DNA of 64,000 nucleotides from an uncultured Beijerinckiaceae bacterium. GTDB lineage: Bacteria; Pseudomonadota; Alphaproteobacteria; Rhizobiales; Beijerinckiaceae. The notes below the pieces were generated by a model. That model saw nothing but the letters and a program-made list of their open reading frames with translations, made no database searches and was not told the DNA's origin. Made by a program: the position numbers and the translations under genes. This document shows, piece by piece, positions 1 through 64,000 of this stretch. The stretch covers positions 2,605 to 66,604 of the forward strand of contig CAXSDP010000014.1 of the NCBI GenBank assembly GCA_964235705.1. The letters run 5' to 3'. How positions within the stretch are numbered: position 1 is the stretch's first letter; the number at the start of each line of letters is the position of its first letter.

Positions 1-2
1 AC

Positions 3-836
3 CGTGACAACCTCGCGCTCATCAAGCGCACGATCGACGACCTGACACGACGAACGAACCCCGCCCCGCTGGAGATCGTCATCGTCGATAACGGGACGAC
101 GGATCCGGAGGTCCTGGACTTCTACCGGATGATCGAGGGCACCGGCGTCCGCGTCGACATCATGCCGGAGGCCTTCAACTTCGCGCGGATGTGCAATCGG
201 GGGGCGAGCCTGGCGACCGGCGACGCGATCCTGTTCTTCAACAACGATATCGAGGTCATCGAACCGGGCTGGCTCGGCGAGATGGTCGAGTGCCTGTCCT
301 TCGACGACGTGGGGATCGTCGGCGCCAAGCTCACCTACCCGGACGGCAAGGTCCAGCATAACGGTGTCATCGTCGGGCTCGGCCAGGCCGCCGGGCACTG
401 GTACGTGGACGCGGAGGGCGACGATCCCGGGCCGATGGGCCGCTTCGCCATCCGCCAAACGTTGAGCGCCGTGACAGGCGCCTGCATGCTGGTCACCAAG
501 CGGTGCTTCGAGGCCCTTGGCGGTTTCGACGAGGAGCGTTTCGCCATCGCCTACAACGACATCGACCTGTGCCTACGCGGCCGGAACGCCGGGTTCCGCA
601 CCGTTTGGACACCCTTCGCCCACCTCGTCCACCACGAGTCCGCGACGCGTGGCAGCGACGAGGTCGGTCCGCAGAACGCGCGTTTCCGCGCGGAGTTCGG
701 CCGGCTCCAGGAGCGACACGGCACGGCGGATTTCATCGACGACGCCTACAGTCCCTTCTACGATCGTCGCAATTCCAGTCCCTTCATCGTCATTCCCGAA
801 ACCCTGCCCGCCTTGCGGCCGAACCGTTTCGGCTGA
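3..836 (+). CDS. Glycosyltransferase family 2 (5'-truncated by window edge)
   Basis: Frame open from nt 3 (RDNLALIKRT...EIVIVDNG); FNFARMCNRGA, FFNND, VTGACMLV, YNDIDLCLR and HHESATRG are typical GT2 motifs. Confidence 0.9.
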   Translation, partial: RDNLALIKRTIDDLTRRTNPAPLEIVIVDNGTTDPEVLDFYRMIEGTGVRVDIMPEAFNFARMCNRGASLATGDAILFFNNDIEVIEPGWLGEMVECLSFDDVGIVGAKLTYPDGKVQHNGVIVGLGQAAGHWYVDAEGDDPGPMGRFAIRQTLSAVTGACMLVTKRCFEALGGFDEERFAIAYNDIDLCLRGRNAGFRTVWTPFAHLVHHESATRGSDEVGPQNARFRAEFGRLQERHGTADFIDDAYSPFYDRRNSSPFIVIPETLPALRPNRFG

Positions 837-1101
837 GGGATGCGATCATCGGCGGCGTATGAGCTCGACCGATCCACTGGCACCCCTGGCCTTTGGTCCT
901 CGCTGGCGGAATGATGCTGGCCGCTGATGAAGACGCAGGGCCGTCGATCCTCTAGAAGGATGGCTTCGCGGCCGCCCCGGCGGGTCGTGGGACACCAGCG
1001 GCGCCGAGGAATGGGCTTCGCGAGGAAGGCAGGCCGACCTGGCCGGCGTTGGAACACTGTTGGCGTTCGCTCGCTTTCCTTTGACGTACCGGTGAGAAGG
1101 A

Positions 1102-3669
1102 ATGGGCGTGCCAAAGGTGTCTTCAGCAACGGTCGACGTATCGGACTGCGAGCGCGAGCCGGTCCACATCCCCGGGGCGATCCAACCTTTCGGCTTCCTC
1201 ATCGCCTTCGCCTTGCCGACGTGGCGCATCGCGCACGTGTCCGCCAACGCCGCCGCCGTTTTCTCGGTCGAGGCCCCGACGCTCATGATCGAGGCGGCCA
1301 TGGAAACGGTCCTGCCGCCCAAGATCATCCACGACCTCCGCAACGTCTTCCAAGCCGCCATGATCTCGGGCTTGGCCGAACGCTTGAGCAACGTGCCGGT
1401 GGGAACGCGGCAGGAAGCGTACGACATCATGATCCACGCGTCCGGTCAGCTGGCGATCGCCGAGTTCATCCCGTGCGCGGGCGCCGATACGACGCTGGGG
1501 GACGCGACCGCGCTCGTGAAGACGGTGATCGACCGGCTGCGCCGCACCACCAGCTTCAAGACGTTCCTGATCTCGGCCGCCCGCCAGATCCGCGCCGTCA
1601 CCGGCTACGATCGCGTGATGCTCTACAAGTTCCTCGAGGACGACACCGGCGTCGTCGTCGCCGAAGCGTTGCGCGCCGGCATGCCGCCGTTCCTGAACCT
1701 CCACTACCCCGCGAGCGACATCCCGGCGCAATCTCGCGCGCTCTTCCGACGCCAATGGCTGCGCTTCATCGCGACCGTCGATTACACGCCCGTGCCGATC
1801 GTACCCGCGTTGACCGAGAAGGGCGCGCCGGTCGACCTCACCTTGTCGACGCTGCGGAGCGCCTCGCCCATCCACCTCCAATACCTACGCAACATGGGCA
1901 GTGCGGCGACCCTGACCGTCTCCATCATGCAGGGCGACCGATTGTGGGGGCTGATCGCCTGCCATCACGACACGCCGCGCCGGATTTCGGCGACGACCAG
2001 CGCCGCGATGGAGCTGCTGGCGCAGGTGCTGTCCACGCAGATCGAGGCCAAGCAGCAGCACGACGCGTTGGCCGAGATCGCCAAAGGTCGTGAGATCCAC
2101 GACCGCTTGATCGCCAGCATGGAACCCGAGGAGACGATCTTCGACAACCTGCGGCGGTTCAACACCCTGATCCAGGACATGATCCCCTGCGATGGAATCG
2201 GCATCTGGGCCAACGATCGCTTCGAGGCGGAAGGCGCCGCGCCGCCCCATGACGCGATCCCCGACCTGATCCGCTTCCTCAACGGCAAGCACGCGAACCA
2301 GGTGTTCTCGACCGACAGGCTCTCCGGGCACCTGCCGGACGCGACGCGCTACGCCCCCACCGTGAGCGGCTTGCTCGCCATTCCCTTCACGCGCGCCCCG
2401 CAGGATTTCCTGCTGCTGTTTCGTCGGGAGGTGATCCAGACCGTGAACTGGGGCGGCAACCCCAACAAGGCGGTCGAGATCAACGGCACCATCGAGATCG
2501 AGGGCGTGGGCCACCGGCTCAGCCCCCGGACCAGCTTCGCCGCGTGGAAGGAAACCGTGCGCGACCGATCCCTACCGTGGCGCGGCAGCGACTTGATCAT
2601 CGCCGAGACGTTGCGCGTTTCGCTGCTCGACGTGATCCTTCGACGCGCCAACATCATCGATCGGGAACGACGGGCCGCGCAGGAGGGGCAACTCCTCCTC
2701 GTCGCCGAGCTCAACCACCGGGTCAAGAACGTCTTGAGCGTCATTAGATCGCTCGTGCGGCAGAGCCAGCAGGGCGCGACGTCGCTGGAAGCCTTCACCA
2801 ACGACCTGCAGAATCGTATCCACGCGTTGTCCGTGGCGCACGACCAGCTGACCCAGGGGCATTGGAAAGCCGCGCCGCTGCTGACCTTGATCGAGGCGGA
2901 GGCGCAAGCTTGGACCCATGTCGAGGACGCCCGCCTGGCGCTATCCGGCCCGCCCGTCATGATCGAGGCCCGCGCCTATCAGACGCTCGCCCTCGTGCTT
3001 CACGAGATGATGACGAACGCCGCTAAATACGGCGCCTTGAGCGTGGAGGAGGGATGCCTCGCCATCACCTGGTCCCTTGAGAAAGCCGGCGACCTCGTCC
3101 TCGTCTGGGAGGAGCGCGGCGGACCACCCGTGACGCCGCCGAAACGGCGAGGATTCGGGACGATCGTCATCGAGCAGTCCATCCCCTTCGAGCTTCGGGG
3201 CGAAACGTCGGTCGAGCGTCGTCCGGAGGGTATCCGCGCCCGTTTCGTGATCCCTTACGACTTCGTGCAGAAGGGTGGCGAGGAGGTGGTGTCACGTCGA
3301 TCGCCGGTGATCGCGCCGCAGGCCGACCTGAAGGGCAAGAACCTGCTGCTGGTGGAGGACAGCATGATGATCGCCCTCGACGCGCAGACGATGCTTCAGA
3401 ACTGCGGCGCCGAGGTTGAGATCGCGGCGACGACGAGCGATGCCCGCCGCGCGCTCAAGCTGAACGTTTTCGACGCGGCGATCCTGGACGTGAACCTTTA
3501 CATCGAGACGAGCTTCGCCATCGCCGAGGACCTGCAGGACCGTGCCATCCCCTTCGTCTTCGCCACCGGTTACGGCGAAACGATCAGCCTCCCCGAGCGC
3601 TTCAAGGACGTCCACGTCATATCGAAGCCCTACGCCGAGGACACGCTCCGCGCCGCCTTGGCCGCCTGA
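1102..3669 (+). CDS. bphP: Bacteriophytochrome: PAS-GAF-PHY + HWE histidine kinase + receiver domain
   Basis: N-terminal chromophore Cys (DCEREPVHIPGAIQP), PASDIP, PIHLQYLRNMG, PRxSF (PRTSF), ELNHRVKN H-box, C-terminal REC (LLVED...LDVNL...KP). Confidence 0.93.
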   Translation: MGVPKVSSATVDVSDCEREPVHIPGAIQPFGFLIAFALPTWRIAHVSANAAAVFSVEAPTLMIEAAMETVLPPKIIHDLRNVFQAAMISGLAERLSNVPVGTRQEAYDIMIHASGQLAIAEFIPCAGADTTLGDATALVKTVIDRLRRTTSFKTFLISAARQIRAVTGYDRVMLYKFLEDDTGVVVAEALRAGMPPFLNLHYPASDIPAQSRALFRRQWLRFIATVDYTPVPIVPALTEKGAPVDLTLSTLRSASPIHLQYLRNMGSAATLTVSIMQGDRLWGLIACHHDTPRRISATTSAAMELLAQVLSTQIEAKQQHDALAEIAKGREIHDRLIASMEPEETIFDNLRRFNTLIQDMIPCDGIGIWANDRFEAEGAAPPHDAIPDLIRFLNGKHANQVFSTDRLSGHLPDATRYAPTVSGLLAIPFTRAPQDFLLLFRREVIQTVNWGGNPNKAVEINGTIEIEGVGHRLSPRTSFAAWKETVRDRSLPWRGSDLIIAETLRVSLLDVILRRANIIDRERRAAQEGQLLLVAELNHRVKNVLSVIRSLVRQSQQGATSLEAFTNDLQNRIHALSVAHDQLTQGHWKAAPLLTLIEAEAQAWTHVEDARLALSGPPVMIEARAYQTLALVLHEMMTNAAKYGALSVEEGCLAITWSLEKAGDLVLVWEERGGPPVTPPKRRGFGTIVIEQSIPFELRGETSVERRPEGIRARFVIPYDFVQKGGEEVVSRRSPVIAPQADLKGKNLLLVEDSMMIALDAQTMLQNCGAEVEIAATTSDARRALKLNVFDAAILDVNLYIETSFAIAEDLQDRAIPFVFATGYGETISLPERFKDVHVISKPYAEDTLRAALAA

Positions 3670-3780
3670 AGGATCCTTCGGCGGCTTGAGGGCCCTTGGT
3701 CCGGCTACGCCGCCGCGGATACGTCGTGGCGTCCATGGCGCGCGACATGCTAATGGCGTGACGGCGCGGGGGCGGTGGGA

Positions 3781-4107
3781 ATGGTCAAGAAGGAGTCGAA
3801 GAAGGCGGCGGCTCCGCTCAAGAAAGCGGTCGTGACCCTGACGACCACCGACATCGGCGACCATCTGGCCGCCACCTTCGAGATCCCGAAGTCCCACGCG
3901 AAGATCTATCTGAGCGAAGCCGTGGCGCTGATCGGCAAGCACTTGAAGAAGGGCAACAAGGTTCGCATCAGCGGTTTAGGCGTGTTCCAAGTCAAGAAGC
4001 GCGCCGCCCGCAAGGGAAGCAATCCGAACACGGGTGAACCGATGAAGATCAAGGCCGGCAAGCGGCTCGGCTTCACCGCGGCGCGGGACCTGAAGGCGAA
4101 ACTCTGA
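3781..4107 (+). CDS. hup: HU/IHF family DNA-binding protein
   Basis: KVRISGLGVFQVKKRAARKGSNPNTGEPMKIKA signature. Confidence 0.92.
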   Translation: MVKKESKKAAAPLKKAVVTLTTTDIGDHLAATFEIPKSHAKIYLSEAVALIGKHLKKGNKVRISGLGVFQVKKRAARKGSNPNTGEPMKIKAGKRLGFTAARDLKAKL

Positions 4108-4125
4108 GGCAAGGCGTCCGCCGGT

Positions 4126-5451
4126 TCAGCGGACGGGTGGGCTCGGTGCGCGGGTCAGCCGTTCCGACAACTCGACCTCGCGCGGGCCCGGGCTGACCGC
4201 CAACGCGACGAGGCTGACGAGCGCGGTGCCGGCGAGGTAGATCCCCACCGGGCCGAGTCCACCCCGTTCCGCGAGCGCCTGCGCCAGCAACGGCGCGAGG
4301 CCACCGCCGATGATGCCGCCGGCGCTGAAGGCCAGCGAGGCCCCGGTGTAGCGGACCCTGGCTGGGAACAGCGTCGGGAGCCAAGCGCCGAGCGGCCCGT
4401 AAACGAGACCCATCGCGAAGAGCGCGATCGATAGGAAAAGGAACACGGTGAACAGCGAGCCGCTGCCGAGCATCGGCGGGAGCAGGAAGCCGGTGACGAC
4501 GGTGGCGAGGCAACCGACCATGAGCACGCGACGCGGGTTCGTCCGATCCGACCAGACCGCCGCCACCACCGTGCCCAACGCCATGAAGATGATCGCGGCG
4601 AGCAGGATGCCGAGGAAAACGCGGCGATCATAGTGCAAGGTCGCGGTGCCGTAGCCGAGCGCGAAGGCGGTCGCGGTGTAGAACAATGCGAAACAGGCGA
4701 CCACCGCCACCGTGCCGGCCAAGGTTTCGCGCGCGTGGTCGCGCATGACGTCGGCGATGGGCACGGCCGCCGGGGGCGCCTCCGCCATCGCTGCCGAGAA
4801 CGCGGAGGTTTCGCTCAGGCGCAGCCGTACCCAGAGGCCGACGCCGACCAGCAACGAGCTCGCGAGGAACGGCAGGCGCCAGCCCCAGTCCTCGAATTGG
4901 GCGGGCGTCAGCGCGAGACTGAGCAGGATGAAGAGGCCGTTGGCGGCGATGAAGCCGACGGGGGCGCCGAGTTGCGGGAACATGCCATAGCGCGCCTCCC
5001 AGCCCGGCGGCGCGTTCTCGACCGCGAGCAGCGCCGCGCCGCCCCATTCCCCACCGAGGCCCAGACCCTGACCGAACCGGAGGACGCACAGCAGCAGCGG
5101 CGCGCACCAGCCGATGGACCGATAGGTCGGTAGCAACCCGATCAGCAGGGTGGACGCCCCCATCAGGAGCAGCGAGGCGACGAGCGTCGACTTGCGACCG
5201 ACGCGATCGCCGAAGTGGCCGAACGCCACCGATCCCAGTGGCCGCGCGAGGAAGGCGAGGCCGAAGATGCCGTATGACGCGAGCAACTGGGCCGACGGTG
5301 AGGATCGGGGGAAGAACAAGGGTCCGAAGACGAGCGAGGCCGCCGTCGCGTAGACATAGAAGTCATAGAACTCGATGGTGGTCCCGACGAGGCTCGCGGC
5401 GAGGACGCGCGCGACGGGCGTACGACCCGCGTTGGAAGGCTGCGTGTTCAT
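4126..5451 (-). CDS. MFS transporter, metabolite:H+ symporter (MHS) family
   Basis: GTTIEFYDFYVY, GDRVGRK, QGLGLGGEWGGA motifs; about 12 hydrophobic segments; start moved to MNTQP at 5451. Confidence 0.92.
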   Translation of the reverse strand: MNTQPSNAGRTPVARVLAASLVGTTIEFYDFYVYATAASLVFGPLFFPRSSPSAQLLASYGIFGLAFLARPLGSVAFGHFGDRVGRKSTLVASLLLMGASTLLIGLLPTYRSIGWCAPLLLCVLRFGQGLGLGGEWGGAALLAVENAPPGWEARYGMFPQLGAPVGFIAANGLFILLSLALTPAQFEDWGWRLPFLASSLLVGVGLWVRLRLSETSAFSAAMAEAPPAAVPIADVMRDHARETLAGTVAVVACFALFYTATAFALGYGTATLHYDRRVFLGILLAAIIFMALGTVVAAVWSDRTNPRRVLMVGCLATVVTGFLLPPMLGSGSLFTVFLFLSIALFAMGLVYGPLGAWLPTLFPARVRYTGASLAFSAGGIIGGGLAPLLAQALAERGGLGPVGIYLAGTALVSLVALAVSPGPREVELSERLTRAPSPPVR

Positions 5452-5874
5452 GGTCAGCGGGTCGATCCACGTGGTGTTCGCGACATGGCAAGGCGCGCGG
5501 ACGAGCGTGTCGGGCGCTCGAACGCGATCGGGGCAAGGCGTACGCGACGCCGGGGCATGCGGACCGGGCGCCGCGCAAGTTTGGCTTGCACGCGGGAACA
5601 ACACGCCCTAAACGTTTGATGACAAACCAAACCCTTGATCACGGGGTGTTTGTTTCAGTGCGAAGCATAGGCCCGACGCGCGACAGGTCAAGCTGGTCAC
5701 AGGAGTGGGGTCGTCAGCATGGTGGAACAGGCCCGCGAGGCATCGGTGAAGGCATCCAAGACCAGCGCGCTGACGAAGGTCGGAACGACTTGGAACGCTT
5801 CCGACAAGGCCGCGCACGTTCGCGAATCCGAGCCCTCGCCGGACGCATCGAAGGGGCCGTGCGACGAGGAAGCC

Positions 5875-6378
5875 ATGGTGGCGAAGCGGACCGCCCTGGG
5901 AACGCGCAGGAGGGACGCCGTCGCGCCGAAACCGGAGGGCAACGGTGACGTACAGTTAGGCTTCCTGTCCGATTGCGTCGGGTTCCACCTTCGCCTGGCG
6001 CAGGACGCCTCCTATCGTACGTTCGCCAAGCACCACGACAAGGATCTCATCAAACCCGGCCGCTACCCGGCGCTAGCGATCATCCACCTCAACCCGGGGA
6101 TCTCGCAAAGCGCGCTCGGCCGTGCCATCGCCCGCGACAAGTCAACCGTCAGCCCGCTCATCAAGGACCTTCAAAAGAACGGCTTCATCAACCGCAAGGC
6201 CTCGACGCAAGATCGGCGCAGCGTGACCCTCGTCCTCACCAAGAAGGGCGAACGGACGCTCGACGAGTTGCGCGTACGCGCGACGGAGCACGAGGGGGAA
6301 CTCGATCGGCTGGTCGGCCCATCCAAGGCCCGGTTGATGTCCCTCCTCGGCAAGATCATCGCCAGCATGTCGCCTTGA
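5875..6378 (+). CDS. MarR family transcriptional regulator
   Basis: PGISQSALGRAIARDKSTVS...DRRSVTLVLTKKG winged helix; GAGGA RBS before ATG 5875. Confidence 0.9.
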   Translation: MVAKRTALGTRRRDAVAPKPEGNGDVQLGFLSDCVGFHLRLAQDASYRTFAKHHDKDLIKPGRYPALAIIHLNPGISQSALGRAIARDKSTVSPLIKDLQKNGFINRKASTQDRRSVTLVLTKKGERTLDELRVRATEHEGELDRLVGPSKARLMSLLGKIIASMSP

Positions 6379-6429
6379 ACCGACCGTGCGATTGCCAATG
6401 CCGCCCCGCACGGATTAAACGCCCAATGC

Positions 6430-6515
6430 GACCCCTTGGCGGAATCGGTAGACGCACAGCACTTAAAATGCTGAGCCCGCAAGGCGTCCGGGTTCGAGTC
6501 CCGGAGGGGTCACCA
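6430..6515 (+). tRNA. tRNA-Leu: tRNA-Leu (anticodon TAA)
   Basis: Acceptor GACCCCT/AGGGGTC + ACCA; D arm GCG...CGC; anticodon stem CAGCA-CTTAAAA-TGCTG; long variable arm; T arm CCGGG-TTCGAGT-CCCGG. Confidence 0.97.
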
Positions 6516-6529
6516 ACTTACCTGTAAAA

Positions 6530-6598
6530 TGTCCCACCTTTAGAGTGCGGAAAGCGGACCGGAAACACGGCGGTTTTAGCCACGAGTGTCCCACCTTT
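6530..6598 (+). repeat. 12-bp direct repeat TGTCCCACCTTT (6530-6541, 6587-6598), probable integrase arm-type sites
   Basis: Exact repeat 15-83 nt after the tRNA CCA; function inferred. Confidence 0.6.
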
Positions 6599-6614
6599 TC
6601 GAGGGGTGGCCGAC

Positions 6615-7718
6615 ATGGCTGAGACCTCCTCCATCGAATGGACGGACTCTACCTGGCAGCCGATCACCGGCTGCTCCGTCGTCTCGCCGGGTTGCACCAA
6701 CTGCTACGCGATGGGGCTCGCCGGCACGCGTCTGCGCAACCATCCCTCCCGCGTCGGGCTCACGCGGCCGAGCAAGGCCGGCCCGGTCTGGACCGGCGAG
6801 GTCCGCCTTAACGAAGGATGGCTAACGGAGCCGCTGCGCTGGCGCCGGCCACGCAAGATCTTCGTCTGCGCGCACGGCGACCTCTTCCACGCGGCGGTGC
6901 CGGACGAGTGGATCGACCGCGTGTTCGCCGTCATGGCGCTCTGCCCACAGCATACCTTCCAGGTGCTCACGAAGCGGTCGGCGCGAATGCGGGCGTACAT
7001 GAACGAAGGCACCGTGCGTGATCGCGTGCAAACGCAATGTCACCTAAGCGGGGTCGAGATTACCGGTCGACGGATGTCGGAAGCGAACGCTGAAGAAGCG
7101 GAAGAATTCGTTGCGCTCTCTACGACTGAATGGCCGCTCGCCAATGTTTGGCTCGGCGTCTCCGCCGAAGACCAGCGCCGGGCCGACGAGCGCATCCCCG
7201 ACCTCCTCGCGACGCCGGCGGCGGTCCGGTTCGTGTCGGCGGAACCGTTACTGGGACCGATCGACTTCACGCGGATCGCTTGTCCGAACGGCTGCCGGCC
7301 GCCCGACTACTGCAACCGGTGCCATCCCGACGGTGGAACGCCGACCGGCACGTTTGACTCTCTTGCTGGCGGAGATCTCGACTGGATCATCGTCGGCGGC
7401 GAGAGCGGCCCCAACGCCCGCCCTATGCACCCGCGCTGGCCGCGCGCGATCCGTGACCAGTGCGAGGCCGCCGGTATCGCCTTCCACTTCAAGCAGTGGG
7501 GTGCCTGGAGCTTCGATCCGAAGCAGCGGCTCGACAGCCCAGGCGAACTGGTCTGGTCGGACGGCTGCATCGCTTCGCCTGGCGATGGCGGGGTCAACGC
7601 GCACTGCGGCGCTGCCGGCGGCGGCGGTCACAAAATGCAGCGGGTCGGCAAGAAGGCCGCCGGCCGCCTCCTTGACGGCGTCGAGCACAACGGGATGCCG
7701 GAGGCGCGGCATGGCTGA
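6615..7718 (+). CDS. Phage Gp37/Gp68 (DUF5131) family protein
   Basis: SSIEWTDSTWQPITGCSVVSPGCTNCYA; WIIVGGESGPNARPMHP; FHFKQWG. Confidence 0.92.
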   Translation: MAETSSIEWTDSTWQPITGCSVVSPGCTNCYAMGLAGTRLRNHPSRVGLTRPSKAGPVWTGEVRLNEGWLTEPLRWRRPRKIFVCAHGDLFHAAVPDEWIDRVFAVMALCPQHTFQVLTKRSARMRAYMNEGTVRDRVQTQCHLSGVEITGRRMSEANAEEAEEFVALSTTEWPLANVWLGVSAEDQRRADERIPDLLATPAAVRFVSAEPLLGPIDFTRIACPNGCRPPDYCNRCHPDGGTPTGTFDSLAGGDLDWIIVGGESGPNARPMHPRWPRAIRDQCEAAGIAFHFKQWGAWSFDPKQRLDSPGELVWSDGCIASPGDGGVNAHCGAAGGGGHKMQRVGKKAAGRLLDGVEHNGMPEARHG

Positions 7719-8121
7719 CCTCCGCCGACTCACGCTCGCCGAGGCGCAGTCCGAGCTTCGGGCCCAAGGCGTCGCGGATCGGGACGTCGCCACGATCTGC
7801 CCGGTGTGCGGGACGGTCCAGTCGATGCGCTCCCTCGTAGCGGCCGGCGCCGCGCGCGACACGGTCGATCGCTACTTCGGTTTCAGCTGCGAAGGTCGCT
7901 TCTCCGACGCCGGTCCGTGGCCATCGGAGCGCGACAAGTCCGCACGAGCCAAGAAGCGGCGAGCGCAGCGCGGCTGCGACTGGACGCTCGGGGGTCTCTT
8001 GACGATCCATCAGCTGACGATCGTCTACCCCGACGGGCAAGAGCGCCCGTCCTTCGAGATCTCCAGCCCGGAGCAGGCCCAGCAGCTCGCCGCCATGAGG
8101 AGCGAGGTCGCCGATGCCTGA
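7711..8121 (+). CDS. Cys-motif phage protein (VVA0879-like)
   Basis: ICPVCG...FSCEGRF...GCDWTLGGL; 8-nt overlap with the upstream gene. Confidence 0.7.
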   Translation: MADLRRLTLAEAQSELRAQGVADRDVATICPVCGTVQSMRSLVAAGAARDTVDRYFGFSCEGRFSDAGPWPSERDKSARAKKRRAQRGCDWTLGGLLTIHQLTIVYPDGQERPSFEISSPEQAQQLAAMRSEVADA

Positions 8122-8398
8122 CGTCACCGCCACCCACAACGCCGCCGGCCTTTTCCGCGTCTACATCAACGAGGTCCTGCACCTCGCCTTTTCCACCAAG
8201 GCGCTGGTCGGCCTGCAATCCTGGAAGATGACGACGCGCGCGCCGCCGCTGTTCGCGCTCGAGCTGACATTCGCCGGCGCTGTGGTGCTGGCCGAGTACG
8301 ACCATGAGGATGTCTGGCGAGCGGTGCTCGCCGAGATCGACGCGGCTTGCGGGCAGGTTCGCGTGCTACCGGATGGGAAGGGAGCGCGGCATGGCTGA
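8114..8398 (+). CDS. Hypothetical phage protein
   Basis: Overlaps genes on both sides; GAGG RBS. Confidence 0.7.
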   Translation: MPDVTATHNAAGLFRVYINEVLHLAFSTKALVGLQSWKMTTRAPPLFALELTFAGAVVLAEYDHEDVWRAVLAEIDAACGQVRVLPDGKGARHG

Positions 8399-9185
8399 CG
8401 CCCTACCAGCGCTGCGCCTGACCCCGCGCGAGTTTGCCGCCCTGCCCGAGTACAGCTGCTCGCTGCCGACCGGCACGACGATCGGCAAGCGGTGGAAGCG
8501 CCTCGACGGCTCGCACGATCACCGCTTCATCGCGGCCGGCGGTAAGCCGCGCTGGATGATCGGCGAGTACGTCCGCTACGTCGTGACATCGGACCGTCGT
8601 GTCGTCGGCGACCTCGGCCCCGACCGCGCTGGCCCGCTCGTCAACCTGCGCTGCCATATCAGGAACGAGGTCGAGCTTCGCTGGTATCGGCCGGTGATCG
8701 TCACGACGGCTGAGAAGGTCGTCGGCGTGCCTGGCGGCATCTACGTCGCCAGTAAGACGGCGCACGCTCGCCTGTGGCAGCACCACCGCGCGATCGGCGT
8801 GCCGATCATCTCGACCTGGATCGACGAGGCCGGCCCTGGCGAGAGCACCGACTTGGTCGACCTCTGGCGCCGGTGCATCGCCGAGGCAAGCTCGGCGGCG
8901 GCGCTGGTCCTCTACCGGCTCGGCGACGAGGTGCTGAAAGGGGCTTGGGCCGAGGTCGGCGCCGCGCTCGCCAGCGGCGTGCCGGTGTTCGCCTGCGGAA
9001 TCGACGAGTTCTCGATCCGCCACCATGCCGGACTAACACCATGCGAAACGCTCGCGGAGGCGATCGAGCTCGCTTGGCGGGTCAACGACCGCGCGCGCCG
9101 CGGACGGTCAGCCAGGTCGATGCCGGCCATACACGCCCCGCCTGGCCTTGCCTTGCTCAGCGCTTCAGGAGGAGCCCGTGCCTGA
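8391..9185 (+). CDS. Two-domain phage protein with C-terminal nucleoside 2-deoxyribosyltransferase-like domain
   Basis: N-term PEYSCSLPTGTTIGKRWKR; C-term IYVAS...TWID...LKGAWAEVGAALASGVPV (NDT-like E-x-G-x-A pattern). Confidence 0.65.
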   Translation: MADALPALRLTPREFAALPEYSCSLPTGTTIGKRWKRLDGSHDHRFIAAGGKPRWMIGEYVRYVVTSDRRVVGDLGPDRAGPLVNLRCHIRNEVELRWYRPVIVTTAEKVVGVPGGIYVASKTAHARLWQHHRAIGVPIISTWIDEAGPGESTDLVDLWRRCIAEASSAAALVLYRLGDEVLKGAWAEVGAALASGVPVFACGIDEFSIRHHAGLTPCETLAEAIELAWRVNDRARRGRSARSMPAIHAPPGLALLSASGGARA

Positions 9186-9372
9186 CATCACCATGTGCGC
9201 GACCCGCGACTGCCCGATCGCGTCGACCTGCCGGCGCAGCGCGGCCAGCGGCACGGAGCCGGCCGCGCGTCAAAGCCTCGACACCTGGCACTGGCGGCGC
9301 AGCAGCTTTTCCGATCGCGTGGAGTGCAACGGCTTCGAACCGTCAACGGCGACGAAGGAGTACAAGGAATGA
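9178..9372 (+). CDS. Small Cys-rich phage protein (DITMC...CP...CRR)
   Basis: GGAGG RBS before GTG 9178; overlaps neighbours. Confidence 0.65.
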   Translation: MPDITMCATRDCPIASTCRRSAASGTEPAARQSLDTWHWRRSSFSDRVECNGFEPSTATKEYKE

Positions 9373-9587
9373 GCGAGCGCCAGCCCATCGGCACGGCACC
9401 GAAGGACGGGACGAAGCTGCGGCTGTTCCACGAGCTGAATGCGCAGCAAAGCGAGCCATCCTCAACCACCGGTTTCTTCGACCGCGGGCGCTGGGTGATG
9501 AACCAAGGGTTCTTGATCGAGCTCGACGGTCAGTTGCGGTTCTCGACGGAGCCGACACACTGGCTACCGGAGACCGCCCATGCGTAA
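9369..9587 (+). CDS. DUF551-like small phage protein
   Basis: QPIGTAPKDGT ... PTHW motifs; ATGA overlap. Confidence 0.75.
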   Translation: MSERQPIGTAPKDGTKLRLFHELNAQQSEPSSTTGFFDRGRWVMNQGFLIELDGQLRFSTEPTHWLPETAHA

Positions 9588-10122
9588 ACGGGGCGCCTTG
9601 TCGCTGGCGTGTACCGGCGCCGCCCTACTTGGCGCTGCCGGGTGCGACGATCGCCGCGCCACCAGCGCGATCCCGCCCCTCGCGATCCACTACGCGCCGG
9701 CCGAGAACCTCGAGCCCTACGACGTCGGCCTGATCGACCGCGCCCGGCGCACGATCGACATGGCCGCCTACGTGCTGACCGACCGGCCGGTGCTGGAGGC
9801 CTTGGAGCGTGCGGCCCGGCGCGGCGTCGTCATCCGTATCCTGGTCGACCGCGACCAGCTCGAGGATCGCCCCGAGTCGGCGCCGCTGATCGCCCTGCAG
9901 GACATCCACGGCGTCACCCTGCGGGTGAAGCGCCAGCGGGTCTACATGCACCTGAAATCCTACGCGGTGGACGGCCGCTGGCTCCGCTCCGGCGCCGCCA
10001 ACCTCTCCGCGTCCGGGCTGAAGCAGCAGGATAATGACTTGGTGCTCGTCGACAGCCCGGCGCTCGCCGCCGCGTTCGAGCGGAACTTCGAGGTGATCTT
10101 CGCCGCAGGGGATGTGCAGTGA
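9580..10122 (+). CDS. Phospholipase D-family (Nuc-like) nuclease with predicted lipoprotein signal
   Basis: Single HxKxxxxD (HLKSYAVD) + GAAN + DND; N-terminal MRKR-hydrophobic-LGAAGC lipobox. Confidence 0.85.
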   Translation: MRKRGALSLACTGAALLGAAGCDDRRATSAIPPLAIHYAPAENLEPYDVGLIDRARRTIDMAAYVLTDRPVLEALERAARRGVVIRILVDRDQLEDRPESAPLIALQDIHGVTLRVKRQRVYMHLKSYAVDGRWLRSGAANLSASGLKQQDNDLVLVDSPALAAAFERNFEVIFAAGDVQ

Positions 10123-10376
10123 TGGCCGACCGGCTGCCGTGCTGCGTCCCGTTCTGCCGGCGCACGACCGCCGCCGGCCGTTTCGACGAGTGGCTGTGCG
10201 CGAAGCACTGGCCCCTCGTCTCCGCCCTTCTCAAGGCGCGCAAGCGGAAGGCGCACCGCCTCCTGCTGCGAGCCCACGCGCGCGGGCTGGACAAGCCGAT
10301 GATCGCCGCCCGCGCCGCGGCGACGTGGCAGGACTGCAAGGCCGAGGCGATCGAACGGGCGGCGGGGATTGCATGA
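10122..10376 (+). CDS. Small Cys/His phage protein
   Basis: CCVPFC...LCAKHW; TGATG overlap. Confidence 0.7.
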   Translation: MADRLPCCVPFCRRTTAAGRFDEWLCAKHWPLVSALLKARKRKAHRLLLRAHARGLDKPMIAARAAATWQDCKAEAIERAAGIA

Positions 10377-10388
10377 GCGGAGGCGACC

Positions 10389-10826
10389 ATGGGTGAAGCG
10401 CGACGTCGGAGCATACCCAGCCTGCAGGGGTGGCTGACGAAGAACATTGCCAGCGACGACGCCACAAGCCGGGACGAGTTCGCCTCCTACATGGACTGGG
10501 TCGCGCGGATGCTCGACCATGCGACGCCGCCGGACAAGCTTCAGGCCATGCACCTGCGCATGATCCAGGCTGCTTCCCTGGCGATCGTCGAAACGAGCAA
10601 TGATGAGGTCAGCCGCGGCTCCGATCCGGCCACGATCATGACCATCATGTGCAAGGCCCTTGGCGCGTCGTTCGGCTACGCGATGATGTCCCTCAAGTGG
10701 GAGGACGGCGCACCGGTCCGACAGCTCGCGAAGCCCCTCGCCTTGGAATTCGAGCGCGGGCTGAAGTATGCGATCGATAGTTGCCTCGAGCAGGACACCA
10801 ACGATGCGGCCAGTCACGATGGGTGA
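10389..10826 (+). CDS. Hypothetical phage protein
   Basis: GGAGG RBS; protein-like composition; overlaps the next gene. Confidence 0.7.
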   Translation: MGEARRRSIPSLQGWLTKNIASDDATSRDEFASYMDWVARMLDHATPPDKLQAMHLRMIQAASLAIVETSNDEVSRGSDPATIMTIMCKALGASFGYAMMSLKWEDGAPVRQLAKPLALEFERGLKYAIDSCLEQDTNDAASHDG

Positions 10827-12660
10827 CGTGGTGCGCACGTTGAGCGCGATCACTCCCCACCCCATCCCCAACGCCGCGCTGGACCAGCCACTCTGCATCG
10901 TCGGCACGGTCGGGTCTGGCAAGACCTACGCGGCCAAGAGCGCGGTGGAGCGCCTGCTCGACGAGGGCCGGCGCGTGATCATCGTCGACCCGACCGGGGT
11001 GTGGCACGGCCTGCGCACCATGGCCGACGGTACGCCGGGCTTCCCCGTCGTGATCTTCGGTGGCGAGCAGGCCGACGTCCCCGTGTCGCCCGACGCCGGC
11101 GCGGTGCTGGGTGAGCTGCTGGCCGGCGACCAGGTCACCCAAGCGATTGTCGACGTGTCCGATATGACAGGGGGCGAGCGCACGCGCTTCCTGACGGCCA
11201 TGCTCGAGCGGCTCTACGTCGGCGCACGGGTACCGCGTCACCTTGTGCTCGACGAGGCCGACGAGATGGCGTCGCAGACCCCCCTGCCCGAGCAGCTCCG
11301 GCTGCTGGGCATCGTCGACAAGATCGTGCGGCGCGGCCGGGTGCGCGGCTTCCGGCCGATGATGATCACCCAGCGCCCGGCGGTGCTGCACAAGAACGTG
11401 CTCAGCCAGATCGCCACGCTCGTCGCGATGCGCCTGACCTCGCCCCAGGACCGCAAGGCGGTGGAGGGCTGGGTGCGCGGCTCGGCCGACCTCGAAGAGG
11501 CGAAGGCGGTGCTGGCCTCGCTGCCGAAGCTCGCGGTCGGCGAGGGCTGGGTCTGGGCTCCGCGCGAGGGCGTGCTCGAGCGCACCCGCTTCCCGGCGAT
11601 CGCGACGCTCGACACGTCCGCGACGCCGGACAACGATGCCGGCCCGAGCCGACCGCGCGCGATGGCACCCGTCGACGTCGCCGCGCTACGCGAGGCGCTC
11701 GCCGTTGTGTCTCCTGAGACGCCGGATCAGCTTACACAAGGCTCTTCGCGTATCATCGGTAAGGCACAAGCCGGTGCAACGACGCCCGATGTTCTCAGCC
11801 GACGCGATCGCCAACAGACCACAGCCGAAGCGGCAACGAAGAGGGAAGAGCTCGAGGCCGCCGAGCGGCGCGGGTACGAGCGCGGGGTGCGCGAGGCGGC
11901 GGAACGGATCAACGGCTTCGAGCTGCTGTTCGAGCCGCCCAGCCGGACCGCCGCCACGATCGAGCAGATGGACCGTCAGCCGATCGGCAACCTGTTCACC
12001 GGCCGGATTCTGGCGCTGCTCGATGAGGCGGAGGTCGAGCGCCGGCCTGACCGGCGGACGGCAGCGGGCGGCATGTCAACCCCCTACGGCCCTGCCCCGA
12101 CGAAACAGCCACAGCGAACCCGTCATGGGCCGGCACAGCGCGAGCATCGCGCCGCCGACGAAGATTTTGGCACCGCGAGAGCCGACCTGACGCCAGCACT
12201 GCAACGCGTCCTCGATGCGCTCGGATGGTGGCGCGCCGCCGGCCACCACGAGGTGCCACGCGCCCGCGCCTGTGTCGTTGCCGGTTACAGTCCAAACGCC
12301 TCCACCTTCGGCGTGTACATCGGCGAGCTCGCCAAGCGCGACCTTGTCGCGACCGGTGCCGGCGTCGTCCAATTGACCGAGGCCGGCCTACAGGTCGCGA
12401 GCGTGCCCGAGATCGCTGGCGTCGAGGATCTCCGCCTCGCCGCCCGCATGCTGCTCAAGCCACAGGAAGCCCGCGTGTTCGACGTCATCTACGACGCGCG
12501 GGGCGCGATTAGACGCGACCAAGTCGCCAAGGCGGTCGGGCTGTCACCGACGGCATCGACGGCCGGCGTCTACATCGGTTCCGTTTCGGCCTTCGGGTTG
12601 ATCGAGCCGGCCGGGCGCGGGGCGGTCCGCGCGGCGCCGTGGCTGTATCTCGCGTCATGA
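10819..12660 (+). CDS. HerA/FtsK-like (DUF87-type) P-loop ATPase with C-terminal winged-helix-like region
   Basis: Walker A GTVGSGKT; VIIVDPTG; Walker B LVLDEADE; ITQRPA. Confidence 0.85.
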   Translation: MGDVVRTLSAITPHPIPNAALDQPLCIVGTVGSGKTYAAKSAVERLLDEGRRVIIVDPTGVWHGLRTMADGTPGFPVVIFGGEQADVPVSPDAGAVLGELLAGDQVTQAIVDVSDMTGGERTRFLTAMLERLYVGARVPRHLVLDEADEMASQTPLPEQLRLLGIVDKIVRRGRVRGFRPMMITQRPAVLHKNVLSQIATLVAMRLTSPQDRKAVEGWVRGSADLEEAKAVLASLPKLAVGEGWVWAPREGVLERTRFPAIATLDTSATPDNDAGPSRPRAMAPVDVAALREALAVVSPETPDQLTQGSSRIIGKAQAGATTPDVLSRRDRQQTTAEAATKREELEAAERRGYERGVREAAERINGFELLFEPPSRTAATIEQMDRQPIGNLFTGRILALLDEAEVERRPDRRTAAGGMSTPYGPAPTKQPQRTRHGPAQREHRAADEDFGTARADLTPALQRVLDALGWWRAAGHHEVPRARACVVAGYSPNASTFGVYIGELAKRDLVATGAGVVQLTEAGLQVASVPEIAGVEDLRLAARMLLKPQEARVFDVIYDARGAIRRDQVAKAVGLSPTASTAGVYIGSVSAFGLIEPAGRGAVRAAPWLYLAS

Positions 12661-12876
12661 CACGGACACGCTCGGTGATCGCCGAGGATCCAGGGATGCA
12701 GCTGCGCGGCGGGCTTTGAAACGCGGGCTGGAAGGAGATGCGCCGCAAGGGTTTATGGTGCTTGAGGGCGACAACGTCCGCCTTGCAGGAGTTTTTGGCT
12801 GCGCTGAGCCTCGAGATCTACTCAACTGAAAGGGACGATTAACCCGACCAACTCACCTTCCTAATAAGTCAAGAGT

Positions 12877-12891
12877 GTTCCTATTTTGTTC
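12877..12891. promoter_or_regulatory. Alphaproteobacterial LexA box (GTTC-N7-GTTC) upstream of dprA
   Basis: GTTC-CTATTTT-GTTC in AT-rich intergenic DNA. Confidence 0.7.
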
Positions 12892-13008
12892 TTTTTGTGC
12901 GATACGCTTTGTTGTGGACAGCGTGCGAGTCGACTGCCGAATGAGTTTGCGACTCGGGCTTCCAAGCGTGAACCGTCGCCCGGCAGCCTTGGTTGAATGG
13001 ATGTGCAC

Positions 13009-13740
13009 ATGAGTTTTCATGGTCGACCAGCTAGAGGACGCAAATACCTCGCTCCGGCACAGTCAGTGTCGATGAAGCTCGAAGATGCTTTGACTGCGGG
13101 CTCGCGCACTTTCCACGACGCTAAACAGATGGATTTTCTTCGAGCGTCGAAGATCATCCACGTCGCCGGTGATACCTCACTCTTTAAGCTCCCGGCCGTA
13201 TCAATCGTTGGTACGCGAGAGGTTTCCGCCGAGGGCCGCGTCCGGGCCGTTCGACTTGCGCGCGAATTAGTCGAGGCTGGGGTCGTCGTAATGAGCGGCT
13301 TGGCCAAAGGTGTCGACTCCGCAGCTCACCAATCTGCTATTCAGTCCGGGGGCCGGACTGTTGCCGTCATAGGCACGCCGCTTGAGAAGGCTTATCCTAC
13401 CGAAAACGCCTCCCTACAGGAGTGGATTTATAACGAACACCTCCTAGTTAGCCCATTCGAGAAAGGAGAAGCCACCTTCAAGTCCAGCTTCCCGAAGCGG
13501 AACCGCGTGATGGCCGCCCTTTCGGATGCCACGGTGATCGTCGAGGCATCTGATACGTCAGGCACACTTCACCAAGCCGCCGAATGTGGGCGTTTAGGTA
13601 GGTGGCTGTTCATTATGCGATCTGTGGTAGATGATGCGTCCCTGACATGGCCGGCTCGCTTCTTGGACAGTCCCAAGACCAAAGTCTTAAACTCAACCAA
13701 AGATATCACCGATGCAATTGCCGGTACAAAACCATATTGA
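13009..13740 (+). CDS. DprA/Smf (SLOG) domain protein, ShosA-like
   Basis: VSIVGTR; VVMSGLAKGVDSAAH; FPKRNRVMAALSDATVIVEASDTSGT; Rossmann core only; start could be 12997. Confidence 0.9.
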   Translation: MSFHGRPARGRKYLAPAQSVSMKLEDALTAGSRTFHDAKQMDFLRASKIIHVAGDTSLFKLPAVSIVGTREVSAEGRVRAVRLARELVEAGVVVMSGLAKGVDSAAHQSAIQSGGRTVAVIGTPLEKAYPTENASLQEWIYNEHLLVSPFEKGEATFKSSFPKRNRVMAALSDATVIVEASDTSGTLHQAAECGRLGRWLFIMRSVVDDASLTWPARFLDSPKTKVLNSTKDITDAIAGTKPY

Positions 13741-14377
13741 AGTCGATAGCTTTGTCCGCTACAGTACGGACTCAACATTAGTAAAAAACAGCAGTGATTG
13801 GGACGCCCAGAAGGTAAGATACATAATGAAGGGAGAGAGCTTTAACGGCTACATCTCCATGTTATGCAACGGTTCTTGGCAGAAGATCACTGAAAACAAC
13901 GCTCATCTCTGTGAGCAGGAACTGGTGCGGCAATGCGCTTTACGTATCATATCGAGGACGACCGGACTGGCGACAATTGTACCGGTGCCAAATAGCGGCG
14001 CCACGCCGGCAAACCAAGACTTTAAAACATTGAAGCACGTGCGGGAGATCGCAGGTCTAGCCGGAAAAGGCTTCCTAGCCAAACCGCTGCTTCTTTGGTC
14101 AAGTCCGCAGGAGAAGTCGCATACAGGTGGTCGGTCAAGGTTGTACCGAGACCATCTACAGCATTTGATCCTCAATGGCTCTACAGACAGGCCAATCATA
14201 CTTTATGACGACGTTGTAACAAGTGGCTCGCAGCTGATAGCATCAAAACTGAAGCTTGAGGCAGCTGGGCATAAGATTTTGGGCATGGTCGCGGTGATTT
14301 CAGTTCTCGAGAAAGATGGAGCTACGCACAGCGATCTCTTCTCCTGGCGAACAGACACGCGCCAATACCTTGGATGA
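13712..14377 (+). CDS. Phosphoribosyltransferase-like protein, ShosT-like partner of DprA
   Basis: IVPVPNS; PRPP-binding loop IILYDDVVTSGSQL; overlaps dprA; AT-rich (about 42% GC at 13741-13800, hand count). Confidence 0.8.
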   Translation: MQLPVQNHIEVDSFVRYSTDSTLVKNSSDWDAQKVRYIMKGESFNGYISMLCNGSWQKITENNAHLCEQELVRQCALRIISRTTGLATIVPVPNSGATPANQDFKTLKHVREIAGLAGKGFLAKPLLLWSSPQEKSHTGGRSRLYRDHLQHLILNGSTDRPIILYDDVVTSGSQLIASKLKLEAAGHKILGMVAVISVLEKDGATHSDLFSWRTDTRQYLG

Positions 14378-14493
14378 CGCTGACCACCGCCTTCGCCGCT
14401 TTCGGTTGGTGGCTGGTCAACGGTTTGGTGGCAGCGTGATCGATCCTCTCGCCCCCAAGATCGAGCACGCCATCGACGCTCTACTCCGCCCCA

Positions 14494-14784
14494 TCATTGC
14501 GGCGCATAAGTGCCGAACAATCCGTCTTCCTGAACAATCTCACCTTGCTCGCTCTCGCACCGAAGCACCCTAACGCCTTCCTCGCGCAGCGCCGCGGCGA
14601 ACTCGCGCGCGCCCTCCAGCGTCATGGCCGTCGACACCCCCTGGTAGCCGCGTCCGACCGTGTGGAGACGCCAGATCCTGGCAACCTCGTCACCCTCGCC
14701 CACATCGCACTCGTCAGCTAGGCCGAACAGGCCCTCGACGTCCTCAACCGCCGCTCGGTTATCGAAGTGCCTGTGCTTATCCAT
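14494..14784 (-). CDS. Hypothetical protein divergent from the umu cassette
   Basis: Acidic, protein-like ORF; shares the intergenic LexA box. Confidence 0.55.
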   Translation of the reverse strand: MDKHRHFDNRAAVEDVEGLFGLADECDVGEGDEVARIWRLHTVGRGYQGVSTAMTLEGAREFAAALREEGVRVLRCESEQGEIVQEDGLFGTYAPQ

Positions 14785-14821
14785 GTGGGCATCTTCAGAC
14801 CGGCCTTGCTACCGCGTCAAT

Positions 14822-14836
14822 GTTCCGTTTATGTTC
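14822..14836. promoter_or_regulatory. LexA box upstream of the SOS mutagenesis cassette
   Basis: GTTC-CGTTTAT-GTTC, 21 nt before ATG 14858. Confidence 0.85.
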
Positions 14837-14857
14837 TCCACACCGGAGAGCGAATCC

Positions 14858-15112
14858 ATGGCGACCACGACCTACATCATCCTCCCCTTCATGGTCGCCA
14901 AGCGCGGCGGCAAGCTCGTGCCGGGCACGCCGCAGCGCGCGAAGGACCAAGCGAACGCGGTCTTCGCCGCCGAGCGCATAGCCGAACAGGTCGCTGGCGT
15001 CGTCGTACTGGAGGAGCAGTCCGATCCCGAGCAGGACATCTTCGCCGAGCCCCGCCTCGTGCGCGTCATCGGCCAAGTGCCAGACGAGATGATCGAGTCG
15101 CTCGCGGCCTAA
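14858..15112 (+). CDS. Small hypothetical protein, first gene of the umuDC cassette
   Basis: GGAG RBS; 84 aa MATTTYIILPF... Confidence 0.75.
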   Translation: MATTTYIILPFMVAKRGGKLVPGTPQRAKDQANAVFAAERIAEQVAGVVVLEEQSDPEQDIFAEPRLVRVIGQVPDEMIESLAA

Positions 15113-15151
15113 CCGCCCCATTATCAGCCACGACAGAGAACGGAGAAGCGC

Positions 15152-15586
15152 GTGCAGGTCATCGGCATTACGCTCGGCACACCCATGCCGATCCCCCTGC
15201 TCTTCCGAGCCGTGCGGGCCGGCTTTCCGAGTCCGGCCGACGATTTCATCGAAGACGAAATCGACCTCCAGCGCCTGCTGATCACCAACCGGCCGGCCAC
15301 CTTCCTCGTCCGTGTCGCTGGCGAGAGCATGGCTGACAAGGGGATCCACGACGGCGACCTTGCTATCGTCGATCGCTCGCTGGTGCCGCAGAACGGGGAC
15401 GTCGTCGTGGTCGACATCGACGGGGAGCGCTCGTTCAAGGTGTGGACCCGCAAGGGCAACAGGGTCGACCTCGCCTTCGCTAACCCGCGCTACCCCGCCT
15501 TCGTGTTCGACGCGGGCGCCCACGTCGAGATCTGGGGCGTCGTCGCCAACAGCATCCGCCAGCTCCGCCGGGCCGCACGGCGGTGA
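15152..15586 (+). CDS. umuD: UmuD-like S24 autopeptidase
   Basis: AGFPSPADDF; RVAGESM (catalytic Ser); FKVW (Lys). Confidence 0.93.
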   Translation: MQVIGITLGTPMPIPLLFRAVRAGFPSPADDFIEDEIDLQRLLITNRPATFLVRVAGESMADKGIHDGDLAIVDRSLVPQNGDVVVVDIDGERSFKVWTRKGNRVDLAFANPRYPAFVFDAGAHVEIWGVVANSIRQLRRAARR

Positions 15587-16884
15587 GCGCGCCGGCGCCC
15601 GCCCGCTCCTTGGCGCTCGTCGACGGCAACGCCTTCTATTGCTCCTGCGAGCGGGTGTTCGACCCCCGGCTTAAGGGCGTGCCGGTCATCGTGCTGAGCA
15701 ATAATGATGGCTGTTCCATAGCCCGCACCGCCGAAGCCAAGGCGCTGGGCATCCGCATGGGCGACCCCTGGTTCAAGATCCGCGACCTCTGCCGGCGCGA
15801 GCGCGTGCGGGTGTTCTCGTCGAACTACGCGCTCTACGGTGACATGTCGCGACGGACCAACTCGATCTACGACCGCTTCAGTCGTCGATCCGAGGTCTAC
15901 TCGATCGACGAGTCCTTCCTCGACCTGTCGGACGTGGCGGCCGGCCAGCGCGTCGAGCTCGGCCGCGATCTGCGCTCCACGGTGCTCGCCTGGACCGGCA
16001 TCCCGACCTGCGTCGGCATCGGCCCGACGAAGACGCTGGCCAAGCTCGCCAACCAGCTCGCGAAGAAGAACCCCGAGCTCGCCGGCGTGTGCGACCTGAC
16101 CGAGCCGGCCGCGCGCGACCGATGGCTGGCGCGCACGTCCCTCGACGAGATCTGGGGCGTCGGGCCGGCCTCGCAGGCCAGGCTGCGGGCGATCGGCTGC
16201 GCCACCGTCGCCGACGTGCGCGACCTCGCCCCGCGTCTGGCGCGCCAGGGCATGACGGTCGTGGGCGAGCGCATCGTGCACGAGCTGCGCGGCACGAGTT
16301 GCCTCGACCTCGAGTTGGTCGCGCCGACCCGCAAGGGCTGCGCGGTGACCCGCATGTTCTCCCGCCGCGTGGAAGACCTGCCGACGCTGGAGCAGGCGGT
16401 CGCCGCACACGCGACACGGCTGGGCGAGAAGCTGCGCCGCCACGTGCTCGGCACCGACCACGTTACGGTGTTCTACCACACCAGCGAGCACGACCAGGGC
16501 AGTCCGCAGAGGTCCGTGTCGACGGTGGTGCGCCTGCCGGAGGCGACGTCGGACAGCCTGGTGCTGGTGAAGGCTGCGACCTTCGGCGCCCGGAGGATGT
16601 GGCGCGACGGCTACCGCTACAGCAAGGCGGGGGTGATCACCGTCGACCTGGTGCGGCTCGCCGCGAGCCAGCGCGCGATGCCCAGCCTCGGTCAGTTCGA
16701 CCGCGAGCGCGGGTCCGCGCTGATGGCGGCGATGGACAGCTGCAACGCCCGGTTCGGGCGCGGTGCAGTGGTGCCGGCCGCCGCCGGCGTGGCGCCGCGC
16801 CGGGGCTGGGCGACGAAGTTCGAGATGCGCTCGCCCCGCTACACGACGCGGTTGGCCGAGCTGCCGATGGTGGGGACGTGCTAA
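15583..16884 (+). CDS. umuC: UmuC-like Y-family DNA polymerase (C-terminal DUF4113-like tail)
   Basis: ALVDGNAFYCSCE; VLSNNDGC; SSNYALYGDMS; YSIDESFL; SPRYTTRLAELP. Confidence 0.95.
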   Translation: MSAPAPARSLALVDGNAFYCSCERVFDPRLKGVPVIVLSNNDGCSIARTAEAKALGIRMGDPWFKIRDLCRRERVRVFSSNYALYGDMSRRTNSIYDRFSRRSEVYSIDESFLDLSDVAAGQRVELGRDLRSTVLAWTGIPTCVGIGPTKTLAKLANQLAKKNPELAGVCDLTEPAARDRWLARTSLDEIWGVGPASQARLRAIGCATVADVRDLAPRLARQGMTVVGERIVHELRGTSCLDLELVAPTRKGCAVTRMFSRRVEDLPTLEQAVAAHATRLGEKLRRHVLGTDHVTVFYHTSEHDQGSPQRSVSTVVRLPEATSDSLVLVKAATFGARRMWRDGYRYSKAGVITVDLVRLAASQRAMPSLGQFDRERGSALMAAMDSCNARFGRGAVVPAAAGVAPRRGWATKFEMRSPRYTTRLAELPMVGTC

Positions 16885-16913
16885 CCACGTCGCCGCTGGA
16901 TGAGCGCGACGTG

Positions 16914-17273
16914 TCAGCGGACGAGCAGGCCGGGCACAAGCTCTCCGGGCCTGCCATAGAGACGAAAGACCGTGTCGCACCAGGTCCGCAGGCTGGGCGC
17001 TTTCTCGATTGCCTTCTTGAACGTGACGACGTTTGCCTGCACGGCGCTCGTCAGCGCAGGCTTGTCCTCGTCGACGATGTGGGCCGAGTCCTTCAGGGCC
17101 GCATAAAGGTTCTTATCGACGAGGATGTCATCACATTTGGCCGAAGCGGTCAGTACGACCGCCACCGTCGACGCGTAAGCCGCGATCTCGATGTCATGAG
17201 CCGTGAGAGTGATCGACGGTGATGTGTCGAGCGATGCGGTCACGAGGATAAGAATGAGGGCACTAGAGGACAT
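16914..17273 (-). CDS. Small, probably secreted hypothetical protein (two Cys)
   Basis: Hydrophobic N-terminus (MSSSALILILVTA); start uncertain. Confidence 0.5.
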   Translation of the reverse strand: MSSSALILILVTASLDTSPSITLTAHDIEIAAYASTVAVVLTASAKCDDILVDKNLYAALKDSAHIVDEDKPALTSAVQANVVTFKKAIEKAPSLRTWCDTVFRLYGRPGELVPGLLVR

Positions 17274-17481
17274 CACGTTCACGATGCTCCCACGTAGCCC
17301 GCAGGCTCGAGTCCACGGGCGAAGGTGCGACACGCCTTGCAGCGGCATCGTATCCGCTTCCCCGTCGTTGTTTCTACCGCGGTGATGACTGCAAAGGCGT
17401 GCATGGAGGCACGCTCCCGATCGCGGAAACAACCTGAGCGCGATTTCGGTGGACGCTTCACCCGTTATCGATTGAGATGAG

Positions 17482-18270
17482 GTGCTTCACCGCCATAAGC
17501 CCATGACGCGAGCCACGCCTCCTTACAAAACTTTCGCCGAACGTCGTCGCGAATCGGAATGCTACGCGAGCGCCCTCTCGACGATCGACCGCCTGACCGA
17601 CATCACCGAACTCGACGGATTGGCGGACATGCTGAGTTCCGCCTTCTCCACCTATGGCGTGGACCACTTCATCGTCGCTGGCCTGCCGAACCCGACCGAG
17701 CGCTTCGAGAAGATGGTCATGCTCAAGCATTGGTCGGCGGAGTGGTTCGATGTCTACATGAAGGAGGATTACGTGATCGACGATCCCGTCGTCCGCCTAT
17801 GCCGTTCATCGGTGACGCCTTTCGAATGGACCGAGGCGCCCTTCGATGCCGAGCGCGAGCCGCGCGCCCTGGAGCTGATGAACAGGGCGCGCGACTTCGG
17901 CCTTCGACGTGGTTTCAGCATCCCCGTTCACAGCATGAACGGCCTCGACGCTTGTTTCTCCGTCAGCGGGGCCAAACCCGAGTTCGACAGCGGCGCAAGG
18001 GCGGCGCTGCACCTCGTCGCGGTATATGCCTTCGAGAAGGTTCGCCGGCTGTCGCTTCCCAAGCCACGGCCGAGTCCCCTGACCGCGAGGGAGACGGAGG
18101 TGCTGACCTGGATCGCCTCCGGCAAGAGCCACGGGGACATCGCGGAGATCCTGGGCATCACGGAGCGGACCGTGACGGCGCACGCGGTCAGGGCCACCGA
18201 CAAGCTTGGGGCCTCGAACCGAACCCATGCCTGCGTACGCGCCATGCTCGCGAACTATATCTCCGTCTGA
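17482..18270 (+). CDS. luxR: LuxR-family AHL receptor (autoinducer-binding domain + HTH)
   Basis: W..W...Y......DDPV, PFEW and RGFSIP ligand-pocket residues; LTARETEVLTWIASGKS...ERTV HTH; start 17482 or 17503. Confidence 0.95.
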   Translation: MLHRHKPMTRATPPYKTFAERRRESECYASALSTIDRLTDITELDGLADMLSSAFSTYGVDHFIVAGLPNPTERFEKMVMLKHWSAEWFDVYMKEDYVIDDPVVRLCRSSVTPFEWTEAPFDAEREPRALELMNRARDFGLRRGFSIPVHSMNGLDACFSVSGAKPEFDSGARAALHLVAVYAFEKVRRLSLPKPRPSPLTARETEVLTWIASGKSHGDIAEILGITERTVTAHAVRATDKLGASNRTHACVRAMLANYISV

Positions 18271-18340
18271 CCTTCAGGTTTCTACAATACCGGCCTAGGA
18301 CGTTTCTCCGCATGCTGTTGCTTCCGTGGGGGAAGCAGCC

Positions 18341-18979
18341 ATGTCAGAGATCCACGTCGTCACCCAGGCGAACCGGACGGACTACGATCAAATTTTGGTG
18401 GACTACCACCGTAAACGGCATGACATCTTCGTTGGCGAGCGGAGGTGGATGTCCCTTTTCAGCCCTGATGGCCTGGAAGTCGACGAGTATGACGATGAGC
18501 ACAGTATCTACTTGCTCGCGCTTGAGGGTGATACTGTCGTCGGGGGGCAACGACTCTATCCCACCCTGCGACCGCACATGATCAGCCAGACGTTCGCCCA
18601 CCTCGTCGAGGATCGCGTGCCGGTCAGCTCCCGCATCCTGGAATGGACGCGCTACTTCATCATCAAGGAGCGACGGCGGACGCAGACGGATGGGCGTTTG
18701 ATGGCATCCGTCCAGCAATACTGCCTCGAGGAAGGGATCACCGACCTCACCGCGGTAGGCGAGATGTGGTGGCTGCCGCGTTGGCAGCAGTATGGCTTCG
18801 ACGTGCGACCGCTCGGCCTGCCGCAGATGGTCGATGGCCAGCCTGCGCTCGCCGTCCGCATCGAGATCTCGGAGGAGAGCTACGAAAGCGTGCTGAGCGT
18901 CGCCGGGTTGAAGCACCAGGATCTCACTCGGTGCCGTTCGGGCGCGAGCAATGGCGGGCGTCTGGCCAATGCCGCATGA
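18341..18979 (+). CDS. luxI: Acyl-homoserine lactone synthase, BjaI/RpaI-like
   Basis: RHDIFVGERRW, DGLEVDEYDD, GGQRLYPT, LEWTRYF, EMWWLPR, PLGLP. Confidence 0.95.
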   Translation: MSEIHVVTQANRTDYDQILVDYHRKRHDIFVGERRWMSLFSPDGLEVDEYDDEHSIYLLALEGDTVVGGQRLYPTLRPHMISQTFAHLVEDRVPVSSRILEWTRYFIIKERRRTQTDGRLMASVQQYCLEEGITDLTAVGEMWWLPRWQQYGFDVRPLGLPQMVDGQPALAVRIEISEESYESVLSVAGLKHQDLTRCRSGASNGGRLANAA

Positions 18980-19184
18980 GTTACCACGATCGCGGATCGT
19001 GGAAAGTTTGGCGGCGTCCGTCGCCTCGTTCGCCGAGTGCCAATCCGCCGAAGGCTTGGCCAGCCTGATCGGCTTCTTCCACCTGGCCGTTCCTCACCGA
19101 GAGGCCAGGATCGAACTCATTGTCAGTCCTTCGGGGCGCCTGGAGCTCAGCATCGACCTTCATCCGGTGGAAGAGGGCGGTTAG
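18969..19184 (+). CDS. Small (71 aa) hypothetical protein overlapping the luxI stop
   Basis: 11-nt overlap with luxI; protein-like; an alternative 30-aa ORF starts at 18976. Confidence 0.55.
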   Translation: MPHELPRSRIVESLAASVASFAECQSAEGLASLIGFFHLAVPHREARIELIVSPSGRLELSIDLHPVEEGG

Positions 19185-19255
19185 GAGTCGCACGCTGGCG
19201 GTTTGGTCGCGGGACGCATACTGTTGCTGAAGCGAGGCTTCAGTGGGCAAGTGCA

Positions 19256-19663
19256 TTGGATTCTTTCGACGAGCTTGTTGGCACCAAGATCCGTTTCAGA
19301 CGCAACGAGTTGGGGCAGTCTCAAGAACAGCTCGCGAAAGCAAGCGGCGTCACGTTCCAGCAGGTGCAGAAGTACGAGAAAGGCAAAAATCGCGTCGCAG
19401 CCAGCCGCTTGGTGCGTATCGCCGAAGCGCTTCAGGTCCAACCGACCTACTTCTTCCCTCTGGATCCCAAGTTCGGTGCGGCGCCCTGTGGCGAACTTGA
19501 ACTTATGCGAGAAAGCTTCGGAAGCGAGGACAGACGGAAGCTTAACCGCGCCTTTGGCCAGATCGAAGCTCCCGCGTTAAGGAAGGCGATCGTCCGCTTG
19601 GTGGAAGCGCTCGCCGAGGGAAGGACAGGTTACGCCGTGGAGGAAGAAGGCGAGGGCGGCTGA
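19256..19663 (+). CDS. XRE/Cro-CI family HTH regulator
   Basis: VGTKIRFRRNELGQSQEQLAKASGVTFQQVQKYEKGKNRVAASRL; TTG start uncertain. Confidence 0.9.
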   Translation: MDSFDELVGTKIRFRRNELGQSQEQLAKASGVTFQQVQKYEKGKNRVAASRLVRIAEALQVQPTYFFPLDPKFGAAPCGELELMRESFGSEDRRKLNRAFGQIEAPALRKAIVRLVEALAEGRTGYAVEEEGEGG

Positions 19664-19981
19664 CGCGCCATCGACGGCAAACGCGCAGTCCGGCCCTCGC
19701 CGGGACATCGCGGCGCTCGGCAGCGAGGGCGACGCGGGCTGGCGATGAAGGACGCCGGCTGCGATCGCCAGCCCGAACGGTTCGGAGCAGGCCACAACGT
19801 TGGCACGATGACCGTCGTGATCGGGCCGGATCAGCCAGAGCCGATTGCGGAGCGTAATCCGCACGCCAGAAATACGCCAGAAGCGGTAGGGTTTCGGCGT
19901 TTTCGCGGCGGGACAGGAATTCTTACGTGCGGATTACAAGTCCGCGTACATTGAAAACTGCTCAGACTAGAGGCGGCAGGT

Positions 19982-20809
19982 TCAGGAGCCCGTACCTTGA
20001 ATGACACCCCCTCCATACTTGTTTACAACAAGAAAAAGGCTATTATAGAGCCGCGGCGGAAGATCGGACATCAGATTAATTTTAAAGTCACCTTTTTTAT
20101 TGCGCTCAGTAATGACAGCGATCTTTAGGTCATTGATCTCGTCAATTAAATTCTCCTCTGCCTTTTCGCTATGAGGTACAAAGAACGATACATAGTTCGC
20201 AAATCTTTCGACATCTAAGCGGTCTCTACGTATCGGAGCTGCGAGAGATTGCATGATATTTTTCATTTCCTTCAGCTCGGAAAGCACAAAGTCTTGACTT
20301 GAAACTTCTTGCTCATCGAGCTTGGCAATTTTGAATGTTCCAAACTGTTTGAGAAAGGGCGAGTAATCCGCCTCTTTTGCCGCCTTCATAGTGGCAAGTA
20401 TCTTGGAGCGGAGCGTTTCTTTAAACTTGATAATATCCGCAAAACGCAGATCTTTGGGATAGGCAATGTGTTCTACTAATCCTGTATCAAAGCTATATGG
20501 CGTCACTTCATCCTTGATTATAACTACAGGCTTGTCGAATGCCATTCTCATTCCCAACTCGAACATGACATTGGGATTACGCGAGCTGACGTCGCATACA
20601 ATCATTGGGCAATTACTTATATTCTGCACGATCGTTTTGTGAATAGTCTTAATTTCATCAGCTATGCTAACGACTGTAGCATCCATATTTGCCATCTTGA
20701 TGGCATCCTGTACTATCTCCCTCACGTCAAGCCAATGAGAAGCAGAGTATCCTTCAACAGGACTGATTGGCATTATTATACCGCAGATCTGATTGTCTCT
20801 TTCGGTCAA
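19982..20809 (-). CDS. AT-rich protein with NDT/TIR-like N-terminal domain
   Basis: CGIIMPIS...VCDVSSRNPNVMFELGMRMAFDKPVVIIKD; about 37% GC at 20041-20100 (hand count); TTG start after GGGGG. Confidence 0.75.
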   Translation of the reverse strand: MTERDNQICGIIMPISPVEGYSASHWLDVREIVQDAIKMANMDATVVSIADEIKTIHKTIVQNISNCPMIVCDVSSRNPNVMFELGMRMAFDKPVVIIKDEVTPYSFDTGLVEHIAYPKDLRFADIIKFKETLRSKILATMKAAKEADYSPFLKQFGTFKIAKLDEQEVSSQDFVLSELKEMKNIMQSLAAPIRRDRLDVERFANYVSFFVPHSEKAEENLIDEINDLKIAVITERNKKGDFKINLMSDLPPRLYNSLFLVVNKYGGGVIQGTGS

Positions 20810-20849
20810 GGTGTGACCCCCCGTTTGGTGACCATAAATCTTTGTACTT

Positions 20850-21284
20850 CTATGCTGCTTCAACACCGATGATTAATCGCCTACCGAGAGCGGCCAGCAC
20901 GGCCATCAGCGTCGACATCTTGGTCGGATGATCGGGATCGAGGATGCGCCGCACCTCGCGCCCGTCCTTGCCGAGCCGCTCGCCGAGTTCGGCCTGGGTG
21001 ATGCCGGACTCGCGGAACGCCTCCAGCACCGCCAGCTTCGCCGCGACGTCGGCGTCGACGGAAACCATGACCTGCCCCGCCTTGGCCTTCGACGCTTTCG
21101 GCAGCGGCCGCTTCATCTCGAAGAGGGTGAGCAGCGCCACACCGAGCGCGTCGCTGCCCATCGCCCGCGCGTCAGCCTCGCCGTTGCCCTCGGTGATCGC
21201 CTCCGGCACGTCGGGGAAGGTGACCACGAGGACGCCGGGGTTTTCGCCCGGCTCGAAGATCGCTGGGTACGTGAACATGCGCAT
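20850..21284 (-). CDS. hicB: HicB antitoxin
   Basis: YPAIFEP...VVTFPDVPEAITEG...A; C-terminal HTH (SGITQAELGERLG...RRILDP). Confidence 0.93.
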   Translation of the reverse strand: MRMFTYPAIFEPGENPGVLVVTFPDVPEAITEGNGEADARAMGSDALGVALLTLFEMKRPLPKASKAKAGQVMVSVDADVAAKLAVLEAFRESGITQAELGERLGKDGREVRRILDPDHPTKMSTLMAVLAALGRRLIIGVEAA

Positions 21285-21319
21285 GGATCCCTCCTTGAAC
21301 GAAATGGACCGGCTCGGCC

Positions 21320-21517
21320 TCAGGTGAGGCCGAACTTCTTCCTGATCTTGCCGGCGGTGACCGGGTCGATCTCCCGGCTCGGTAGGATCGTCACCTTGTC
21401 GCCCACGCGGACGATGCAGTGGCCGCCCTTGCCGCGCCCCTTGTCGACCGAGAAGGAAAGGCCCCGGGCCTTGGCGGCGTCGCGAAGCTCGTTGATGAAG
21501 CGATCCCGCTTGTCCAT
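21320..21517 (-). CDS. hicA: HicA toxin (dsRBD-like RNase)
   Basis: 65 aa, basic, GKGGH motif, directly upstream of hicB. Confidence 0.88.
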   Translation of the reverse strand: MDKRDRFINELRDAAKARGLSFSVDKGRGKGGHCIVRVGDKVTILPSREIDPVTAGKIRKKFGLT

Positions 21518-21547
21518 GGCCTTGGTCTCTCCGTCCGATGAAGAGAT

Positions 21548-21602
21548 AATAGGACATAAATGCCCTCATGGCAAGCACTGATTAGGCGTTTTTTGTCCTA
21601 TT
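21548..21602. promoter_or_regulatory. Inverted repeat AATAGGACA...TGTCCTATT, probable HicB operator
   Basis: Perfect 9-bp arms (21548-21556, 21594-21602) between the divergent hicA and 21669 ORFs. Confidence 0.6.
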
Positions 21603-21668
21603 TTCTCCTTGCGTAAAGCGTCCCGCAGAGCGATGTTGGTCCGACGCAGAGAACGAGGGGCGGCGACG

Positions 21669-21896
21669 ATGAAGCAGGTCAGCAAGACCCATGAGAAGAT
21701 GATGGCGGTGCTCGAGACCATCGCTCGGAAGCACCTCTCCCTGGAGACGTTGGCCACGCGCAACGGCGACGGCCTCGACTTCTCCGACCAGGCGGTTTGG
21801 TCGCTTGAGGCCGCGCTGCGTGCCGCCTACGACGCGGGTATGGCGGCTCGGAGCGGGCGGGCCCAGCAGGTGACGGGCTCGCTGGCGGTGAACTGA
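21669..21896 (+). CDS. DUF6900-like small protein
   Basis: IARKHLSLETLATRNGDGLDFSDQAVWSLEAALRAAYDAG. Confidence 0.75.
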   Translation: MKQVSKTHEKMMAVLETIARKHLSLETLATRNGDGLDFSDQAVWSLEAALRAAYDAGMAARSGRAQQVTGSLAVN

Positions 21897-21923
21897 CGAG
21901 GGCGCCCACGGGCCTCAGACGCG

Positions 21924-21957
21924 AAAAAAGCCCCGCCTCGCCGGAGCGAGACGGGGC
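21924..21957 (-). terminator. Rho-independent terminator ending the late/lysis operon
   Basis: GCCCCG-CTCGC hairpin with CGGA loop followed by TTTTTT on the minus strand. Confidence 0.8.
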
Positions 21958-22052
21958 GAAGTCATGGGAGGAAACGCCCTACGTGGGCGTGGACTGATGA
22001 TGCAGGATCCGTGCTTGCGCGAACCTGTCTATGTAGCCGCAGCCTGTTGAGG

Positions 22053-22559
22053 CTAGCGCAGCTCCACCATCGGATGCGCTCCAGAGCCGAGGTGGGCGTT
22101 CCAAACCACGAAGGTGACGAAGAAGCCGGCGGCGACGATGAAGCCGGTCGACACCCAGCGCGCGCGGGGCACCCTACCCTCGACGGCGTTCGGCGCCCAA
22201 AGGTGCAGGAGCACGCCGACGAGGCCGATGTACATGATCGCGGTCTCCCAGTCGGAGTTGAAGATGTCCGGCCAGCCGCCGTTTCGCCCGACGAAGGAGA
22301 CGAGGCGCTGCGCCAGCATCGACAGGGCCACCAGGAAGATGCCGGAGCCGAGGTAGTCGCCCTTGGTCGGCACGCGGGCCGACAAGGCCACGACGAGCAC
22401 GGGCGAGTAGGCGACGCACACGCCTGCCGTCGCCGAGGCGACCAAGCCATTCAACATCAGGATGAGGAAGGGCGAGTCGGTCAGGGCCGCGACGAGGAGG
22501 TACCCGACGGCGCACGATGCGAGGAAACGGAGCAACCGGCCGTGTCGAAGGTCAGCCAT
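22053..22559 (-). CDS. Multi-pass membrane protein, last gene of the lysis region
   Basis: About 5 hydrophobic segments; overlaps the upstream ORF. Confidence 0.75.
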   Translation of the reverse strand: MADLRHGRLLRFLASCAVGYLLVAALTDSPFLILMLNGLVASATAGVCVAYSPVLVVALSARVPTKGDYLGSGIFLVALSMLAQRLVSFVGRNGGWPDIFNSDWETAIMYIGLVGVLLHLWAPNAVEGRVPRARWVSTGFIVAAGFFVTFVVWNAHLGSGAHPMVELR

Positions 22560-22776
22560 CCGCGTCATCGTGTTTTCCCATGCGTTTGAAGAGGTCGTTC
22601 ATCGTGTCCCGCAGGGCGCGCTCGTGGGACGCGTTGGCGGCGACCGTCACCCGCTGGTGCTCGGCGACGGCGGCGTCGACGTCGCGGGCGATGAGGTCGA
22701 TGGTCGTGGCGGGTTCGCCCGCCGGCGGGTCCGGCTTGAAGAGCCTGCGAAGGATCGGTCCCAGGAACCGCATCAT
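22552..22776 (-). CDS. Small hypothetical protein
   Basis: MMRFLGPILRRLF...; overlaps genes on both sides. Confidence 0.65.
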   Translation of the reverse strand: MMRFLGPILRRLFKPDPPAGEPATTIDLIARDVDAAVAEHQRVTVAANASHERALRDTMNDLFKRMGKHDDADG

Positions 22777-23135
22777 CGGCTCCTCGTCCGACGCGGGCCG
22801 AACGCCTCCTTCATCCAGTCCTTCACCGCCGCGAGCTCGTCGGCCAAGGCCGCCAGCATCTTCGTCAGGTCCTTGTCGCCCTGCCCGCGCGCGGCGATCG
22901 TCTCCGTCGCGGTCACCGTCACCTTCACCAGCGCGGTGGCGTCCTGGAGCCGCTTCTCCTGCAGGATCGCGATCTCCGCCCGAAGCGCCGCGTTCTCCGC
23001 CTCCTTGCCGGTCAACCGCTTGGCCAGCAGCCAGCAGATCGCACCAAGCAGCATGAGAACGAGCGCATAGGCGCCCCAGCTCTTCAGCGCTTCGCCCCAG
23101 ATCGCGGGGACGAGCGTCGTCGCTGCGCTGTCCAT
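22773..23135 (-). CDS. Single-TM coiled-coil protein (holin-like)
   Basis: WGAYALVLMLLGAICWLL TM segment followed by a heptad region. Confidence 0.7.
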   Translation of the reverse strand: MDSAATTLVPAIWGEALKSWGAYALVLMLLGAICWLLAKRLTGKEAENAALRAEIAILQEKRLQDATALVKVTVTATETIAARGQGDKDLTKMLAALADELAAVKDWMKEAFGPRRTRSR

Positions 23136-23161
23136 CGCTCATCTCCATTCGCCTCGCTGGG

Positions 23162-23473
23162 CTAGTCCCGCGCGCCAGGGGCGCCGTAGTGCTGGACGAC
23201 GTCGGCGTAGAAGGCGGCGTCCGCGCCGAGGCGGGCGTTGGCGTCGAGCCGGCCGGCCTTCTCCCGCGCGGCGTAGGCGCGGGCGTCCTCGCCGGCCTGG
23301 GCGGGCGGTACGACCACCGGTACGCCGAACGACGCCGGCGCCGGCGGCAGCACCGGCCTAGCGGCGAGCACCGGCGGCGCCGAGGCCGCGCAGCCGGCGA
23401 GCGTCGTCGCCAGACAGACGGCAGCCATCAGGATGAGAGGCGCGCGTGGGCTTCGAGGCGAGTTCGGACGCAT
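23162..23473 (-). CDS. Outer-membrane spanin (Rz1-like lipoprotein)
   Basis: Lipobox LAGC, Pro-rich mature part, overlaps the i-spanin 3' end. Confidence 0.75.
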   Translation of the reverse strand: MRPNSPRSPRAPLILMAAVCLATTLAGCAASAPPVLAARPVLPPAPASFGVPVVVPPAQAGEDARAYAAREKAGRLDANARLGADAAFYADVVQHYGAPGARD

Positions 23474-23861
23474 AGGCTTGGACCTGTCGCTGGAGGGTGT
23501 CGGCGGTCGCGGCGGCGGTGCGCTCGCGCTGAGCGGCGGCATCGGCGATGTCGTGTTGCGCCCGGGCCTGCCTGGCATTCTCATCGGCCCACGCCGTCGC
23601 GACGGCGAGATCGGCGCCCAGGCGGTGCGAGCGATCCGAAGCGGCGTCGAGCGCGGCCCGCGCTTCCCAGCCCACCACGACGGCCATCAGGCAGGCCATG
23701 GCGATCCGTCCGCTCGACGAGCGCGCGAGGCCGCGCAGGCGACCGGACACCCCGGGGATGAAGCAGGCGCCCACAAGGAGTATCGGCAGGCCGAGCACGG
23801 CGTGGGCGAGGGCGAAGCGCCCAAGGTCCGCCGCGAGGGCGTCGAGGATCAGGCGGCGCAT
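23358..23861 (-). CDS. Inner-membrane spanin (Rz-like)
   Basis: N-terminal TM segments, Ala-rich coiled coil, C-terminal GCRLSGDDARRL. Confidence 0.75.
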   Translation of the reverse strand: MRRLILDALAADLGRFALAHAVLGLPILLVGACFIPGVSGRLRGLARSSSGRIAMACLMAVVVGWEARAALDAASDRSHRLGADLAVATAWADENARQARAQHDIADAAAQRERTAAATADTLQRQVQAYASELASKPTRASHPDGCRLSGDDARRLRGLGAAGARR

Positions 23862-23970
23862 GGAAGGCTCCGGTGGGAGGATGGGGGACGACGCGCCGAC
23901 CCGTCGCGCGAGCGCGGGGCGTTCAACCCGTCTCGGGCGAGGCCGAGGCCGGCGCGTCGAACTCGGGAAG

Positions 23971-24381
23971 TCAGGCCCCCGGCGCTGGCGTCGGCACCGG
24001 CTCGGGGGTGATCGCGGCGGCGTCGGCGAGGCCCTGGCTGTGGAGGGCGGCGAGGAGCATCGGACCGAGGAAGCCGGCGACGAGGATCACGATGCCGACG
24101 ACGCGGGCCTGCGTGTCGGGGAGGTAGCGGCCCCAATCCGTGCCGGCGATCTGCGCGTAGAGCGGACCCACAATCGGCACGAGGGACGTCGCGAAGGCCA
24201 GGATGACGACCTTGAGACCGTGAAGGCGCAGCATGATGCGCGCGATCAGGCTCGCCTCGGCGGCGCCGATCCGCTCGTAGAGCCCGGCCGTCAGCCGGAA
24301 GCTGTGATGGTTCGGTCGGATCAGCAGGAACCAGACGACGAGCTGGGCGGCGAGCGCCAGCGGAAGGAGCACGAGGAGCAT
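23971..24381 (-). CDS. Holin-like membrane protein
   Basis: Three hydrophobic segments, directly after the endolysin. Confidence 0.6.
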   Translation of the reverse strand: MLLVLLPLALAAQLVVWFLLIRPNHHSFRLTAGLYERIGAAEASLIARIMLRLHGLKVVILAFATSLVPIVGPLYAQIAGTDWGRYLPDTQARVVGIVILVAGFLGPMLLAALHSQGLADAAAITPEPVPTPAPGA

Positions 24382-24391
24382 GGTGGTGGCC

Positions 24392-25276
24392 CTAGTTGGA
24401 GGACGCGATCGCGGCGGTGCCGGATGGGATCGACACGCCGCCGGGCACCCCGCTGATCGCGGCGAAGGCGGCGCCGCGCTTGGCGAAGACGCTCGCGCGC
24501 AGGAGGAGCGCGATGGTGGCGGCGATCGCCGCGATCGCGACGCCGAGCACGAGCCAGCTGAGTGCCGTGTCGGCGGCGAGCGAGGCGGCCAGGATGCCGC
24601 CGCCGGCGAGCGTCACGCCGACCGCCTCGTTCGTGTTGGTGGAAGCCTGGGCGGCGCGTGCCGCCAGGTGGGCGTTAGCGTCGCCGGGATGGATCCCCAC
24701 CTGGTGCGCGTAGGCCTCCGCGAGGCGGGTGTCATACCCCTTGGTCGCCGGTCCGTTGTAGAGGCGGGCGAAGCTCGGCCAGTCCTTCGCGACGAGGGCG
24801 GCGCGCATGTGCGGGCTGGCGACGATGAAGTGCGCCATGGCGGCGAGGTGCTCGTCCTCGCCGCCGGCGACGAAGGCAGTCACCATCGCGGTCGCGCTCG
24901 GATAGCCTGCGGCGGCGTGGTTCTCGCCGAGGATCTGCGGCAGACCCCACGAGGTGGAGCGAAGCGCCGCCTCCTCGTCGATCGCCATGGCGGCGGCGAT
25001 GCGCCCGTAGGAGTCGTGCGGGTACGGCTTGGCGCCCCAGCGCGGGTAGGCGAGGCCGGACGCCACGGCGCGGTCGCGCTTGTCGCCCTGGAGGTTGCGG
25101 TGGAAGATGTGCGGCTCGAACAGCGCCTTGGGACGGTGTTCGTCGTCGAAGCCGGAGCAGGACGCCTCGACCTGGATGTCGGCGAGCAGCGCGTCGACCG
25201 CGCAGCCGATCAGGGCGGCCGCCGCGGCGACCCCGCCGTCCGTGCGCTTGGTCGCGGTGCCGGTGAAGTTCAGCAT
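24392..25276 (-). CDS. Endolysin, N-acetylmuramidase (DUF3380-type) with C-terminal hydrophobic tail
   Basis: QVEAS...LFEPHIF; STSWGLPQILGEN; FARLYNGP...YDTRLAEAY. Confidence 0.9.
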   Translation of the reverse strand: MLNFTGTATKRTDGGVAAAAALIGCAVDALLADIQVEASCSGFDDEHRPKALFEPHIFHRNLQGDKRDRAVASGLAYPRWGAKPYPHDSYGRIAAAMAIDEEAALRSTSWGLPQILGENHAAAGYPSATAMVTAFVAGGEDEHLAAMAHFIVASPHMRAALVAKDWPSFARLYNGPATKGYDTRLAEAYAHQVGIHPGDANAHLAARAAQASTNTNEAVGVTLAGGGILAASLAADTALSWLVLGVAIAAIAATIALLLRASVFAKRGAAFAAISGVPGGVSIPSGTAAIASSN

Positions 25277-25283
25277 GGTGGCC

Positions 25284-25661
25284 TCAGTTCAGGCGGGTGA
25301 AGTTGACGATCGCGGTGCCGGCGCGCTCGAAGCCGAGGACGCGCGCGGCGCCGCGTGAGAGGTCGAGGACGCGGCCGGACCATGCCGCCGGGCCGCGATC
25401 GTTGACGACCACGACCACGGAGCGCCGGCCGAGGCGGACGCGCAGGCGGCAGCCAAGCGGCAGCGAGCGGTGGGCGGCCGACAGTCCCATCGGCCGCCAC
25501 ACCGCGCCGGAGGCCGTGCGGCCGTGCCCCATCTCCGCCCCGTAGAAGCTGGCGCGGCCGCTTTCGGCACGGGCCGGCGCGGCGCTCGCCATGCCGAGGC
25601 ACAGGCCAAGAAAAAGGCCCGCTTGCGCGAGCCTGGGAAGCGTCGTCACGACCGTCGTCAC
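25284..25661 (-). CDS. rlpA: RlpA-like double-psi beta-barrel lytic transglycosylase with signal peptide
   Basis: GRASFYG...TASG; AAHRSLPLG; VVNDRGP; RVLDLSRGAA. Confidence 0.9.
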   Translation of the reverse strand: MTTVVTTLPRLAQAGLFLGLCLGMASAAPARAESGRASFYGAEMGHGRTASGAVWRPMGLSAAHRSLPLGCRLRVRLGRRSVVVVVNDRGPAAWSGRVLDLSRGAARVLGFERAGTAIVNFTRLN

Positions 25662-25663
25662 GA

Positions 25664-25939
25664 TCAGCTCGAAGGGGCCGTCGACGTCGTCGACGTGGAG
25701 GGCGAAGCCGCCGCGGGTGCGGGTGCCAGGGTCAGGGTGACGGCGGCGCCGGTCTTGTAGGCGGCGATCTGATCGGCGGTCGGGTTGGTGATCACCACGG
25801 GGAAGGTCTTGGCCATCTTCACGTTGCCGGGCAGCGTCGTCGACACGTCGACGTGCACCGTCAGGGTCGGCGCCTCGGGGTTGTCGTCGGCGACGGCGTT
25901 CTTGACCGTGTGGGAAAGGGCGACGGGTGCGGCGGACAT
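25664..25939 (-). CDS. Hypothetical phage protein
   Basis: GGAGG RBS; in line with the operon. Confidence 0.65.
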   Translation of the reverse strand: MSAAPVALSHTVKNAVADDNPEAPTLTVHVDVSTTLPGNVKMAKTFPVVITNPTADQIAAYKTGAAVTLTLAPAPAAASPSTSTTSTAPSS

Positions 25940-25967
25940 GGCGGCCTCCAAGCTGATGGGGTTCGGG

Positions 25968-26597
25968 TCAGGGTGACGGCCAGGCGGCCGCTTCGATTTG
26001 GGCGAAGGTCGTGATCGTCGGCTGCGCGGCGGTGATGCCGGCGGCGAGGTCGTTGAGGACGCCCCGGCTCTTGGCGACGACGGCGTCGGCCAGGTTGCCC
26101 AGCAGCACGGCCTGCGCGGCGCTCACCGTCGCCGGCGAGTAGTCGACGTTGGAGTAGGGGTTGGTCGCGTAAACGGTGGCGGCGTTGCGCATCCCCCACG
26201 CGGCGAGGCGCGCCATCGCGTTCTGGCCGCGCTCATCGAGCTTGGTCGTCAGGGGGAGCGGCGCCGCCGACGTGCCGACGTTGAAGCTCCACACCTGCGC
26301 GAGCACCCTGCCCTGCTTGGCGTCGGCGTAGGCCAGCAGCTGCGCCACCGTGGGCGGCGTCGCCGTCACGGGCGCGGGCGGGCCGCCGGGCGCCGGCGGC
26401 GCGAAGGCGACACCATCCGCCGTGGTCCAGTTCGGCGCCACGCCGGCGATCGCCGTGACGTCGGCGAAGGCGAGCCCCACGAAGACGGTCTTGCCCGGCT
26501 CCAGCGCCGGGTCGAGGGGCTGCGTCACCTCCATCACCGTGGCCGGACGCGCGCCCGTCGGCGCGGCGTCGAGGCGGGCCCAGACGCGATTGGTCAT
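25968..26597 (-). CDS. Tail fibre assembly chaperone-like protein (DUF4376-like)
   Basis: QLLAYADAK...ITTFAQIEAAAWP; follows a fibre gene. Confidence 0.75.
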   Translation of the reverse strand: MTNRVWARLDAAPTGARPATVMEVTQPLDPALEPGKTVFVGLAFADVTAIAGVAPNWTTADGVAFAPPAPGGPPAPVTATPPTVAQLLAYADAKQGRVLAQVWSFNVGTSAAPLPLTTKLDERGQNAMARLAAWGMRNAATVYATNPYSNVDYSPATVSAAQAVLLGNLADAVVAKSRGVLNDLAAGITAAQPTITTFAQIEAAAWPSP

Positions 26598-26606
26598 GGC
26601 AAGCCC

Positions 26607-29600
26607 TTAGAACGTCAGCTTGAGGAAGCCGCCGCCACCCGAAACCAGGTTGTACGGCGCGCCGGCGAGGTTGATGAGGCCGCCACTCCCCTGCCCCGGC
26701 GTGTTCACCGTGACGTTGCCGGAGCTGTCCTCGCTGAGATGGCCGCCGGTGGCGGAGAGAGGGCCGAAGGCACTGCTGCCCCCGACCGATGACGCTCCGC
26801 CGTTGGTATTGTTTTGAGCGCCGCCGTAGCCGCCGACGACGTAGTAGATCTGCTGCCCCGGCGTGACGTTCAGCGTGCCGTAGGCGTAGCCGCCGAGCGG
26901 TCCATTGGTGGTCGTGCTCTGGTTGTTCCCACCATTGTCATCGTAGAAGAACGTGATGGGTCCGGCGTCCCCGCCGCGCAGCTCGACGTAGAGCCAGGTC
27001 ACGCCGGCTGGCACCGTGAAGATGCCGCTGCCGCTGCCGAAGAACGTGCCGCCGTGCGGGCTGACGAGGTTGCCGTAGCTGCCGGCGTTCAGCGCGTTCT
27101 GGTCGAGCGTCCCAGCGACGAGCACGTTACCGGCGATCTCGACGTTGGCCTCGATCAGCAGGGTGGTGTTGAGCGTCCCGTCCGGGTTCAGCACGCCGGA
27201 CAGGATCAAGCCGCCGGTCTGCCCGTCGATCGTGATGCCGAGGAAGTACTGCGCCTCGATGCCGTTCAGCGAGGCGCCGAGCTGCTGCAGGGTGGCGGTG
27301 TGACCACCGACCGTGGTGGACAGGTTCGAGAGGTTCGTCGACAGCGCCTGGTCGCCGGTGGCGCGCGCGACGCTCTCGTTGGTGATGGCGGCGGTGTTCC
27401 CGTTCACCGTCGAGGTCAGGCTGGTCAGGCTCGCCGACAGCGCGCTGTCGGCGTCGGTGCGGGTCGCGGCTTCCTGGTTGACCGCCGCCGTGTTGGAGCC
27501 GACGGCCGCGTTGGTCTGCGCGATCTGCCCGGCGAGTGACTGGTCGGCCGTGCTTCGGGTCGTGGCCTCGTTGGAGATGGACGAGGTGTTGGCGCCGACC
27601 GTCGTGGTGAGGGTGGCCACCGTCGCCGCGACCGCGTCGGTCGCCGTGGCCGCCACGGCCGCGTTGTTGGCGATCGTCGCGTTGATCGCGGGCACGTTCG
27701 CCTGGGTGCCCGGCGAGTACGGTGACAGGATCGTCTGGCCCGCGGAGGCGGTGCGGGAGAACGGGTGCGTGAAGAAGCCGGCGCAGGCCACGTTGGCGGT
27801 GGGCGCGAAGGTGCGCAGCAGCAGGCAACGCGCGACGGTGTCGGCCGGCGCGGTCGAGAAGCCGCCGATCTGGGTGAAGCCGGCGAGGTTCCCGCCGGCC
27901 GGGTTCCCGCCGCTCGTCTGCGAGCCTTGCGCGTAGGCCAGGACGGTGCCGTTGCCGTCGATGTAGCCGACGTAGATCAGCAGCGCCTGCGCCGCCTGAC
28001 CGGCCGCCAGCACGCTCGCCTCGTAGGTGATGCCCGGTTCGGCCGCCATGTGGGGGCTTGCCCAGTCGGCGTACTGTCCCGCGGCGGTCGTGGCCGGCAG
28101 CAGCGTCGCGAGGACGTTGACCGAGGCGTTCGTGTAGCCGGCCGGGTTGAAGGACTGCTGCGCCCCGGCGAGGATCGATCCGAAGCCCCAGCCGTCGTCG
28201 CCGTTCAGGTCCGAGTTGGCGAGGTCGTTGCCGCCGCCGACCGCGCCCTGCGCGTTGGCCGTGAGCGTCGACACCTCGCTGGCGATCGCGCTCTCGGCCG
28301 TCGTGCGGGCGACGGCCTCGTTGGAGATCGCGGCGTTCAGCGCGCCGGTTTGAGCCGACAACGACGCGATGGAGGCGGCGAGCGCCGCGTCGGCGTCGGT
28401 GCGGGTCGCGGCCTCCTGGTTGATGGCGGCGGTGTTGCCGCCGGTGGCGGAGTTCAACGTGGCGATCTGGCCGGCGAGCGACTCGTCGGCCGTGCTTCGG
28501 GTCGTGGCCTCGTTGGAGATGGACGAGGTGTTGGCGCCGACCGTCGTGGTGAGGGTGGCCACCGTCGCCGCGACCGCGTCGGTCGCCGTGGCCGCCACGG
28601 CCGCGTTGTTGGCGATCGTCGCGTTGATCGCGGGCACGTTCGCCTGGGTGCCCGGCGAGTACGGTGACAGGATCGTCTGGCCCGCGGAGGCGGTGCGGGA
28701 GAACGGGTGCGTGAAGAAGCCGGCGCAGGCCACGTTGGCGGTGGGCGCGAAGGTGCGCAGCAGCAGGCAACGCGCGACGGTGTCGGCCGGCGCGGTCGAG
28801 AAGCCGCCGATCTGGGTGAAGCCGGCGAGGTTCCCGCCGGCCGGGTTCCCGCCGCTCGTCTGCGAGCCTTGCGCGTAGGCCAGGACGGTGCCGTTGCCGT
28901 CGATGTAGCCGACGTAGATCAGCAGCGCCTGCGCCGCCTGACCGGCCGCCAGCACGCTCGCCTCGTAGGTGATGCCCGGTTCGGCCGCCATGTGGGGGCT
29001 TGCCCAGTCGGCGTACTGTCCCGCGGCGGTCGTGGCCGGCAGCAGCGTCGCGAGGACGTTGACCGAGGCGTTCGTGTAGCCGGCCGGGTTGAAGGACTGC
29101 TGCGCCCCGGCGAGGATCGATCCGAAGCCCCAGCCGTCGTCGCCGTTCAGGTCCGAGTTGGCGAGGTCGTTGCCGCCGCCGACCGCGCCCTGCGCGTTGG
29201 CCGTGAGCGTCGACACCTCGCTGGCGATCGCGCTCTCGGCCGTCGTGCGGGCGACGGACTCGTTGGAGATCGCGGCGCTCAGCGCGCCGGTCTGGGCCGA
29301 CAGCGACGCGATGGAGGCGGTGAGCGCCGAGTCGGCGTCGGTGCGGGTCGCGGCCTCCTGGGTGATCGCGGCGGTGTTGCCGCCTGTGGCGGCGTTCAGC
29401 GTGGTGATCTGCCCGGAGAGCGATTCGTCAGCGGTGGCCCGGGTCGCCGCCTCCTGGGTGATCGCCGCGCTGTTCCCCCCGACGGTGCTCGTCAGCGTGT
29501 TGATCGTCGCCGAGAGCGCGCTGTCGCCGTCGGCGCGGGTCACCGCCTCCGCCGAGATCCCGGCGGTGTTGCCGTTCACCGTCGCGGTGAGCGTCATGAC

Positions 29601-31022
29601 GGTGTCGGAGATGGCCGTGTCGGCGGTCGTGCGGGCGGTCGCTTCCTGGTTGATGGCGGCGGATAGGTTCGACGCGCTCGAGGCCGTGAGCGACGTGATC
29701 GAAGCGGCGAGCGCCGAGTCGGCGGCGGTGCGGGTCGCGGCCTCCTGGGTGATGGCGGCGGTGTTGCCGCCGGTGGCGGCGTTCAGCGTGGTGATCTGAG
29801 CCGATAGCGCGTCGTCCGCGTCGGCTCGGGTCACCGCCTCCTGGGTGATCGCCGCCGTGTTGCCGTTGACCGTCGCGTTCAGCGTCGTGACGGTGTCGGC
29901 GATGGCCGTGTCGGCAGTCGTGCGGGCGGTCGCCTCCTGGCTGATGGCCGCGGAAAGGTTGCTGCCCGTCGTCGCCGTGAGCGTCTGGATGGAGGTGGCG
30001 AGGGCGCTGTCGGCGTCCGACCTCGCGATGACCTCCTGCGAGATCGCGGCGGTGTTGCCGCCGACGGTGGCGGTCAGGGTCGTCAGCGTGGCCGAGAGCG
30101 CGCTGTCGCCGTCGGCGCGGGCGACCGCCTCCTGTTTGATCGTCGCCTCGTTGGAGGCGACATTGGCCGTGATCGTGGTGATCTCGCCGGCGATCGCGTC
30201 ATCGGCGGTCGACCTGGCGCCGGCCTCGACGGTGATCGCGGACGTGTTGCCGGCGACATCGCCCTGGATGGAGAGGATCGTCGTCGCGACGCCTTGCAGC
30301 TCGTTCAGCGCGCTCGACGCGTCCGCTTGCGCCGCCGTCGTCGCGGCCTGGTTCGATGCGATGGAGGCGGTGGCACTCGAGAAGGCGGCCGTGGTCGCCG
30401 CTTCGTTGGCCTGGATCGCCGCGTTGGCGTCGGCGATCGCCGTGGTGACCTCGCCGAAGGCGGCCGTCGCGGCCGCTTGGTTCGCGGCGATGTCGCCTTG
30501 CGCTTCGGTGATCGCCGCGTCGACCTCGCCGAAGGCGGCCGTCGCGGCCGCCTGGTTCGCGGCGATGTCGCCTTGTGCTTCGGCGATCGCCGCATTGACC
30601 TCGTCGAAGGCCTGCGTCGCGTAGCTGTCGTTCTGCTCGACCAGCGACTGCAGGGATGCGAGGTCGCTGTTGAAGGTGGAGGTCACCGATGCGAGCGCCT
30701 CGGCGTTCGCCGCGCCCTCGCTCGCGATGCCGGACACGAGGTTCGCCACGTCGCCTTGGACGGTGGCCTGTAGACCGGCGAGTTCGGCCTCGATCGCATC
30801 GATCTCCGCCTGCAGCACGCTGCTGGCCCCGGGCAGCACGGCAGCCACGGCGGCCGAGCCCACGCGACCATCGACGCTGACGATCGTGGGCGGCAAGGCG
30901 ATCGCCGCGACGATCGGCGAGGCCGCGACGGAGGTGAGCGCGCCGCGCGAGACCGCCGCGACCTTGGCGCCCGCCGGGGCGACGGAGACGGAGGGCGTGA
31001 CGGTCCGCAGGCTGACGATCAT
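26607..31022 (-). CDS. Long tail fibre / receptor-binding protein (1471 aa) with coiled-coil repeats, duplicated module and Gly-rich tip
   Basis: Many about 29-aa QEAxxRxxAD repeats; 25-aa repeats; GIEAQYFLGITIDGQTGG (DUF1983-like); Gly-rich C-terminus. Confidence 0.85.
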   Translation of the reverse strand: MIVSLRTVTPSVSVAPAGAKVAAVSRGALTSVAASPIVAAIALPPTIVSVDGRVGSAAVAAVLPGASSVLQAEIDAIEAELAGLQATVQGDVANLVSGIASEGAANAEALASVTSTFNSDLASLQSLVEQNDSYATQAFDEVNAAIAEAQGDIAANQAAATAAFGEVDAAITEAQGDIAANQAAATAAFGEVTTAIADANAAIQANEAATTAAFSSATASIASNQAATTAAQADASSALNELQGVATTILSIQGDVAGNTSAITVEAGARSTADDAIAGEITTITANVASNEATIKQEAVARADGDSALSATLTTLTATVGGNTAAISQEVIARSDADSALATSIQTLTATTGSNLSAAISQEATARTTADTAIADTVTTLNATVNGNTAAITQEAVTRADADDALSAQITTLNAATGGNTAAITQEAATRTAADSALAASITSLTASSASNLSAAINQEATARTTADTAISDTVMTLTATVNGNTAGISAEAVTRADGDSALSATINTLTSTVGGNSAAITQEAATRATADESLSGQITTLNAATGGNTAAITQEAATRTDADSALTASIASLSAQTGALSAAISNESVARTTAESAIASEVSTLTANAQGAVGGGNDLANSDLNGDDGWGFGSILAGAQQSFNPAGYTNASVNVLATLLPATTAAGQYADWASPHMAAEPGITYEASVLAAGQAAQALLIYVGYIDGNGTVLAYAQGSQTSGGNPAGGNLAGFTQIGGFSTAPADTVARCLLLRTFAPTANVACAGFFTHPFSRTASAGQTILSPYSPGTQANVPAINATIANNAAVAATATDAVAATVATLTTTVGANTSSISNEATTRSTADESLAGQIATLNSATGGNTAAINQEAATRTDADAALAASIASLSAQTGALNAAISNEAVARTTAESAIASEVSTLTANAQGAVGGGNDLANSDLNGDDGWGFGSILAGAQQSFNPAGYTNASVNVLATLLPATTAAGQYADWASPHMAAEPGITYEASVLAAGQAAQALLIYVGYIDGNGTVLAYAQGSQTSGGNPAGGNLAGFTQIGGFSTAPADTVARCLLLRTFAPTANVACAGFFTHPFSRTASAGQTILSPYSPGTQANVPAINATIANNAAVAATATDAVAATVATLTTTVGANTSSISNEATTRSTADQSLAGQIAQTNAAVGSNTAAVNQEAATRTDADSALSASLTSLTSTVNGNTAAITNESVARATGDQALSTNLSNLSTTVGGHTATLQQLGASLNGIEAQYFLGITIDGQTGGLILSGVLNPDGTLNTTLLIEANVEIAGNVLVAGTLDQNALNAGSYGNLVSPHGGTFFGSGSGIFTVPAGVTWLYVELRGGDAGPITFFYDDNGGNNQSTTTNGPLGGYAYGTLNVTPGQQIYYVVGGYGGAQNNTNGGASSVGGSSAFGPLSATGGHLSEDSSGNVTVNTPGQGSGGLINLAGAPYNLVSGGGGFLKLTF
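27543..29257. repeat. Tandem duplication, 942-bp period, about 773 bp apparently identical (27543-28315 = 28485-29257)
   Basis: Identical translations in several frames at a 942-nt offset; first mismatch found at 28316/29258. Confidence 0.9.
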
Positions 31023-31087
31023 GTCCTAGCCTCAGACGATGGGAATGGACGCGGGCGCGACCCGCCGGCACACGTAGAGCGCCGGGA

Positions 31088-31501
31088 TCAGCTCGTCGGC
31101 GTGGCCGAGGCGAGGATGGCGGTCTCGCGGGCCTGCGTGATCAGGTTGATCGAGACGAGGTAGGCGAGCCCCTGGGTCGTGCGCTGGTCGGTGAGGCTGA
31201 CGAAGCTCGCGCCGGCGGCCATCAGCAGGAACAGCTTCACGCTCACGTCCGTGCTTTGCACGATCGCCGCCTGCTCCGAGCTGGTGAAAAGCCCCAGGAA
31301 CTGCAGGAAGGTGAGCTGCGGCACGGAAGGCGCCGGCGCCGCAGCCGGCGTCGGTGTGTTTCCGGCGGCGACCCAGGCTTGGTAGGCCTGCCAATCGAGG
31401 TTGCCGGGATCGGCGGGGACGTTGGCCCCATCCGCGTCGCGATGGATCATGTTGAGCCGGACGGCGCCGGTCGTGAGGTCGACGATCTGAGTGTAAGCCA
31501 C
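31088..31501 (-). CDS. Tail fibre chaperone-like protein
   Basis: VPADPGNLDWQAYQAWVAAGNTP; LTFLQFLGLFT. Confidence 0.75.
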   Translation of the reverse strand: MAYTQIVDLTTGAVRLNMIHRDADGANVPADPGNLDWQAYQAWVAAGNTPTPAAAPAPSVPQLTFLQFLGLFTSSEQAAIVQSTDVSVKLFLLMAAGASFVSLTDQRTTQGLAYLVSINLITQARETAILASATPTS

Positions 31502-31502
31502 G

Positions 31503-32321
31503 TCAGAGCTCCGCGGAGATGTCGAGAACGGCGCTGGTGTTGTCATTGGCCTGCAGGAACGCCGTGTCGCCCTGCGTCAATGACCCTGACGCCGTGCCGA
31601 TTTGCAGGAGCGCGGTTTGTGGCGAGGAGTCCGAAATGGACAAGGACGTCGAGCTGGTGGCCCCGCCATTCCCGAGCAGTCTGAGCGACGTCTGGGCCGG
31701 TAGAGTGATCGTCGGGTTCGCACGCTTATAGGCGTAGCTGATCGACCCGAAGGAAGTGGACGAGTTGAAGTTCGCGCAGACGCACAGGTTCAAGCGTCCC
31801 GATCCCGAAACGACAACCCTTTCGAAGTAGCGCAGGCACAACGCCATCTCGAGACCGACCGGCCGACGCTCGAACGGCGTCGGCGTGGTGCCGGCTTCAA
31901 GCTGGACGAGCCCGAGGGTGCCGGCCTGGAACGCCACCGTGATCTGCGTTCCTGCCGGGACGCCGCTGACGACGTGAGGGGAGGTGAACGGCCCGAGCAG
32001 CGTGTAGGAGCTACCCGCTGGTGTGAAACCGACGTAGCCGGGCGCGCTACCCGTCCATGACAGGGTGTAGGTCCCACCTGCTACGTTCTGCGCCTCGACG
32101 ACCTGGGAAAGTGTCCCGCTGGCGATCGTCACGAGCGTATCGGGCGTGTTCTGGGTATAGCTGTAGCCGCAGTTCCCACCTCCGTAATCGCGCCAACGAT
32201 CGTGCGCATAGACGCTACTACCCAGCACGGTACCGCTAGCGTAGCCTCGCTGGTTGATCGCGAAGTTGCCGTTGATGAGCAAGTTGCGGCCGAGGTTTAG
32301 CGGCGGCGCGTAGATGTCCAT
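31503..32321 (-). CDS. Tail fibre distal-domain protein
   Basis: RNLLINGNFAINQRG...DRW...VQLEAGTTPTPFERRP...LCLRYFE. Confidence 0.8.
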   Translation of the reverse strand: MDIYAPPLNLGRNLLINGNFAINQRGYASGTVLGSSVYAHDRWRDYGGGNCGYSYTQNTPDTLVTIASGTLSQVVEAQNVAGGTYTLSWTGSAPGYVGFTPAGSSYTLLGPFTSPHVVSGVPAGTQITVAFQAGTLGLVQLEAGTTPTPFERRPVGLEMALCLRYFERVVVSGSGRLNLCVCANFNSSTSFGSISYAYKRANPTITLPAQTSLRLLGNGGATSSTSLSISDSSPQTALLQIGTASGSLTQGDTAFLQANDNTSAVLDISAEL

Positions 32322-32334
32322 CGCGACACCCTCC

Positions 32335-34758
32335 TCAGAGCTGGTACGCGGCGAGCTCGAGGCCCGCGGTCGCGCAGTAGTAGGTGAAGGCCGAGGTTTC
32401 GACGCCGCCGGCGGTGGACTTGGCGTAACCGCCGGCGGGGATGCGGAAGCAGTCGGCTCCGCCGATGCTGGCCGCCCCGCCGAGCGGGTTGATCCACACG
32501 TCGGCCGACTGCGGCGCCTGGATCGTCCAGGCCGTGCGCGAGGTGTTGGCTGCCCAGAGCTGGGTGGAGCTCGCGGCGACGGTAGTCGTGCTACCCGACA
32601 CCGGCGCGCGCGGCGCGGGGCCGACCGTGCCGATGTTGTTTGTCCCGGCCGGCGTGGCGGCGTTCATGGCGACGAAGATGCCCCGCAGCCAGGCGATCGC
32701 TGACCCCGACGTCGACGCGGCCGTCGCCGCCGCGTCGACCTTGGCGCCGAGCGTGACGCTGCTGCCGTCGGCGATCGAGGCCGGCTGCGTCGCTTGCCAA
32801 AAGGTGCCCGAAACGGGCTGGGTAGCTTGGTAGAAGGTGCCGGTGACGGCGATGCTGCCGAGCAGCTTGTCGCGGATCGCGCGCAGCGCGCCGATCGCCG
32901 TCGTGTTGGCACCGCTCACCGTGGCGGCGTCGGTCGTCGAGCCGATCGTCGCCATGCCGCCGTCGGTCGAGGAGACCGGCTGCGTCGCTTGGTAGAACGT
33001 CCCGGTGACCGCAATGCTGCCGAGTAGCTTGTCGCGGATCGCCCGCAAGGCGCCGACGACCGTCGTGTTGGTACCGCTCGCGGTGGCGGCGTCGGTCGTG
33101 GTGCCGATCGTCGCCAAGCTGCCGTCGGTCGAGGAGATCGGCTGCGTCGCCTGCCAGAAGGTGCCCGAGACGGGCTGGGTCGCCTGAAAGAAGGTGCCGG
33201 TGACGGCGATGGTGCCCAGGAGCTTGTCGCGGATCGCGCGCAGGGCACCAATCGCCGTGGTGGCGGCGCCGCTCACAGTGGCGGTGTCGGTTGTCGAGCC
33301 AATCGTCGCAAGGCCGCCGTCGGCCGAGGACACCGGCTGCGTCGCCGGCCAAAAGGTGCCCGACACGGGCTGCGTGGCCTGGTAGAAGGTGCCGGTAACG
33401 GCGATGGTGCCCAGCAGCTTGTCGCGGATCGCCCGCAAGGCACCGACGACCGTCGTGGTGGCGCCGCTCGCCGTGGCGGCATCGGTGGTCGTGCCGATCG
33501 TCGCGAGGCCACCGTCGGTGGACGCGACCGTGAGGGGATTGCCGGTCGGGTTGCCGACCCGGATGCTCTTGAGGCCGTTGGCCGCCGCGATCAGCGCCGT
33601 GGCCGATCCGCTGGTCCAGGCCGTCATCTGCGCCTGCAGGTGGGTGACGCCCCCGCAGGCGAACTCCCATTGGCCGTTCGCTGTGGCGAACCCCACTGCG
33701 GTGCCGCCACCGAACGGCACCATGTTGATCGGGAAGAAGGTGGTGCCGCCATCGACCGAGGCCGACCAGGTGACCATGCCCGCCCAGGTGCCGGCCAACT
33801 GGATCACGGCGGCGTTCATGCCGTCGACGGCCAGCGCGACCACGCTCGTCGCGGCGGCGAGTGGGCCGCTCGCCGACACGCGTGGGGCGTTCGACTGCGT
33901 CGCGGTCTTCAGCGTGCCGGTGAGGAGGCCGAATATCCCGCGCAGCCAGGCGATGGCGGAGCCGCTGGTCGAGCCGCCCGTCGCGGCGACGTCGGCGGGG
34001 GTGCCGAGCGCGGCCTCGACGGCGGCGTCCTTGACGGTCAACGTGGCGCCTAGCGTGCTCAAGACCTGCTGGATCAGGCCAGCGGTCGCCTGTTGCTGCG
34101 CCAGCGTCGCGGCACCCTGCGGCAGGAGCGACAGGGCGTTGAGGTTCGACGTCGACGGCGCGGCGGCGAGCACCGCGCCCTGGCTCGAGTTCAGCCAGAA
34201 CTGGCCGATGATCGCGCCGGTCACGCTGTCGGTGGTGACGAAGTGGTCGACGAAGTCGCCGGAGGCGATGGTGGTGCCGGCGGCGGCGATCGCCTGGTAC
34301 GCCGTCTTGTCGGTGATCGGTGCGGTGCGGTCTTCGGCCGGCTTGACGCCGACGCCGGGCGCGGCGGAGACGGCGCCGGTGATCGTCTTCCAGGTCGGCG
34401 CGCCGCCGGCGGGATTGTCGACGCGGATGAAGTAGGCGCCGGTGTTGTCCGTCCACAGCGTTTCGGCGGCGGTCTGCTGGAGCAACGAGACGATCTGCCC
34501 AAGCAGCGTGTTGGCGGCCGCCTGGTTCGTCGCCGTGGAAGCGGCCGCGGTCGCACCGGCGATCGCCTGCAGCTCGGTGAGCGCGCTCGCCTGCCCCTGC
34601 GCGGTGGCGGGATCGATGATCGCGGCGACGCTGTTCAGCACCACGTGGGCGACGTAGAACGGTCCCAGACCGGCGCCACCGCTGGCATCGGCGAAGCCGT
34701 AGCCGAACGATCCTCCACCGTAGACGCCGCTCAGCTTCGTGGTGAGGCTGAAGGTCAT
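32335..34758 (-). CDS. Ala/Thr/Gly-rich repetitive virion fibre protein (807 aa)
   Basis: About 54-65-aa repeats GTFxQATQPVS...GALRAIRDKLLG; lies among fibre genes. Confidence 0.75.
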   Translation of the reverse strand: MTFSLTTKLSGVYGGGSFGYGFADASGGAGLGPFYVAHVVLNSVAAIIDPATAQGQASALTELQAIAGATAAASTATNQAAANTLLGQIVSLLQQTAAETLWTDNTGAYFIRVDNPAGGAPTWKTITGAVSAAPGVGVKPAEDRTAPITDKTAYQAIAAAGTTIASGDFVDHFVTTDSVTGAIIGQFWLNSSQGAVLAAAPSTSNLNALSLLPQGAATLAQQQATAGLIQQVLSTLGATLTVKDAAVEAALGTPADVAATGGSTSGSAIAWLRGIFGLLTGTLKTATQSNAPRVSASGPLAAATSVVALAVDGMNAAVIQLAGTWAGMVTWSASVDGGTTFFPINMVPFGGGTAVGFATANGQWEFACGGVTHLQAQMTAWTSGSATALIAAANGLKSIRVGNPTGNPLTVASTDGGLATIGTTTDAATASGATTTVVGALRAIRDKLLGTIAVTGTFYQATQPVSGTFWPATQPVSSADGGLATIGSTTDTATVSGAATTAIGALRAIRDKLLGTIAVTGTFFQATQPVSGTFWQATQPISSTDGSLATIGTTTDAATASGTNTTVVGALRAIRDKLLGSIAVTGTFYQATQPVSSTDGGMATIGSTTDAATVSGANTTAIGALRAIRDKLLGSIAVTGTFYQATQPVSGTFWQATQPASIADGSSVTLGAKVDAAATAASTSGSAIAWLRGIFVAMNAATPAGTNNIGTVGPAPRAPVSGSTTTVAASSTQLWAANTSRTAWTIQAPQSADVWINPLGGAASIGGADCFRIPAGGYAKSTAGGVETSAFTYYCATAGLELAAYQL

Positions 34759-34792
34759 GGCTGTCTCTTGATGTCGAGAGGGTCGGGGACGG

Positions 34793-35218
34793 TCAGCGCC
34801 GCGTGACGCCGCCGGCGATCGCGACCGTGAAAGGGCCGGCGACCTGGCCGAGGTTGAGGATCACGCCGTCTGCGGTGGCGATGATGTCCATCACCGCCGA
34901 CGCGCCCGCCGGCAGGCTCGCCGTGCAGCCGGTCGGACCGGTCGCGGGTGCGAGTTCCGGCACGGCGAAGGCGAGTTGGCCGAGCGACCCGTCGACCTGG
35001 AGCAGGCCGTTGGCGGTCGAGATGTCGAGAAGCACCTCGGCATCGGTCGCGGACGGGCGCAGCTGCGCCTCGAAGGCGATGCCGGTGATGTCGAGCGGCT
35101 GGCCGGCGTTGGCAGAGCCTTGCGGCCACTGGAACTGGAGGACGTCACGCCAGTCCGAGTTCGTGGTGACGGAGAAGGACGCCTCGAGCTGCGGCAGCTG
35201 CAGGATGTTCGTCGCCAT
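34793..35218 (-). CDS. Tail fibre adaptor-like protein
   Basis: TNSDWRDVLQF...PLDITGIAFEAQLR...; beta-rich; position among fibre genes. Confidence 0.65.
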   Translation of the reverse strand: MATNILQLPQLEASFSVTTNSDWRDVLQFQWPQGSANAGQPLDITGIAFEAQLRPSATDAEVLLDISTANGLLQVDGSLGQLAFAVPELAPATGPTGCTASLPAGASAVMDIIATADGVILNLGQVAGPFTVAIAGGVTRR

Positions 35219-35230
35219 GGCGGCCTCCGA

Positions 35231-35821
35231 TCAGGCGGTCGGCCAGGCGAAGGCGTCGACCAGCGCGATCGTCGTGACCGTCGGCGGCGCGGCGGTGATC
35301 GCGGCGAGCAGGGTGCCGTGCGCGGCGTAGGTCGCAGACACCCAGGCGCGCACGAGCGTGTCGAGCGTCACGAGCTGCGCGCCGCTCAGCGTGGTGGTCG
35401 CGCCGGCGTTGTCGAGCCACACCCGGGTGCCGGCTGCGTTGGCCTTGCCGAAGTCGGCGAGCTCGGCGAGGTCGTCGCGCGTGGTGCGCGTCCCATCGCT
35501 GAGGGCCGGCACGGCCGGTTGTCCGGACGCGGCGACGTTGAAGGACTGGCCTTTGGCGAGCGCCAGCTGAAAGGCGCGCTGCGCGTGGCTGAGCAGCTGG
35601 GCCACGGTCGCCTGCGCCACCGGCGGTGGGGTCAGCGTGGTTCCGTCGTAGCTCCAACCTATCCCGGCAACGTTGCTGGCCACCGTCGTCCTTCCCTCGG
35701 GATCTTTCCAGGCGTCCGTGGCGTGGACGGTGGCGACGACCTGGCGCGGCCAAGTGGTGCCGGCGTCGATGATGCAGATCGTCTTGGCGACGGCGGTGGT
35801 GGGCGCGGTCTGGTCAGCCAT
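35231..35821 (-). CDS. Tail fibre assembly chaperone-like protein (DUF4376-like)
   Basis: QATVAQLLSHA...VTTIALVDAFAWP; paralogous to 25968-26597. Confidence 0.75.
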   Translation of the reverse strand: MADQTAPTTAVAKTICIIDAGTTWPRQVVATVHATDAWKDPEGRTTVASNVAGIGWSYDGTTLTPPPVAQATVAQLLSHAQRAFQLALAKGQSFNVAASGQPAVPALSDGTRTTRDDLAELADFGKANAAGTRVWLDNAGATTTLSGAQLVTLDTLVRAWVSATYAAHGTLLAAITAAPPTVTTIALVDAFAWPTA

Positions 35822-35824
35822 CCA

Positions 35825-36886
35825 TCAACCTCCGATGAGCTGGGCGAGGATGATCTGCGACGGTCCGCCCTGGCCGCCATTGAGGATATTGGTGATGGGA
35901 TTGCAGCCGGTACCGCCTTGGCCTGGCGCCACGCCGTTGATCACGTTGCCCGTCGTCGTGTTCGTCCCGCAGCCGAACGAACCTCCGCCCGGACCGGGGA
36001 AGTAGAGGCCTTCGGACAAGCCCGCCTGCCCAGGCTGCCCGGCGATATGGACCTGGCCACCCGTGCCGCCGGTCCCGCCGGCGCCCCCGGTATTCGCGCC
36101 AGAAGCGCCGCCGCGCTGTCCACCGTTCGCGGAGACCAGTGTGCCGTAGTTGACCAAGGTCACGGACGAGGCGCCGCCATCGTTGCCGGGCGATCCCATC
36201 CCGCCGAGGAGCAGCGCCAGCGAGGAGCCCTTCGGACACTGATAGGAACCCAGCGCGAACTCGCCGCCGCCGCCGCCGCCGGCCGCGCCGCTACCGCACT
36301 GGCCTCCGGCGCCGGCGCCCCAGAGCGCGGCCGTGAAGGCTTGGCAGTTGGGGTCGAGCGCGACCGTCTGCGATGCGGTGTAGACCTGCAGGGCGATGTA
36401 GGCGCCGAGATTGGCGATGCCGGATGCCTGCTTGGCGAGCACCGCCGCCGCGAAGGTCGCGAAGCTCGTCTGGTAGTGGTGCCCGGCTGGCTGGTCCTCG
36501 GCGGCGGACTGGTAGAAGCCCACGAGGTCGCCGTCGGCGATGGTGTTCTCGGCGGTGAGCCCGGGCAGGTTCCAGTCGAAGTTGTTGCCGGCGTCGAGGC
36601 GCAGGCCTTCGCCTGGGCCGTAGGTGATCGACGCCACTGGTGCCGCCGGCTTGGGCGCGTACAGCGGGATCAGGATCTTGATGGCTTGAAGCAGCTGCGT
36701 CAGGTCGCCCGCCGGCACCAGGTCGGCTCCGGTAATGACGTTGATGATCTCGTCCATCGGATCGGTGCAGAGCGCGAAGGGAGGGAACGACCCCTCGGCG
36801 CCGGTCGCGGGATTGCCGTTGATCCACGGCAGCTGTGACGGGTCCTCGAGACCCGTCGCCGGGTTCAATGGGTAGTGCTGCTGCAT
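35825..36886 (-). CDS. Baseplate-anchored tail fibre with Gly-rich C-terminal domain
   Basis: PWINGNPATGAEGS...MDEIINVI...DLTQLLQAI anchor domain; WGAGAGG...GGGGGE. Confidence 0.82.
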   Translation of the reverse strand: MQQHYPLNPATGLEDPSQLPWINGNPATGAEGSFPPFALCTDPMDEIINVITGADLVPAGDLTQLLQAIKILIPLYAPKPAAPVASITYGPGEGLRLDAGNNFDWNLPGLTAENTIADGDLVGFYQSAAEDQPAGHHYQTSFATFAAAVLAKQASGIANLGAYIALQVYTASQTVALDPNCQAFTAALWGAGAGGQCGSGAAGGGGGGEFALGSYQCPKGSSLALLLGGMGSPGNDGGASSVTLVNYGTLVSANGGQRGGASGANTGGAGGTGGTGGQVHIAGQPGQAGLSEGLYFPGPGGGSFGCGTNTTTGNVINGVAPGQGGTGCNPITNILNGGQGGPSQIILAQLIGG

Positions 36887-36899
36887 GGAGGAGCCTTCG

Positions 36900-37571
36900 T
36901 CAGTAGGCGAAGAAGAAGTCGAAGACCGCGCCATAGACCTGGTAGTCGAACAGCACGGTGGTGTGCGCCGGCTTCCAGCGCTGGAACACGCACTCGAGAT
37001 CCTCGGCGTGGACGATCTCGCAGAAGGAGTCGCGCCCGAAGCTCGATCGGCCGAACTGGAAGCGGGTCGCTCGCGGACCGGCGACGCGGACCTTCCAGAA
37101 GAAACGGGTCGAGGGCGGCTGGAGCTGCCCACGCGCGCCGCCGAACGAGGACAGCCCGAATTGAAAGGTCGAGTACTCGCGGATGGCGATCTGGTAGCCG
37201 AGCGCGGCCGCGACGCCGACGAAGAACTCGCGGCTCTGGCCGCCCTGCGTGGTCAGCTTGTTGACCAGCGCCGCCTGCCGCTCCGGCAGCGTCAGCAGTT
37301 GCGGCACGCACGGGTCCGGCAGGCCGAGCGCGGCCTCCCAGTCCGGCAGCAGGCCGACCGTCTTGCTGGGGTCGCTCTCGATGAGCAGGAGCAGGGCGGC
37401 GGCGGCCGCGACATCGCCCCAGATCTGCGCGCAGCCCTCGACCCACCTCATCAGGTCGCCGTCGGGATCGCGCGACCAGGCCGTGCCGGTGGGTAGCTCG
37501 CCAGCGAGCGCCTGCGCGTATTCAGCGGCGGTGCGTTGGACCCAGGTGTCGGGTGTGAACTCGGCCACCAC
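36900..37571 (-). CDS. Mu gp48-like baseplate wedge protein (DUF2313/YmfQ)
   Basis: LPTGTAW; LLPDWEAALGLPD; GGQSREFF; WKPAHT. Confidence 0.9.
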   Translation of the reverse strand: MVAEFTPDTWVQRTAAEYAQALAGELPTGTAWSRDPDGDLMRWVEGCAQIWGDVAAAAALLLLIESDPSKTVGLLPDWEAALGLPDPCVPQLLTLPERQAALVNKLTTQGGQSREFFVGVAAALGYQIAIREYSTFQFGLSSFGGARGQLQPPSTRFFWKVRVAGPRATRFQFGRSSFGRDSFCEIVHAEDLECVFQRWKPAHTTVLFDYQVYGAVFDFFFAY

Positions 37572-37574
37572 GCG

Positions 37575-38702
37575 TCAGCCGTAGAAGATCGAGCCGATGA
37601 CGGCCATGCTGCCCATGTTCGGCATCACGGCGTCCGCCATCGCCAGGTCGAAGCGCTTCACACCCTGGGCGGACAGGATCGCATCGTTGACCCAGGCGGA
37701 GTAGATCGTCTGCGCGGGCTGCGGCTGGCCGTTGACCGCCCGCGCCGGCCGGGCGCGCTGGGCGATGACGGCAGCGACGCTGGTGCCGATCGCCGCCTTG
37801 GCCGCGGCGGTGTTGTTGTAGAGGTTGGTGATGGTGCAGCTGACCGGCTGGGGGATCGGCGCGCAGACGAAGAAGTCGAGAACGGTCACCGGTCGCTTGG
37901 TGTCGACGTAGGCCTTGACCGCGGCGAGGTCGGCGGCGAGCGGGAAGCCGTCGGTCATCGGGTTCGCCGTGCCGCGCAGCTTGTCCATCATGATGCGCAG
38001 GGTGGCAGTGCCGGGCCCCATCTCCTGCGGCGACAGCCAGGCGCGGGTGACGCCCGGGCAGGCCAGCGCCCAGCCCACGTAGTCGTCGGCGGCGCCGCCC
38101 ATCGGCGGGTTCTGGAGGCGGAACAGCACGCGGACGCGCAGCTCGGGGTCGGTCTCGGCGTCGGCGCCGCCAGCGAGCGCCACTACCGTCGCGCTCGACA
38201 CGTTGATGCCGGGCACCGACACGGCCAGCGAGAGAACGGTGCCGGCAGCGAGGTTGGCGGCGGCACCGGCATTCAGCGCGCGGACCGGCACCGACGTCGG
38301 GGTGAGATTGATGGCGGTCGCGGCCGTCGATTGGAACGTCAGCGTTTGACCGCCGAGCGAAGCGGTCAGGAACGAGCCGGCCGGCAGCACCGAGCCGACG
38401 ACGGTCGCGATCAGGGTGACGGTGCCGCTGGCGTAGGTCGCGACCTTGCGGCCTTTGCTGCCGTCGGCGTTGACCAGGTAGAGGTTGGCCCACTTCTCCA
38501 AGAACTGTTGCTCGGCCGTGTCGGGCAGCAGCTGCAGGGCGAGCCAGTCGAGATACTGGAGGTTCAAGTGCGCGTTGCCGGCGTTCGCGTCGGCGAGCAC
38601 GCGCGGCACGTCGTTGGGGATCAGCGGCACGCCGAGGCGCCCGGTAATGTAGTCGCGGTTGGTCGCGCGGACCGTGGCGAGCGTCGGGGTCGACCAGGGC
38701 AT
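37575..38702 (-). CDS. Baseplate J-like protein (Mu gp47)
   Basis: LPDTAE; GGADAETDPELRVR; PPMGGAADDYVGWALACPGVTRAW. Confidence 0.92.
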   Translation of the reverse strand: MPWSTPTLATVRATNRDYITGRLGVPLIPNDVPRVLADANAGNAHLNLQYLDWLALQLLPDTAEQQFLEKWANLYLVNADGSKGRKVATYASGTVTLIATVVGSVLPAGSFLTASLGGQTLTFQSTAATAINLTPTSVPVRALNAGAAANLAAGTVLSLAVSVPGINVSSATVVALAGGADAETDPELRVRVLFRLQNPPMGGAADDYVGWALACPGVTRAWLSPQEMGPGTATLRIMMDKLRGTANPMTDGFPLAADLAAVKAYVDTKRPVTVLDFFVCAPIPQPVSCTITNLYNNTAAAKAAIGTSVAAVIAQRARPARAVNGQPQPAQTIYSAWVNDAILSAQGVKRFDLAMADAVMPNMGSMAVIGSIFYG

Positions 38703-38705
38703 GCG

Positions 38706-39215
38706 TCAGCCTCCGTAGGTCGACCAGAGGTCCTGGTAGGCGAGCGCGATCGCCGACTTGGGGCCACGATAGAGCGTGATCGTGCCGCCGATCCCGTAGG
38801 GTCCGGCCGGGCCGACCAGCGTCGTCAAGGCGATGTCGAAGCTCGTGCAGAACTTCGCGTCGACGAACGGCTGCAGGCACTCGGCGATGTAAGCCTGCGT
38901 CTGAGCGATCGTGGAGCCCTGCCGGGCGTTCTGGTCGGTGAGCTTCGCCCGGGTGAGCAGCCACAGCCGCACGCCGATCGGCCAGCCGCCCCAGATCGCC
39001 TGCGCGTCGAGGTCGGCCCACCAGCCGCGCCGATCGACGTCGCCGGGGTTCGGGAGGGTGTCGTCGTCGAGCGCGCGCCGGTCCGTGTTGAGCGCCACCA
39101 GGACCGCGCGGGCGAGCGCGACGTCGGCGTCCGAGCCAGCGACCGGGTCGAACACGCACTGGATGGTGATGTCGACCTGCGGGCCGCTCTGCTGGATCAG
39201 GCGGATGGAGGCCAT
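38706..39215 (-). CDS. Mu gp46-like baseplate protein
   Basis: AVLVALNTDRRA...RRGWWAD...GVRLWLLTRAK. Confidence 0.9.
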   Translation of the reverse strand: MASIRLIQQSGPQVDITIQCVFDPVAGSDADVALARAVLVALNTDRRALDDDTLPNPGDVDRRGWWADLDAQAIWGGWPIGVRLWLLTRAKLTDQNARQGSTIAQTQAYIAECLQPFVDAKFCTSFDIALTTLVGPAGPYGIGGTITLYRGPKSAIALAYQDLWSTYGG

Positions 39216-39232
39216 GCTTCCTCGACGCCGGG

Positions 39233-39793
39233 CTACTTGGACGCGAAGACGAGCGAAGACGGGCCGGCCTTCAGCATCACCGGGATGGAGGCGTTCGCGT
39301 CGCCGAGGCAGATCTTGCCGTCGGTGACGATGACGGTGGTGCCGCCGACCGTGGCCGTGATCTTCCCGTCGGCGATCGTCAGGGTGGCGGTGCCGACCGG
39401 AACCGTGAACGGCAGCTTCTTCGAGCCGGCGACGTAGCCGAGGCCGGCCGCCGTCAGCTTCAGCATGTGGCCGATGCTGTTCCAGATGCCGCTGTCGCCC
39501 GCGTTCCAGCCGGTCGGCGTGGTACGCCGGTCGATGTGGCCGAGGATCACCGGGTGCGAGCGGTTGCCGTTGATGAAACCGACGACGACCTCGGCGGCCT
39601 TGTCGCCGGGCGGTAGCGGCACCGACTTGAAGCCGTAGGGCTGGGCGAAGTTCTCGACGCCGGTGATCAGCTCGTTGTCGTAGCCGCGGAAGTCGATCGT
39701 CTGCAGCTTTGGCGTGTCGCTGACCATGTGGATGGTGCCGCGCGCCAGGTTGAGGCCGGCGCGGCGGAGCGCGTCCCCTGCACTGCCCCGCAT
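39233..39793 (-). CDS. Baseplate spike (Mu gp45-like)
   Basis: VENFAQPYGFKSVP...GNRSHPV. Confidence 0.85.
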   Translation of the reverse strand: MRGSAGDALRRAGLNLARGTIHMVSDTPKLQTIDFRGYDNELITGVENFAQPYGFKSVPLPPGDKAAEVVVGFINGNRSHPVILGHIDRRTTPTGWNAGDSGIWNSIGHMLKLTAAGLGYVAGSKKLPFTVPVGTATLTIADGKITATVGGTTVIVTDGKICLGDANASIPVMLKAGPSSLVFASK

Positions 39794-39803
39794 GCGCGAC
39801 CCC

Positions 39804-40970
39804 TTACGTGCTGAGCTTGTAGTCCGGCTGGTCCGGCGTGGCGGTCGTCGAGATCGACGATCCGGCGCTGCCGGCGCCGCTCGTGTCCGAGAGACCCGAC
39901 GTGAGCCCCTGCGTCAGCCCATCGGGCCGCTTGAGGTCCAGGGTCGTCGTCGTGCCGTTGCGGCTGTCCTGGCCATAGTTGACGGCCTGGATGCTCATCG
40001 TGATCGGCGCCGTCTGGTTCGGGAAGATCATGGGACTGAAGACGGTCACCATGCCGCTCCCGTCCGGCGCCGGCGCCCAGAGCTTCCCGTCGGGCCGGTA
40101 CCAGCCGACGACGGTGATCGACACCTGCATGATCGGCCACAGCGAGCGCATCGCCTCGTGGGCGACGCGCGTCGCCAAACCCTGGGCATCCTCCGGGTGT
40201 TCGGCGATGAACAGCCTGGTGATGTTGGATCGGACGTCCGCGTTGGTCGACGTCGCCGAGAAGGCGCGCGGTGGATAGTTGTTGTCGTCGCCGGTCGTCG
40301 ACGAAACGCCGCTCAGCTTGTTCCAGGAACAGGCCGCCGGGTCCTCCAGCTTAAAGGTCGCGCGCTTGATGTTCTGACCCTCGACGAGGTCAGCCGCCAC
40401 CGTCGCGTTCGGACTGCCCAGGCCGGCGACCAGGTTGCCGTCCGCATCGTCGGTGAGGAACAGGCCTCGGCTCATCGCGATGCGCGAGACGAACTCGGCG
40501 ACCATTTCCCCATACTGGACGGACAGGGTCTTGAACGGCTGGAGCGCGCTCTGCGGCGCGTTCATCATCGTCAGGCCGATGCCGTGCGGCTGCAGCACCG
40601 CCTGGGCCGCCTGCTGGAACGTGCTGCCGTTGTAGTTGCCCGGCTTGACCACCACGCTCGAGCGGACGAGGTCGATCGTCTTGGACTGCCCGGCGATGAC
40701 GAGCTGGTGGCTGCTGGCGTCGTAGCCGCCGGTCCGCACCGTGCACCAGCCGGTAAAGGCTTTCTGCGTGCCGAGCGCGATGGTGACGGGATCGCCTGGC
40801 TGCAGCTGCAAGCCGCTATAGCGCTGGCCGTAGTAGCCCTCGGCCGGCGTGAACTGGAAGGTGGAGACGCCGTTGCCGAACTCGCGCCGCACCATCACGC
40901 TTTCCCAGGCGGTGATGCGCTGGTTGTTGGCGGTGATCGTCGCGACGAAGTTCGGGTCCAGGGTGGACAT
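39804..40970 (-). CDS. Baseplate hub (Mu gp44/P-like)
   Basis: ITAWESVMVRR; LQPGDPVTI; SKTIDLVRSS; GQNIK. Confidence 0.85.
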   Translation of the reverse strand: MSTLDPNFVATITANNQRITAWESVMVRREFGNGVSTFQFTPAEGYYGQRYSGLQLQPGDPVTIALGTQKAFTGWCTVRTGGYDASSHQLVIAGQSKTIDLVRSSVVVKPGNYNGSTFQQAAQAVLQPHGIGLTMMNAPQSALQPFKTLSVQYGEMVAEFVSRIAMSRGLFLTDDADGNLVAGLGSPNATVAADLVEGQNIKRATFKLEDPAACSWNKLSGVSSTTGDDNNYPPRAFSATSTNADVRSNITRLFIAEHPEDAQGLATRVAHEAMRSLWPIMQVSITVVGWYRPDGKLWAPAPDGSGMVTVFSPMIFPNQTAPITMSIQAVNYGQDSRNGTTTTLDLKRPDGLTQGLTSGLSDTSGAGSAGSSISTTATPDQPDYKLST

Positions 40971-40988
40971 GCCGCCGACCCCCGAACG

Positions 40989-41062
40989 CAAGAAAGCCCG
41001 GTCACCTCACGGCTCCGGGCTCGAAAACGAAAGACCAGCCGCACGCTCGCGCACGACTGGTC
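40989..41062 (-). terminator. Two tandem terminator-like hairpins between tape measure and hub genes
   Basis: GACCAG/CTGGTC stem + TTTCGTTTT; AGCCCGG/CCGGGCT stem + TTCTT on the minus strand. Confidence 0.55.
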
Positions 41063-41127
41063 AATGCAGGTTTGATATGCGATCCCGGCTCCCGGTGCAA
41101 GCCGCTATCGCTTCGTCGATCGTTCGC

Positions 41128-43443
41128 TCAGGTGTCGAAGCTCGGCTCGGTCATGGTCGGCCAGGTACGGAGCTTCACCTCCATCGGCCCCTCGCCGCGA
41201 TGCGTTGTGCTCCGGACGTTGCCGCCTCGATCGTGCAGGTGGATGTCCACTTGAGCCCTGCTGTCGCGACCGCCCGCGCCACCGTGCCCGCCATCCGCCA
41301 AGCCCGTCGCTCGACGATTCATCGGGTTGTTGGCGCCACCGAGGAAGCCGCCGTTCGCGCCGAGGACGGCGTGGTAGTTGGAGGCATTGCGCTCGCCCCA
41401 GCCCTGCCCGAACATGTAGGCGCGCGAGTGGACGCCGTGCGAGCCCTTGTACTGCTCGGCCATGTTCATGCCGACGATCTTGCCGGCGGCATCCTTGATG
41501 TAGGACTGGAACACACCGGCATGGTCGAGGTGGGCGCCCATCGTCCCGAGCCCGCCGCCGGCGTAGCGCCCGGACTGCCGGCCGAAGTGGTCGAGGAACG
41601 TCGCGACCGGCGTGCCGGGCTTCAACGTGCCCTCGAGCGCGCCGACGCCGCGGCGCCACTCCCGCACCGAGCCCGACGCCCCGACCGCCGCCTTAGCGAG
41701 CGCCACGCACTGCTCGTTGAGAACGTGGAGGCTGCGGAGCTGGCCGAGGCCGAAGACGCTGCCACCCGGAGCACTCGCCTCGCCGGCCTGCGAGTTGGGC
41801 ACGTAGCCCGACTCGCCCCAACGCGGATCCGCGTCGCGCGGTCCATGGAAGCCAGCCCATGCGCCGAGGCTGCCCCCGCGCTTCAGGTATTGCGCCACCC
41901 ACCGCGCCTGCGCGGCGATCGTCGCGGGATCGCGGAGGTCGAGCCCGGTGTCGTGCTCGAACGTGACGCCGAGGCCGCGCCGGCGATTGAGCTGGAACGG
42001 ACCCCAGGACGACTCGAGCGCGTCGTCCTTCTTGTCGTAGCTGCTGCGATGGAGGGACTCGCCGGCGCGAATGCCTTCCATGATGCGGGGATCGACGCCA
42101 GCGCGCTGGGCCTCGTCCTCGATCAGGCGGGTGAGGCTGCCGGCCTTGCTCCCGAGTGGCACGGCGCCGTCGAAGCCGCCCCCTGCCCCGCCGCCGCCTC
42201 GACCGCCACCCCCAGCGCCGCCGCTAGGCTCATAGCTGGCGTTCGTGAAGCCGGGAGCGCCGCCGGACTTGCCCAGGTCCTGCGTCGCCGTCAGCTCGCG
42301 CATGGCGGCGATGAAGCCGATCTTGGTGCCGTCGGCGATGATGCCGACGAAGACCGAGGCGGACGCGCTCGCCGGCGCTTCGGCGACGAAGCTCGCGGGG
42401 TGGAGCAGGCCGCCTGAGCCGTCGAAGGAGCTCTTGTGGAGGAGCGGGTTCGGCTTCTTGTCCTTCGTGACCTCGCTGAACCAGTCCCACGCCTTGCCGA
42501 GCGACTTGCCGGCGTCATTCGTGGCGTCGCCCAGGGCTTGCCCCCAGGTCCGGTGATCCTGGTGGTCCGGCGTCTTGTCCGCGCCCTTTTCGTTGCCGCC
42601 CTTGCCCAGGACGTCGACGAAGTCCTTGGCGTCCTTTAGCAGATCGGTCATCTGCTTGAGGAACGCGGGCCCGGCACCGGTCTCGAAGTTGGTCAGCGCG
42701 GTGTTGAAGTCGATCGTGGCGTCACGGTACGCCTGGGCCTGCTTCAGCAGGTCGTCGGTGATCGGGCCGAGGCTGGCTTGCTGCTTCTTCAACTCGTCGA
42801 GGAAGCCGGTGGCGCCCCTCGCGAATAGGGCCTCGAGCTGATCGCCGCTGCCGAAGAAGGCGCCGAGGATCTGCTTCTGCAACTGCGGCTCGTTCTGCAG
42901 CTTCTTCTGACCGAGGAACTTGAAGATGTCCCCGAGCTGGTCCTCGGTCCCCTCACCCTGCAGCTTCCTGATCAGGTCGGGCCAGCGCGACAGCTGCTGG
43001 TAGAGAGCCCCGGTGTTGCGCTGGAACTCCGGCATCTGGCTGGAAAGATGGTTCAGCGCGCCTTGCATGACGTCGGTGCCGACGCCGAAGCTCTGCCCGG
43101 CGCGGGCGAACGCGTTGACCTGGTCGGTGGTCAGACCTGTCTGCCGACCAAGCTCCTTCATCGCCAGCGTGCGCTCGCCCAGTTCCTTGAACTGGGTGAT
43201 CAGCGTTGCCACCGAGGCCGCCGCGGTCAGGCCGCCGATGCCCATGGCGCTGATGACGCCGGCGGCATCGCCGCCGCTCTTCACGAAGCCCTTGGCGCCC
43301 TCCTCGAACTGCCCGAACCACTTGGTGGCCTCCGCCATGCCCGGCGTCTGGCGGATCGTGTCGAGCTCCTTCTTCAGCTTGCGGACCACCGGCGAGGCGT
43401 TGTCCTTCATGTCCGCTTCGAGGCGGAGCTTCTCCGTGCTCAT
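41128..43443 (-). CDS. Tape measure protein with lysozyme-like and Cys/His amidase-like C-terminal domains
   Basis: Helical N-terminus after the chaperone genes; GES...SWGPFQL; QCVALAK...WRRG...PGTPVATF...HAGVF...EQY. Confidence 0.82.
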   Translation of the reverse strand: MSTEKLRLEADMKDNASPVVRKLKKELDTIRQTPGMAEATKWFGQFEEGAKGFVKSGGDAAGVISAMGIGGLTAAASVATLITQFKELGERTLAMKELGRQTGLTTDQVNAFARAGQSFGVGTDVMQGALNHLSSQMPEFQRNTGALYQQLSRWPDLIRKLQGEGTEDQLGDIFKFLGQKKLQNEPQLQKQILGAFFGSGDQLEALFARGATGFLDELKKQQASLGPITDDLLKQAQAYRDATIDFNTALTNFETGAGPAFLKQMTDLLKDAKDFVDVLGKGGNEKGADKTPDHQDHRTWGQALGDATNDAGKSLGKAWDWFSEVTKDKKPNPLLHKSSFDGSGGLLHPASFVAEAPASASASVFVGIIADGTKIGFIAAMRELTATQDLGKSGGAPGFTNASYEPSGGAGGGGRGGGGAGGGFDGAVPLGSKAGSLTRLIEDEAQRAGVDPRIMEGIRAGESLHRSSYDKKDDALESSWGPFQLNRRRGLGVTFEHDTGLDLRDPATIAAQARWVAQYLKRGGSLGAWAGFHGPRDADPRWGESGYVPNSQAGEASAPGGSVFGLGQLRSLHVLNEQCVALAKAAVGASGSVREWRRGVGALEGTLKPGTPVATFLDHFGRQSGRYAGGGLGTMGAHLDHAGVFQSYIKDAAGKIVGMNMAEQYKGSHGVHSRAYMFGQGWGERNASNYHAVLGANGGFLGGANNPMNRRATGLADGGHGGAGGRDSRAQVDIHLHDRGGNVRSTTHRGEGPMEVKLRTWPTMTEPSFDT

Positions 43444-43445
43444 GG

Positions 43446-44054
43446 CTACCTCGCCCTACGGGTCTGCATCGCGCGGCGGATCGCGATCGGGAACTGCCGG
43501 CGCACCTCGCCACGCATGGCGCGCTCGAAGTCCTCGCGGAACGGCACGTCCGGCTTGATCTGCGCGGTCGGCGTGAAGGCGTAGCGCATGTGCAGGCGCC
43601 CGCCGGCGCCCACGAAGATGCCGCGCTTGGTGACGCGGAGCGCCCGCTTGGGCGTCGCGTCGATGATGGCGCGCGGACGCTCGCCCTTGGGCACGCCGCG
43701 CGCGCCCCGCCGCACGGTGCCAGAGAGGGGGACCGCGAGGCGCCGCCCGATCGGCTTCTTCACGCCACCGTCGGCGTGCGCCTTGAGGTTGAGCCGGACG
43801 GCGGAGGGCCCGGTGTCGGTGATCGCGACGCGCAGGGTCTTCCGCTTCGCCTTCTCGACCCGCAGCGCCTGGCGCAGCGCGTTGCGATTGCGGACCTCGA
43901 CGTGCTCGGGCCAGGTGTCGGAGATGAGGACCTCGCGGACCTTGAAGGCCGCGCTCGACAAGGCGTTCGCCATGGCGAAGGGCACCTGGTCGGCGAAAGC
44001 GTCGAGGCTGCGCGCCACGCGCTCGAAGTCGCGGAGGTTGAACTTCAGGCTCAC
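43446..44054 (-). CDS. Tail completion / minor tail protein (lambda Z-like)
   Basis: DQVPFAMANALS; basic C-terminus. Confidence 0.65.
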   Translation of the reverse strand: MSLKFNLRDFERVARSLDAFADQVPFAMANALSSAAFKVREVLISDTWPEHVEVRNRNALRQALRVEKAKRKTLRVAITDTGPSAVRLNLKAHADGGVKKPIGRRLAVPLSGTVRRGARGVPKGERPRAIIDATPKRALRVTKRGIFVGAGGRLHMRYAFTPTAQIKPDVPFREDFERAMRGEVRRQFPIAIRRAMQTRRAR

Positions 44055-44218
44055 AGCGCGTCCAGCCTGTCCTCGGCCTGGTCGCGGACCGTGTCGTCCC
44101 AGAGCCGCCAGATCTGCTCGGTCGGCAGGTCGAGGAACTCTAGAGGGGAGCGTCCGTAGTGTTTGGCGAGCTTCCGGGCTGCTCGCGCGGCTTCATCGAC
44201 AGCCCCGGGATAAAAAAA
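44051..44218 (-). CDS. -1 frameshift extension of the tail assembly chaperone (GT-like)
   Basis: T TTT TTT slippery site at 44218-44212 opens FFYPGAVDEAAR...YGRSPLEFLDLP. Confidence 0.8.
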   Translation of the reverse strand, partial: FFYPGAVDEAARAARKLAKHYGRSPLEFLDLPTEQIWRLWDDTVRDQAEDRLDAL

Positions 44219-44502
44219 CCGGCGAACCCCCAGAAGCAGGACACCGCGTCGTTGGTCGTCATGTGCTCGAGCGACCCGTCGACCGGGATGCCGGACAGGC
44301 GACTCAGCATGGTGAACGCCTTGCCGTCGTCGAACTCGATCGAGTTGTCGCGCATGTCGTAGCGGACCGGGTTGCCGACGCGGAAGATGTCGCCGGCGGT
44401 CGGCGCGCGGATCGCGACGGTCTTGATCGGCACGCCGAGGTATTGGATCGGCCGCTGCAGGTCCAAGGTGAAGACGGGGTTCTCGACGGGCTTGAAGGTC
44501 AT
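44140..44502 (-). CDS. Tail assembly chaperone (Mu gp41-like)
   Basis: LQRPIQY...IRAPTAGDI...LSRLSGIP; position upstream of the tape measure. Confidence 0.85.
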   Translation of the reverse strand: MTFKPVENPVFTLDLQRPIQYLGVPIKTVAIRAPTAGDIFRVGNPVRYDMRDNSIEFDDGKAFTMLSRLSGIPVDGSLEHMTTNDAVSCFWGFAGFFIPGLSMKPREQPGSSPNTTDAPL

Positions 44503-44516
44503 GGTGCGACTCGCGG

Positions 44517-45188
44517 TCAGGAGGACAGCGCCCGGCCGACGGGCGGGCAGAAGGCGGGGGCGATGATCTTGTTCTCCGCGCGAAGCTCGTCGCAGCGGCT
44601 GGCATCACCGTAGAGACGCTGCGCCAGCGCGTGCGAGGTCATCACGCGGGCGAAGCGGTACGTGACGAGGTTGGGCAGCGGCCTGGCGCGCGTCGTGAGA
44701 TCGCGCACGGCGGCGGCGTGCGCGCCGATCAGCGCCTGGTAGACCGCTGGCGCGTGGTTGTCGGCGGCGTACTCCTCCGCCTGGTCGAAGGCGCCGTTCA
44801 ACGTCGCCAGCGCCGCGTCGACGTCCTGCCGGCTCGTGAAGGTGGTCGCCGCCAGCACCCCGACTTCGGCGGCGAGCGCCAGCTGGATCCCGGCGTTGGT
44901 CAGCGCGACCGCCGAGAGCGTCACCGGCGTCTCGGCGATCATGGCGAGGCGGACCAGCTCGAGATTGGCGATCGTGGCGCCGGCGGCAACCGCCAGGCCG
45001 AAGGCGTTGCCCAGCGGCGCGCCGAGCGCCCCGGCGCGGATGGCGTCGTCGGCGTTCGCCCGCAGATCGCCGATGGCATAGTACAGGTCGGCCGCCGGCG
45101 TGCCCGTCGCGCCGGCGAGCGTGCCCGACAGGGCGGTCAGCAGCGCGCCGAGGATCGCGGTGGTCTCGTCGAGTTCGGCCAGGGTCAT
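44517..45188 (-). CDS. C-terminal-like half of Mu DNA circularisation protein
   Basis: ALAQRLYGDASRCDELRAENKIIAPAFCP. Confidence 0.8.
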   Translation of the reverse strand: MTLAELDETTAILGALLTALSGTLAGATGTPAADLYYAIGDLRANADDAIRAGALGAPLGNAFGLAVAAGATIANLELVRLAMIAETPVTLSAVALTNAGIQLALAAEVGVLAATTFTSRQDVDAALATLNGAFDQAEEYAADNHAPAVYQALIGAHAAAVRDLTTRARPLPNLVTYRFARVMTSHALAQRLYGDASRCDELRAENKIIAPAFCPPVGRALSS

Positions 45189-45198
45189 GGCGCCGGCC

Positions 45199-45711
45199 TC
45201 AAGTCGAGATGGTGCCGCTCGCCAGCGAGCCCTGCATGGTGGTGTCGAGCTGGCTGGTCGCCGCGGACCCCAGGTTCGCGCCCGCCGTCGTCGCCGCGCC
45301 CTGCGTGTCCGTCGTCACCGAAGAACCGGAGGGACTGCCGGCCTCGACGAAGTCCATCGTGAACGTGCAGATGCCGCCGCGCTCGCGCGACTCCGTGACG
45401 TTGAAGGGGTTTGCGTTGACCTGCTTGGACCCGAGCGTCGGGTGGATGAGCGTGCCGACGCCGCCGGCCTCCAACGCGGCGATCAGCGCGTCGCGGCCGA
45501 CGAGGTAGGTCGGACCGATGACGTAGCCGGTGATGGGCCAGCGCCGCGCGCTGCGTCCCATGTCCTCGGTCCAGGGCACGTCGCGCAGCGGGAACTCGTG
45601 CGTGACGTTGCGCCGGCCGCCGGCCTGCCCGCCGACCTCGACGTGGAAGCCGATGCCACGGAACGAGGCCGGCTGGAGCGCGGCGCGCCACGGCTGGTAC
45701 GGTAGCGGCAT
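45199..45711 (-). CDS. DNA circularisation N-terminal domain protein (Mu N-like)
   Basis: LQPASFRGIGFHV...GRRNVTHEFPLRDVPWTEDMGR...LIHPTLG. Confidence 0.92.
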   Translation of the reverse strand: MPLPYQPWRAALQPASFRGIGFHVEVGGQAGGRRNVTHEFPLRDVPWTEDMGRSARRWPITGYVIGPTYLVGRDALIAALEAGGVGTLIHPTLGSKQVNANPFNVTESRERGGICTFTMDFVEAGSPSGSSVTTDTQGAATTAGANLGSAATSQLDTTMQGSLASGTIST

Positions 45712-45725
45712 CGACCGCTCCTACG

Positions 45726-46100
45726 TCAGGAGGCGGCGACGACCTCGTCGCAGGACTTGCAGCCGAAGTCGACCGCGAGCTTGCCCTCGGTGGTCGAGAT
45801 CGTGAAGGCGGACTTACACCATGCCTCCGAAAGGACGTAGGTCGTGCCGTTGGCGAGCGTCACCTGCAGGGTCGAATCCACGATCGCCTCCAGCGCCGCG
45901 CACGACAGCCCGGGCACAGTCGAGATGTCGCCTTTCACGCCCGGCACCACTGGGGTCTCGACGTAGCCGTGGACGTAGTCCTGGCCAGCGACGTCCTCGC
46001 GCTTAACGGTCGAGGGCATCACCTCGAAGTTGCCGCGGACCGGGTACTGAGTACCGTCGATGGTGAAGTTGAGGACGCCGCCGATGCGGTTGCCAGCCAT
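45726..46100 (-). CDS. Tail tube protein (Mu M-like)
   Basis: RIGGVLNFTIDG...GQDYVHGYVETP. Confidence 0.9.
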   Translation of the reverse strand: MAGNRIGGVLNFTIDGTQYPVRGNFEVMPSTVKREDVAGQDYVHGYVETPVVPGVKGDISTVPGLSCAALEAIVDSTLQVTLANGTTYVLSEAWCKSAFTISTTEGKLAVDFGCKSCDEVVAAS

Positions 46101-46162
46101 GGTGATCTCTCAGGGATTGAGTGCGAGCGGGAGTCGCGGCCGCGCGGCGGCGGCGCGGCGGA

Positions 46163-47677
46163 TCAGGTCAGGCTGATCGTCGGGTACTGCAGGCGGAACT
46201 GGGCGAGGACGTCGAAATTGCGCAGCTGACCCATCAGCTGCGGCGCCCAGAGGATGTTCACCCGGTTCGGGTTGTTGCTGTCGATCTCGACGATCAGGTT
46301 GGCGATAAAGGCCGACACGTTCGAGATCAGCCCATCGTATTCGGCCTGGCGCGCCTCGGCGATCAGCTCCGCCTTGATGATGGAGGGCGTGACGATCGCC
46401 TGCCCGGGGCCGAAGCGGGTCCCGTCCAGCGCCAGCTTGTGGCGCGGGAACTTGGAAGTGATCGCCGCCTTCATGCGGCTGAGCAGCTCGGCGAGGTTCG
46501 ACAGCACGGTGATCAGCGAGAACGCCGTGTCGGCCTGCCCGTACAGGTTGACCTGGTACTGCAGGGCCTCGCGCAGGATCATCGGCTGGCCGTCGGACCC
46601 GAGGCCCTGCACGGCGAGGCCGCTGTTGACGAAGTCGTTCAACTCGGTCTGCGAGAACTGCTGGTCGATCGGCGCAGGCAGGATGCCGACGAGCGGCAGC
46701 GTCTGCAGCGGCCGCGCCGGGTCGTCGAGCAGGGCAGCGGCGCCCTGGGCGCAGTAGGCGGCGACGCACTCCCAGAGCGGCGAGGGTGCCGCCGGCTCGA
46801 AGATCATCGTCGAGATCACCGACGAGTTGTGCTCTAGCCCCCAGGCGAGGCCGTCGGCGTAGTCGGCGCGCAGCGCGTTGTAGACCCAGCCGTACTGCTG
46901 GCGTGTGAAGTACCAGCGGCCGCCGGCGGCGAAGCCGTACTCGGTGTTCCAGGCCTCCAGGCTGCCCGTGTCGTTGTAGGGCATGCCGACGTGGAAGTAC
47001 TGCCGCGCGGCGATCGCGCTGATCGCGGCGGTGAAGTCGGGCTCGCCGGCGCCGCCGGACATGGCGGTGACCGCGGCGGCGAGGCCGACCGGCATGGCCT
47101 CGCCGCCGAGCAGCCCGAGGTAGTTGAAGGAGATCGCGACGTCGTCGCCGGTCGCGCCCTTCCAGCGGCACGTCAGGTCAACCTTCGCCGGGTTGGTGCC
47201 GTCGACGGCCGCCGTGACCGGCAGGGTCGGGGTGGCGTTGATGGTGGCGACGAGGTTGGCGGCGACCGTCGCCGGCGTGTCGGTGGAGTAGACCGCGACC
47301 GCGATGAGCTGGCCGGCGATGTAGGTCGACAGCACGCCGGACTGCAGGCTGGTGCCGGAAAGCAGGATGGATCCGGCGGCGACCTGGCCGGCGGCGGGAT
47401 CGGGGACGGCGACGCACCAGAGCTGCTGGGTGTCGTTGCCCTTGAAGAAGCGGGCGACCATGCGCTCGAGCATGGAGCCGACGCCGAACAGCTGGCCGGC
47501 GACCGCGAGCGAGCCGACAGCGATCGGCACGTTCGGCATGACGACGCCGATGGCGAGGTACTGGCCGACGAGCAGCGCAGGCTGACTCTCGGTGAGGTTG
47601 CCGGCCATCGTCCCGTCGACGGTGGCCTGGAAGAGCGGCAGCTTCCAATTCGCGGGGATCTGGGTGGCGACGGCCAT
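46163..47677 (-). CDS. Contractile tail sheath protein (Mu L-like)
   Basis: LFGVGSML; DDPARPLQTL; DSNNPNRVN. Confidence 0.93.
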   Translation of the reverse strand: MAVATQIPANWKLPLFQATVDGTMAGNLTESQPALLVGQYLAIGVVMPNVPIAVGSLAVAGQLFGVGSMLERMVARFFKGNDTQQLWCVAVPDPAAGQVAAGSILLSGTSLQSGVLSTYIAGQLIAVAVYSTDTPATVAANLVATINATPTLPVTAAVDGTNPAKVDLTCRWKGATGDDVAISFNYLGLLGGEAMPVGLAAAVTAMSGGAGEPDFTAAISAIAARQYFHVGMPYNDTGSLEAWNTEYGFAAGGRWYFTRQQYGWVYNALRADYADGLAWGLEHNSSVISTMIFEPAAPSPLWECVAAYCAQGAAALLDDPARPLQTLPLVGILPAPIDQQFSQTELNDFVNSGLAVQGLGSDGQPMILREALQYQVNLYGQADTAFSLITVLSNLAELLSRMKAAITSKFPRHKLALDGTRFGPGQAIVTPSIIKAELIAEARQAEYDGLISNVSAFIANLIVEIDSNNPNRVNILWAPQLMGQLRNFDVLAQFRLQYPTISLT

Positions 47678-47691
47678 GAAGGCACTCCGGC

Positions 47692-47716
47692 AAAGAAAAA
47701 GGCGCCCGGAGGCGCC
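47692..47716 (-). terminator. Terminator-like hairpin just upstream of the sheath gene
   Basis: GGCGCC-TCCG-GGCGCC-TTTTTCTTT on the minus strand. Confidence 0.6.
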
Positions 47717-47745
47717 TCGATGGGATCAGGAGGGTGGAGGCCGGG

Positions 47746-48066
47746 TCAGGCCGTCTTGGGTGCCGCGTTCGACGCGGCGGGCGCGGTCGGTTCGGCGACC
47801 GGCGCGGGCGCCGAGGCCGCGGTGCTCGCCTGCTCGCTCGCCGCCGGCGCCGACGAGGTCGGAGCGGTCGTTGCGGGAGATGGTGCTGGAGCTGCCGGCA
47901 CGTAGACCTTGGAGGCGTCCTTCGTGACGCTGCCATCGGTGAGGCGGCGCGCGGTGAAGCTGTCTTGCGGCCACAGGCTGCCGGCGATGAGCAGCGCCGG
48001 ACCGTGCGGGTGCTTCAGCCCGACGGCGGTCTTCTTGGTCGGGTAGACTTTCACGGTGGTGGGCAT
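47746..48066 (-). CDS. DUF2635-like small tail protein
   Basis: VKVYP...LKHP...W..DSFTARRLTDGSV + Ala/Pro tail. Confidence 0.7.
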   Translation of the reverse strand: MPTTVKVYPTKKTAVGLKHPHGPALLIAGSLWPQDSFTARRLTDGSVTKDASKVYVPAAPAPSPATTAPTSSAPAASEQASTAASAPAPVAEPTAPAASNAAPKTA

Positions 48067-48632
48067 GGCGCGGGTTCCGGCATGTCGAATTGCGTGGAGA
48101 AGGCGGGCCCGAGCGGCGGCTGCGTCACGGCGTTCGGATTGACGGCGACCGACGTGAAGTCGTTCGGCGCGTAGGGCGGCCAGGCGGAGCGGAAGGTGAC
48201 CTCGAACTCCACCGTCGCCTGCGCCATGAAGGCGTTGGTTTCCTTCGCGTAGGCGTAGCGGACGTCGCAGCGCCGGATGCCCTCGAAGAGGTTGATCCAG
48301 GTCGCGTCCGTCAGCAGCGTGGCACGCGTCGCCTCCGCCAGGCCGACGATCAGCGTGTCGAGCGCGGCGTCGTTGGCAGCCTGCGCGACAAGGTCGACGA
48401 CAAGTGTCAGCTCGTGGAAGAAGGACGGCGCTCCGACGTTGTCGTCGCCGTTCGGCTCGGTGCGTTCCCCGCCGTGGTAAACGAGCGCCGCCGGCAGGAC
48501 GTCGTCCTTGGTCGGAACCGTTCGCTGCGTCGCGACCGTCTTCAGCCCGGGCACGGCGGCGAGCCGGGAGGCGGTCCCGTCGCGGATCTCAAGCGGACCG
48601 GCAGGGTAGAAAATCGGGGCGCCGATAGTCAT
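48051..48632 (-). CDS. Tail terminator / head-tail connector-like protein
   Basis: LPAALVY..GE; position between head closure and sheath genes. Confidence 0.7.
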   Translation of the reverse strand: MTIGAPIFYPAGPLEIRDGTASRLAAVPGLKTVATQRTVPTKDDVLPAALVYHGGERTEPNGDDNVGAPSFFHELTLVVDLVAQAANDAALDTLIVGLAEATRATLLTDATWINLFEGIRRCDVRYAYAKETNAFMAQATVEFEVTFRSAWPPYAPNDFTSVAVNPNAVTQPPLGPAFSTQFDMPEPAPCPPP

Positions 48633-48958
48633 AGGCCGTCCGTCTGCCGCAGTTTCAGGTCGGCGCCGCCCTGCCCGTCCGGCACGACGTCGATGATCGT
48701 GAACGCGCCCTGGGCCGTCACCACCGTGTCGTTCTGCTTCGGAGGCACCGCGAAATCGGCAAGCCGGATGCCGAGCGCCGGCTGGTTCGTCGAGTGGTAG
48801 GTGCCGTCGGGAAGTTCCTCCTCCGCCGGCTTCCACGACCAGGAGCCCCGCGCCGGGTACGCCGGCGCGCCGGGCTGCGAGGCGACCGGCGTCACGGTGA
48901 TCGGTTGCGCAAACACGGCCATCGCCGGTGCCAGGACGAGGGAGGAGAAGTCCATCAC
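48629..48958 (-). CDS. Head closure / head-tail joining protein
   Basis: AMAVFAQPITVTP...PPKQNDTV...VVPDGQGGADLKL. Confidence 0.75.
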   Translation of the reverse strand: MMDFSSLVLAPAMAVFAQPITVTPVASQPGAPAYPARGSWSWKPAEEELPDGTYHSTNQPALGIRLADFAVPPKQNDTVVTAQGAFTIIDVVPDGQGGADLKLRQTDGL

Positions 48959-49215
48959 GGTGCCGTCTTCCCCTCGCGTCGGCCGCCAACAACGGGAGCG
49001 GTGGCGGCCGGCTTCGGTTCAACCCTCACCGGCGCCGCCGGCGCGACCTCCGCGCGACGGATCGAGCCGTCGAGGAGCTTGCGGGTCGTAAACGTGTCCA
49101 AGGTCCAGCGCGAGCCGTCCTTGTCGAGTGCGCCATCGGTGGGATGGCGCAAGCCGATCGCGCCCAGGACGTTCGGCACGACCTTGATCTTAGGTGCGGT
49201 CGGCTCGTGCCTCAC
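48955..49215 (-). CDS. DUF2635-like small protein (paralogue of 47746-48066)
   Basis: IKVVP...LRHP...W..DTFTTRKLLDGSI. Confidence 0.65.
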   Translation of the reverse strand: MRHEPTAPKIKVVPNVLGAIGLRHPTDGALDKDGSRWTLDTFTTRKLLDGSIRRAEVAPAAPVRVEPKPAATAPVVGGRREGKTAP

Positions 49216-49550
49216 GAGGCGGCCTGCGCGATCAGCACCTGGCCGGTCGAGGACGGGTTCGCGGCGGCCGCGAACGCGAAGCCGATCGGGAGTAGGCCGC
49301 CGGTGTTGACGTTGGTGACGACGTCGTTGACGGGGTCCCAGTACAGGCTGTCGCCCTGGTTCCAGGCCTGGGCGTTGGTCTTGGAGAGCGTGTAGACGCC
49401 CTTGTGCCAGAGCGCGGTCACCGTGCCGGCTGGCACCGTCTCGGATGCGATGGTGAAGAGCTTGCCGACGACGACCGGCTGGCCGCTGACGGTACCGCCA
49501 GCGGGCGCGGCGACGGTGAGGGTGCGACCCTCCTGGACGAAGTTCTGCAT
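49212..49550 (-). CDS. DUF2190-family capsid decoration protein
   Basis: MQNFVQEGRTLTVAAP...GVYTLSK...WNQGDSLYWD. Confidence 0.88.
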   Translation of the reverse strand: MQNFVQEGRTLTVAAPAGGTVSGQPVVVGKLFTIASETVPAGTVTALWHKGVYTLSKTNAQAWNQGDSLYWDPVNDVVTNVNTGGLLPIGFAFAAAANPSSTGQVLIAQAAS

Positions 49551-49637
49551 GGGTGCGGTCTCGCGGGTGAGGTCACGGGAAGGGTGGCCGCCCCTCCTCG
49601 GGACGGCCCTGGTCGAGGCTTGCGCGCGGTCGGGGGA

Positions 49638-52211
49638 TCAGGAAGTCGGCAGGGCGCCGGGGTTGCGGTAGCCGCCGCGGTAGTCGATGGCGCCGCAGCC
49701 GAAGTCGTGCTCCAGGGAGACCTGGACGCCCTGGATCCCGAAGGGCTCGTAGGTGCGCACACGCGGCCCGGTGGAACCGTTCAGGAAGCCGTAGACGAAG
49801 CACGGTACCCGGGCTGGGTCGGCCATGAGGTACCAGCTGTCGTCGGTGATGTTGGCGTCGGAGATCGACTGCAGCTTGCCCGAGAACGGGTTGACCGCCG
49901 AGAACTGCAGCGGGGTGATTGTCGAGACGATCTGGTCGGCGAAGGTCTCCTGCGCCGGGCCGGTCAGGATGATCCGGGGCGGCACGTTCAGGAGCAGCTT
50001 GGACAGCGAGCGCATCTCGCGCAGGCTGGCCCGACCGGCGGCGAGGTTGGCCACGCTGATGACGCCCGCCGTGGCGGCCAGGTTGCCGTGGGCCGCCGAC
50101 CACACCGCGTTCCCGTCCTGCGTTAGGGTCGGATTCGAGTTAAACATCGCGTAGAACGTCGTGTTCTCGAAGATGCGAACGGTGTCGCCGGCCGAGCCGA
50201 GGATCTGATCGATGGCGCCGAGCTGGTCGTTGACGATCATCTGCCGGGAAATCGGGAAGATAACACCGTAGGGTTTCACCGACACGTTCTCGCCGCTGTC
50301 GATCGAGGAGCCGGCCTTGAGCTCGCCGGTCTCGGTCACTGGCTGGAGCGACGGGAAATCACCGGCGCGGACCATCGGGTGCGGGCGGAAGTCGTTGAAC
50401 GGCCGCTCGATCGCGATCGACTGGTAGGTCGGCGTCATCAGCTCGTAGCGGGCGAGCAGGGACTTGTTGAGGACGTTCTGGAAGATCGCCGGGAAGTCCG
50501 ACGTCGACTGGAACGCGCGCTCGATGATGCCCAAGGCGTGCGCGGGCGTGCGGATGTTGCCGCGATGACCGATGCACTCCGCCGCGATCTCGACGAAGCC
50601 CATGCCCATGTAGGTCTCGGCGCGGGCGCTGTGCGCCTCGACGAACTTCTTGTCGGCCCGGTTCTTCGGCGCGTACTCGATGCCGTCGCTGCCGCGGGAG
50701 CCGAGCAGCTGGGTGACGAGGGCGAGCTCCATGGCGCCGGCGCGGCCCTGGCGCTCGTCGCGGTTAACCTTGATTTGTGGCACGTCGCTCCCTCCTCGGA
50801 TGGCCTTCTCGGCGCTTCGGGCGGCGAGCCTGTCGAACATGATCTTGCGCAGCGCCACCGGCTTGAGGTCGCGGGCGATCGCGCCGGCGACGTCGAGCTC
50901 GATCTTCAGGCCGCGCGCCTGGTCGCCGATACGGACGAGTTCGGCGACGTCGCGGCGGCTCAGGGCCTGCATGCCCGCGTCGCGGCGGGCCGCCGGTGCC
51001 GCGCGCTTGCCGCGCTGCTTGCGGTCGCCCTCGTCGTCGTCCTCACCGTCCATGTCGCGGTCGGCCATGACGGGGTCGTCGCTGGGCTCGCCATCGGCGT
51101 CGACGTAGTTGCCATCGTCGTCGACGTAGTAGCCGTCGTCGTCGATGGCGGGCATCGCGCGACCTGCCCCCGCATCGGCGAGGATCGGCTCGTCGACCTT
51201 GTTGCCTACGTCGTCGCAGTAGTCGCCGTCCTGGTTGACCCAGTAGCCGTCCGTGTCGACGGTCGGGGCGGCGCGGTCGGCCTTCATGGGCTCGTCGCTC
51301 TTCTTGCCGTCGGCGTCGCAGTAGTCGCCGTCCGCGTTGACGTAGTAGCCGTCCTTGTCGACGGTCGGTTTGGCGTCGTCGCGCTTGGCGCGGGTCGCGC
51401 TCGCGCCGCGCTTGCCGGCAGGCTTCGGCGCGGCGCTCCTGGACGCGTTGGTCTTGGACATGGTCGGTGTGCCTTTCTGGTTCTCGGGCCATGCCCGTTC
51501 GGAGGGCGCGTCGGCGCCGTATCGATAGGTGACGGAGCAGTCCCCGCGCGTGACGGTGATCTCCTTCGCGCCCTTGCCCATCGGGCTGGCGCGCAGGTCC
51601 TGGTCGGTCGCGACATCGCCGGAGCGGATCATCGCGGCCGGGTCGGCCGGCACGGAGACGAGCGACACCTCGAGCAGCTCCCAGCGCGTCGCGGTGAAGG
51701 TCAGCTTGTCGTCGAGGTTGAGGATCGTCTTGTCCGGGTCGATCACCGTCCCGCCGGCGTCGGTGATGGTCCAAGCGTCGACGCGGTAGCCGATGGAAAC
51801 GCCGGCCATCTCGCGGCGCGCCACCATGCCCTCGGCCTTCTTGCCGGCGTCGGTCTCCGCGAACTGGGCGCGGCCCATCACGCGGCCCTCAGCGAACCAC
51901 ACGTCGGTGATGCGGCCGAGCACGGCGTCCATGCCGTAGGTGTTGTGGCTGTCGAGGAAAGGGATGCCGGACGAGGCGAGCCGGGTGATGCACACGGCGG
52001 CCTGCTCGGTCGACAGGACCTCCGTGCCGTACCAGCGCTCGACGGCCGAGCCCTCGGACAGGATGATCTCGACCGTGCGCTCGGTGGCGTCGTAGGTCTG
52101 TGGCGCCACGGAAAGAAAGCGCTTGCCGCGGGTCTCCACCGTCTTCAGGTCGAGCGAGCGCGCTTGCCCGCCCGCGGCGGCCTTCGGCCGCCCGGTCGCT
52201 GTCTTCGCCAT
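49638..52211 (-). CDS. Prohead protease - acidic linker - major capsid protein fusion
   Basis: PFLDSH...GVSIGY...EVSLVSVPADP protease; STSDFP...DGW-like DSW..ADP...EHDFGCGAIDYRGGYRNPG capsid end. Confidence 0.9.
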   Translation of the reverse strand: MAKTATGRPKAAAGGQARSLDLKTVETRGKRFLSVAPQTYDATERTVEIILSEGSAVERWYGTEVLSTEQAAVCITRLASSGIPFLDSHNTYGMDAVLGRITDVWFAEGRVMGRAQFAETDAGKKAEGMVARREMAGVSIGYRVDAWTITDAGGTVIDPDKTILNLDDKLTFTATRWELLEVSLVSVPADPAAMIRSGDVATDQDLRASPMGKGAKEITVTRGDCSVTYRYGADAPSERAWPENQKGTPTMSKTNASRSAAPKPAGKRGASATRAKRDDAKPTVDKDGYYVNADGDYCDADGKKSDEPMKADRAAPTVDTDGYWVNQDGDYCDDVGNKVDEPILADAGAGRAMPAIDDDGYYVDDDGNYVDADGEPSDDPVMADRDMDGEDDDEGDRKQRGKRAAPAARRDAGMQALSRRDVAELVRIGDQARGLKIELDVAGAIARDLKPVALRKIMFDRLAARSAEKAIRGGSDVPQIKVNRDERQGRAGAMELALVTQLLGSRGSDGIEYAPKNRADKKFVEAHSARAETYMGMGFVEIAAECIGHRGNIRTPAHALGIIERAFQSTSDFPAIFQNVLNKSLLARYELMTPTYQSIAIERPFNDFRPHPMVRAGDFPSLQPVTETGELKAGSSIDSGENVSVKPYGVIFPISRQMIVNDQLGAIDQILGSAGDTVRIFENTTFYAMFNSNPTLTQDGNAVWSAAHGNLAATAGVISVANLAAGRASLREMRSLSKLLLNVPPRIILTGPAQETFADQIVSTITPLQFSAVNPFSGKLQSISDANITDDSWYLMADPARVPCFVYGFLNGSTGPRVRTYEPFGIQGVQVSLEHDFGCGAIDYRGGYRNPGALPTS

Positions 52212-52219
52212 TCGGGGTC

Positions 52220-53806
52220 TCACTGGTTGGGGGCGGATGCGCCGGGGCCGGCCGGCGCGCCGGCGGCCACGGGCTCGCCGGTGTCGTCGGTCGGCGGCTT
52301 GGCGTCGGCGTCGGCGGGCTGCTTGCCGGCTTGGTCGGTGCGCCGGGGATCGATGTCGAACACGAGGCCCATGCGGTCGCCGCGCTTGTAGAAAGCGGCG
52401 GACTGGTCCTGGACGCGGCGCCAGTCATTGCCCCACGAGGCGACGAAGTCCTGCGGCGACATCCGCCCGGACCGCACCGCCTTCATGTCCGCCTCGATGT
52501 CGTCGTTCGGGTTGATCGGCTCCCAAGCCGGCGTCACCCACTGCGCCCGATAAGGATCGCGGCGCGCGGGCAGCAGACCGGCGAGCACGGCGCGCGAGGT
52601 GAAGCGGTCCCAGGTGCGATGGCAGATGCCGGGGATGATGGTGTGGTGCTGAAGCTGCTCGGTGAGCCGGCGGAACTCGACCTTGCCGGCGCGCAGGCTG
52701 GAGAAGGTGGCGCCGCGCAGGTCCCCGGTGGCCTGGTCGTAAGTGCAGCCGACGCCGGCGGCCATGGCCTGCAGGTTGAAGGTCAGGATCGGCTCGACCT
52801 GCCCCGCCGAGGTCGGCTGGGCGAACTTGACGTCCTGGCCCGCCCGCAACTCCTTCATCATGCCCGGCTCGAGCGAGGTCACCATGGCCGCCGGGTTCGC
52901 GTAGTCGTAGCCGGCGATGCCGGCCCGCGCCGGGTCGAGCAGCGGCGCCGTGGAGTCGTCGTTGGTGATGAAGCCAGCGAAGCAGGCCTCGACGCGCGCC
53001 TTCACGTTGACGGCGTCGACGAAGTCGGCGAGGTCGCGCGCCGTCATCAGGATCGGCGCGAACCACGGCACGCCGCGGACCTGGCCAGGGCGCAGCGCCT
53101 TGAACAGGTGGATGACCTCGTCGTCGCCGACGAAGGTCGAAACGCCGGGGCGCATGTTGGCGGTGGTGATCTCGCCGGGGTGCCAAGGCAGCAGCCACAG
53201 CCCCATGCGGCGGTCGAAGTCGCCGAGGCCGACGCCGAGCCGGCTGCGGTCCAAGCCCTCGACCGGGTTCGCGGGATCGCCGTAGATCCCGTCGCGCCAC
53301 TGGTCGATGTAGTCCGCCTCGAGCGCCTGGATTTGGAACGGCACCGCGAAGCCGCCGTCGAGCGGACGGTCGATGAAGCGCAGCACGCACTCGCCGGACT
53401 CGACCATGGAGCGTACGGCGAGCGCCTGCATGCCGTAGAAGGTCATCTGGCCGGTCACGTCGGCCTTGCGCTCCCACTCGCCCCAGAGGGTCTCGAGGCG
53501 GCGGTCGTAGCGGTCCGATCCGGTGTCGGGCACCGGCACGATCCCGGTCCCCACCGCGTGCGAGGTGATGATGTCGAGCATGCGCGCCGCGTAGGGCGTG
53601 TTGCGGGCGAGGTCGCGGGAGCGGTCGCGCAGCGGGCGCATCGCGCCCTGCAGCTCGGCGTTGGCCGAGGTCGGCAGGGCCTTCCACGAAGCTGCGCGCC
53701 GCCCGACGGTGGCGCCCTCGTACATGCGCAGCGCGTGTCGCGCCCGGGCCCGCGACAGCTGGGCCTGGGGCGCGAACCAGCCGATCGCGCGATCGAGGGC
53801 GTTCAT
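52220..53806 (-). CDS. Portal protein, lambda gpB family
   Basis: YEGA..GRR; RSRDLARN; GQVRGVPW; GDLRGATFSSLRAG. Confidence 0.93.
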   Translation of the reverse strand: MNALDRAIGWFAPQAQLSRARARHALRMYEGATVGRRAASWKALPTSANAELQGAMRPLRDRSRDLARNTPYAARMLDIITSHAVGTGIVPVPDTGSDRYDRRLETLWGEWERKADVTGQMTFYGMQALAVRSMVESGECVLRFIDRPLDGGFAVPFQIQALEADYIDQWRDGIYGDPANPVEGLDRSRLGVGLGDFDRRMGLWLLPWHPGEITTANMRPGVSTFVGDDEVIHLFKALRPGQVRGVPWFAPILMTARDLADFVDAVNVKARVEACFAGFITNDDSTAPLLDPARAGIAGYDYANPAAMVTSLEPGMMKELRAGQDVKFAQPTSAGQVEPILTFNLQAMAAGVGCTYDQATGDLRGATFSSLRAGKVEFRRLTEQLQHHTIIPGICHRTWDRFTSRAVLAGLLPARRDPYRAQWVTPAWEPINPNDDIEADMKAVRSGRMSPQDFVASWGNDWRRVQDQSAAFYKRGDRMGLVFDIDPRRTDQAGKQPADADAKPPTDDTGEPVAAGAPAGPGASAPNQ

Positions 53807-54054
53807 CAGAAGCCCGAGTACCAGCCGTTGTCGCCCCGGGGCGCGAAGCCGCCGCCGGTGCCGCGGTCATGGGCGACCAGCACGGTCGCGGAGCTCTGCG
53901 GCGCGATGCCGAGCGCGCGGCGGATGATGTCGCGGACCCGCAGCATCTCGTCGAGCGAGCGGAAGGTCGAGCTCTTTCCCTCGTAGGACACGGAGGTGAC
54001 GCCAGCGGCGATCGCGTTCTCGATTGCGTCGAGCTGGGCTTGAGAGAAGGCCAT
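53806..54054 (-). CDS. Head-tail joining protein (gpW-like)
   Basis: LDAIENAIAAGVTSVSYEGKSSTFRSLDEM. Confidence 0.9.
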   Translation of the reverse strand: MAFSQAQLDAIENAIAAGVTSVSYEGKSSTFRSLDEMLRVRDIIRRALGIAPQSSATVLVAHDRGTGGGFAPRGDNGWYSGF

Positions 54055-56099
54055 CAGGATCTCCCGCGCTGCATCCAACCGCCCCCGGGTGAGCCGGGGC
54101 GGAAGTTGGAGTGCTGGCGCTCAGGGTCGGGTTGGAGCCAGCTCGTCGCCGGCGGCGATACGGGTGGCGAGGGCGGCGGGGCGGCCGGCTGCGGTGGGGT
54201 CGGGTCGCTCGCCGCCGGCATGCTGCCGGTGGCCACGAACAGCGCGTTCTTGGCTTGCAGGCCGCACACGGCCGCGTAGGCGTAGACGAAGCAGACGCCG
54301 GCCTCGCGGGCCTTGTCCTTCGGCTTCTCCCATTCGGTGAAGCCCTGCCGACGGACGACGAGCCGCTCGCCGGTCATCTGCTCGAAGAAGTCCTCGTCAA
54401 TCTTCCGCGAGCCGGCGGCGCCGTCCTGCGGGAAGTGCACGTAGCGCACGCCGACCTTCTCGATGGCCAAGCTGCCGTAGACGAAGTCGCGCGCGGCGTT
54501 GCCGCCGATCAGGTAGAAGACGTTGCCAAGTTTGTTGGTCGGCTCGCGCGGCCAAACCTTCGAGCGGCGGCCCATCGTCTCCGAACGACCCTTGATCGCC
54601 CAGATGCGCCGGCCGCGCCGCTCGTTGGCGAAGGCATAGGTCTCGGCGGTGTGGTGGCCGCCGGAGTCGATGCAGGTCGCCTGGATCGCCAGCGTCTTGC
54701 CGTCCGTCCGCGTGAAGCCGCGCAGCAGCAGCCGGTCGAGCGCGTGCCAGACCTCCGGCTGCGCGGGATCGCCGGGCAGCACGAAGTGGCCGACCAGCGC
54801 GCATTCGAGGCCGCGACCCCAGGCCCAGACGCCGGCCTCGAGGCGCGCCTTGACGCCGGACTGGACGTCGACGCCGACCGTCAGGAACTCGGCCCAGGCC
54901 GGCACCTCGGCCCCGTAGACCTCGCCTCGGGCGAGGAACTTGGAAGCTTTGACCTCCTGGCCGTATCGCGCCTTGTAGGGGCGTCCGAGCCGCAGGTTGA
55001 CGAAGGGCTGCACGAGCGAGGCCGGGTCGTCCTGCGCCTCCAGCCACTCCTGGACGATGATCGGCCAGGCCGCGTTCGGGTTCAGCGACATGCCGGTCCA
55101 GAGGTGGAAGCCGACGTGACCCGACGTTCGCGCCATGGCGGTGGCGCGCCACTCGCCGCGCGCGTCCATCCAGGCCTTGTGGCTCTCATCGATGATGCAG
55201 CCGCAGGTGCCGACGTACCAGACCTTCAGCAGGCGGCCGTCCGCGTCGAGGTCCCACTTCAGCCCGTGCGCGGTGTCCTTGCCGCCCCAGTCAAGGTACT
55301 GCCAGCCGTCGAGCCGGCCGGCGGCCTCGGAGCATTGCGGGCACGGCACGAAGTAGCGCCGCTGGTCGCTCTGCAGCCAGAGCTTCCAGATCCGCGACGT
55401 TTCCTGGAGCAGCGGGGTGGACCCCCTGACCTGCTTCCGGTTCCAGAACGTCTCGCCACGGGTCCAGAACAGCTTGAGCTTGTCGCCTTGCGTCTTCGCC
55501 CCCGGCGTCCAGCCGTCGCCGTCGACCTCGTCGGCAAACAGGAAGCGCGCCGAGTAGCGGCGGAACGCGTCGTCCGACGCCGCGCCGACGATGCGCACGG
55601 AGGCGCCGTTGGCGAGCTGGTAGAAGGTCGCCTTGTCCTGTTTCTCGCCCTTGCGCACCGGTCGGAGCAGGCCGGCGAGCACCGGCGTTTCGCGCAGCAT
55701 CGGCGCGATCTCGCTGCCGCCGAAGTCCTCGGCGTCGGGGATCGTCGGCTGCGCCAGGCAGCACAGCGTCGGGTCCTGGTGGAGGTGGTAGGCGGTGGCG
55801 AGCGTGGCGCAGCGCGTGTAGCCGACGCGCGCCGCTTTGAGCACGGTGACGAGCGGGACGTGCGGGTCGCACATCGCATCGAGCAGGCCGCGCTGGTAGC
55901 CGTACAGCGTGACAGGACCGCACTCGGCCCCCGTCCCCTTAGGGATCCAGCCGTGGCGCTCCGCCCACTCCGACCCGGACAGGTGCGGCTTGAAGACGAG
56001 CGCCGCGTCAATCTGGGCGGTGAAGGCGCCTTGGAGCTCGGCTAGGCCGCAGGCGTAGTCCCCCCTACGGTGCCGGCTGATCCTCTGCGTCGCCGTCAT
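54054..56099 (-). CDS. Terminase large subunit, lambda gpA family
   Basis: KAARVGYT; FADEVDG; STP; YFVPCPQC; GVDVQ; IDSGGH. Confidence 0.93.
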   Translation of the reverse strand: MTATQRISRHRRGDYACGLAELQGAFTAQIDAALVFKPHLSGSEWAERHGWIPKGTGAECGPVTLYGYQRGLLDAMCDPHVPLVTVLKAARVGYTRCATLATAYHLHQDPTLCCLAQPTIPDAEDFGGSEIAPMLRETPVLAGLLRPVRKGEKQDKATFYQLANGASVRIVGAASDDAFRRYSARFLFADEVDGDGWTPGAKTQGDKLKLFWTRGETFWNRKQVRGSTPLLQETSRIWKLWLQSDQRRYFVPCPQCSEAAGRLDGWQYLDWGGKDTAHGLKWDLDADGRLLKVWYVGTCGCIIDESHKAWMDARGEWRATAMARTSGHVGFHLWTGMSLNPNAAWPIIVQEWLEAQDDPASLVQPFVNLRLGRPYKARYGQEVKASKFLARGEVYGAEVPAWAEFLTVGVDVQSGVKARLEAGVWAWGRGLECALVGHFVLPGDPAQPEVWHALDRLLLRGFTRTDGKTLAIQATCIDSGGHHTAETYAFANERRGRRIWAIKGRSETMGRRSKVWPREPTNKLGNVFYLIGGNAARDFVYGSLAIEKVGVRYVHFPQDGAAGSRKIDEDFFEQMTGERLVVRRQGFTEWEKPKDKAREAGVCFVYAYAAVCGLQAKNALFVATGSMPAASDPTPPQPAAPPPSPPVSPPATSWLQPDPERQHSNFRPGSPGGGWMQRGRS

Positions 56100-56658
56100 C
56101 GGTGCGGCCTCGTGCGTTGCCCCATCGAAGCTCGAGCTCGCTCTTGGCCGTCGCGAAGGCGCGGTTCAGTTCGAGGTGGACCATCGTCTCGATCTCGGGG
56201 GCGCTGGTGATCGTCGTCGCGCGCCCGGCCACCTTGGAGGCGGCGTTCGACAACCCAGTCTTCAGCACTTGGCAGAACGCGGCGACCGCCGCCTCGGCGT
56301 CGTGTCGGGACACGACGTGCCGGAGCGCCTCGTCGGCGGCGATCTCGGCGGTGATGGCGTTGGCGACGGCGCGGCGCCGGTCGGCCTCGTCCTTCGTGAT
56401 CTGGCCGCTCTCGTCCTGGTAGCCAGAGACCGCGTCCTCGACGGCGGTCTGAAGCCGCCAGTTGCTGACGTCCGCGACGGAGATCTGCCACTCGACGCCA
56501 CGGTCACGATCGGCGCGGGCCACCACCGGGCAGCCCTGGTCGAGCCACTTCGCCAGCGTGTTCCGGTGCACCTCGAGGATCGCGGCCGCTTGGACGAGGC
56601 TGAAGGTCTTCCTGGCGGCGGGGGCACCGTCCGAGGGGGATGCTGACGCTGCCTCCAT
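56065..56658 (-). CDS. Terminase small subunit, Nu1 family
   Basis: AAILEVHRNTLAKWLDQGCP wHTH followed by coiled coil; overlaps terL. Confidence 0.9.
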   Translation of the reverse strand: MEAASASPSDGAPAARKTFSLVQAAAILEVHRNTLAKWLDQGCPVVARADRDRGVEWQISVADVSNWRLQTAVEDAVSGYQDESGQITKDEADRRRAVANAITAEIAADEALRHVVSRHDAEAAVAAFCQVLKTGLSNAASKVAGRATTITSAPEIETMVHLELNRAFATAKSELELRWGNARGRTDDGDAEDQPAP

Positions 56659-56689
56659 TTTCAAAATTCCTCAGCCGGTAGTCAGCCGC

Positions 56690-56790
56690 GGTGGGGCGTT
56701 CCCCGTACCCGGGGGAGCCTGGGGAAGGACCCTGGATTTCACCCGATTGTTGCCCACCTGCAACATTGTTGCACAAAGGCAACGATCAAT
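56690..56790. other. Putative cos / packaging-initiation region
   Basis: Directly upstream of terS; GGGTCCTTCC (minus strand); perfect palindrome TGCAACA-T-TGTTGCA (56759-56773) and extra TTGTTGC copies. Confidence 0.45.
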
Positions 56791-56800
56791 CGAACGGCGA

Positions 56801-57619
56801 TCAGGCGGCCTCGCTGGCGCCCCTCGGCGCCTCGATTGGCAATGCGGGGGCCAGCATCGCGACTAGGCCCGTGTGGGCCTCCCAGCGCCGCACCGCGACG
56901 TCGACGTAGACCGGGTCGATTTCGATCGCGTGGCAGCGCCGGCCGATCGTCTCGGCGGCGATGATGGTCGTGCCCGAGCCCACGAAGGGGTCGTAGACCG
57001 CGTCACCAGGTCGGCTGTGGTTCTCCATCGGCCGCTGCATGGCGAGCAGCGGCTTCTGCGTGCCGTGACCAGTCTCGGATCGTCGGTGTGGGATCTGCCA
57101 CACCGTCACCTGTTTGCGGTCGCCGGTCCACCGTGCGGTGCGCCCGCGCCGGACCGCGTACCAGCACGGCTCGTGACGCCAATGGTAGGCGCCGCGCGAG
57201 ATGATGAGACGACCCTTGTCCCAGATGATTTGCGAGCGGATCAGGAAGCGACACGCCTCCAGGCCGGCGCGCACGACGTGCCCGTTCAAAGCACCGTGCC
57301 AGACGTAGGCGACATCGCCGGGGAACAACGCCCAGGCGGCGCGCCAGTCGGCGGTGTCGTCGTTGGCGACCTTGCCGATCGCGCCGACGACCTTACGCCG
57401 TCCGCTCGCAGCGTCGACGATCTTCGCGCGCCAAGCCGGATCGTAGTTCACGCCGTAGGGTGGGTCGGTCACCATCAGGTGAGGCACGGCGCCGGCGAGT
57501 GCCAGCGCCACGATCGCGGGATCGGTGGCGTCGCCGCACACGAGGCGATGGTCACCGAGCAGCCAGACGTCGCCTGGCCGCGTCACCGGCTGAGCCGGAG
57601 CAGTCTCGATTTGTTGCAT
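56801..57619 (-). CDS. Orphan DNA methyltransferase (N6-A/N4-C, beta class)
   Basis: TDPPYG; HGTQKP; VYDPFVGSGTT; no cognate nuclease nearby. Confidence 0.93.
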   Translation of the reverse strand: MQQIETAPAQPVTRPGDVWLLGDHRLVCGDATDPAIVALALAGAVPHLMVTDPPYGVNYDPAWRAKIVDAASGRRKVVGAIGKVANDDTADWRAAWALFPGDVAYVWHGALNGHVVRAGLEACRFLIRSQIIWDKGRLIISRGAYHWRHEPCWYAVRRGRTARWTGDRKQVTVWQIPHRRSETGHGTQKPLLAMQRPMENHSRPGDAVYDPFVGSGTTIIAAETIGRRCHAIEIDPVYVDVAVRRWEAHTGLVAMLAPALPIEAPRGASEAA

Positions 57620-57824
57620 GATTTGGGGCTACATGGCCCCGCCGCGAGCGGCGACGGGGGTGACCGAAGTTCGGCCGGGCCTAGGTCATGCGAGGTCCTA
57701 ACTCGCGCTCCGGGTGTGCAACCACCCGAGCCCCCGCCACCTGGGGCAACGGCAACTCGGCCGTCGCCACCTGGGACGAGGATCAATCTATGCGATCCCG
57801 CCGCTCTTGGCGAGATCATCCGCC

Positions 57825-58052
57825 TCACGGCGAAAGGTGGTCCTGCTGGTTCAACTCGACATCGAGGTTGGGCAGGTTGCCGAGGTCGCAGCCGGAATTG
57901 GCGGGGAAGCGGATCTTCAGCTCCATGCCCGCCGCGAGCCGCGGCAAGCCAACCACCTCGCTGAGCGCAGCGGTCAGCAGGCACTTGAGCTGGTGGTTCG
58001 CGCCAATCGATCGGATCTCGTCGGCCTCCGTCGTCGAGCTGCTGCTCATCAC
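57825..58052 (-). CDS. Hypothetical protein
   Basis: 4-nt overlap with the upstream ORF. Confidence 0.5.
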   Translation of the reverse strand: MMSSSSTTEADEIRSIGANHQLKCLLTAALSEVVGLPRLAAGMELKIRFPANSGCDLGNLPNLDVELNQQDHLSP

Positions 58053-58264
58053 AGGCCTTCGTCCTCGTCGATGTCCGGCGCGTTGCAGGGCGAGGGCTCC
58101 TGCCGCCAGTCGCCGGTGGCGAAGACGATCAGGTCATCCGGCCCGATCTCGCGTCGCGCGCGCCGGTCGCACCACCGATGGATGAAGTCGGGCCGGCCCC
58201 AGACCTTCACAGCGGCCTGGTAGCGGTCGTCGCGGAAGCCGACGAAGTGAACGCAGGCCGGCAT
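58049..58264 (-). CDS. Small phage protein
   Basis: VHFVGFRDDRY..A.KVWGRPDFIHR.WD-like motif. Confidence 0.7.
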   Translation of the reverse strand: MPACVHFVGFRDDRYQAAVKVWGRPDFIHRWCDRRARREIGPDDLIVFATGDWRQEPSPCNAPDIDEDEGL

Positions 58265-58292
58265 GGTCGCCTGAGCATGCATCGTCGATGGC

Positions 58293-58544
58293 CTATGGCG
58301 CATCGGCCGAAGCCGCATCCGGAAGGCGGTAGCAGAGGTAGTCCTTGGTCAGGACGAACGTGATGTCGTGCTCCTTGAGCCACGAGAACAGCTCGCATTC
58401 CAGCTTCAGGCCGCTCTCGTATCGCGAGACGCCAACCAGCTCGTACACCGCCTCGGTGATGGCCTTGCGAACGCAATCGGCGCTCAAGGTGCCGGTATAC
58501 CGCGTCTCGTGCGTCTCGACCCTGTCGAACTGACCATCCGTCAC
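58293..58544 (-). CDS. Hypothetical phage protein
   Basis: 4-nt overlap coupling. Confidence 0.65.
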   Translation of the reverse strand: MTDGQFDRVETHETRYTGTLSADCVRKAITEAVYELVGVSRYESGLKLECELFSWLKEHDITFVLTKDYLCYRLPDAASADAP

Positions 58545-58867
58545 GTTGGCTGCCCCTTCTTCTTCAGGTCCGAGCGCCAGAAGCGGTTCGAGCCTGGGAT
58601 GCCGTACTCGCGCCAGATATCGTCGCCGAGGTCCGCGCGAAGGCGCTTCAGGTCGACGAGGCCGACATCGGTGATCTGCCGGCTGACGAAGCTGTGCTCG
58701 CCCTGGGCGAACTCGAGTCCGCGCCGGTCCAGCTCGGCCTCGATCGCCTGGAGCTTGTCCTTGGTTCGCAGCTTCGCGAACGTGTGGCCACGGTGCTCGT
58801 CGGCGAGCTGGGCATCGGTCATGTCGGCGACCGATGTCGGCGCCTTGGCGACCTTCAAGGCGCTCAA
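58541..58867 (-). CDS. Hypothetical phage protein
   Basis: 4-nt overlap coupling on both sides. Confidence 0.65.
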   Translation of the reverse strand: MSALKVAKAPTSVADMTDAQLADEHRGHTFAKLRTKDKLQAIEAELDRRGLEFAQGEHSFVSRQITDVGLVDLKRLRADLGDDIWREYGIPGSNRFWRSDLKKKGQPT

Positions 58868-59079
58868 GGTCCCTGCTCGCCCACGATGTGGCTCAAGGTC
58901 GGGAAGACGAAACCGGCAGGCGGCCGCGACGAGCCGGTGCTGATCGGACGAACCGAGTAGCCGGTGAGGAACAGGCGGTAGCGGATGAGATCCACCTCGG
59001 TCAGGAAGCTGGGCGTCATGTCAATCCCGAGCTGGTCGGCGATCGCCTCGGCCAGGAACACGGTTTGCTTCTCAACCAT
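58864..59079 (-). CDS. Hypothetical phage protein
   Basis: Coupled to the downstream ORF; start uncertain. Confidence 0.55.
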   Translation of the reverse strand: MVEKQTVFLAEAIADQLGIDMTPSFLTEVDLIRYRLFLTGYSVRPISTGSSRPPAGFVFPTLSHIVGEQGP

Positions 59080-59112
59080 CTTAATGCACCCTGAGTTGGG
59101 AGAAGCGATGCT

Positions 59113-59132
59113 CATCGGCCTTCGGGCCGATG
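59113..59132. other. Perfect 8-bp hairpin CATCGGCC-TTCG-GGCCGATG
   Basis: Lies immediately after the stop of 59134-59271; no clear U tract. Confidence 0.6.
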
Positions 59133-59133
59133 G

Positions 59134-59271
59134 TCAGGAACGCAGCGCAAGGTCGACCACGGCGAGGGTGGCCAGTAGCACGATGGCTAGGCCGATCAGT
59201 GCGAGCGCCATCGTCATCGGATCGATGACGATGGTGACGGGCATCGCGTCCAGCATCTCGTCAGGCACCAT
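59134..59271 (-). CDS. 45-aa single-TM peptide (not in ORF track)
   Basis: MVPDEMLDAMPVTIVIDPMTMALALIGLAIVLLATLAVVDLALRS; TGATG overlap with the upstream ORF. Confidence 0.55.
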   Translation of the reverse strand: MVPDEMLDAMPVTIVIDPMTMALALIGLAIVLLATLAVVDLALRS

Positions 59272-59486
59272 CAGGTCCTCACCGTACCGTCGTTCTCTCG
59301 AGCGCCACCCCAGGCCTTCCCAGCTGCACGGGTCAGGTCGCGGCGCTCCCGCAGCAGAGAGCGATAGAACCGCGCGTCGGCGAGGCTGACGACTTGGCCG
59401 GGACGAGCCGCGACCAGCTTGCGGTCCATGTTGACGATCACCTGCAGCAGCTGCGGCAGGCGCTCGAACTGAGCAGACGTCAGCAT
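59271..59486 (-). CDS. Hypothetical protein
   Basis: Part of the tightly packed ORF chain. Confidence 0.55.
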   Translation of the reverse strand: MLTSAQFERLPQLLQVIVNMDRKLVAARPGQVVSLADARFYRSLLRERRDLTRAAGKAWGGARENDGTVRT

Positions 59487-59487
59487 G

Positions 59488-59673
59488 TCAGCGCCTCTCG
59501 TCGACGAGCTTCGGGCCGCCGTTTTGCTCGGCGGCCGGCTGCACGGTGCGGATCGCCACGGCAGCGGATGGCGCGAGGCGGTGCGGCAGCCGGATCGGGC
59601 GTGCCGACCGCGCGGGGTACGGATTGACCTCGTCGACGAGGACGACCGCGCGGGTATATCGGTCAGCGATCAC
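59488..59673 (-). CDS. Hypothetical protein
   Basis: Part of the tightly packed ORF chain. Confidence 0.5.
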   Translation of the reverse strand: MIADRYTRAVVLVDEVNPYPARSARPIRLPHRLAPSAAVAIRTVQPAAEQNGGPKLVDERR

Positions 59674-59893
59674 GCGCGTTCGTCTCGGCTGGCTTGAAGT
59701 CGCCGTCGGCGTCGAGGTGCACGGGCGGCCATCCGGCTCGCCGGATGTTCGCGGACCTGATGAGCCGGTTCGGCAGGCGAACGAAAAGACCGCTGAGCAG
59801 CTGGGCGACCACCACCAGCGCCCAGAACATGAGCCAGAAGGCGAGCCACCAGTGCACGGTCGCCCACGTCCAAAAGCTTGACGTCATCATCAC
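59663..59893 (-). CDS. Small Trp-rich membrane protein
   Basis: FWTWATVHWWLAFWLMFWALVVVAQLL; overlaps the recombinase stop. Confidence 0.6.
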   Translation of the reverse strand: MMMTSSFWTWATVHWWLAFWLMFWALVVVAQLLSGLFVRLPNRLIRSANIRRAGWPPVHLDADGDFKPAETNARDR

Positions 59894-60738
59894 CCCTTCA
59901 CGATGGCTTTGTGCTTGCCCCGTTTGAGGACGTGCGTTTCCGCACCCTGCCAGCGGAACAGGTACTCGACGGCACCGCGGTACTTCGGGTTATCGAGGAT
60001 GTAGCCGACCTGGCTTGGGCGCCATTGGCCGCCGCGCTTGGTCGGCACCTTCTCGGCGTTCAGCGCGTCGGCGATCGCCTGAAGCGTCGCGCCGCCCTTC
60101 CGCAACTCGAAGATGCTTTCGACTGTTTTCGAGTGACGCTCGTCGATGACGAGCCCACCCTCGCGGTCGCGGCTGTAGCCAAGCGGCGCCGAGCCGCCGG
60201 CAAATCCACCCTTCGTTGCTTTCTCGCGGCGCCCACCGTGCGTCCGCTCGGTGATAGCTTGTCGTTCCTGCTCGGCCATGCCGGCGAGCACCGCGAAAAC
60301 CGTGCGCCCCATCGGGGTCGCCGTGTCGATCGGCTCCGAGACGGAGCGGATGACGACGCCATAGCGCTCGGACAGGTCGTTCACCGCCGTCACGGCGTAG
60401 ACGATCTGGCGCGCGAGGCGATCGAACTTGTAGACCAGGAGCACCGCGAAGGCCTGCGCCTCCGCGAGTTCGAGGATGCGCGCGAACCCGGGGCGTTCCG
60501 CCGGCTTGGTCGCGCCGGACACGCCGGGGTCGGCGATCACGTCGACGAGCTTATAGCCCTGCGACTCCGCGAAGGCGCGGACCGCGCGCTGCTGGCTCTC
60601 GAGGCCCTGGCCGTGTTGCGCCTGCTCTTCCGTCGAGACCCGGATGTAGGCTGCGGCCTTGGTGGCGATCTCGGCCTTGGCCTCGCTGGCCTCGCCGCTC
60701 CGCTTTTTCAGCCGCGCGACGCGCTTTGAAGCGAGCAT
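59890..60738 (-). CDS. Serine recombinase (resolvase catalytic + recombinase DNA-binding domain, no zinc ribbon)
   Basis: AYIRVSTEEQ; DPGVSG...RPG; KFDRLAR; AEQERQAITERT; APLGY...ILDNPKYRG. Confidence 0.93.
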   Translation of the reverse strand: MLASKRVARLKKRSGEASEAKAEIATKAAAYIRVSTEEQAQHGQGLESQQRAVRAFAESQGYKLVDVIADPGVSGATKPAERPGFARILELAEAQAFAVLLVYKFDRLARQIVYAVTAVNDLSERYGVVIRSVSEPIDTATPMGRTVFAVLAGMAEQERQAITERTHGGRREKATKGGFAGGSAPLGYSRDREGGLVIDERHSKTVESIFELRKGGATLQAIADALNAEKVPTKRGGQWRPSQVGYILDNPKYRGAVEYLFRWQGAETHVLKRGKHKAIVKG

Positions 60739-60785
60739 CGCGCAACCCATTGTTATTGTTTGTTTTTCTTACTTAGACGCTGTTC

Positions 60786-61051
60786 GTTTCCGAACTCTCA
60801 AGAGACTTCGGAAACAGCCGCCGCGACCCGGTACATCCGCGAGTCGTCGGCGGCCTCGATCCACACTAGGATCGGTGGAAATGCGGACCGGACGCGACCC
60901 CGGTCATGTGGACGATAGGCGTGCGACGACGCCTCGTTTTACCTGCTGGGACGCCGAGGCACCCCTGGCTCACGGCGTCTGCCCGCGAGCGTCTCGTTCC
61001 ACTGATTGGCGGGTTTGCTCCCCGCAATCGCATCTCCGCGCCCGTTCGGGC
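60786..61051. ncRNA. Candidate structured RNA (eight consecutive stem-loops) upstream of the recombinase
   Basis: Back-to-back stems of 4-9 bp; no convincing ORF; strand unknown. Confidence 0.4.
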
Positions 61052-61458
61052 AGAGTTCAAGCCGCTTGCGCCCGGCCAGTCGTCCGCGCTTCGCTGCGGC
61101 TGTTCGCATTCCATGTCCGAGGATGAGGCGGCCTCGTTTAACGTCGTGGGTGGACGCCCGTCAGGGAAGGTGTGCAGGCCGCTCGCCTCGGCCGGCCTGT
61201 GCCGGGCTGGGCGACGTTCGACGTGCGAAGCATCAGATGATGACGATTGTTTCCGGCACGACGGCTTCGATCAGCGTTAAGGATCGGCAGTCGGTGTGAG
61301 GCCGGTATGGGTCAGGTGATCGGAAAGCGACTTAAGCGCTGCATCAGACTAATGCGGATGGGGTCCGCGCTACTTCATGGCGGCCTCCCGCGCATGTGGT
61401 TTGCCCGCTCGACTCAGCGATCAGGGCCGCACTACCATCCCGCAGCGGCTGGGAAACT

Positions 61459-61860
61459 CTACGCGCTCCGGCGCCCGCGCACCTCGACCGCCACGCTGCG
61501 CCGGCCGACCTGGATCGAACCAGGTCGCAGCACCGGCAGCGGCTTTGGACTCGCCGGCACGGTGCGCAGCTCGGCGGCTTTGCGCAGGATCTCGCCGCGC
61601 AGCTCGCTCTTGGCTTCGACGAAGGCATGGGGCCGTGTCCGTGACACGCCGGGAAGCTCGAGCACCTTGGTGGCGATCTCTTCCAGCATGTCGGCGACGG
61701 CGCGGGGCGTCACGTGCGGAACATCTCGCGCATGGTGTCCCCCAGAAACAACTTCGCCCGGCCACCTTCTCAGGTTCCGGGCGCGGCCTCTGCCAATGCC
61801 AAATTGGTACGCGATCCGGGCTCCCACGTCAACTGACGCCAACTGAGGAAAACTTGACAT
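61459..61860 (-). CDS. Hypothetical protein
   Basis: MSSFPQL... with plausible helical core; no family recognised. Confidence 0.5.
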   Translation of the reverse strand: MSSFPQLASVDVGARIAYQFGIGRGRARNLRRWPGEVVSGGHHARDVPHVTPRAVADMLEEIATKVLELPGVSRTRPHAFVEAKSELRGEILRKAAELRTVPASPKPLPVLRPGSIQVGRRSVAVEVRGRRSA

Positions 61861-61982
61861 CTCGGCTTTCTTATTCCGAGGCAACACTCACGTCCTGTGG
61901 CGGAGTTGGTATATGGCCTGGAGGCGGTCCTTCAATCCTGCGGCGGTGGTGCTCGACGTACAAAAATCTTTAGGTCGTTTTT

Positions 61983-63998
61983 TCAATTGACCCAATCGAG
62001 TCGCAAACTATCCGCAGCATCCCGGCTCACGGCAATTCCAAGCGATGGTGCTATATCCTCCAAACCGCCGAGGATTTGCGCACGGGTCGAAGGTCCGACA
62101 TCAGCGAACAACTCGCGTATTTGATCTGTCACCGCCCGGCCCTCTCGTCGGATCAACGTGGCGAAGAACGAATGAGTCGAGTAACTGGGGAATAACCTTA
62201 CTAAGCGCAGCGTCGCATCCGTGCTGATGTGACGGTCCGTCCGTTCAAGGGCACGCATTGCCGTGGCCACCCAGGTCCAATCATCGCGGTCGCCGTGCAC
62301 TCCCCGTGCCGCGAAGGCTTCCAACGCTGCGACGAGCATCCCAGCTCCATCGCCGCCTACCTCCACCAACCGAGAAATAAGCAGCAGTCGCTCAGCGCTG
62401 TCTGGGAGGTTCGCAATGACTTCCGCAGCCCACTCAAAGAGAAAAGTGCGAGACGCCGACACGAAGTCCGATGCGAGGAACGGACCTCTCGCAGCAACAT
62501 GCCGCTGGTCTCCCGGTACCAAGTTCGATCTCCAGACCATCCAGGAGACAAGATCACCTACATATTCAAGTCCTTGCAGTTTGCATTTTATAGTCTGCAA
62601 GCCAAGAAGTTTATGTTCCTCAGAAAAGTAGGGAAACGATGAGCTCCAGATTTTACAGTTCTCTAAATTTAAGTTTTCAGAAAGACGGGCTAGTAGTATA
62701 GCCTCAGAGGCGGCATCTTTTAGTGACGCCGCGCACACGATCGCATCAAATAGGACCATTCTACTCTCAGCACTAATGACGAGCAGCCGTATTTCTTCGG
62801 CGAGAGCGATGCCGTTGGATGCCGCGTCATGGTGAACATCGATCAGAGCGTTGAAGATCGCCGCTCTTGGCCTCTCCGAGGCCGCGTCGCCGACGACTAT
62901 GTTGGCAAGATGCTCCTGCCACCAGTTTGTGCTCAGGTAGGCCTCCGGAAACTCCTGCCATAGTCGAACGCCGTGGCCATGCTCCTGTGCCGCGTTGTCC
63001 GCCAAAGTTTTAAGGAGAGACGAGATCTTGTTTCGACCGACCGAACTGTTCTGTCGCTCCGCGCCCCACAGGCAAGCGACCGCGATCTTTGCTGACAAAT
63101 CCCGGCGCTCCGAGATTTCAGTCCAATTAACGGCCTTCATGTTTCTGAGACGGTAAAGCGCAGAGGCAATGACCTCTTCGACTATGAAGCCTGGCTCCGA
63201 CGATCGGGCTACCAGAAGCTGGACCGCATCGGGTCCGATCATCCGGACCGCATCCATCCAAGACCGACCCCACAAGGATCGAAAATCGTGTTTCGCCAGC
63301 AAAGTCTTGAAGGCGCCCACCGCTATCTCGCGATCGCCAAGCTTCACCAAGAGGGCGCCCTGAGACACCTCGTCGCCGGTCGTCACTAGGAGGTGGACTA
63401 GCTCTGGCGTAGGTGGAAATGCGAGCCCTTCACTAAGGAGCTCAGCGATGTCCTTCTGGACCCGCCAGCTTCCCGTGCGCCAGGCGGCGAGCAATCGCGT
63501 CACGATCCTGAGCCGGAATTCCGGGGAGGCGCGCCCGCCATTCACCACAGAGCGCGCGATAACGCGCAGTGAGGTGTGGAAAAAGTCGTCAGCCGAATCG
63601 ATTTGGGCGATCAGGGCAGGTTCGGAATGTGACATTCGCTCCAAGGCAAATTGGACGGCCTGCACCCAGGGGCGACGCGCAATCTGCTTGAACCAGGCTC
63701 CGACCTCTGGCTCGCCAATCGAAAGAGCGCACCCCGCGAGATACTCCTGGACCGTCGCGATAGGAAAACCGACTCGAGCTCCGCGCCGGACTAGCAATCC
63801 GCACTGAAGCAGGTCATCAATGCAATCATCGCCAAGTGCTTGCCCAAGGCTTGCGCCCAACATGCGCCGGGCCGCATCCTCGGCTTGCGCGATCTCGTGT
63901 CGCCGCAGATCGTCGAGAGCCAAGATCTCAGCCGCCCGTCGAAGGTTTGTGAGCGATGCACGAGGCTGCGATCCAGTCTTATGTCGCTGCGGTGCAAG
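61983..63998 (-). CDS. C-terminal part of a large NACHT/STAND-like NTPase (5'-truncated by window)
   Basis: Frame open to the window edge; VGFPIATVQEYLAG resembles the NACHT-associated F-x-H-x-x-x-QEYLAA motif; helical-repeat-like remainder; AT-richer codon use. Confidence 0.6.
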   Translation of the reverse strand, partial: LAPQRHKTGSQPRASLTNLRRAAEILALDDLRRHEIAQAEDAARRMLGASLGQALGDDCIDDLLQCGLLVRRGARVGFPIATVQEYLAGCALSIGEPEVGAWFKQIARRPWVQAVQFALERMSHSEPALIAQIDSADDFFHTSLRVIARSVVNGGRASPEFRLRIVTRLLAAWRTGSWRVQKDIAELLSEGLAFPPTPELVHLLVTTGDEVSQGALLVKLGDREIAVGAFKTLLAKHDFRSLWGRSWMDAVRMIGPDAVQLLVARSSEPGFIVEEVIASALYRLRNMKAVNWTEISERRDLSAKIAVACLWGAERQNSSVGRNKISSLLKTLADNAAQEHGHGVRLWQEFPEAYLSTNWWQEHLANIVVGDAASERPRAAIFNALIDVHHDAASNGIALAEEIRLLVISAESRMVLFDAIVCAASLKDAASEAILLARLSENLNLENCKIWSSSFPYFSEEHKLLGLQTIKCKLQGLEYVGDLVSWMVWRSNLVPGDQRHVAARGPFLASDFVSASRTFLFEWAAEVIANLPDSAERLLLISRLVEVGGDGAGMLVAALEAFAARGVHGDRDDWTWVATAMRALERTDRHISTDATLRLVRLFPSYSTHSFFATLIRREGRAVTDQIRELFADVGPSTRAQILGGLEDIAPSLGIAVSRDAADSLRLDWVN

Positions 63999-64000
63999 CG

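Follow-up and report, generated by a model that had tools for sequence, protein, structure and literature searches.

A quorum sensing cassette within a prophage

The window, i.e. the whole stretch of 64,000 nucleotides (64 kb) analysed here, originates from a lichen metagenome; the sequencing runs in which it occurs are all DNA runs. Positions 1–6400 carry host genes coding for a bacteriophytochrome kinase, an MFS transporter and a MarR regulator. After position 6400 a myovirus-type prophage follows, which comprises DUF5131 and HerA-like early genes and, between 24.4 and 56.1 kb, the structural and lysis genes (terminase, portal, head-protease, sheath, tape measure, baseplate hub, tail fibre and endolysin). 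Among its accessory (moron) genes, e.g. umuDC and hicAB, lies a cassette of four genes with a GC content of 60–63%, compared to about 70% in the surrounding DNA. The following features were annotated:

17503–18270, + strand: luxR, AHL-binding LuxR-family transcription factor of 255 aa (Pfam Autoind_bind 1e-32, GerE 1.5e-16)
18270–18289, + strand: lux-box-like element ACCTTCAGGTTTCTACAATA, immediately following the stop codon of luxR, 52 nt ahead of the luxI ATG
18341–18979, + strand: luxI, acyl-homoserine-lactone (AHL) synthase of 212 aa (Pfam Autoind_synth 1.9e-19)
18969–19184, + strand: S, small ORF coding for an acidic protein of 71 aa with a net charge of -5
19185–19255, + strand: spacer of 71 nt between S and the XRE gene (34–120 nt in the homologues), without terminator
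19256–19663, + strand: XRE regulator of 135 aa with a TTG start (Pfam HTH_3 1.4e-14)
59890–60750: serine recombinase

LuxR and LuxI constitute a canonical pair, with an AHL-binding and a GerE domain in the receptor, a synthase domain in LuxI and a lux-type box in front of luxI. The best placement of the luxR start is the ATG at position 17503, which aligns with and is common to seven homologous loci. The ATG of luxI is preceded by the Shine-Dalgarno sequence GGGGGAAG and its stop codon occupies positions 18977–18979. The ATG of S sits 11 nt inside luxI, and S thereby overlaps the luxI stop. For the XRE gene the alignment showed the TTG at 19256 to be the start codon in 8/8 homologous loci. An earlier start at GTG 19037, which would extend the protein to 208 aa, was rejected because the upstream part has a GC3 of 0.44 and is not coding-like, and because the TTG is invariant. 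The original prediction of a 71-aa ORF across the luxI stop, followed by an XRE gene on the same strand, was thus confirmed including its coordinates.

In the alignment of the eight loci the most conserved non-coding block is the lux-box-like element, with 15 of the 17 positions of its core CTTCAGGTTTCTACAAT identical throughout. At the equivalent position Microvirga loci have ACCTGTAATTTCCTACAATA. The element resembles the lux box ACCTGTAGGATCGTACAGGT and is probably the LuxR operator of the luxI promoter. No terminator-like site was detected on the + strand from luxI to the end of the XRE gene. Since a terminator is missing there and the spacer behind S shrinks to only 34 nt in two of the homologous loci (L003 and L008), we infer co-transcription of luxI, S and XRE as the simplest reading. 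It had been proposed that S and the regulator are an output of the quorum sensing (QS) circuit; the proposal fits the position of the only lux-box-like site of the 64-kb window, which is located in front of exactly these three genes.

Conservation of S and mobility of the cassette

GC content at codon positions 1/2/3 amounts to 0.66/0.47/0.74 in S and 0.65/0.41/0.78 in luxI, and luxR likewise shows the same profile. A rival frame of 30 aa, beginning at an ATGA overlap with the luxI stop, has values of 0.55/0.74/0.58, the reverse of the S profile. Its ATG is present solely in this window among the eight loci, since the others have CCTGA, CGTAG, CATAG or CCTAA at this site. The 30-aa frame was rejected on account of its non-coding composition and the missing ATG; of the two frames the 71-aa frame is the conserved one. 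Seven homologues of S were found (68–83 aa, 41–57% identity), and the frame stays open across all eight sequences. In 28/28 pairs of S sequences pN was lower than pS, with a median dN/dS of 0.43. Codon composition and substitution patterns together show S to be a genuine gene whose 71-aa frame is subject to purifying selection. An RNA hairpin at the start of S (18971–19015, z = -2.6) was dismissed, being neither conserved in the seven homologues nor supported by a consensus structure.

The homologues were collected by a phmmer search against 1.84 billion representative proteins, which yielded six true relatives of 68–82 aa, and by a profile search, which added the seventh. All six phmmer relatives sit in cassettes. 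P0122, a repeat protein of 1279 aa at the top of the phmmer list, was rejected as a spurious repeat match. The cassette family is characterized by the motif SFAxxQSxExLAxLxGFFHLA, followed by a beta-hairpin segment. S gave no match to Pfam or NCBIfam at E ≤ 0.01 and none to PHROG or PADLOC, and tblastn against plasmids returned nothing. Pattern scans of IMG/VR, GTDB representative genomes and JGI metagenomes revealed neither relatives of S nor further members of the cassette, which is therefore rare.

An AF2 model of S, built from a 30-sequence alignment, reached a pLDDT of 85 and predicts a helix-helix-beta-hairpin fold with helices at residues 7–23 and 27–39 and a hairpin formed by residues 46–52 and 58–64. 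The fold had no significant match in PDB (best E 0.98, TM ≤ 0.35) or BFVD, and no sequence match was found in PDB. S is acidic in 26/26 family members examined (net charge -1 to -7), and the HTH half of the XRE proteins is basic.

All eight members of the S family share the gene order luxR-luxI-S-XRE and the 11-nt overlap of luxI and S, which reads ATGCCGCnTGA/TAG/TAA, with the XRE gene starting 34–120 nt beyond S. Recurrence of order and overlap in all seven other members lies far above chance and bears out the claim of a four-gene unit: the cassette is a self-contained QS unit consisting of receptor, signal synthase, 71-residue protein and PraR-like repressor. Its flanks are unrelated in every locus and none of the flanking proteins of the window recurs in the others. 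We found large serine recombinases next to the cassette in L003 and L006, Fic and flagellin genes in L004, an ABC transporter and an amidase in L005, and an IS1595 transposase together with a HerA/PAPS-reductase/methylase block in L008. Homology among the eight cassettes begins about 100 nt upstream of luxR and ends at the XRE stop codon. From these limits and the differing flanks we conclude that the cassette moves as one piece of about 2.3 kb.

In a further reading the prophage would run an AHL circuit of its own that sets the moment of a phage decision, XRE repressing prophage genes for lysis-lysogeny or superinfection functions and S serving as a density-induced anti-repressor. If true, lysogens would gauge how dense other lysogens are and switch in concert. 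This would be an AHL counterpart of arbitrium or of Qtip in VP882 with wholly phage-encoded sender, receiver and output. However, the window revealed no connection between S or XRE and the lysis-lysogeny genes of the phage, its small early genes include no recognisable prophage repressor, and the relatives of the cassette are ordinary chromosomal QS loci of Microvirga. Since the same cassette lies in non-phage flanks as well, we regard phage control, which had been part of the original prediction, as a minority reading of low probability.

The systems that had been named as precedents for a small QS-induced protein turned out to be analogies only. In vibriophage VP882 a phage receptor that senses a host autoinducer induces Qtip, whose target is the cI repressor of the phage; in the Mesorhizobium symbiosis island QseM targets TraR and FseA, and QseC in turn controls QseM. 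The likeness lies in a small protein of a mobile element governing a transcription factor, either as a response to QS or alongside it. Neither Qtip nor QseM has any sequence or fold relation to S, which matches nothing described in either respect.

The XRE regulator and related loci in Microvirga and Methylobacterium

The XRE protein consists of an N-terminal HTH_3 domain, a disordered linker and a three-helix C-terminal domain; in the AF2 model the five-helix HTH is confidently predicted, the linker spans residues 74–85 and three C-terminal helices follow. SinR (SinR/SinI complex, 1b0n_A), DdrO and Stl were among the full-length fold matches of this model. All three are XRE repressors that are switched off by a partner protein or a protease. 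By sequence the regulator shares 43–53% identity, along about 90% of its length, with numerous XRE proteins of 130–155 aa from Rhizobium, Aureimonas and Agrobacterium. It contains the hallmark helix GVTFQQVQKYEKGxNR and the conserved C-terminal segment LxxAFxxIxxxxxRKxxxxLVExLA. Matches in phages comprise a regulator of Sinorhizobium phage PBC5 (50%), CbK-like Caulobacter phages (64% over the HTH), Agrobacterium phage Atu_ph08 and Brevundimonas jumbo phages.

Phage homologues have also been given for CdxA, the Caulobacter orthologue of PraR/PhrR (PMC10688885). Because our phage matches overlap with that set, namely in the CbK-like, Brevundimonas and Sinorhizobium PBC5 phages, and the HTH is combined with a C-terminal helical domain, we consider the regulator to be of the PraR/PhrR/CdxA kind, and on these sequence features it belongs to this family. 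A gene neighbourhood with metK or a tRNA methyltransferase gene is a marker of praR (PMC10790750). Since the cassette gene lies beside neither of the two, the regulator is a paralogue and not the PraR orthologue. A hit on a Shinella replicon from the plasmid collection was rejected as a PraR orthologue, being a paralogue without a link to metK. The window contains no second XRE protein of the PraR-like family. The window lacks the TTGCAA core published for PraR, the regions upstream of luxR and luxI share no conspicuous palindrome, and no operator of the regulator was found.

A scan for relatives of LuxI yielded 33 loci with 39–61% identity, two of which are cut by contig ends. Most of them belong to Microvirga, the rest to Methylobacterium iners, M. 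hispanicum, Lichenihabitans, Beijerinckiaceae and other Hyphomicrobiales MAGs. LuxI of the window is 54–61% identical to the LuxI proteins of Microvirga and 63–80% identical to those of the cassette homologues. At about 25 of the 33 loci an ORF of about 82 aa begins 14 nt before the luxI stop and carries the motif RLRLLAFMHLVExPxTMKATLExxPSGxxRLTLDT. Comparison of the cassette S family with these small ORFs by hhalign gave a probability of 95.6% (E 1.3e-8, 59 columns). A related XRE gene (HMM E ~1e-35) is present at 22 of the approximately 25 loci, here divergently oriented upstream of luxR. Seven of the 33 loci have neither S nor XRE, and one has S without detectable luxR or XRE. Related luxRI pairs of the M. 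extorquens AM1 megaplasmid and of M. hispanicum also lack both.

As S and XRE occur in two arrangements, their linkage with luxRI has survived rearrangement, and the two genes are kept or lost together. We consider this joint retention and loss the strongest comparative argument that both would work together, an argument whose loci are not phylogenetically independent since most of them come from one genus. Among the cassette homologues mean identity is 70% for LuxR, 67% for LuxI, 43% for S and 46% for XRE; S and XRE diverge at similarly fast rates compared to the slower LuxR and LuxI. With the signal of LuxI or LuxR removed, distances of S and XRE gave a partial Mantel r of 0.29–0.50 (p 0.03–0.11). 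This mirror-tree correlation, weaker once shared history is removed, is only suggestive.

The two arrangements also bear on the question whether S and XRE might be a toxin-antitoxin or defence pair that merely rides beside luxRI among the moron genes of the prophage. XRE HTH proteins often occur as antitoxins, accessory cargo abounds in the region (umuDC, hicAB and an NDT/TIR-like gene), and the regulator gives generic HTH hits to PADLOC models, e.g. CapH and C-proteins. A bicistronic toxin-antitoxin operon is, however, incompatible with the approximately 22 Microvirga loci in which luxR and luxI separate S from the XRE gene on the opposite strand. Moreover S is always coupled to luxI, it hits neither a toxin family nor a PADLOC model, and its acidic nature is not toxin-like. 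We consider this explanation hardly credible.

The tight and invariant overlap of luxI and S, 11 or 14 nt long, would also suit an accessory factor of signal synthesis or export that helps LuxI, with XRE as an unrelated neighbour. [quoted passage not shown] Deletion of mmaP, a small gene at the corresponding position in M. fujisawaense, however left AHL levels unchanged (PMC10790750). A helix-helix-hairpin protein of 71 aa that lacks any catalytic or binding motif is unlikely to partner an enzyme, and a helper function does not account for the retention of a PraR-like XRE alongside S in both gene orders, nor for the loss of the two together. Such a role is therefore improbable in our view.

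A putative mechanism and its relation to known systems

Two characterized systems resemble the cassette. In Rhizobium leguminosarum, as summarised in PMC4149787 and PMC3356288, CinR induces cinIS, and the 67-aa protein CinS, whose gene lies right behind the synthase gene and is co-transcribed with it, binds PraR and stops it from binding DNA; in R. leguminosarum bv. viciae the genes repressed by PraR include attachment genes and two of the luxR type, rhiR and raiR. These findings go back to Edwards 2009 and Frederix 2011 as cited in PMC4149787. As far as the system is described there, the size of the small protein, its position behind the synthase gene, its acidity and the XRE family match those of the cassette. 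The cassette differs in that praR is an unlinked, conserved chromosomal gene, whereas the cassette possesses a dedicated, linked XRE paralogue. It is furthermore mobile and located in a prophage.

The second system is found in Methylobacterium fujisawaense DSM5686, where the 59-aa protein MmaP is encoded behind mmaI, is co-transcribed with it and activated by QS, and pulls down with PraR (PMC10790750). MmaR-MmaI-MmaP controls swarming via PraR (PMC10790750). A precedent of this kind had been mentioned in the original prediction, and a system linked to swarming does indeed exist. The layout mentioned there is, however, not identical to the cassette, since praR is unlinked in the published systems and lies beside metK and a tRNA methyltransferase gene in this one (PMC10790750). 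With the cassette this system has in common the host family (Methylobacteriaceae relatives) and the small protein behind the synthase gene; MmaP is shorter than S, and MmaI was not picked up by motifs of the cassette LuxI clade.

We compared S with CinS and MmaP by their descriptions, i.e. size, gene position and partner. Any sequence similarity to them is at best very remote, since the phmmer search yielded cassette relatives only. SinI-SinR of Bacillus subtilis offers a likeness on the side of the regulator: SinR is an XRE repressor that combines an HTH with a helical C-terminal domain for oligomerisation, and a small partner inactivates it. This partner, SinI, is helical and mimics the C-terminal domain of SinR, whereas S is predicted to fold as helix-helix-beta-hairpin, and SinI-SinR is not linked to AHL signalling.

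Because the parts of the cassette and their relative positions match the CinS and MmaP systems, we take S as the density-induced partner that would inactivate XRE. The reading that LuxR-AHL drives luxI and S, and that S binds and inactivates the linked XRE, is assigned a probability of roughly 0.55. LuxR together with AHL made by LuxI would activate the luxI promoter via the conserved lux-box-like site. S would then be translated from the luxI mRNA, coupled via the 11-nt overlap, and rise with cell density. The small acidic protein would bind the linked PraR-like repressor and remove it from its operators. XRE is presumably made in small amounts, owing to its TTG start and weak ribosome site, and could thus be titrated by S. 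Microvirga-type XRE genes start with TTG at 13 loci, with GTG at six and with ATG at two; the TTG and GTG starts point to a low level of XRE relative to S. Going by PraR, a repressor of luxR-type genes, the likeliest targets of XRE would be the luxR and XRE promoters of the cassette itself and host surface or motility genes. Action on the luxR and XRE promoters is suggested by the divergent position of XRE next to luxR in Microvirga. We infer binding of S to XRE, the direction of its effect and the targets from the comparison with these systems. It speaks against our reading that XRE of the cassette would be induced together with S, unlike in the CinS/PraR wiring. Also counting against it are the fruitless search for an XRE operator, the regulator being a paralogue of PraR, the dissimilarity of S to anything described and the weakened S–XRE distance correlation.

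In an alternative reading S acts on the receptor. S would then be an anti-activator or modulator of LuxR like TraM, QslA or QseM, providing negative feedback, and XRE a separate homeostatic regulator of the RsaL/QseC type. Coupled to luxI, S occupies a place that would suit a feedback factor induced by QS, XRE and luxR of Microvirga have a divergent promoter region in common, as would befit a regulator of luxR, and the distances of S also track those of LuxR and LuxI (Mantel r 0.59–0.83). However, S falls outside the TraM, QslA and QseM families, with no hit in Pfam or NCBIfam and no sequence or fold match in PDB, and a LuxR modulator does not require the joint presence or absence of S and XRE. 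In addition, both experimentally studied small proteins behind luxI, in the accounts of PMC4149787 and PMC10790750, bind a PraR-type XRE. We regard an action of S on LuxR as tenable, if unlikely.

In summary, the kind of system, consisting of a synthase operon, a small protein and a PraR-type repressor, is already known. The S family is not described in the literature found, including a 2026 preprint on AHL synthases of Microvirga, and is absent from the domain libraries searched. Apparently new are the family of small proteins itself, the dedicated repressor paralogue that accompanies the QS circuit in both gene orders, and the occurrence of the whole as a mobile cassette, which in the window lies within a prophage.

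The sequence from AHL synthase operon via a small protein to a PraR-type repressor has so far been represented by two organisms, with two small proteins without reported mutual similarity. S adds a third family of small proteins, present in about 25 species of Microvirga and Methylobacterium and in a rare mobile cassette of four genes, and in both settings the repressor gene travels with the QS genes. A pair of small protein and repressor may thus be a general output stage of alphaproteobacterial QS. The cassette represents a compact system of about 2.3 kb in which all parts are present and which could be transferred in one piece to a laboratory strain. Its location in a prophage raises the question whether phages use such cassettes to alter the behaviour of their host or their own.

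Putative regulatory elements around luxR

The cassette luxR-luxI-S-XRE, where S denotes the 71-aa acidic ORF behind luxI, contains one candidate LuxR binding site:

18270-18289: lux-box-like element ACCTTCAGGTTTCTACAATA, directly 3' of the luxR stop codon

In the eight cassette loci 15 of the 17 core positions of this element are invariant, and the counterpart in Microvirga reads ACCTGTAATTTCCTACAATA. It is the single such site within the 64-kb window, so that no further direct LuxR target is evident in the prophage. The hexamer TTGCAA, published as the core of the PraR site, is absent throughout positions 1-64000, while a rough estimate from base composition predicts about five occurrences.

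In Microvirga loci, where the XRE gene lies divergently upstream of luxR, a further repeat was noticed:

about 2090-2160: inverted repeat ACACCTG-N22-CAGGTGT in the XRE-luxR intergenic region (Microvirga loci including L011, L014, L018 and L030)

The repeat extends across the Shine-Dalgarno sequence and GTG start codon of luxR; it might act as a hairpin in translation or serve LuxR as a second site. Upstream of it, promoter-like elements for XRE and luxR are arranged back to back. In Microvirga zambiensis (L028:700-2154) 1.4 kb of inserted DNA, carrying a transposase-like ORF, lies between the XRE gene and luxR; the locus is otherwise intact, its S-like ORF included.

Start regions of S and XRE

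A 21-nt imperfect inverted repeat at 18971-19015, spanning the luxI stop codon and the start codon of S, has a predicted folding energy of -35.9 kcal/mol (z = -2.6). The seven homologous cassette loci do not conserve this repeat. The XRE gene starts with TTG in all eight cassettes (position 19256 in the window; L002-L008). Of 21 Microvirga-type loci among L011-L043, 19 use TTG or GTG, so the use of a weak start codon is conserved in this regulator.

Variation within and next to the cassette

Two homologous cassettes carry frameshifts: L007 in luxR, and L006 in luxR as well as luxI. S and XRE are intact in either case. Since at least L006 is a long-read contig at 1x coverage, these could reflect sequencing error or beginning decay.

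A neighboring gene in the window is possibly defence cargo:

19982-20866, minus strand: 294-aa gene with 46% GC, behind hicAB

It showed weak matches to nucleoside 2-deoxyribosyltransferase (Pfam, 1e-4), PADLOC HEC-01A (2.5e-4) and a TIR effector model (7e-3).

In two Beijerinckiaceae MAGs (L031:1039-1480 and L033:3629-4050) the usual place of S behind luxI is occupied by a gene for a response-regulator receiver protein (about 140 aa), which starts within the luxI stop region. Here the same synthase clade is coupled to another output module.

Follow-up and report, generated by a model that had tools for sequence, protein, structure and literature searches.

The window analysed here, 64,000 nucleotides in full, carries the late operon of a myovirus-type prophage on its minus strand, and the feature under study, a run of eight inverted repeats (SL1 to SL8) in the 266 nt at 60786-61051, lies at the head of that operon (Table 1). 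The whole stretch was found in a single sequencing run, a lichen metagenome, and the phage is chromosomally integrated in the assemblies examined. Its closest relative is genome G007, whose serine recombinase is 95% identical to that of the window. In G007, phage early genes occupy the same strand upstream of the feature, including genes for methyltransferases, thymidylate synthase, a PAPS-reductase-like protein and a primosomal protein, and the feature therefore lies inside the phage at the junction of early and late genes, not at a prophage end. Homology between the window and G007 ends at about 61845, beyond which the window holds a lower-GC stretch with a 1217-aa ORF reaching near the contig end.

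Table 1. Features at the head of the late operon and the late genes behind it, in window coordinates
Feature	Position	Strand	Description
Small-gene leader	61710-61832	-	Promoter-like TTGACG (61832-61827), 17 nt, TACCAA (61809-61804)
Leader GC hairpin with U-rich tail	61784-61755	-	Between promoter-like element and uORF
7-codon uORF	61733-61710	-	Stop overlaps small-gene start
Conserved small gene, 84 aa	61459-61713	-	GTG start; first long ORF of the transcription unit
353-nt stretch	61088-61440	.	In the window; absent in G007 and run X2 (joint 61087>61441)
Non-coding spacer with SL4-SL8	60875-61104	.	81% identical to G007; no excess folding
SL3, 6-bp hairpin	60857-60874	-	CGAUCC/GGAUCG, CCGAUC/GAUCGG in relatives; 2 nt upstream of SL2 in minus sense
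SL2, GC-rich hairpin	60817-60854	-	Outer stem GCCGCCG/CGGCGGC, variable inner stem, conserved loop CGGAUGUAC (plus strand 60831-60839)
SL1 palindrome	60786-60815	.	13-14 bp arms, 2-bp centre: TTTCCGAAsTCTC-NN-GAGAsTTCGGAAA
Serine recombinase, 286 aa	59890-60750	-	Late operon; Resolvase and 'Recombinase' domains, no zinc-ribbon/coiled-coil domain; several small ORFs then lie between it and the DNA methyltransferase
DNA methyltransferase	56801-57619	-	Late operon
Large terminase	54054-56099	-	Late operon
Portal, then head protease/major head protein		-	Late operon, beyond large terminase
Tail sheath, tail tube, tape measure, baseplate, tail fibres		-	Late operon, after head genes
Endolysin	24392-25276	-	Late operon

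The initial annotation had described the surroundings of the repeats as an ORF-poor stretch of about 700 nt. This description holds for the 708 nt at 60751-61458, which carry no conserved ORF, although the 84-aa gene that bounds the stretch had been missed. A protein-coding reading of 60751-61458 was rejected: its ORFs of 56-155 aa have no Pfam match, and the alignment with G007 contains indels of 1, 2 and 5 nt, differing stops and no ORFs common to both sequences. Among 401 family genomes, homologues of the small gene at 30-58% identity occur in five, each a member of the genus, and further ones occur at loci L017 and L163. The protein has no match in Pfam, PHROG, NCBIfam or the atlas; its structural model (pLDDT 78.6) consists of two helices and a beta hairpin and finds no fold match in the PDB at E<=0.001.

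The layout of the small-gene leader is kept in register across the aligned genus loci, with a uORF of 4-8 codons, and in one relative a run of T7 follows the leader hairpin. The promoter was read by eye, and a consensus scan found no promoter. Late operons controlled by antitermination have a terminator immediately behind the promoter, and the present unit, with a promoter-like element and then at once a hairpin with a U-rich tail, resembles the lambda pR'-tR' type.

Folding of the eight inverted repeats

Read base by base, all eight inverted repeats are present where the initial annotation had placed them. We then compared the folding energy of the 266 nt with that of dinucleotide shuffles, and found -129.5 kcal/mol on the plus strand (z -4.12) and -144.5 kcal/mol on the minus strand (z -5.64), with none of 200 shuffles as good on either strand. 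Among 1064 window-strand samples (266-nt pieces from the 64 kb, with energy regressed on GC), the minus-strand fold was the most stable and the plus-strand fold ranked 39. Divided by position, SL2 and SL3 (60816-60884) gave z scores of -4.2 on the minus strand and -3.5 on the plus strand, and their G007 counterpart gave -3.9 and -3.0. SL4-SL6 (60885-61014) gave -1.6 on the minus strand and +0.1 on the plus strand, SL7, SL8 and the sequence beyond them (61015-61104) gave 0.0 and +0.5, and the neighbouring 353-nt indel, serving as internal control, gave -0.7 and +0.3. The excess is confined to 60786-60884, and therefore three of the eight repeats (SL1-SL3) stand above chance and the other five are typical of 66% GC sequence. 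The expectation that the repeats fold better than shuffled sequence thus held for the 266 nt as a whole and for SL1-SL3 and failed for SL4-SL8.

Comparison of the spacer with its relatives gave a similar picture of SL4-SL8. When the window and G007 were each folded on their own minus strand, changed pairs were kept 12 and 18 times and broken 14 and 15 times, and SL6 as originally drawn is not kept on the minus strand of G007, where an overlapping 8-bp helix is kept instead. Covariation, named at the outset as a check on the whole array, is present in SL2 and SL3, as described below. Two other runs (X3, X4) contain positions 60885-61014 in short contigs, about 88-90% identical and with different flanks, and run X2 repeats G007. 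Among 400 family genomes the spacer was found in G007 only, and 60876-61024 was found in none of 400 sampled genomes of the order. Searches of phage records returned one 32-nt chance match, and searches of plasmids and exact-pattern scans of viral contigs returned no homologue of the spacer. We regard SL4-SL8 as chance-level hairpins in a variable non-coding 'cargo slot'. The 353-nt stretch beside them is bounded by an 11-nt imperfect direct repeat (CGCTGCGGCTG at 61094-61104 and CGCAGCGGCTG at 61442-61452) and has no family match and no folding excess. In the one RNA library, coverage of the region extends over 61110-61285 only.

The initial annotation had recognised no known RNA family in the repeats, and this is borne out by Rfam. 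At gathering score, the whole window contains tRNA-Leu and mmgR only, neither of them near the repeats, and a search of 60400-62100 at E<=10 returned three matches of 14-20 bits, far under their gathering scores. A consensus terminator scan gave one match, on the plus strand at 60917-60934, versus 2.6 expected. A remnant of a tRNA or att site at 61047-61102 was also considered, as this segment has many weak matches in family genomes; the matches lead to ABC-transporter ATPase genes (read by eye), none of eight checked loci carries a tRNA or an Rfam family, and we take them as chance likeness of about 30 nt.

The serine recombinase and its upstream palindrome

The recombinase matches PF00239 at 2.6e-38 and PF07508 at 6.4e-15, the latter match ending at profile position 87 of 102, and its alignment to phage large serine integrases, CcrA/B/C and XisF covers their N-terminal half. 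Its true start is likely the second ATG, at 60738 (MLASKR...), as in its relatives. All of these relatives measure 280-297 aa, so a short enzyme is normal for the family and not a truncation. Several features set the enzyme apart from large serine integrases: the zinc-ribbon/coiled-coil domain is absent and the small ORFs downstream have no Pfam match, and in G007 the gene, with its site intact, is internal to the phage and has early genes on one side and late genes on the other, a position unlike the prophage ends at which integrase att sites lie. The recombinase lies ahead of the terminase genes in the window and also in L017. What a full-text search of the literature made accessible held nothing on this subfamily of about 285 aa or on the hairpin motif described below.

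SL1 is a palindrome with an AA/TT centre in which 12 of 13 arm positions are complementary, an agreement reached by none of 200 shuffles. To place it in a wider context we compared 19 family loci, comprising the window, nine genome relatives and ten metagenome relatives (58-95% identity) minus one metagenome locus that has no upstream DNA, and found an SL1-type palindrome upstream of the recombinase in 15. At ten of these loci the top 13+2+13 palindrome within 500 nt upstream is of the SL1 type, with at most 1% of shuffles scoring as high, and at five a degenerate copy was recognised by eye; the remaining four have no such palindrome, one of them having only 117 nt of upstream sequence. The core ..TCTC-NN-GAGA.. 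is common to all SL1-type sites. In the clade nearest the window the outer arms read TTTCCGAA, and in a more distant clade they read TTTATAAA, so that arm type tracks recombinase clade (TTCCGAA at 74-95% identity, TTATAAA at 58-70%). All 15 central dinucleotides are non-palindromic (TT, AA, CT, CC, GG, AC, GA). The genes flanking these sites vary by locus, including phage genes and unrelated, unidentified ORFs, and mismatches between the SL1 arms follow no G.U or other RNA-type pattern. A promoter within SL1 (TTGAGA as -35) was rejected because G007, whose centre on that strand is AA, does not keep it.

Crossover sites of serine recombinases need a non-palindromic centre for polarity. With inverted half-sites, a non-palindromic 2-bp centre and linkage to the recombinase across unrelated contexts, SL1 has the sequence properties of such a site. 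We read it as the protein-bound DNA site of the recombinase, not as RNA, and most likely as a crossover site with a 2-bp asymmetric centre at which the enzyme would catalyse exchange. It is probably also an autoregulatory operator, because it lies only 35 nt before the recombinase gene, and it could be an operator alone, with no crossover role. The site is present in single copy per genome in G000, G007 and G015 (draft assemblies, allowing up to three mismatches), with no second site that an invertase or excision switch would use, an arrangement that would fit action between sister copies. Half-site matches with at most three mismatches number eight in the window versus 8.4 expected, and none falls within 60816-61104, an arrangement unlike that of multi-subsite res sites.

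Among known systems, SL1 resembles site I of the Tn3/gamma-delta resolvase res sites and the hix and gix sites of Hin and Gin, which have imperfect inverted half-sites of 12-14 bp around a 2-bp asymmetric centre and lie immediately before the recombinase gene, in a position from which binding can repress it as well. Unlike the Tn3/gamma-delta and Hin/Gin enzymes, the present recombinase carries an LSR-type 'Recombinase' domain instead of a small C-terminal HTH, and unlike large serine integrases it has no zinc-ribbon/coiled-coil domain. SL1 differs from res, hix and gix in having no accessory subsites of the same half-site and no second genomic site that we could find, and we know of no enhancer for this recombinase and site. 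A functional analogy may be drawn to Cre-loxP of phage P1: a phage-borne enzyme is paired with one short symmetric site with an asymmetric centre, present once per genome near packaging functions, in a position that would allow both cyclisation of terminally redundant DNA and dimer resolution. In contrast to the present case, Cre is a tyrosine recombinase; the phage here encodes a serine recombinase and is integrated in the chromosome in the assemblies examined. The compact subfamily thereby gains a candidate symmetric site of 28-30 bp that is simple to test, and offers a view of an LSR-type enzyme with no zinc-ribbon domain; recombinase/site pairs are raw material for genome-engineering tools.

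A tandem hairpin in the late-operon leader

SL3 and SL2 form a hairpin pair whose second member adjoins SL1 at 1 nt in the window, and at 0-1 nt across the window, G007 and metagenome locus L068. The first further copy of the pair was found in G009, 9 nt past the stop codon of the small-gene homologue, and a pattern search found more copies in G004 and G015. Extended to the family, the SL2 pattern matched 108 of 401 genomes, mostly through GC-rich noise and with the genus matches alone real, and this noisy search was therefore replaced by a covariance model of the pair (R1) built from five copies. The model found eight copies in seven of 21 genus genomes (46-94 bits, E 1e-16 to 2.5e-6), none in 150 other family genomes under stricter filters, and a single copy in L068 that scored 28 bits; the recombinase there is 63% identical.

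We assessed covariation in the nine hairpin-pair sequences, and found that 91.5% of cells pair and that seven pairs (13 cells) have changed on both sides, four of the seven coming from the distant L068 alone, whose first hairpin may not be homologous. None of 500 shuffles of the nine sequences reached the observed number of paired cells, the double-change counts or the covariation score, and controls with slid partners gave 19-53% paired cells and at most two pairs changed on both sides. SL2 and SL3 thus show the covariation expected of a structured RNA motif, in alignments (A7 and A9) that were fitted to the model, which favours structure, and from copies that are not independent because eight of the nine come from one genus. 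The outer stem GCCGCCG/CGGCGGC is nearly fixed, the inner stem differs in sequence and length, and the loop CGGAUG(U/G/C)A(C/A) is present in all nine copies with an invariant CGGAUG core. In the eight genus sequences, G.U occurs in nine cells on the sense (minus) strand versus two A.C cells, and substitutions between the window and G007 in local hairpins show the same strand bias, which is no proof of RNA because G.T pairs also stabilise single-stranded DNA.

The sequence after the hairpin differs among copies. A U-tract, T6, lies 6 nt past the hairpin in one of nine copies (G015, contig 136) and forms a canonical terminator tail. The tail is TGTTTCC in the window and CGTTTCC in G007, the others are C-rich, and the terminator scan did not call SL2.

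The surroundings of the pair are modular. At seven of nine loci it lies downstream of a same-sense small-gene homologue, 9 to about 880 nt away. The slot between that gene and the hairpins is empty in G009 and G004. In G015 it contains 150 nt of non-coding DNA (contig 98 copy) or a response-regulator gene (contig 136 copy), in G001 a 57-aa ORF, and in G007 a 230-nt spacer with SL4-SL8; the window has this spacer and a further 353 nt. In L068 the gene upstream of the pair is divergent, and a role as terminator of the upstream gene therefore cannot be general. The next gene starts about 20-80 nt after the pair: at six loci the pair is followed by a short ORF (70-83 aa) whose N-terminus is hydrophobic as judged by eye, and in the window, G007 and L068 the palindrome and then the recombinase follow. 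A gene separates hairpin from palindrome in G015. At locus L015, from the cultured strain Beijerinckia sp. L45, hairpin pair, palindrome and recombinase occur together. The recombinase is absent within 1.5 kb at five of eight genus hairpin-pair loci, and the hairpin pair is absent at 16 of 19 other recombinase loci.

The invariant loop and the covarying stems point to a sequence-specific cis signal. We conclude that SL3 and SL2 are a conserved tandem hairpin of the sense (minus) strand, folding most likely as RNA in the late-operon transcript, and that its most likely role would be a transcript-level cis signal for termination, attenuation, read-through or stability before the next gene. If the unit is laid out for antitermination, the pair would be a second transcript-level signal inside the late leader. 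The initial suggestion of a regulatory leader is upheld to this extent, in that the feature has the position of a late-operon leader, SL2 and SL3 are structured and they lie on the operon strand; it falls away for the eight hairpins taken as one unit.

These observations lead us to favour, with somewhat better than even confidence, a composite of three parts: a DNA site (SL1), a transcript hairpin signal (SL3 and SL2) and chance-level hairpins (SL4-SL8). A recombinase dimer would bind SL1 as double-stranded DNA and act there between sister copies, either resolving dimers or concatemers or cyclising terminally redundant DNA beside the packaging genes, while SL3 and SL2 would act as RNA in the late-operon transcript, as a terminator or attenuator, as a signal for polymerase read-through or in transcript stability. 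A hairpin run in GC-rich DNA that resembles one RNA would here be three unrelated modules, two of them above chance. What is new is an uncharacterised short serine recombinase with a candidate site, together with a narrowly distributed, undescribed hairpin motif of phage leaders. The motif, found in prophages of lichen-associated Beijerinckiaceae, offers a candidate handle on the timing of late transcription in little-studied alphaproteobacterial phages.

SL2 and SL3 might instead act as DNA, as accessory recombination-site elements, cruciform-prone or protein-bound, that set the synapse beside SL1 as in resolvase res sites. We consider this unlikely. The close abutment of SL2 on the palindrome in the window, G007 and even distant L068 would fit such elements, and the conserved stem sequence and asymmetric centre would suit recognition by a protein. 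However, most genus copies of the pair have no recombinase nearby (five of eight, within 1.5 kb) and in G015 a gene intervenes before the palindrome; SL2 and SL3 contain no SL1 half-site motif, the eight matches found standing against 8.4 expected; the bias of G.U cells to one strand (nine versus two) is unexplained by double-stranded DNA; and the compensatory changes preserve pairing, not sequence.

Within the transcript, the pair recalls two kinds of known signal. Like intrinsic terminators and attenuators of the lambda pR'-tR' type, SL2 is a GC-rich intergenic hairpin in the sense transcript, followed in one homologue by T6. It differs from them in that eight of nine copies have no clear U-tract, that there are two hairpins, and that the loop is conserved, which a terminator does not need. 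The other comprises the put RNA of phage HK022 and further cis-acting antitermination RNAs, which the pair resembles in having two adjacent stem-loops of about 65-70 nt that would act in cis in the phage transcript before downstream genes. The initial annotation had raised a put-like antiterminator, by which SL3 and SL2 would be a cis-acting RNA that makes RNA polymerase read through terminators into the late genes, and we judge this distinctly doubtful. Two adjacent hairpins, spanning about 65-70 nt, lie in the sense transcript, downstream of a leader with promoter and terminator and upstream of late genes; most copies have no U-tract; and the invariant loop and conserved stem sequence exceed the needs of a plain terminator. 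Against this reading, the pair shows no likeness to curated RNA families (Rfam), a perfect terminator tail follows one of the copies, and the pair lies after the first gene of the unit rather than right after the promoter. The likeness to put is one of size and position only.

A more speculative form of the transcript reading, which we offer as a long shot, is that SL3 and SL2 with their CGGAUG loop represent a new class of cis phage RNA signal that switches RNA polymerase, or a bound phage factor, between halting and continuing into the late genes. In recombinase-bearing phages this signal would have been fused to the crossover site, with hairpin transcription and site occupancy controlling each other. 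If true, late transcription would be coupled to genome resolution or cyclisation.

It is very improbable, in our estimate, that only the recombinase site is functional and that SL2 and SL3 are a relic hairpin from recent common descent of closely related prophages. A concentration of eight of nine copies in one genus, with none in the 150 other family genomes under stricter filters, would agree with a relic; the hairpins are nevertheless kept amid unrelated flanks, compensatory changes have occurred in their stems, and even L068, with a recombinase only 63% identical, keeps the invariant loop.

Least probable of all is that 60786-61051 is one structured ncRNA (a leader, or an RNA that partners the recombinase), as the initial annotation had proposed: the overall folding (z -4.1 and -5.6, the minus strand being the best folder in the window) and the 81% conservation in one relative, with some pair-keeping changes, would suit it, but the excess is gone once SL1-SL3 are removed, pairs in the window and G007 are broken about as often as they are kept (14 and 15 versus 12 and 18), SL1 and the recombinase occur together in unrelated contexts without the rest, SL2 and SL3 occur without SL1 and without SL4-SL8, and frequently the hairpins lack the recombinase and the recombinase the hairpins. 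The pieces are shuffled among phages and the content of the slot varies from one to another, and this modular distribution largely refutes a single RNA.

The small gene and its leader

The late transcription unit begins with a small gene, preceded by a conserved leader (Table). This leader combines a promoter-like element of the TTGAC type with a GC hairpin, whose tail is rich in U (T7 in one relative), and with an upstream open reading frame of 4-8 codons; the stop codon of that frame and the small gene's start overlap. The leader looks like a late promoter region under antitermination or attenuation control. A structure model of the encoded 84-aa protein (pLDDT 78.6) shows two helices together with a beta hairpin, and the protein matched nothing in Pfam, PHROG or NCBIfam, or in a fold search of the PDB. 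Searching with the window protein as query, we found its family limited to this genus and one Rhodoplanes locus (L017), with the gene heading this unit in every case. The same genome encodes a paralogue on contig 21, adjoining a BrnT/BrnA toxin-antitoxin pair.

Features of the late-unit region and of the host DNA
Feature	Position	Strand	Remarks
tRNA-Leu(UAA)	6430-6515	+	Rfam/ARAGORN search
mmgR (suhB family) sRNA gene	21915-21995	-	Rfam/ARAGORN search
353-nt stretch	61088-61440		In window; absent from G007 (closest relative) and sequencing run X2
Small gene (84 aa)	61459-61713	-	
Small-gene leader	61710-61832	-	Conserved with loci L123-L127, L164 and L169
Lower-GC stretch (46-62%)	61983-64000, on to G000:C14 (contig 14 of this genome) near contig end		Carries single 1217-aa ORF
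1217-aa ORF	L012 588-4241	-	

Presence and absence of a 353-nt stretch

Downstream of the small gene, the window contains a 353-nt stretch. Its two boundaries are marked by copies of an imperfect direct repeat of 11 nt, at 61094-61104 and at 61442-61452. The stretch has no second copy elsewhere in the genome, folds no better than expected and matches no family, and sequencing run X4 holds a relative of about 90% identity. A 177-nt contig from an RNA library (X8) spans 61110-61285 with a single difference and no other part of 60400-61900. This could point to a moron or sRNA of small size that is expressed, or to DNA carried over into the library. Within 61047-61102, about 30 nt are 82-94% identical to a conserved segment recurring in many genomes of the family, where the matches, read by eye, fall in ABC-transporter ATPase genes; we take this resemblance as chance, and the window's reading frame is not kept in G007.

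Gene content around the hairpin pair and the homology break

In five other loci (L166, L167, L169, L163 and L164), the conserved tandem hairpin of the late-operon leader is closely followed by a short ORF that encodes 70-83 aa and has a hydrophobic N-terminus; three of its copies begin with ML(K/R)..L.(L/I)(I/L)C..S..P.AC. The window and G007 are without this ORF, and there the recombinase site comes directly after the hairpin pair. At metagenome locus L068, an 89-aa ORF (1583-1852, minus strand) lies upstream of hairpin, palindrome and recombinase and is divergent, and the hairpin therefore sits within a 142-nt divergent intergenic region.

Homology with G007 breaks at about 61845, and the stretch carrying the 1217-aa ORF stands in place of the G007 early genes. 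This ORF has only faint, P-loop/NACHT-like matches; among them, the one to the antiphage EruA model (E 4.5e-4) falls far short of that model's cutoff. The lower-GC stretch is possibly an insertion of the defence type, or possibly an alternative early module.

Host RNA genes

Across the whole window, Rfam and ARAGORN found nothing besides mmgR and tRNA-Leu(UAA), which mark host DNA left of the prophage.
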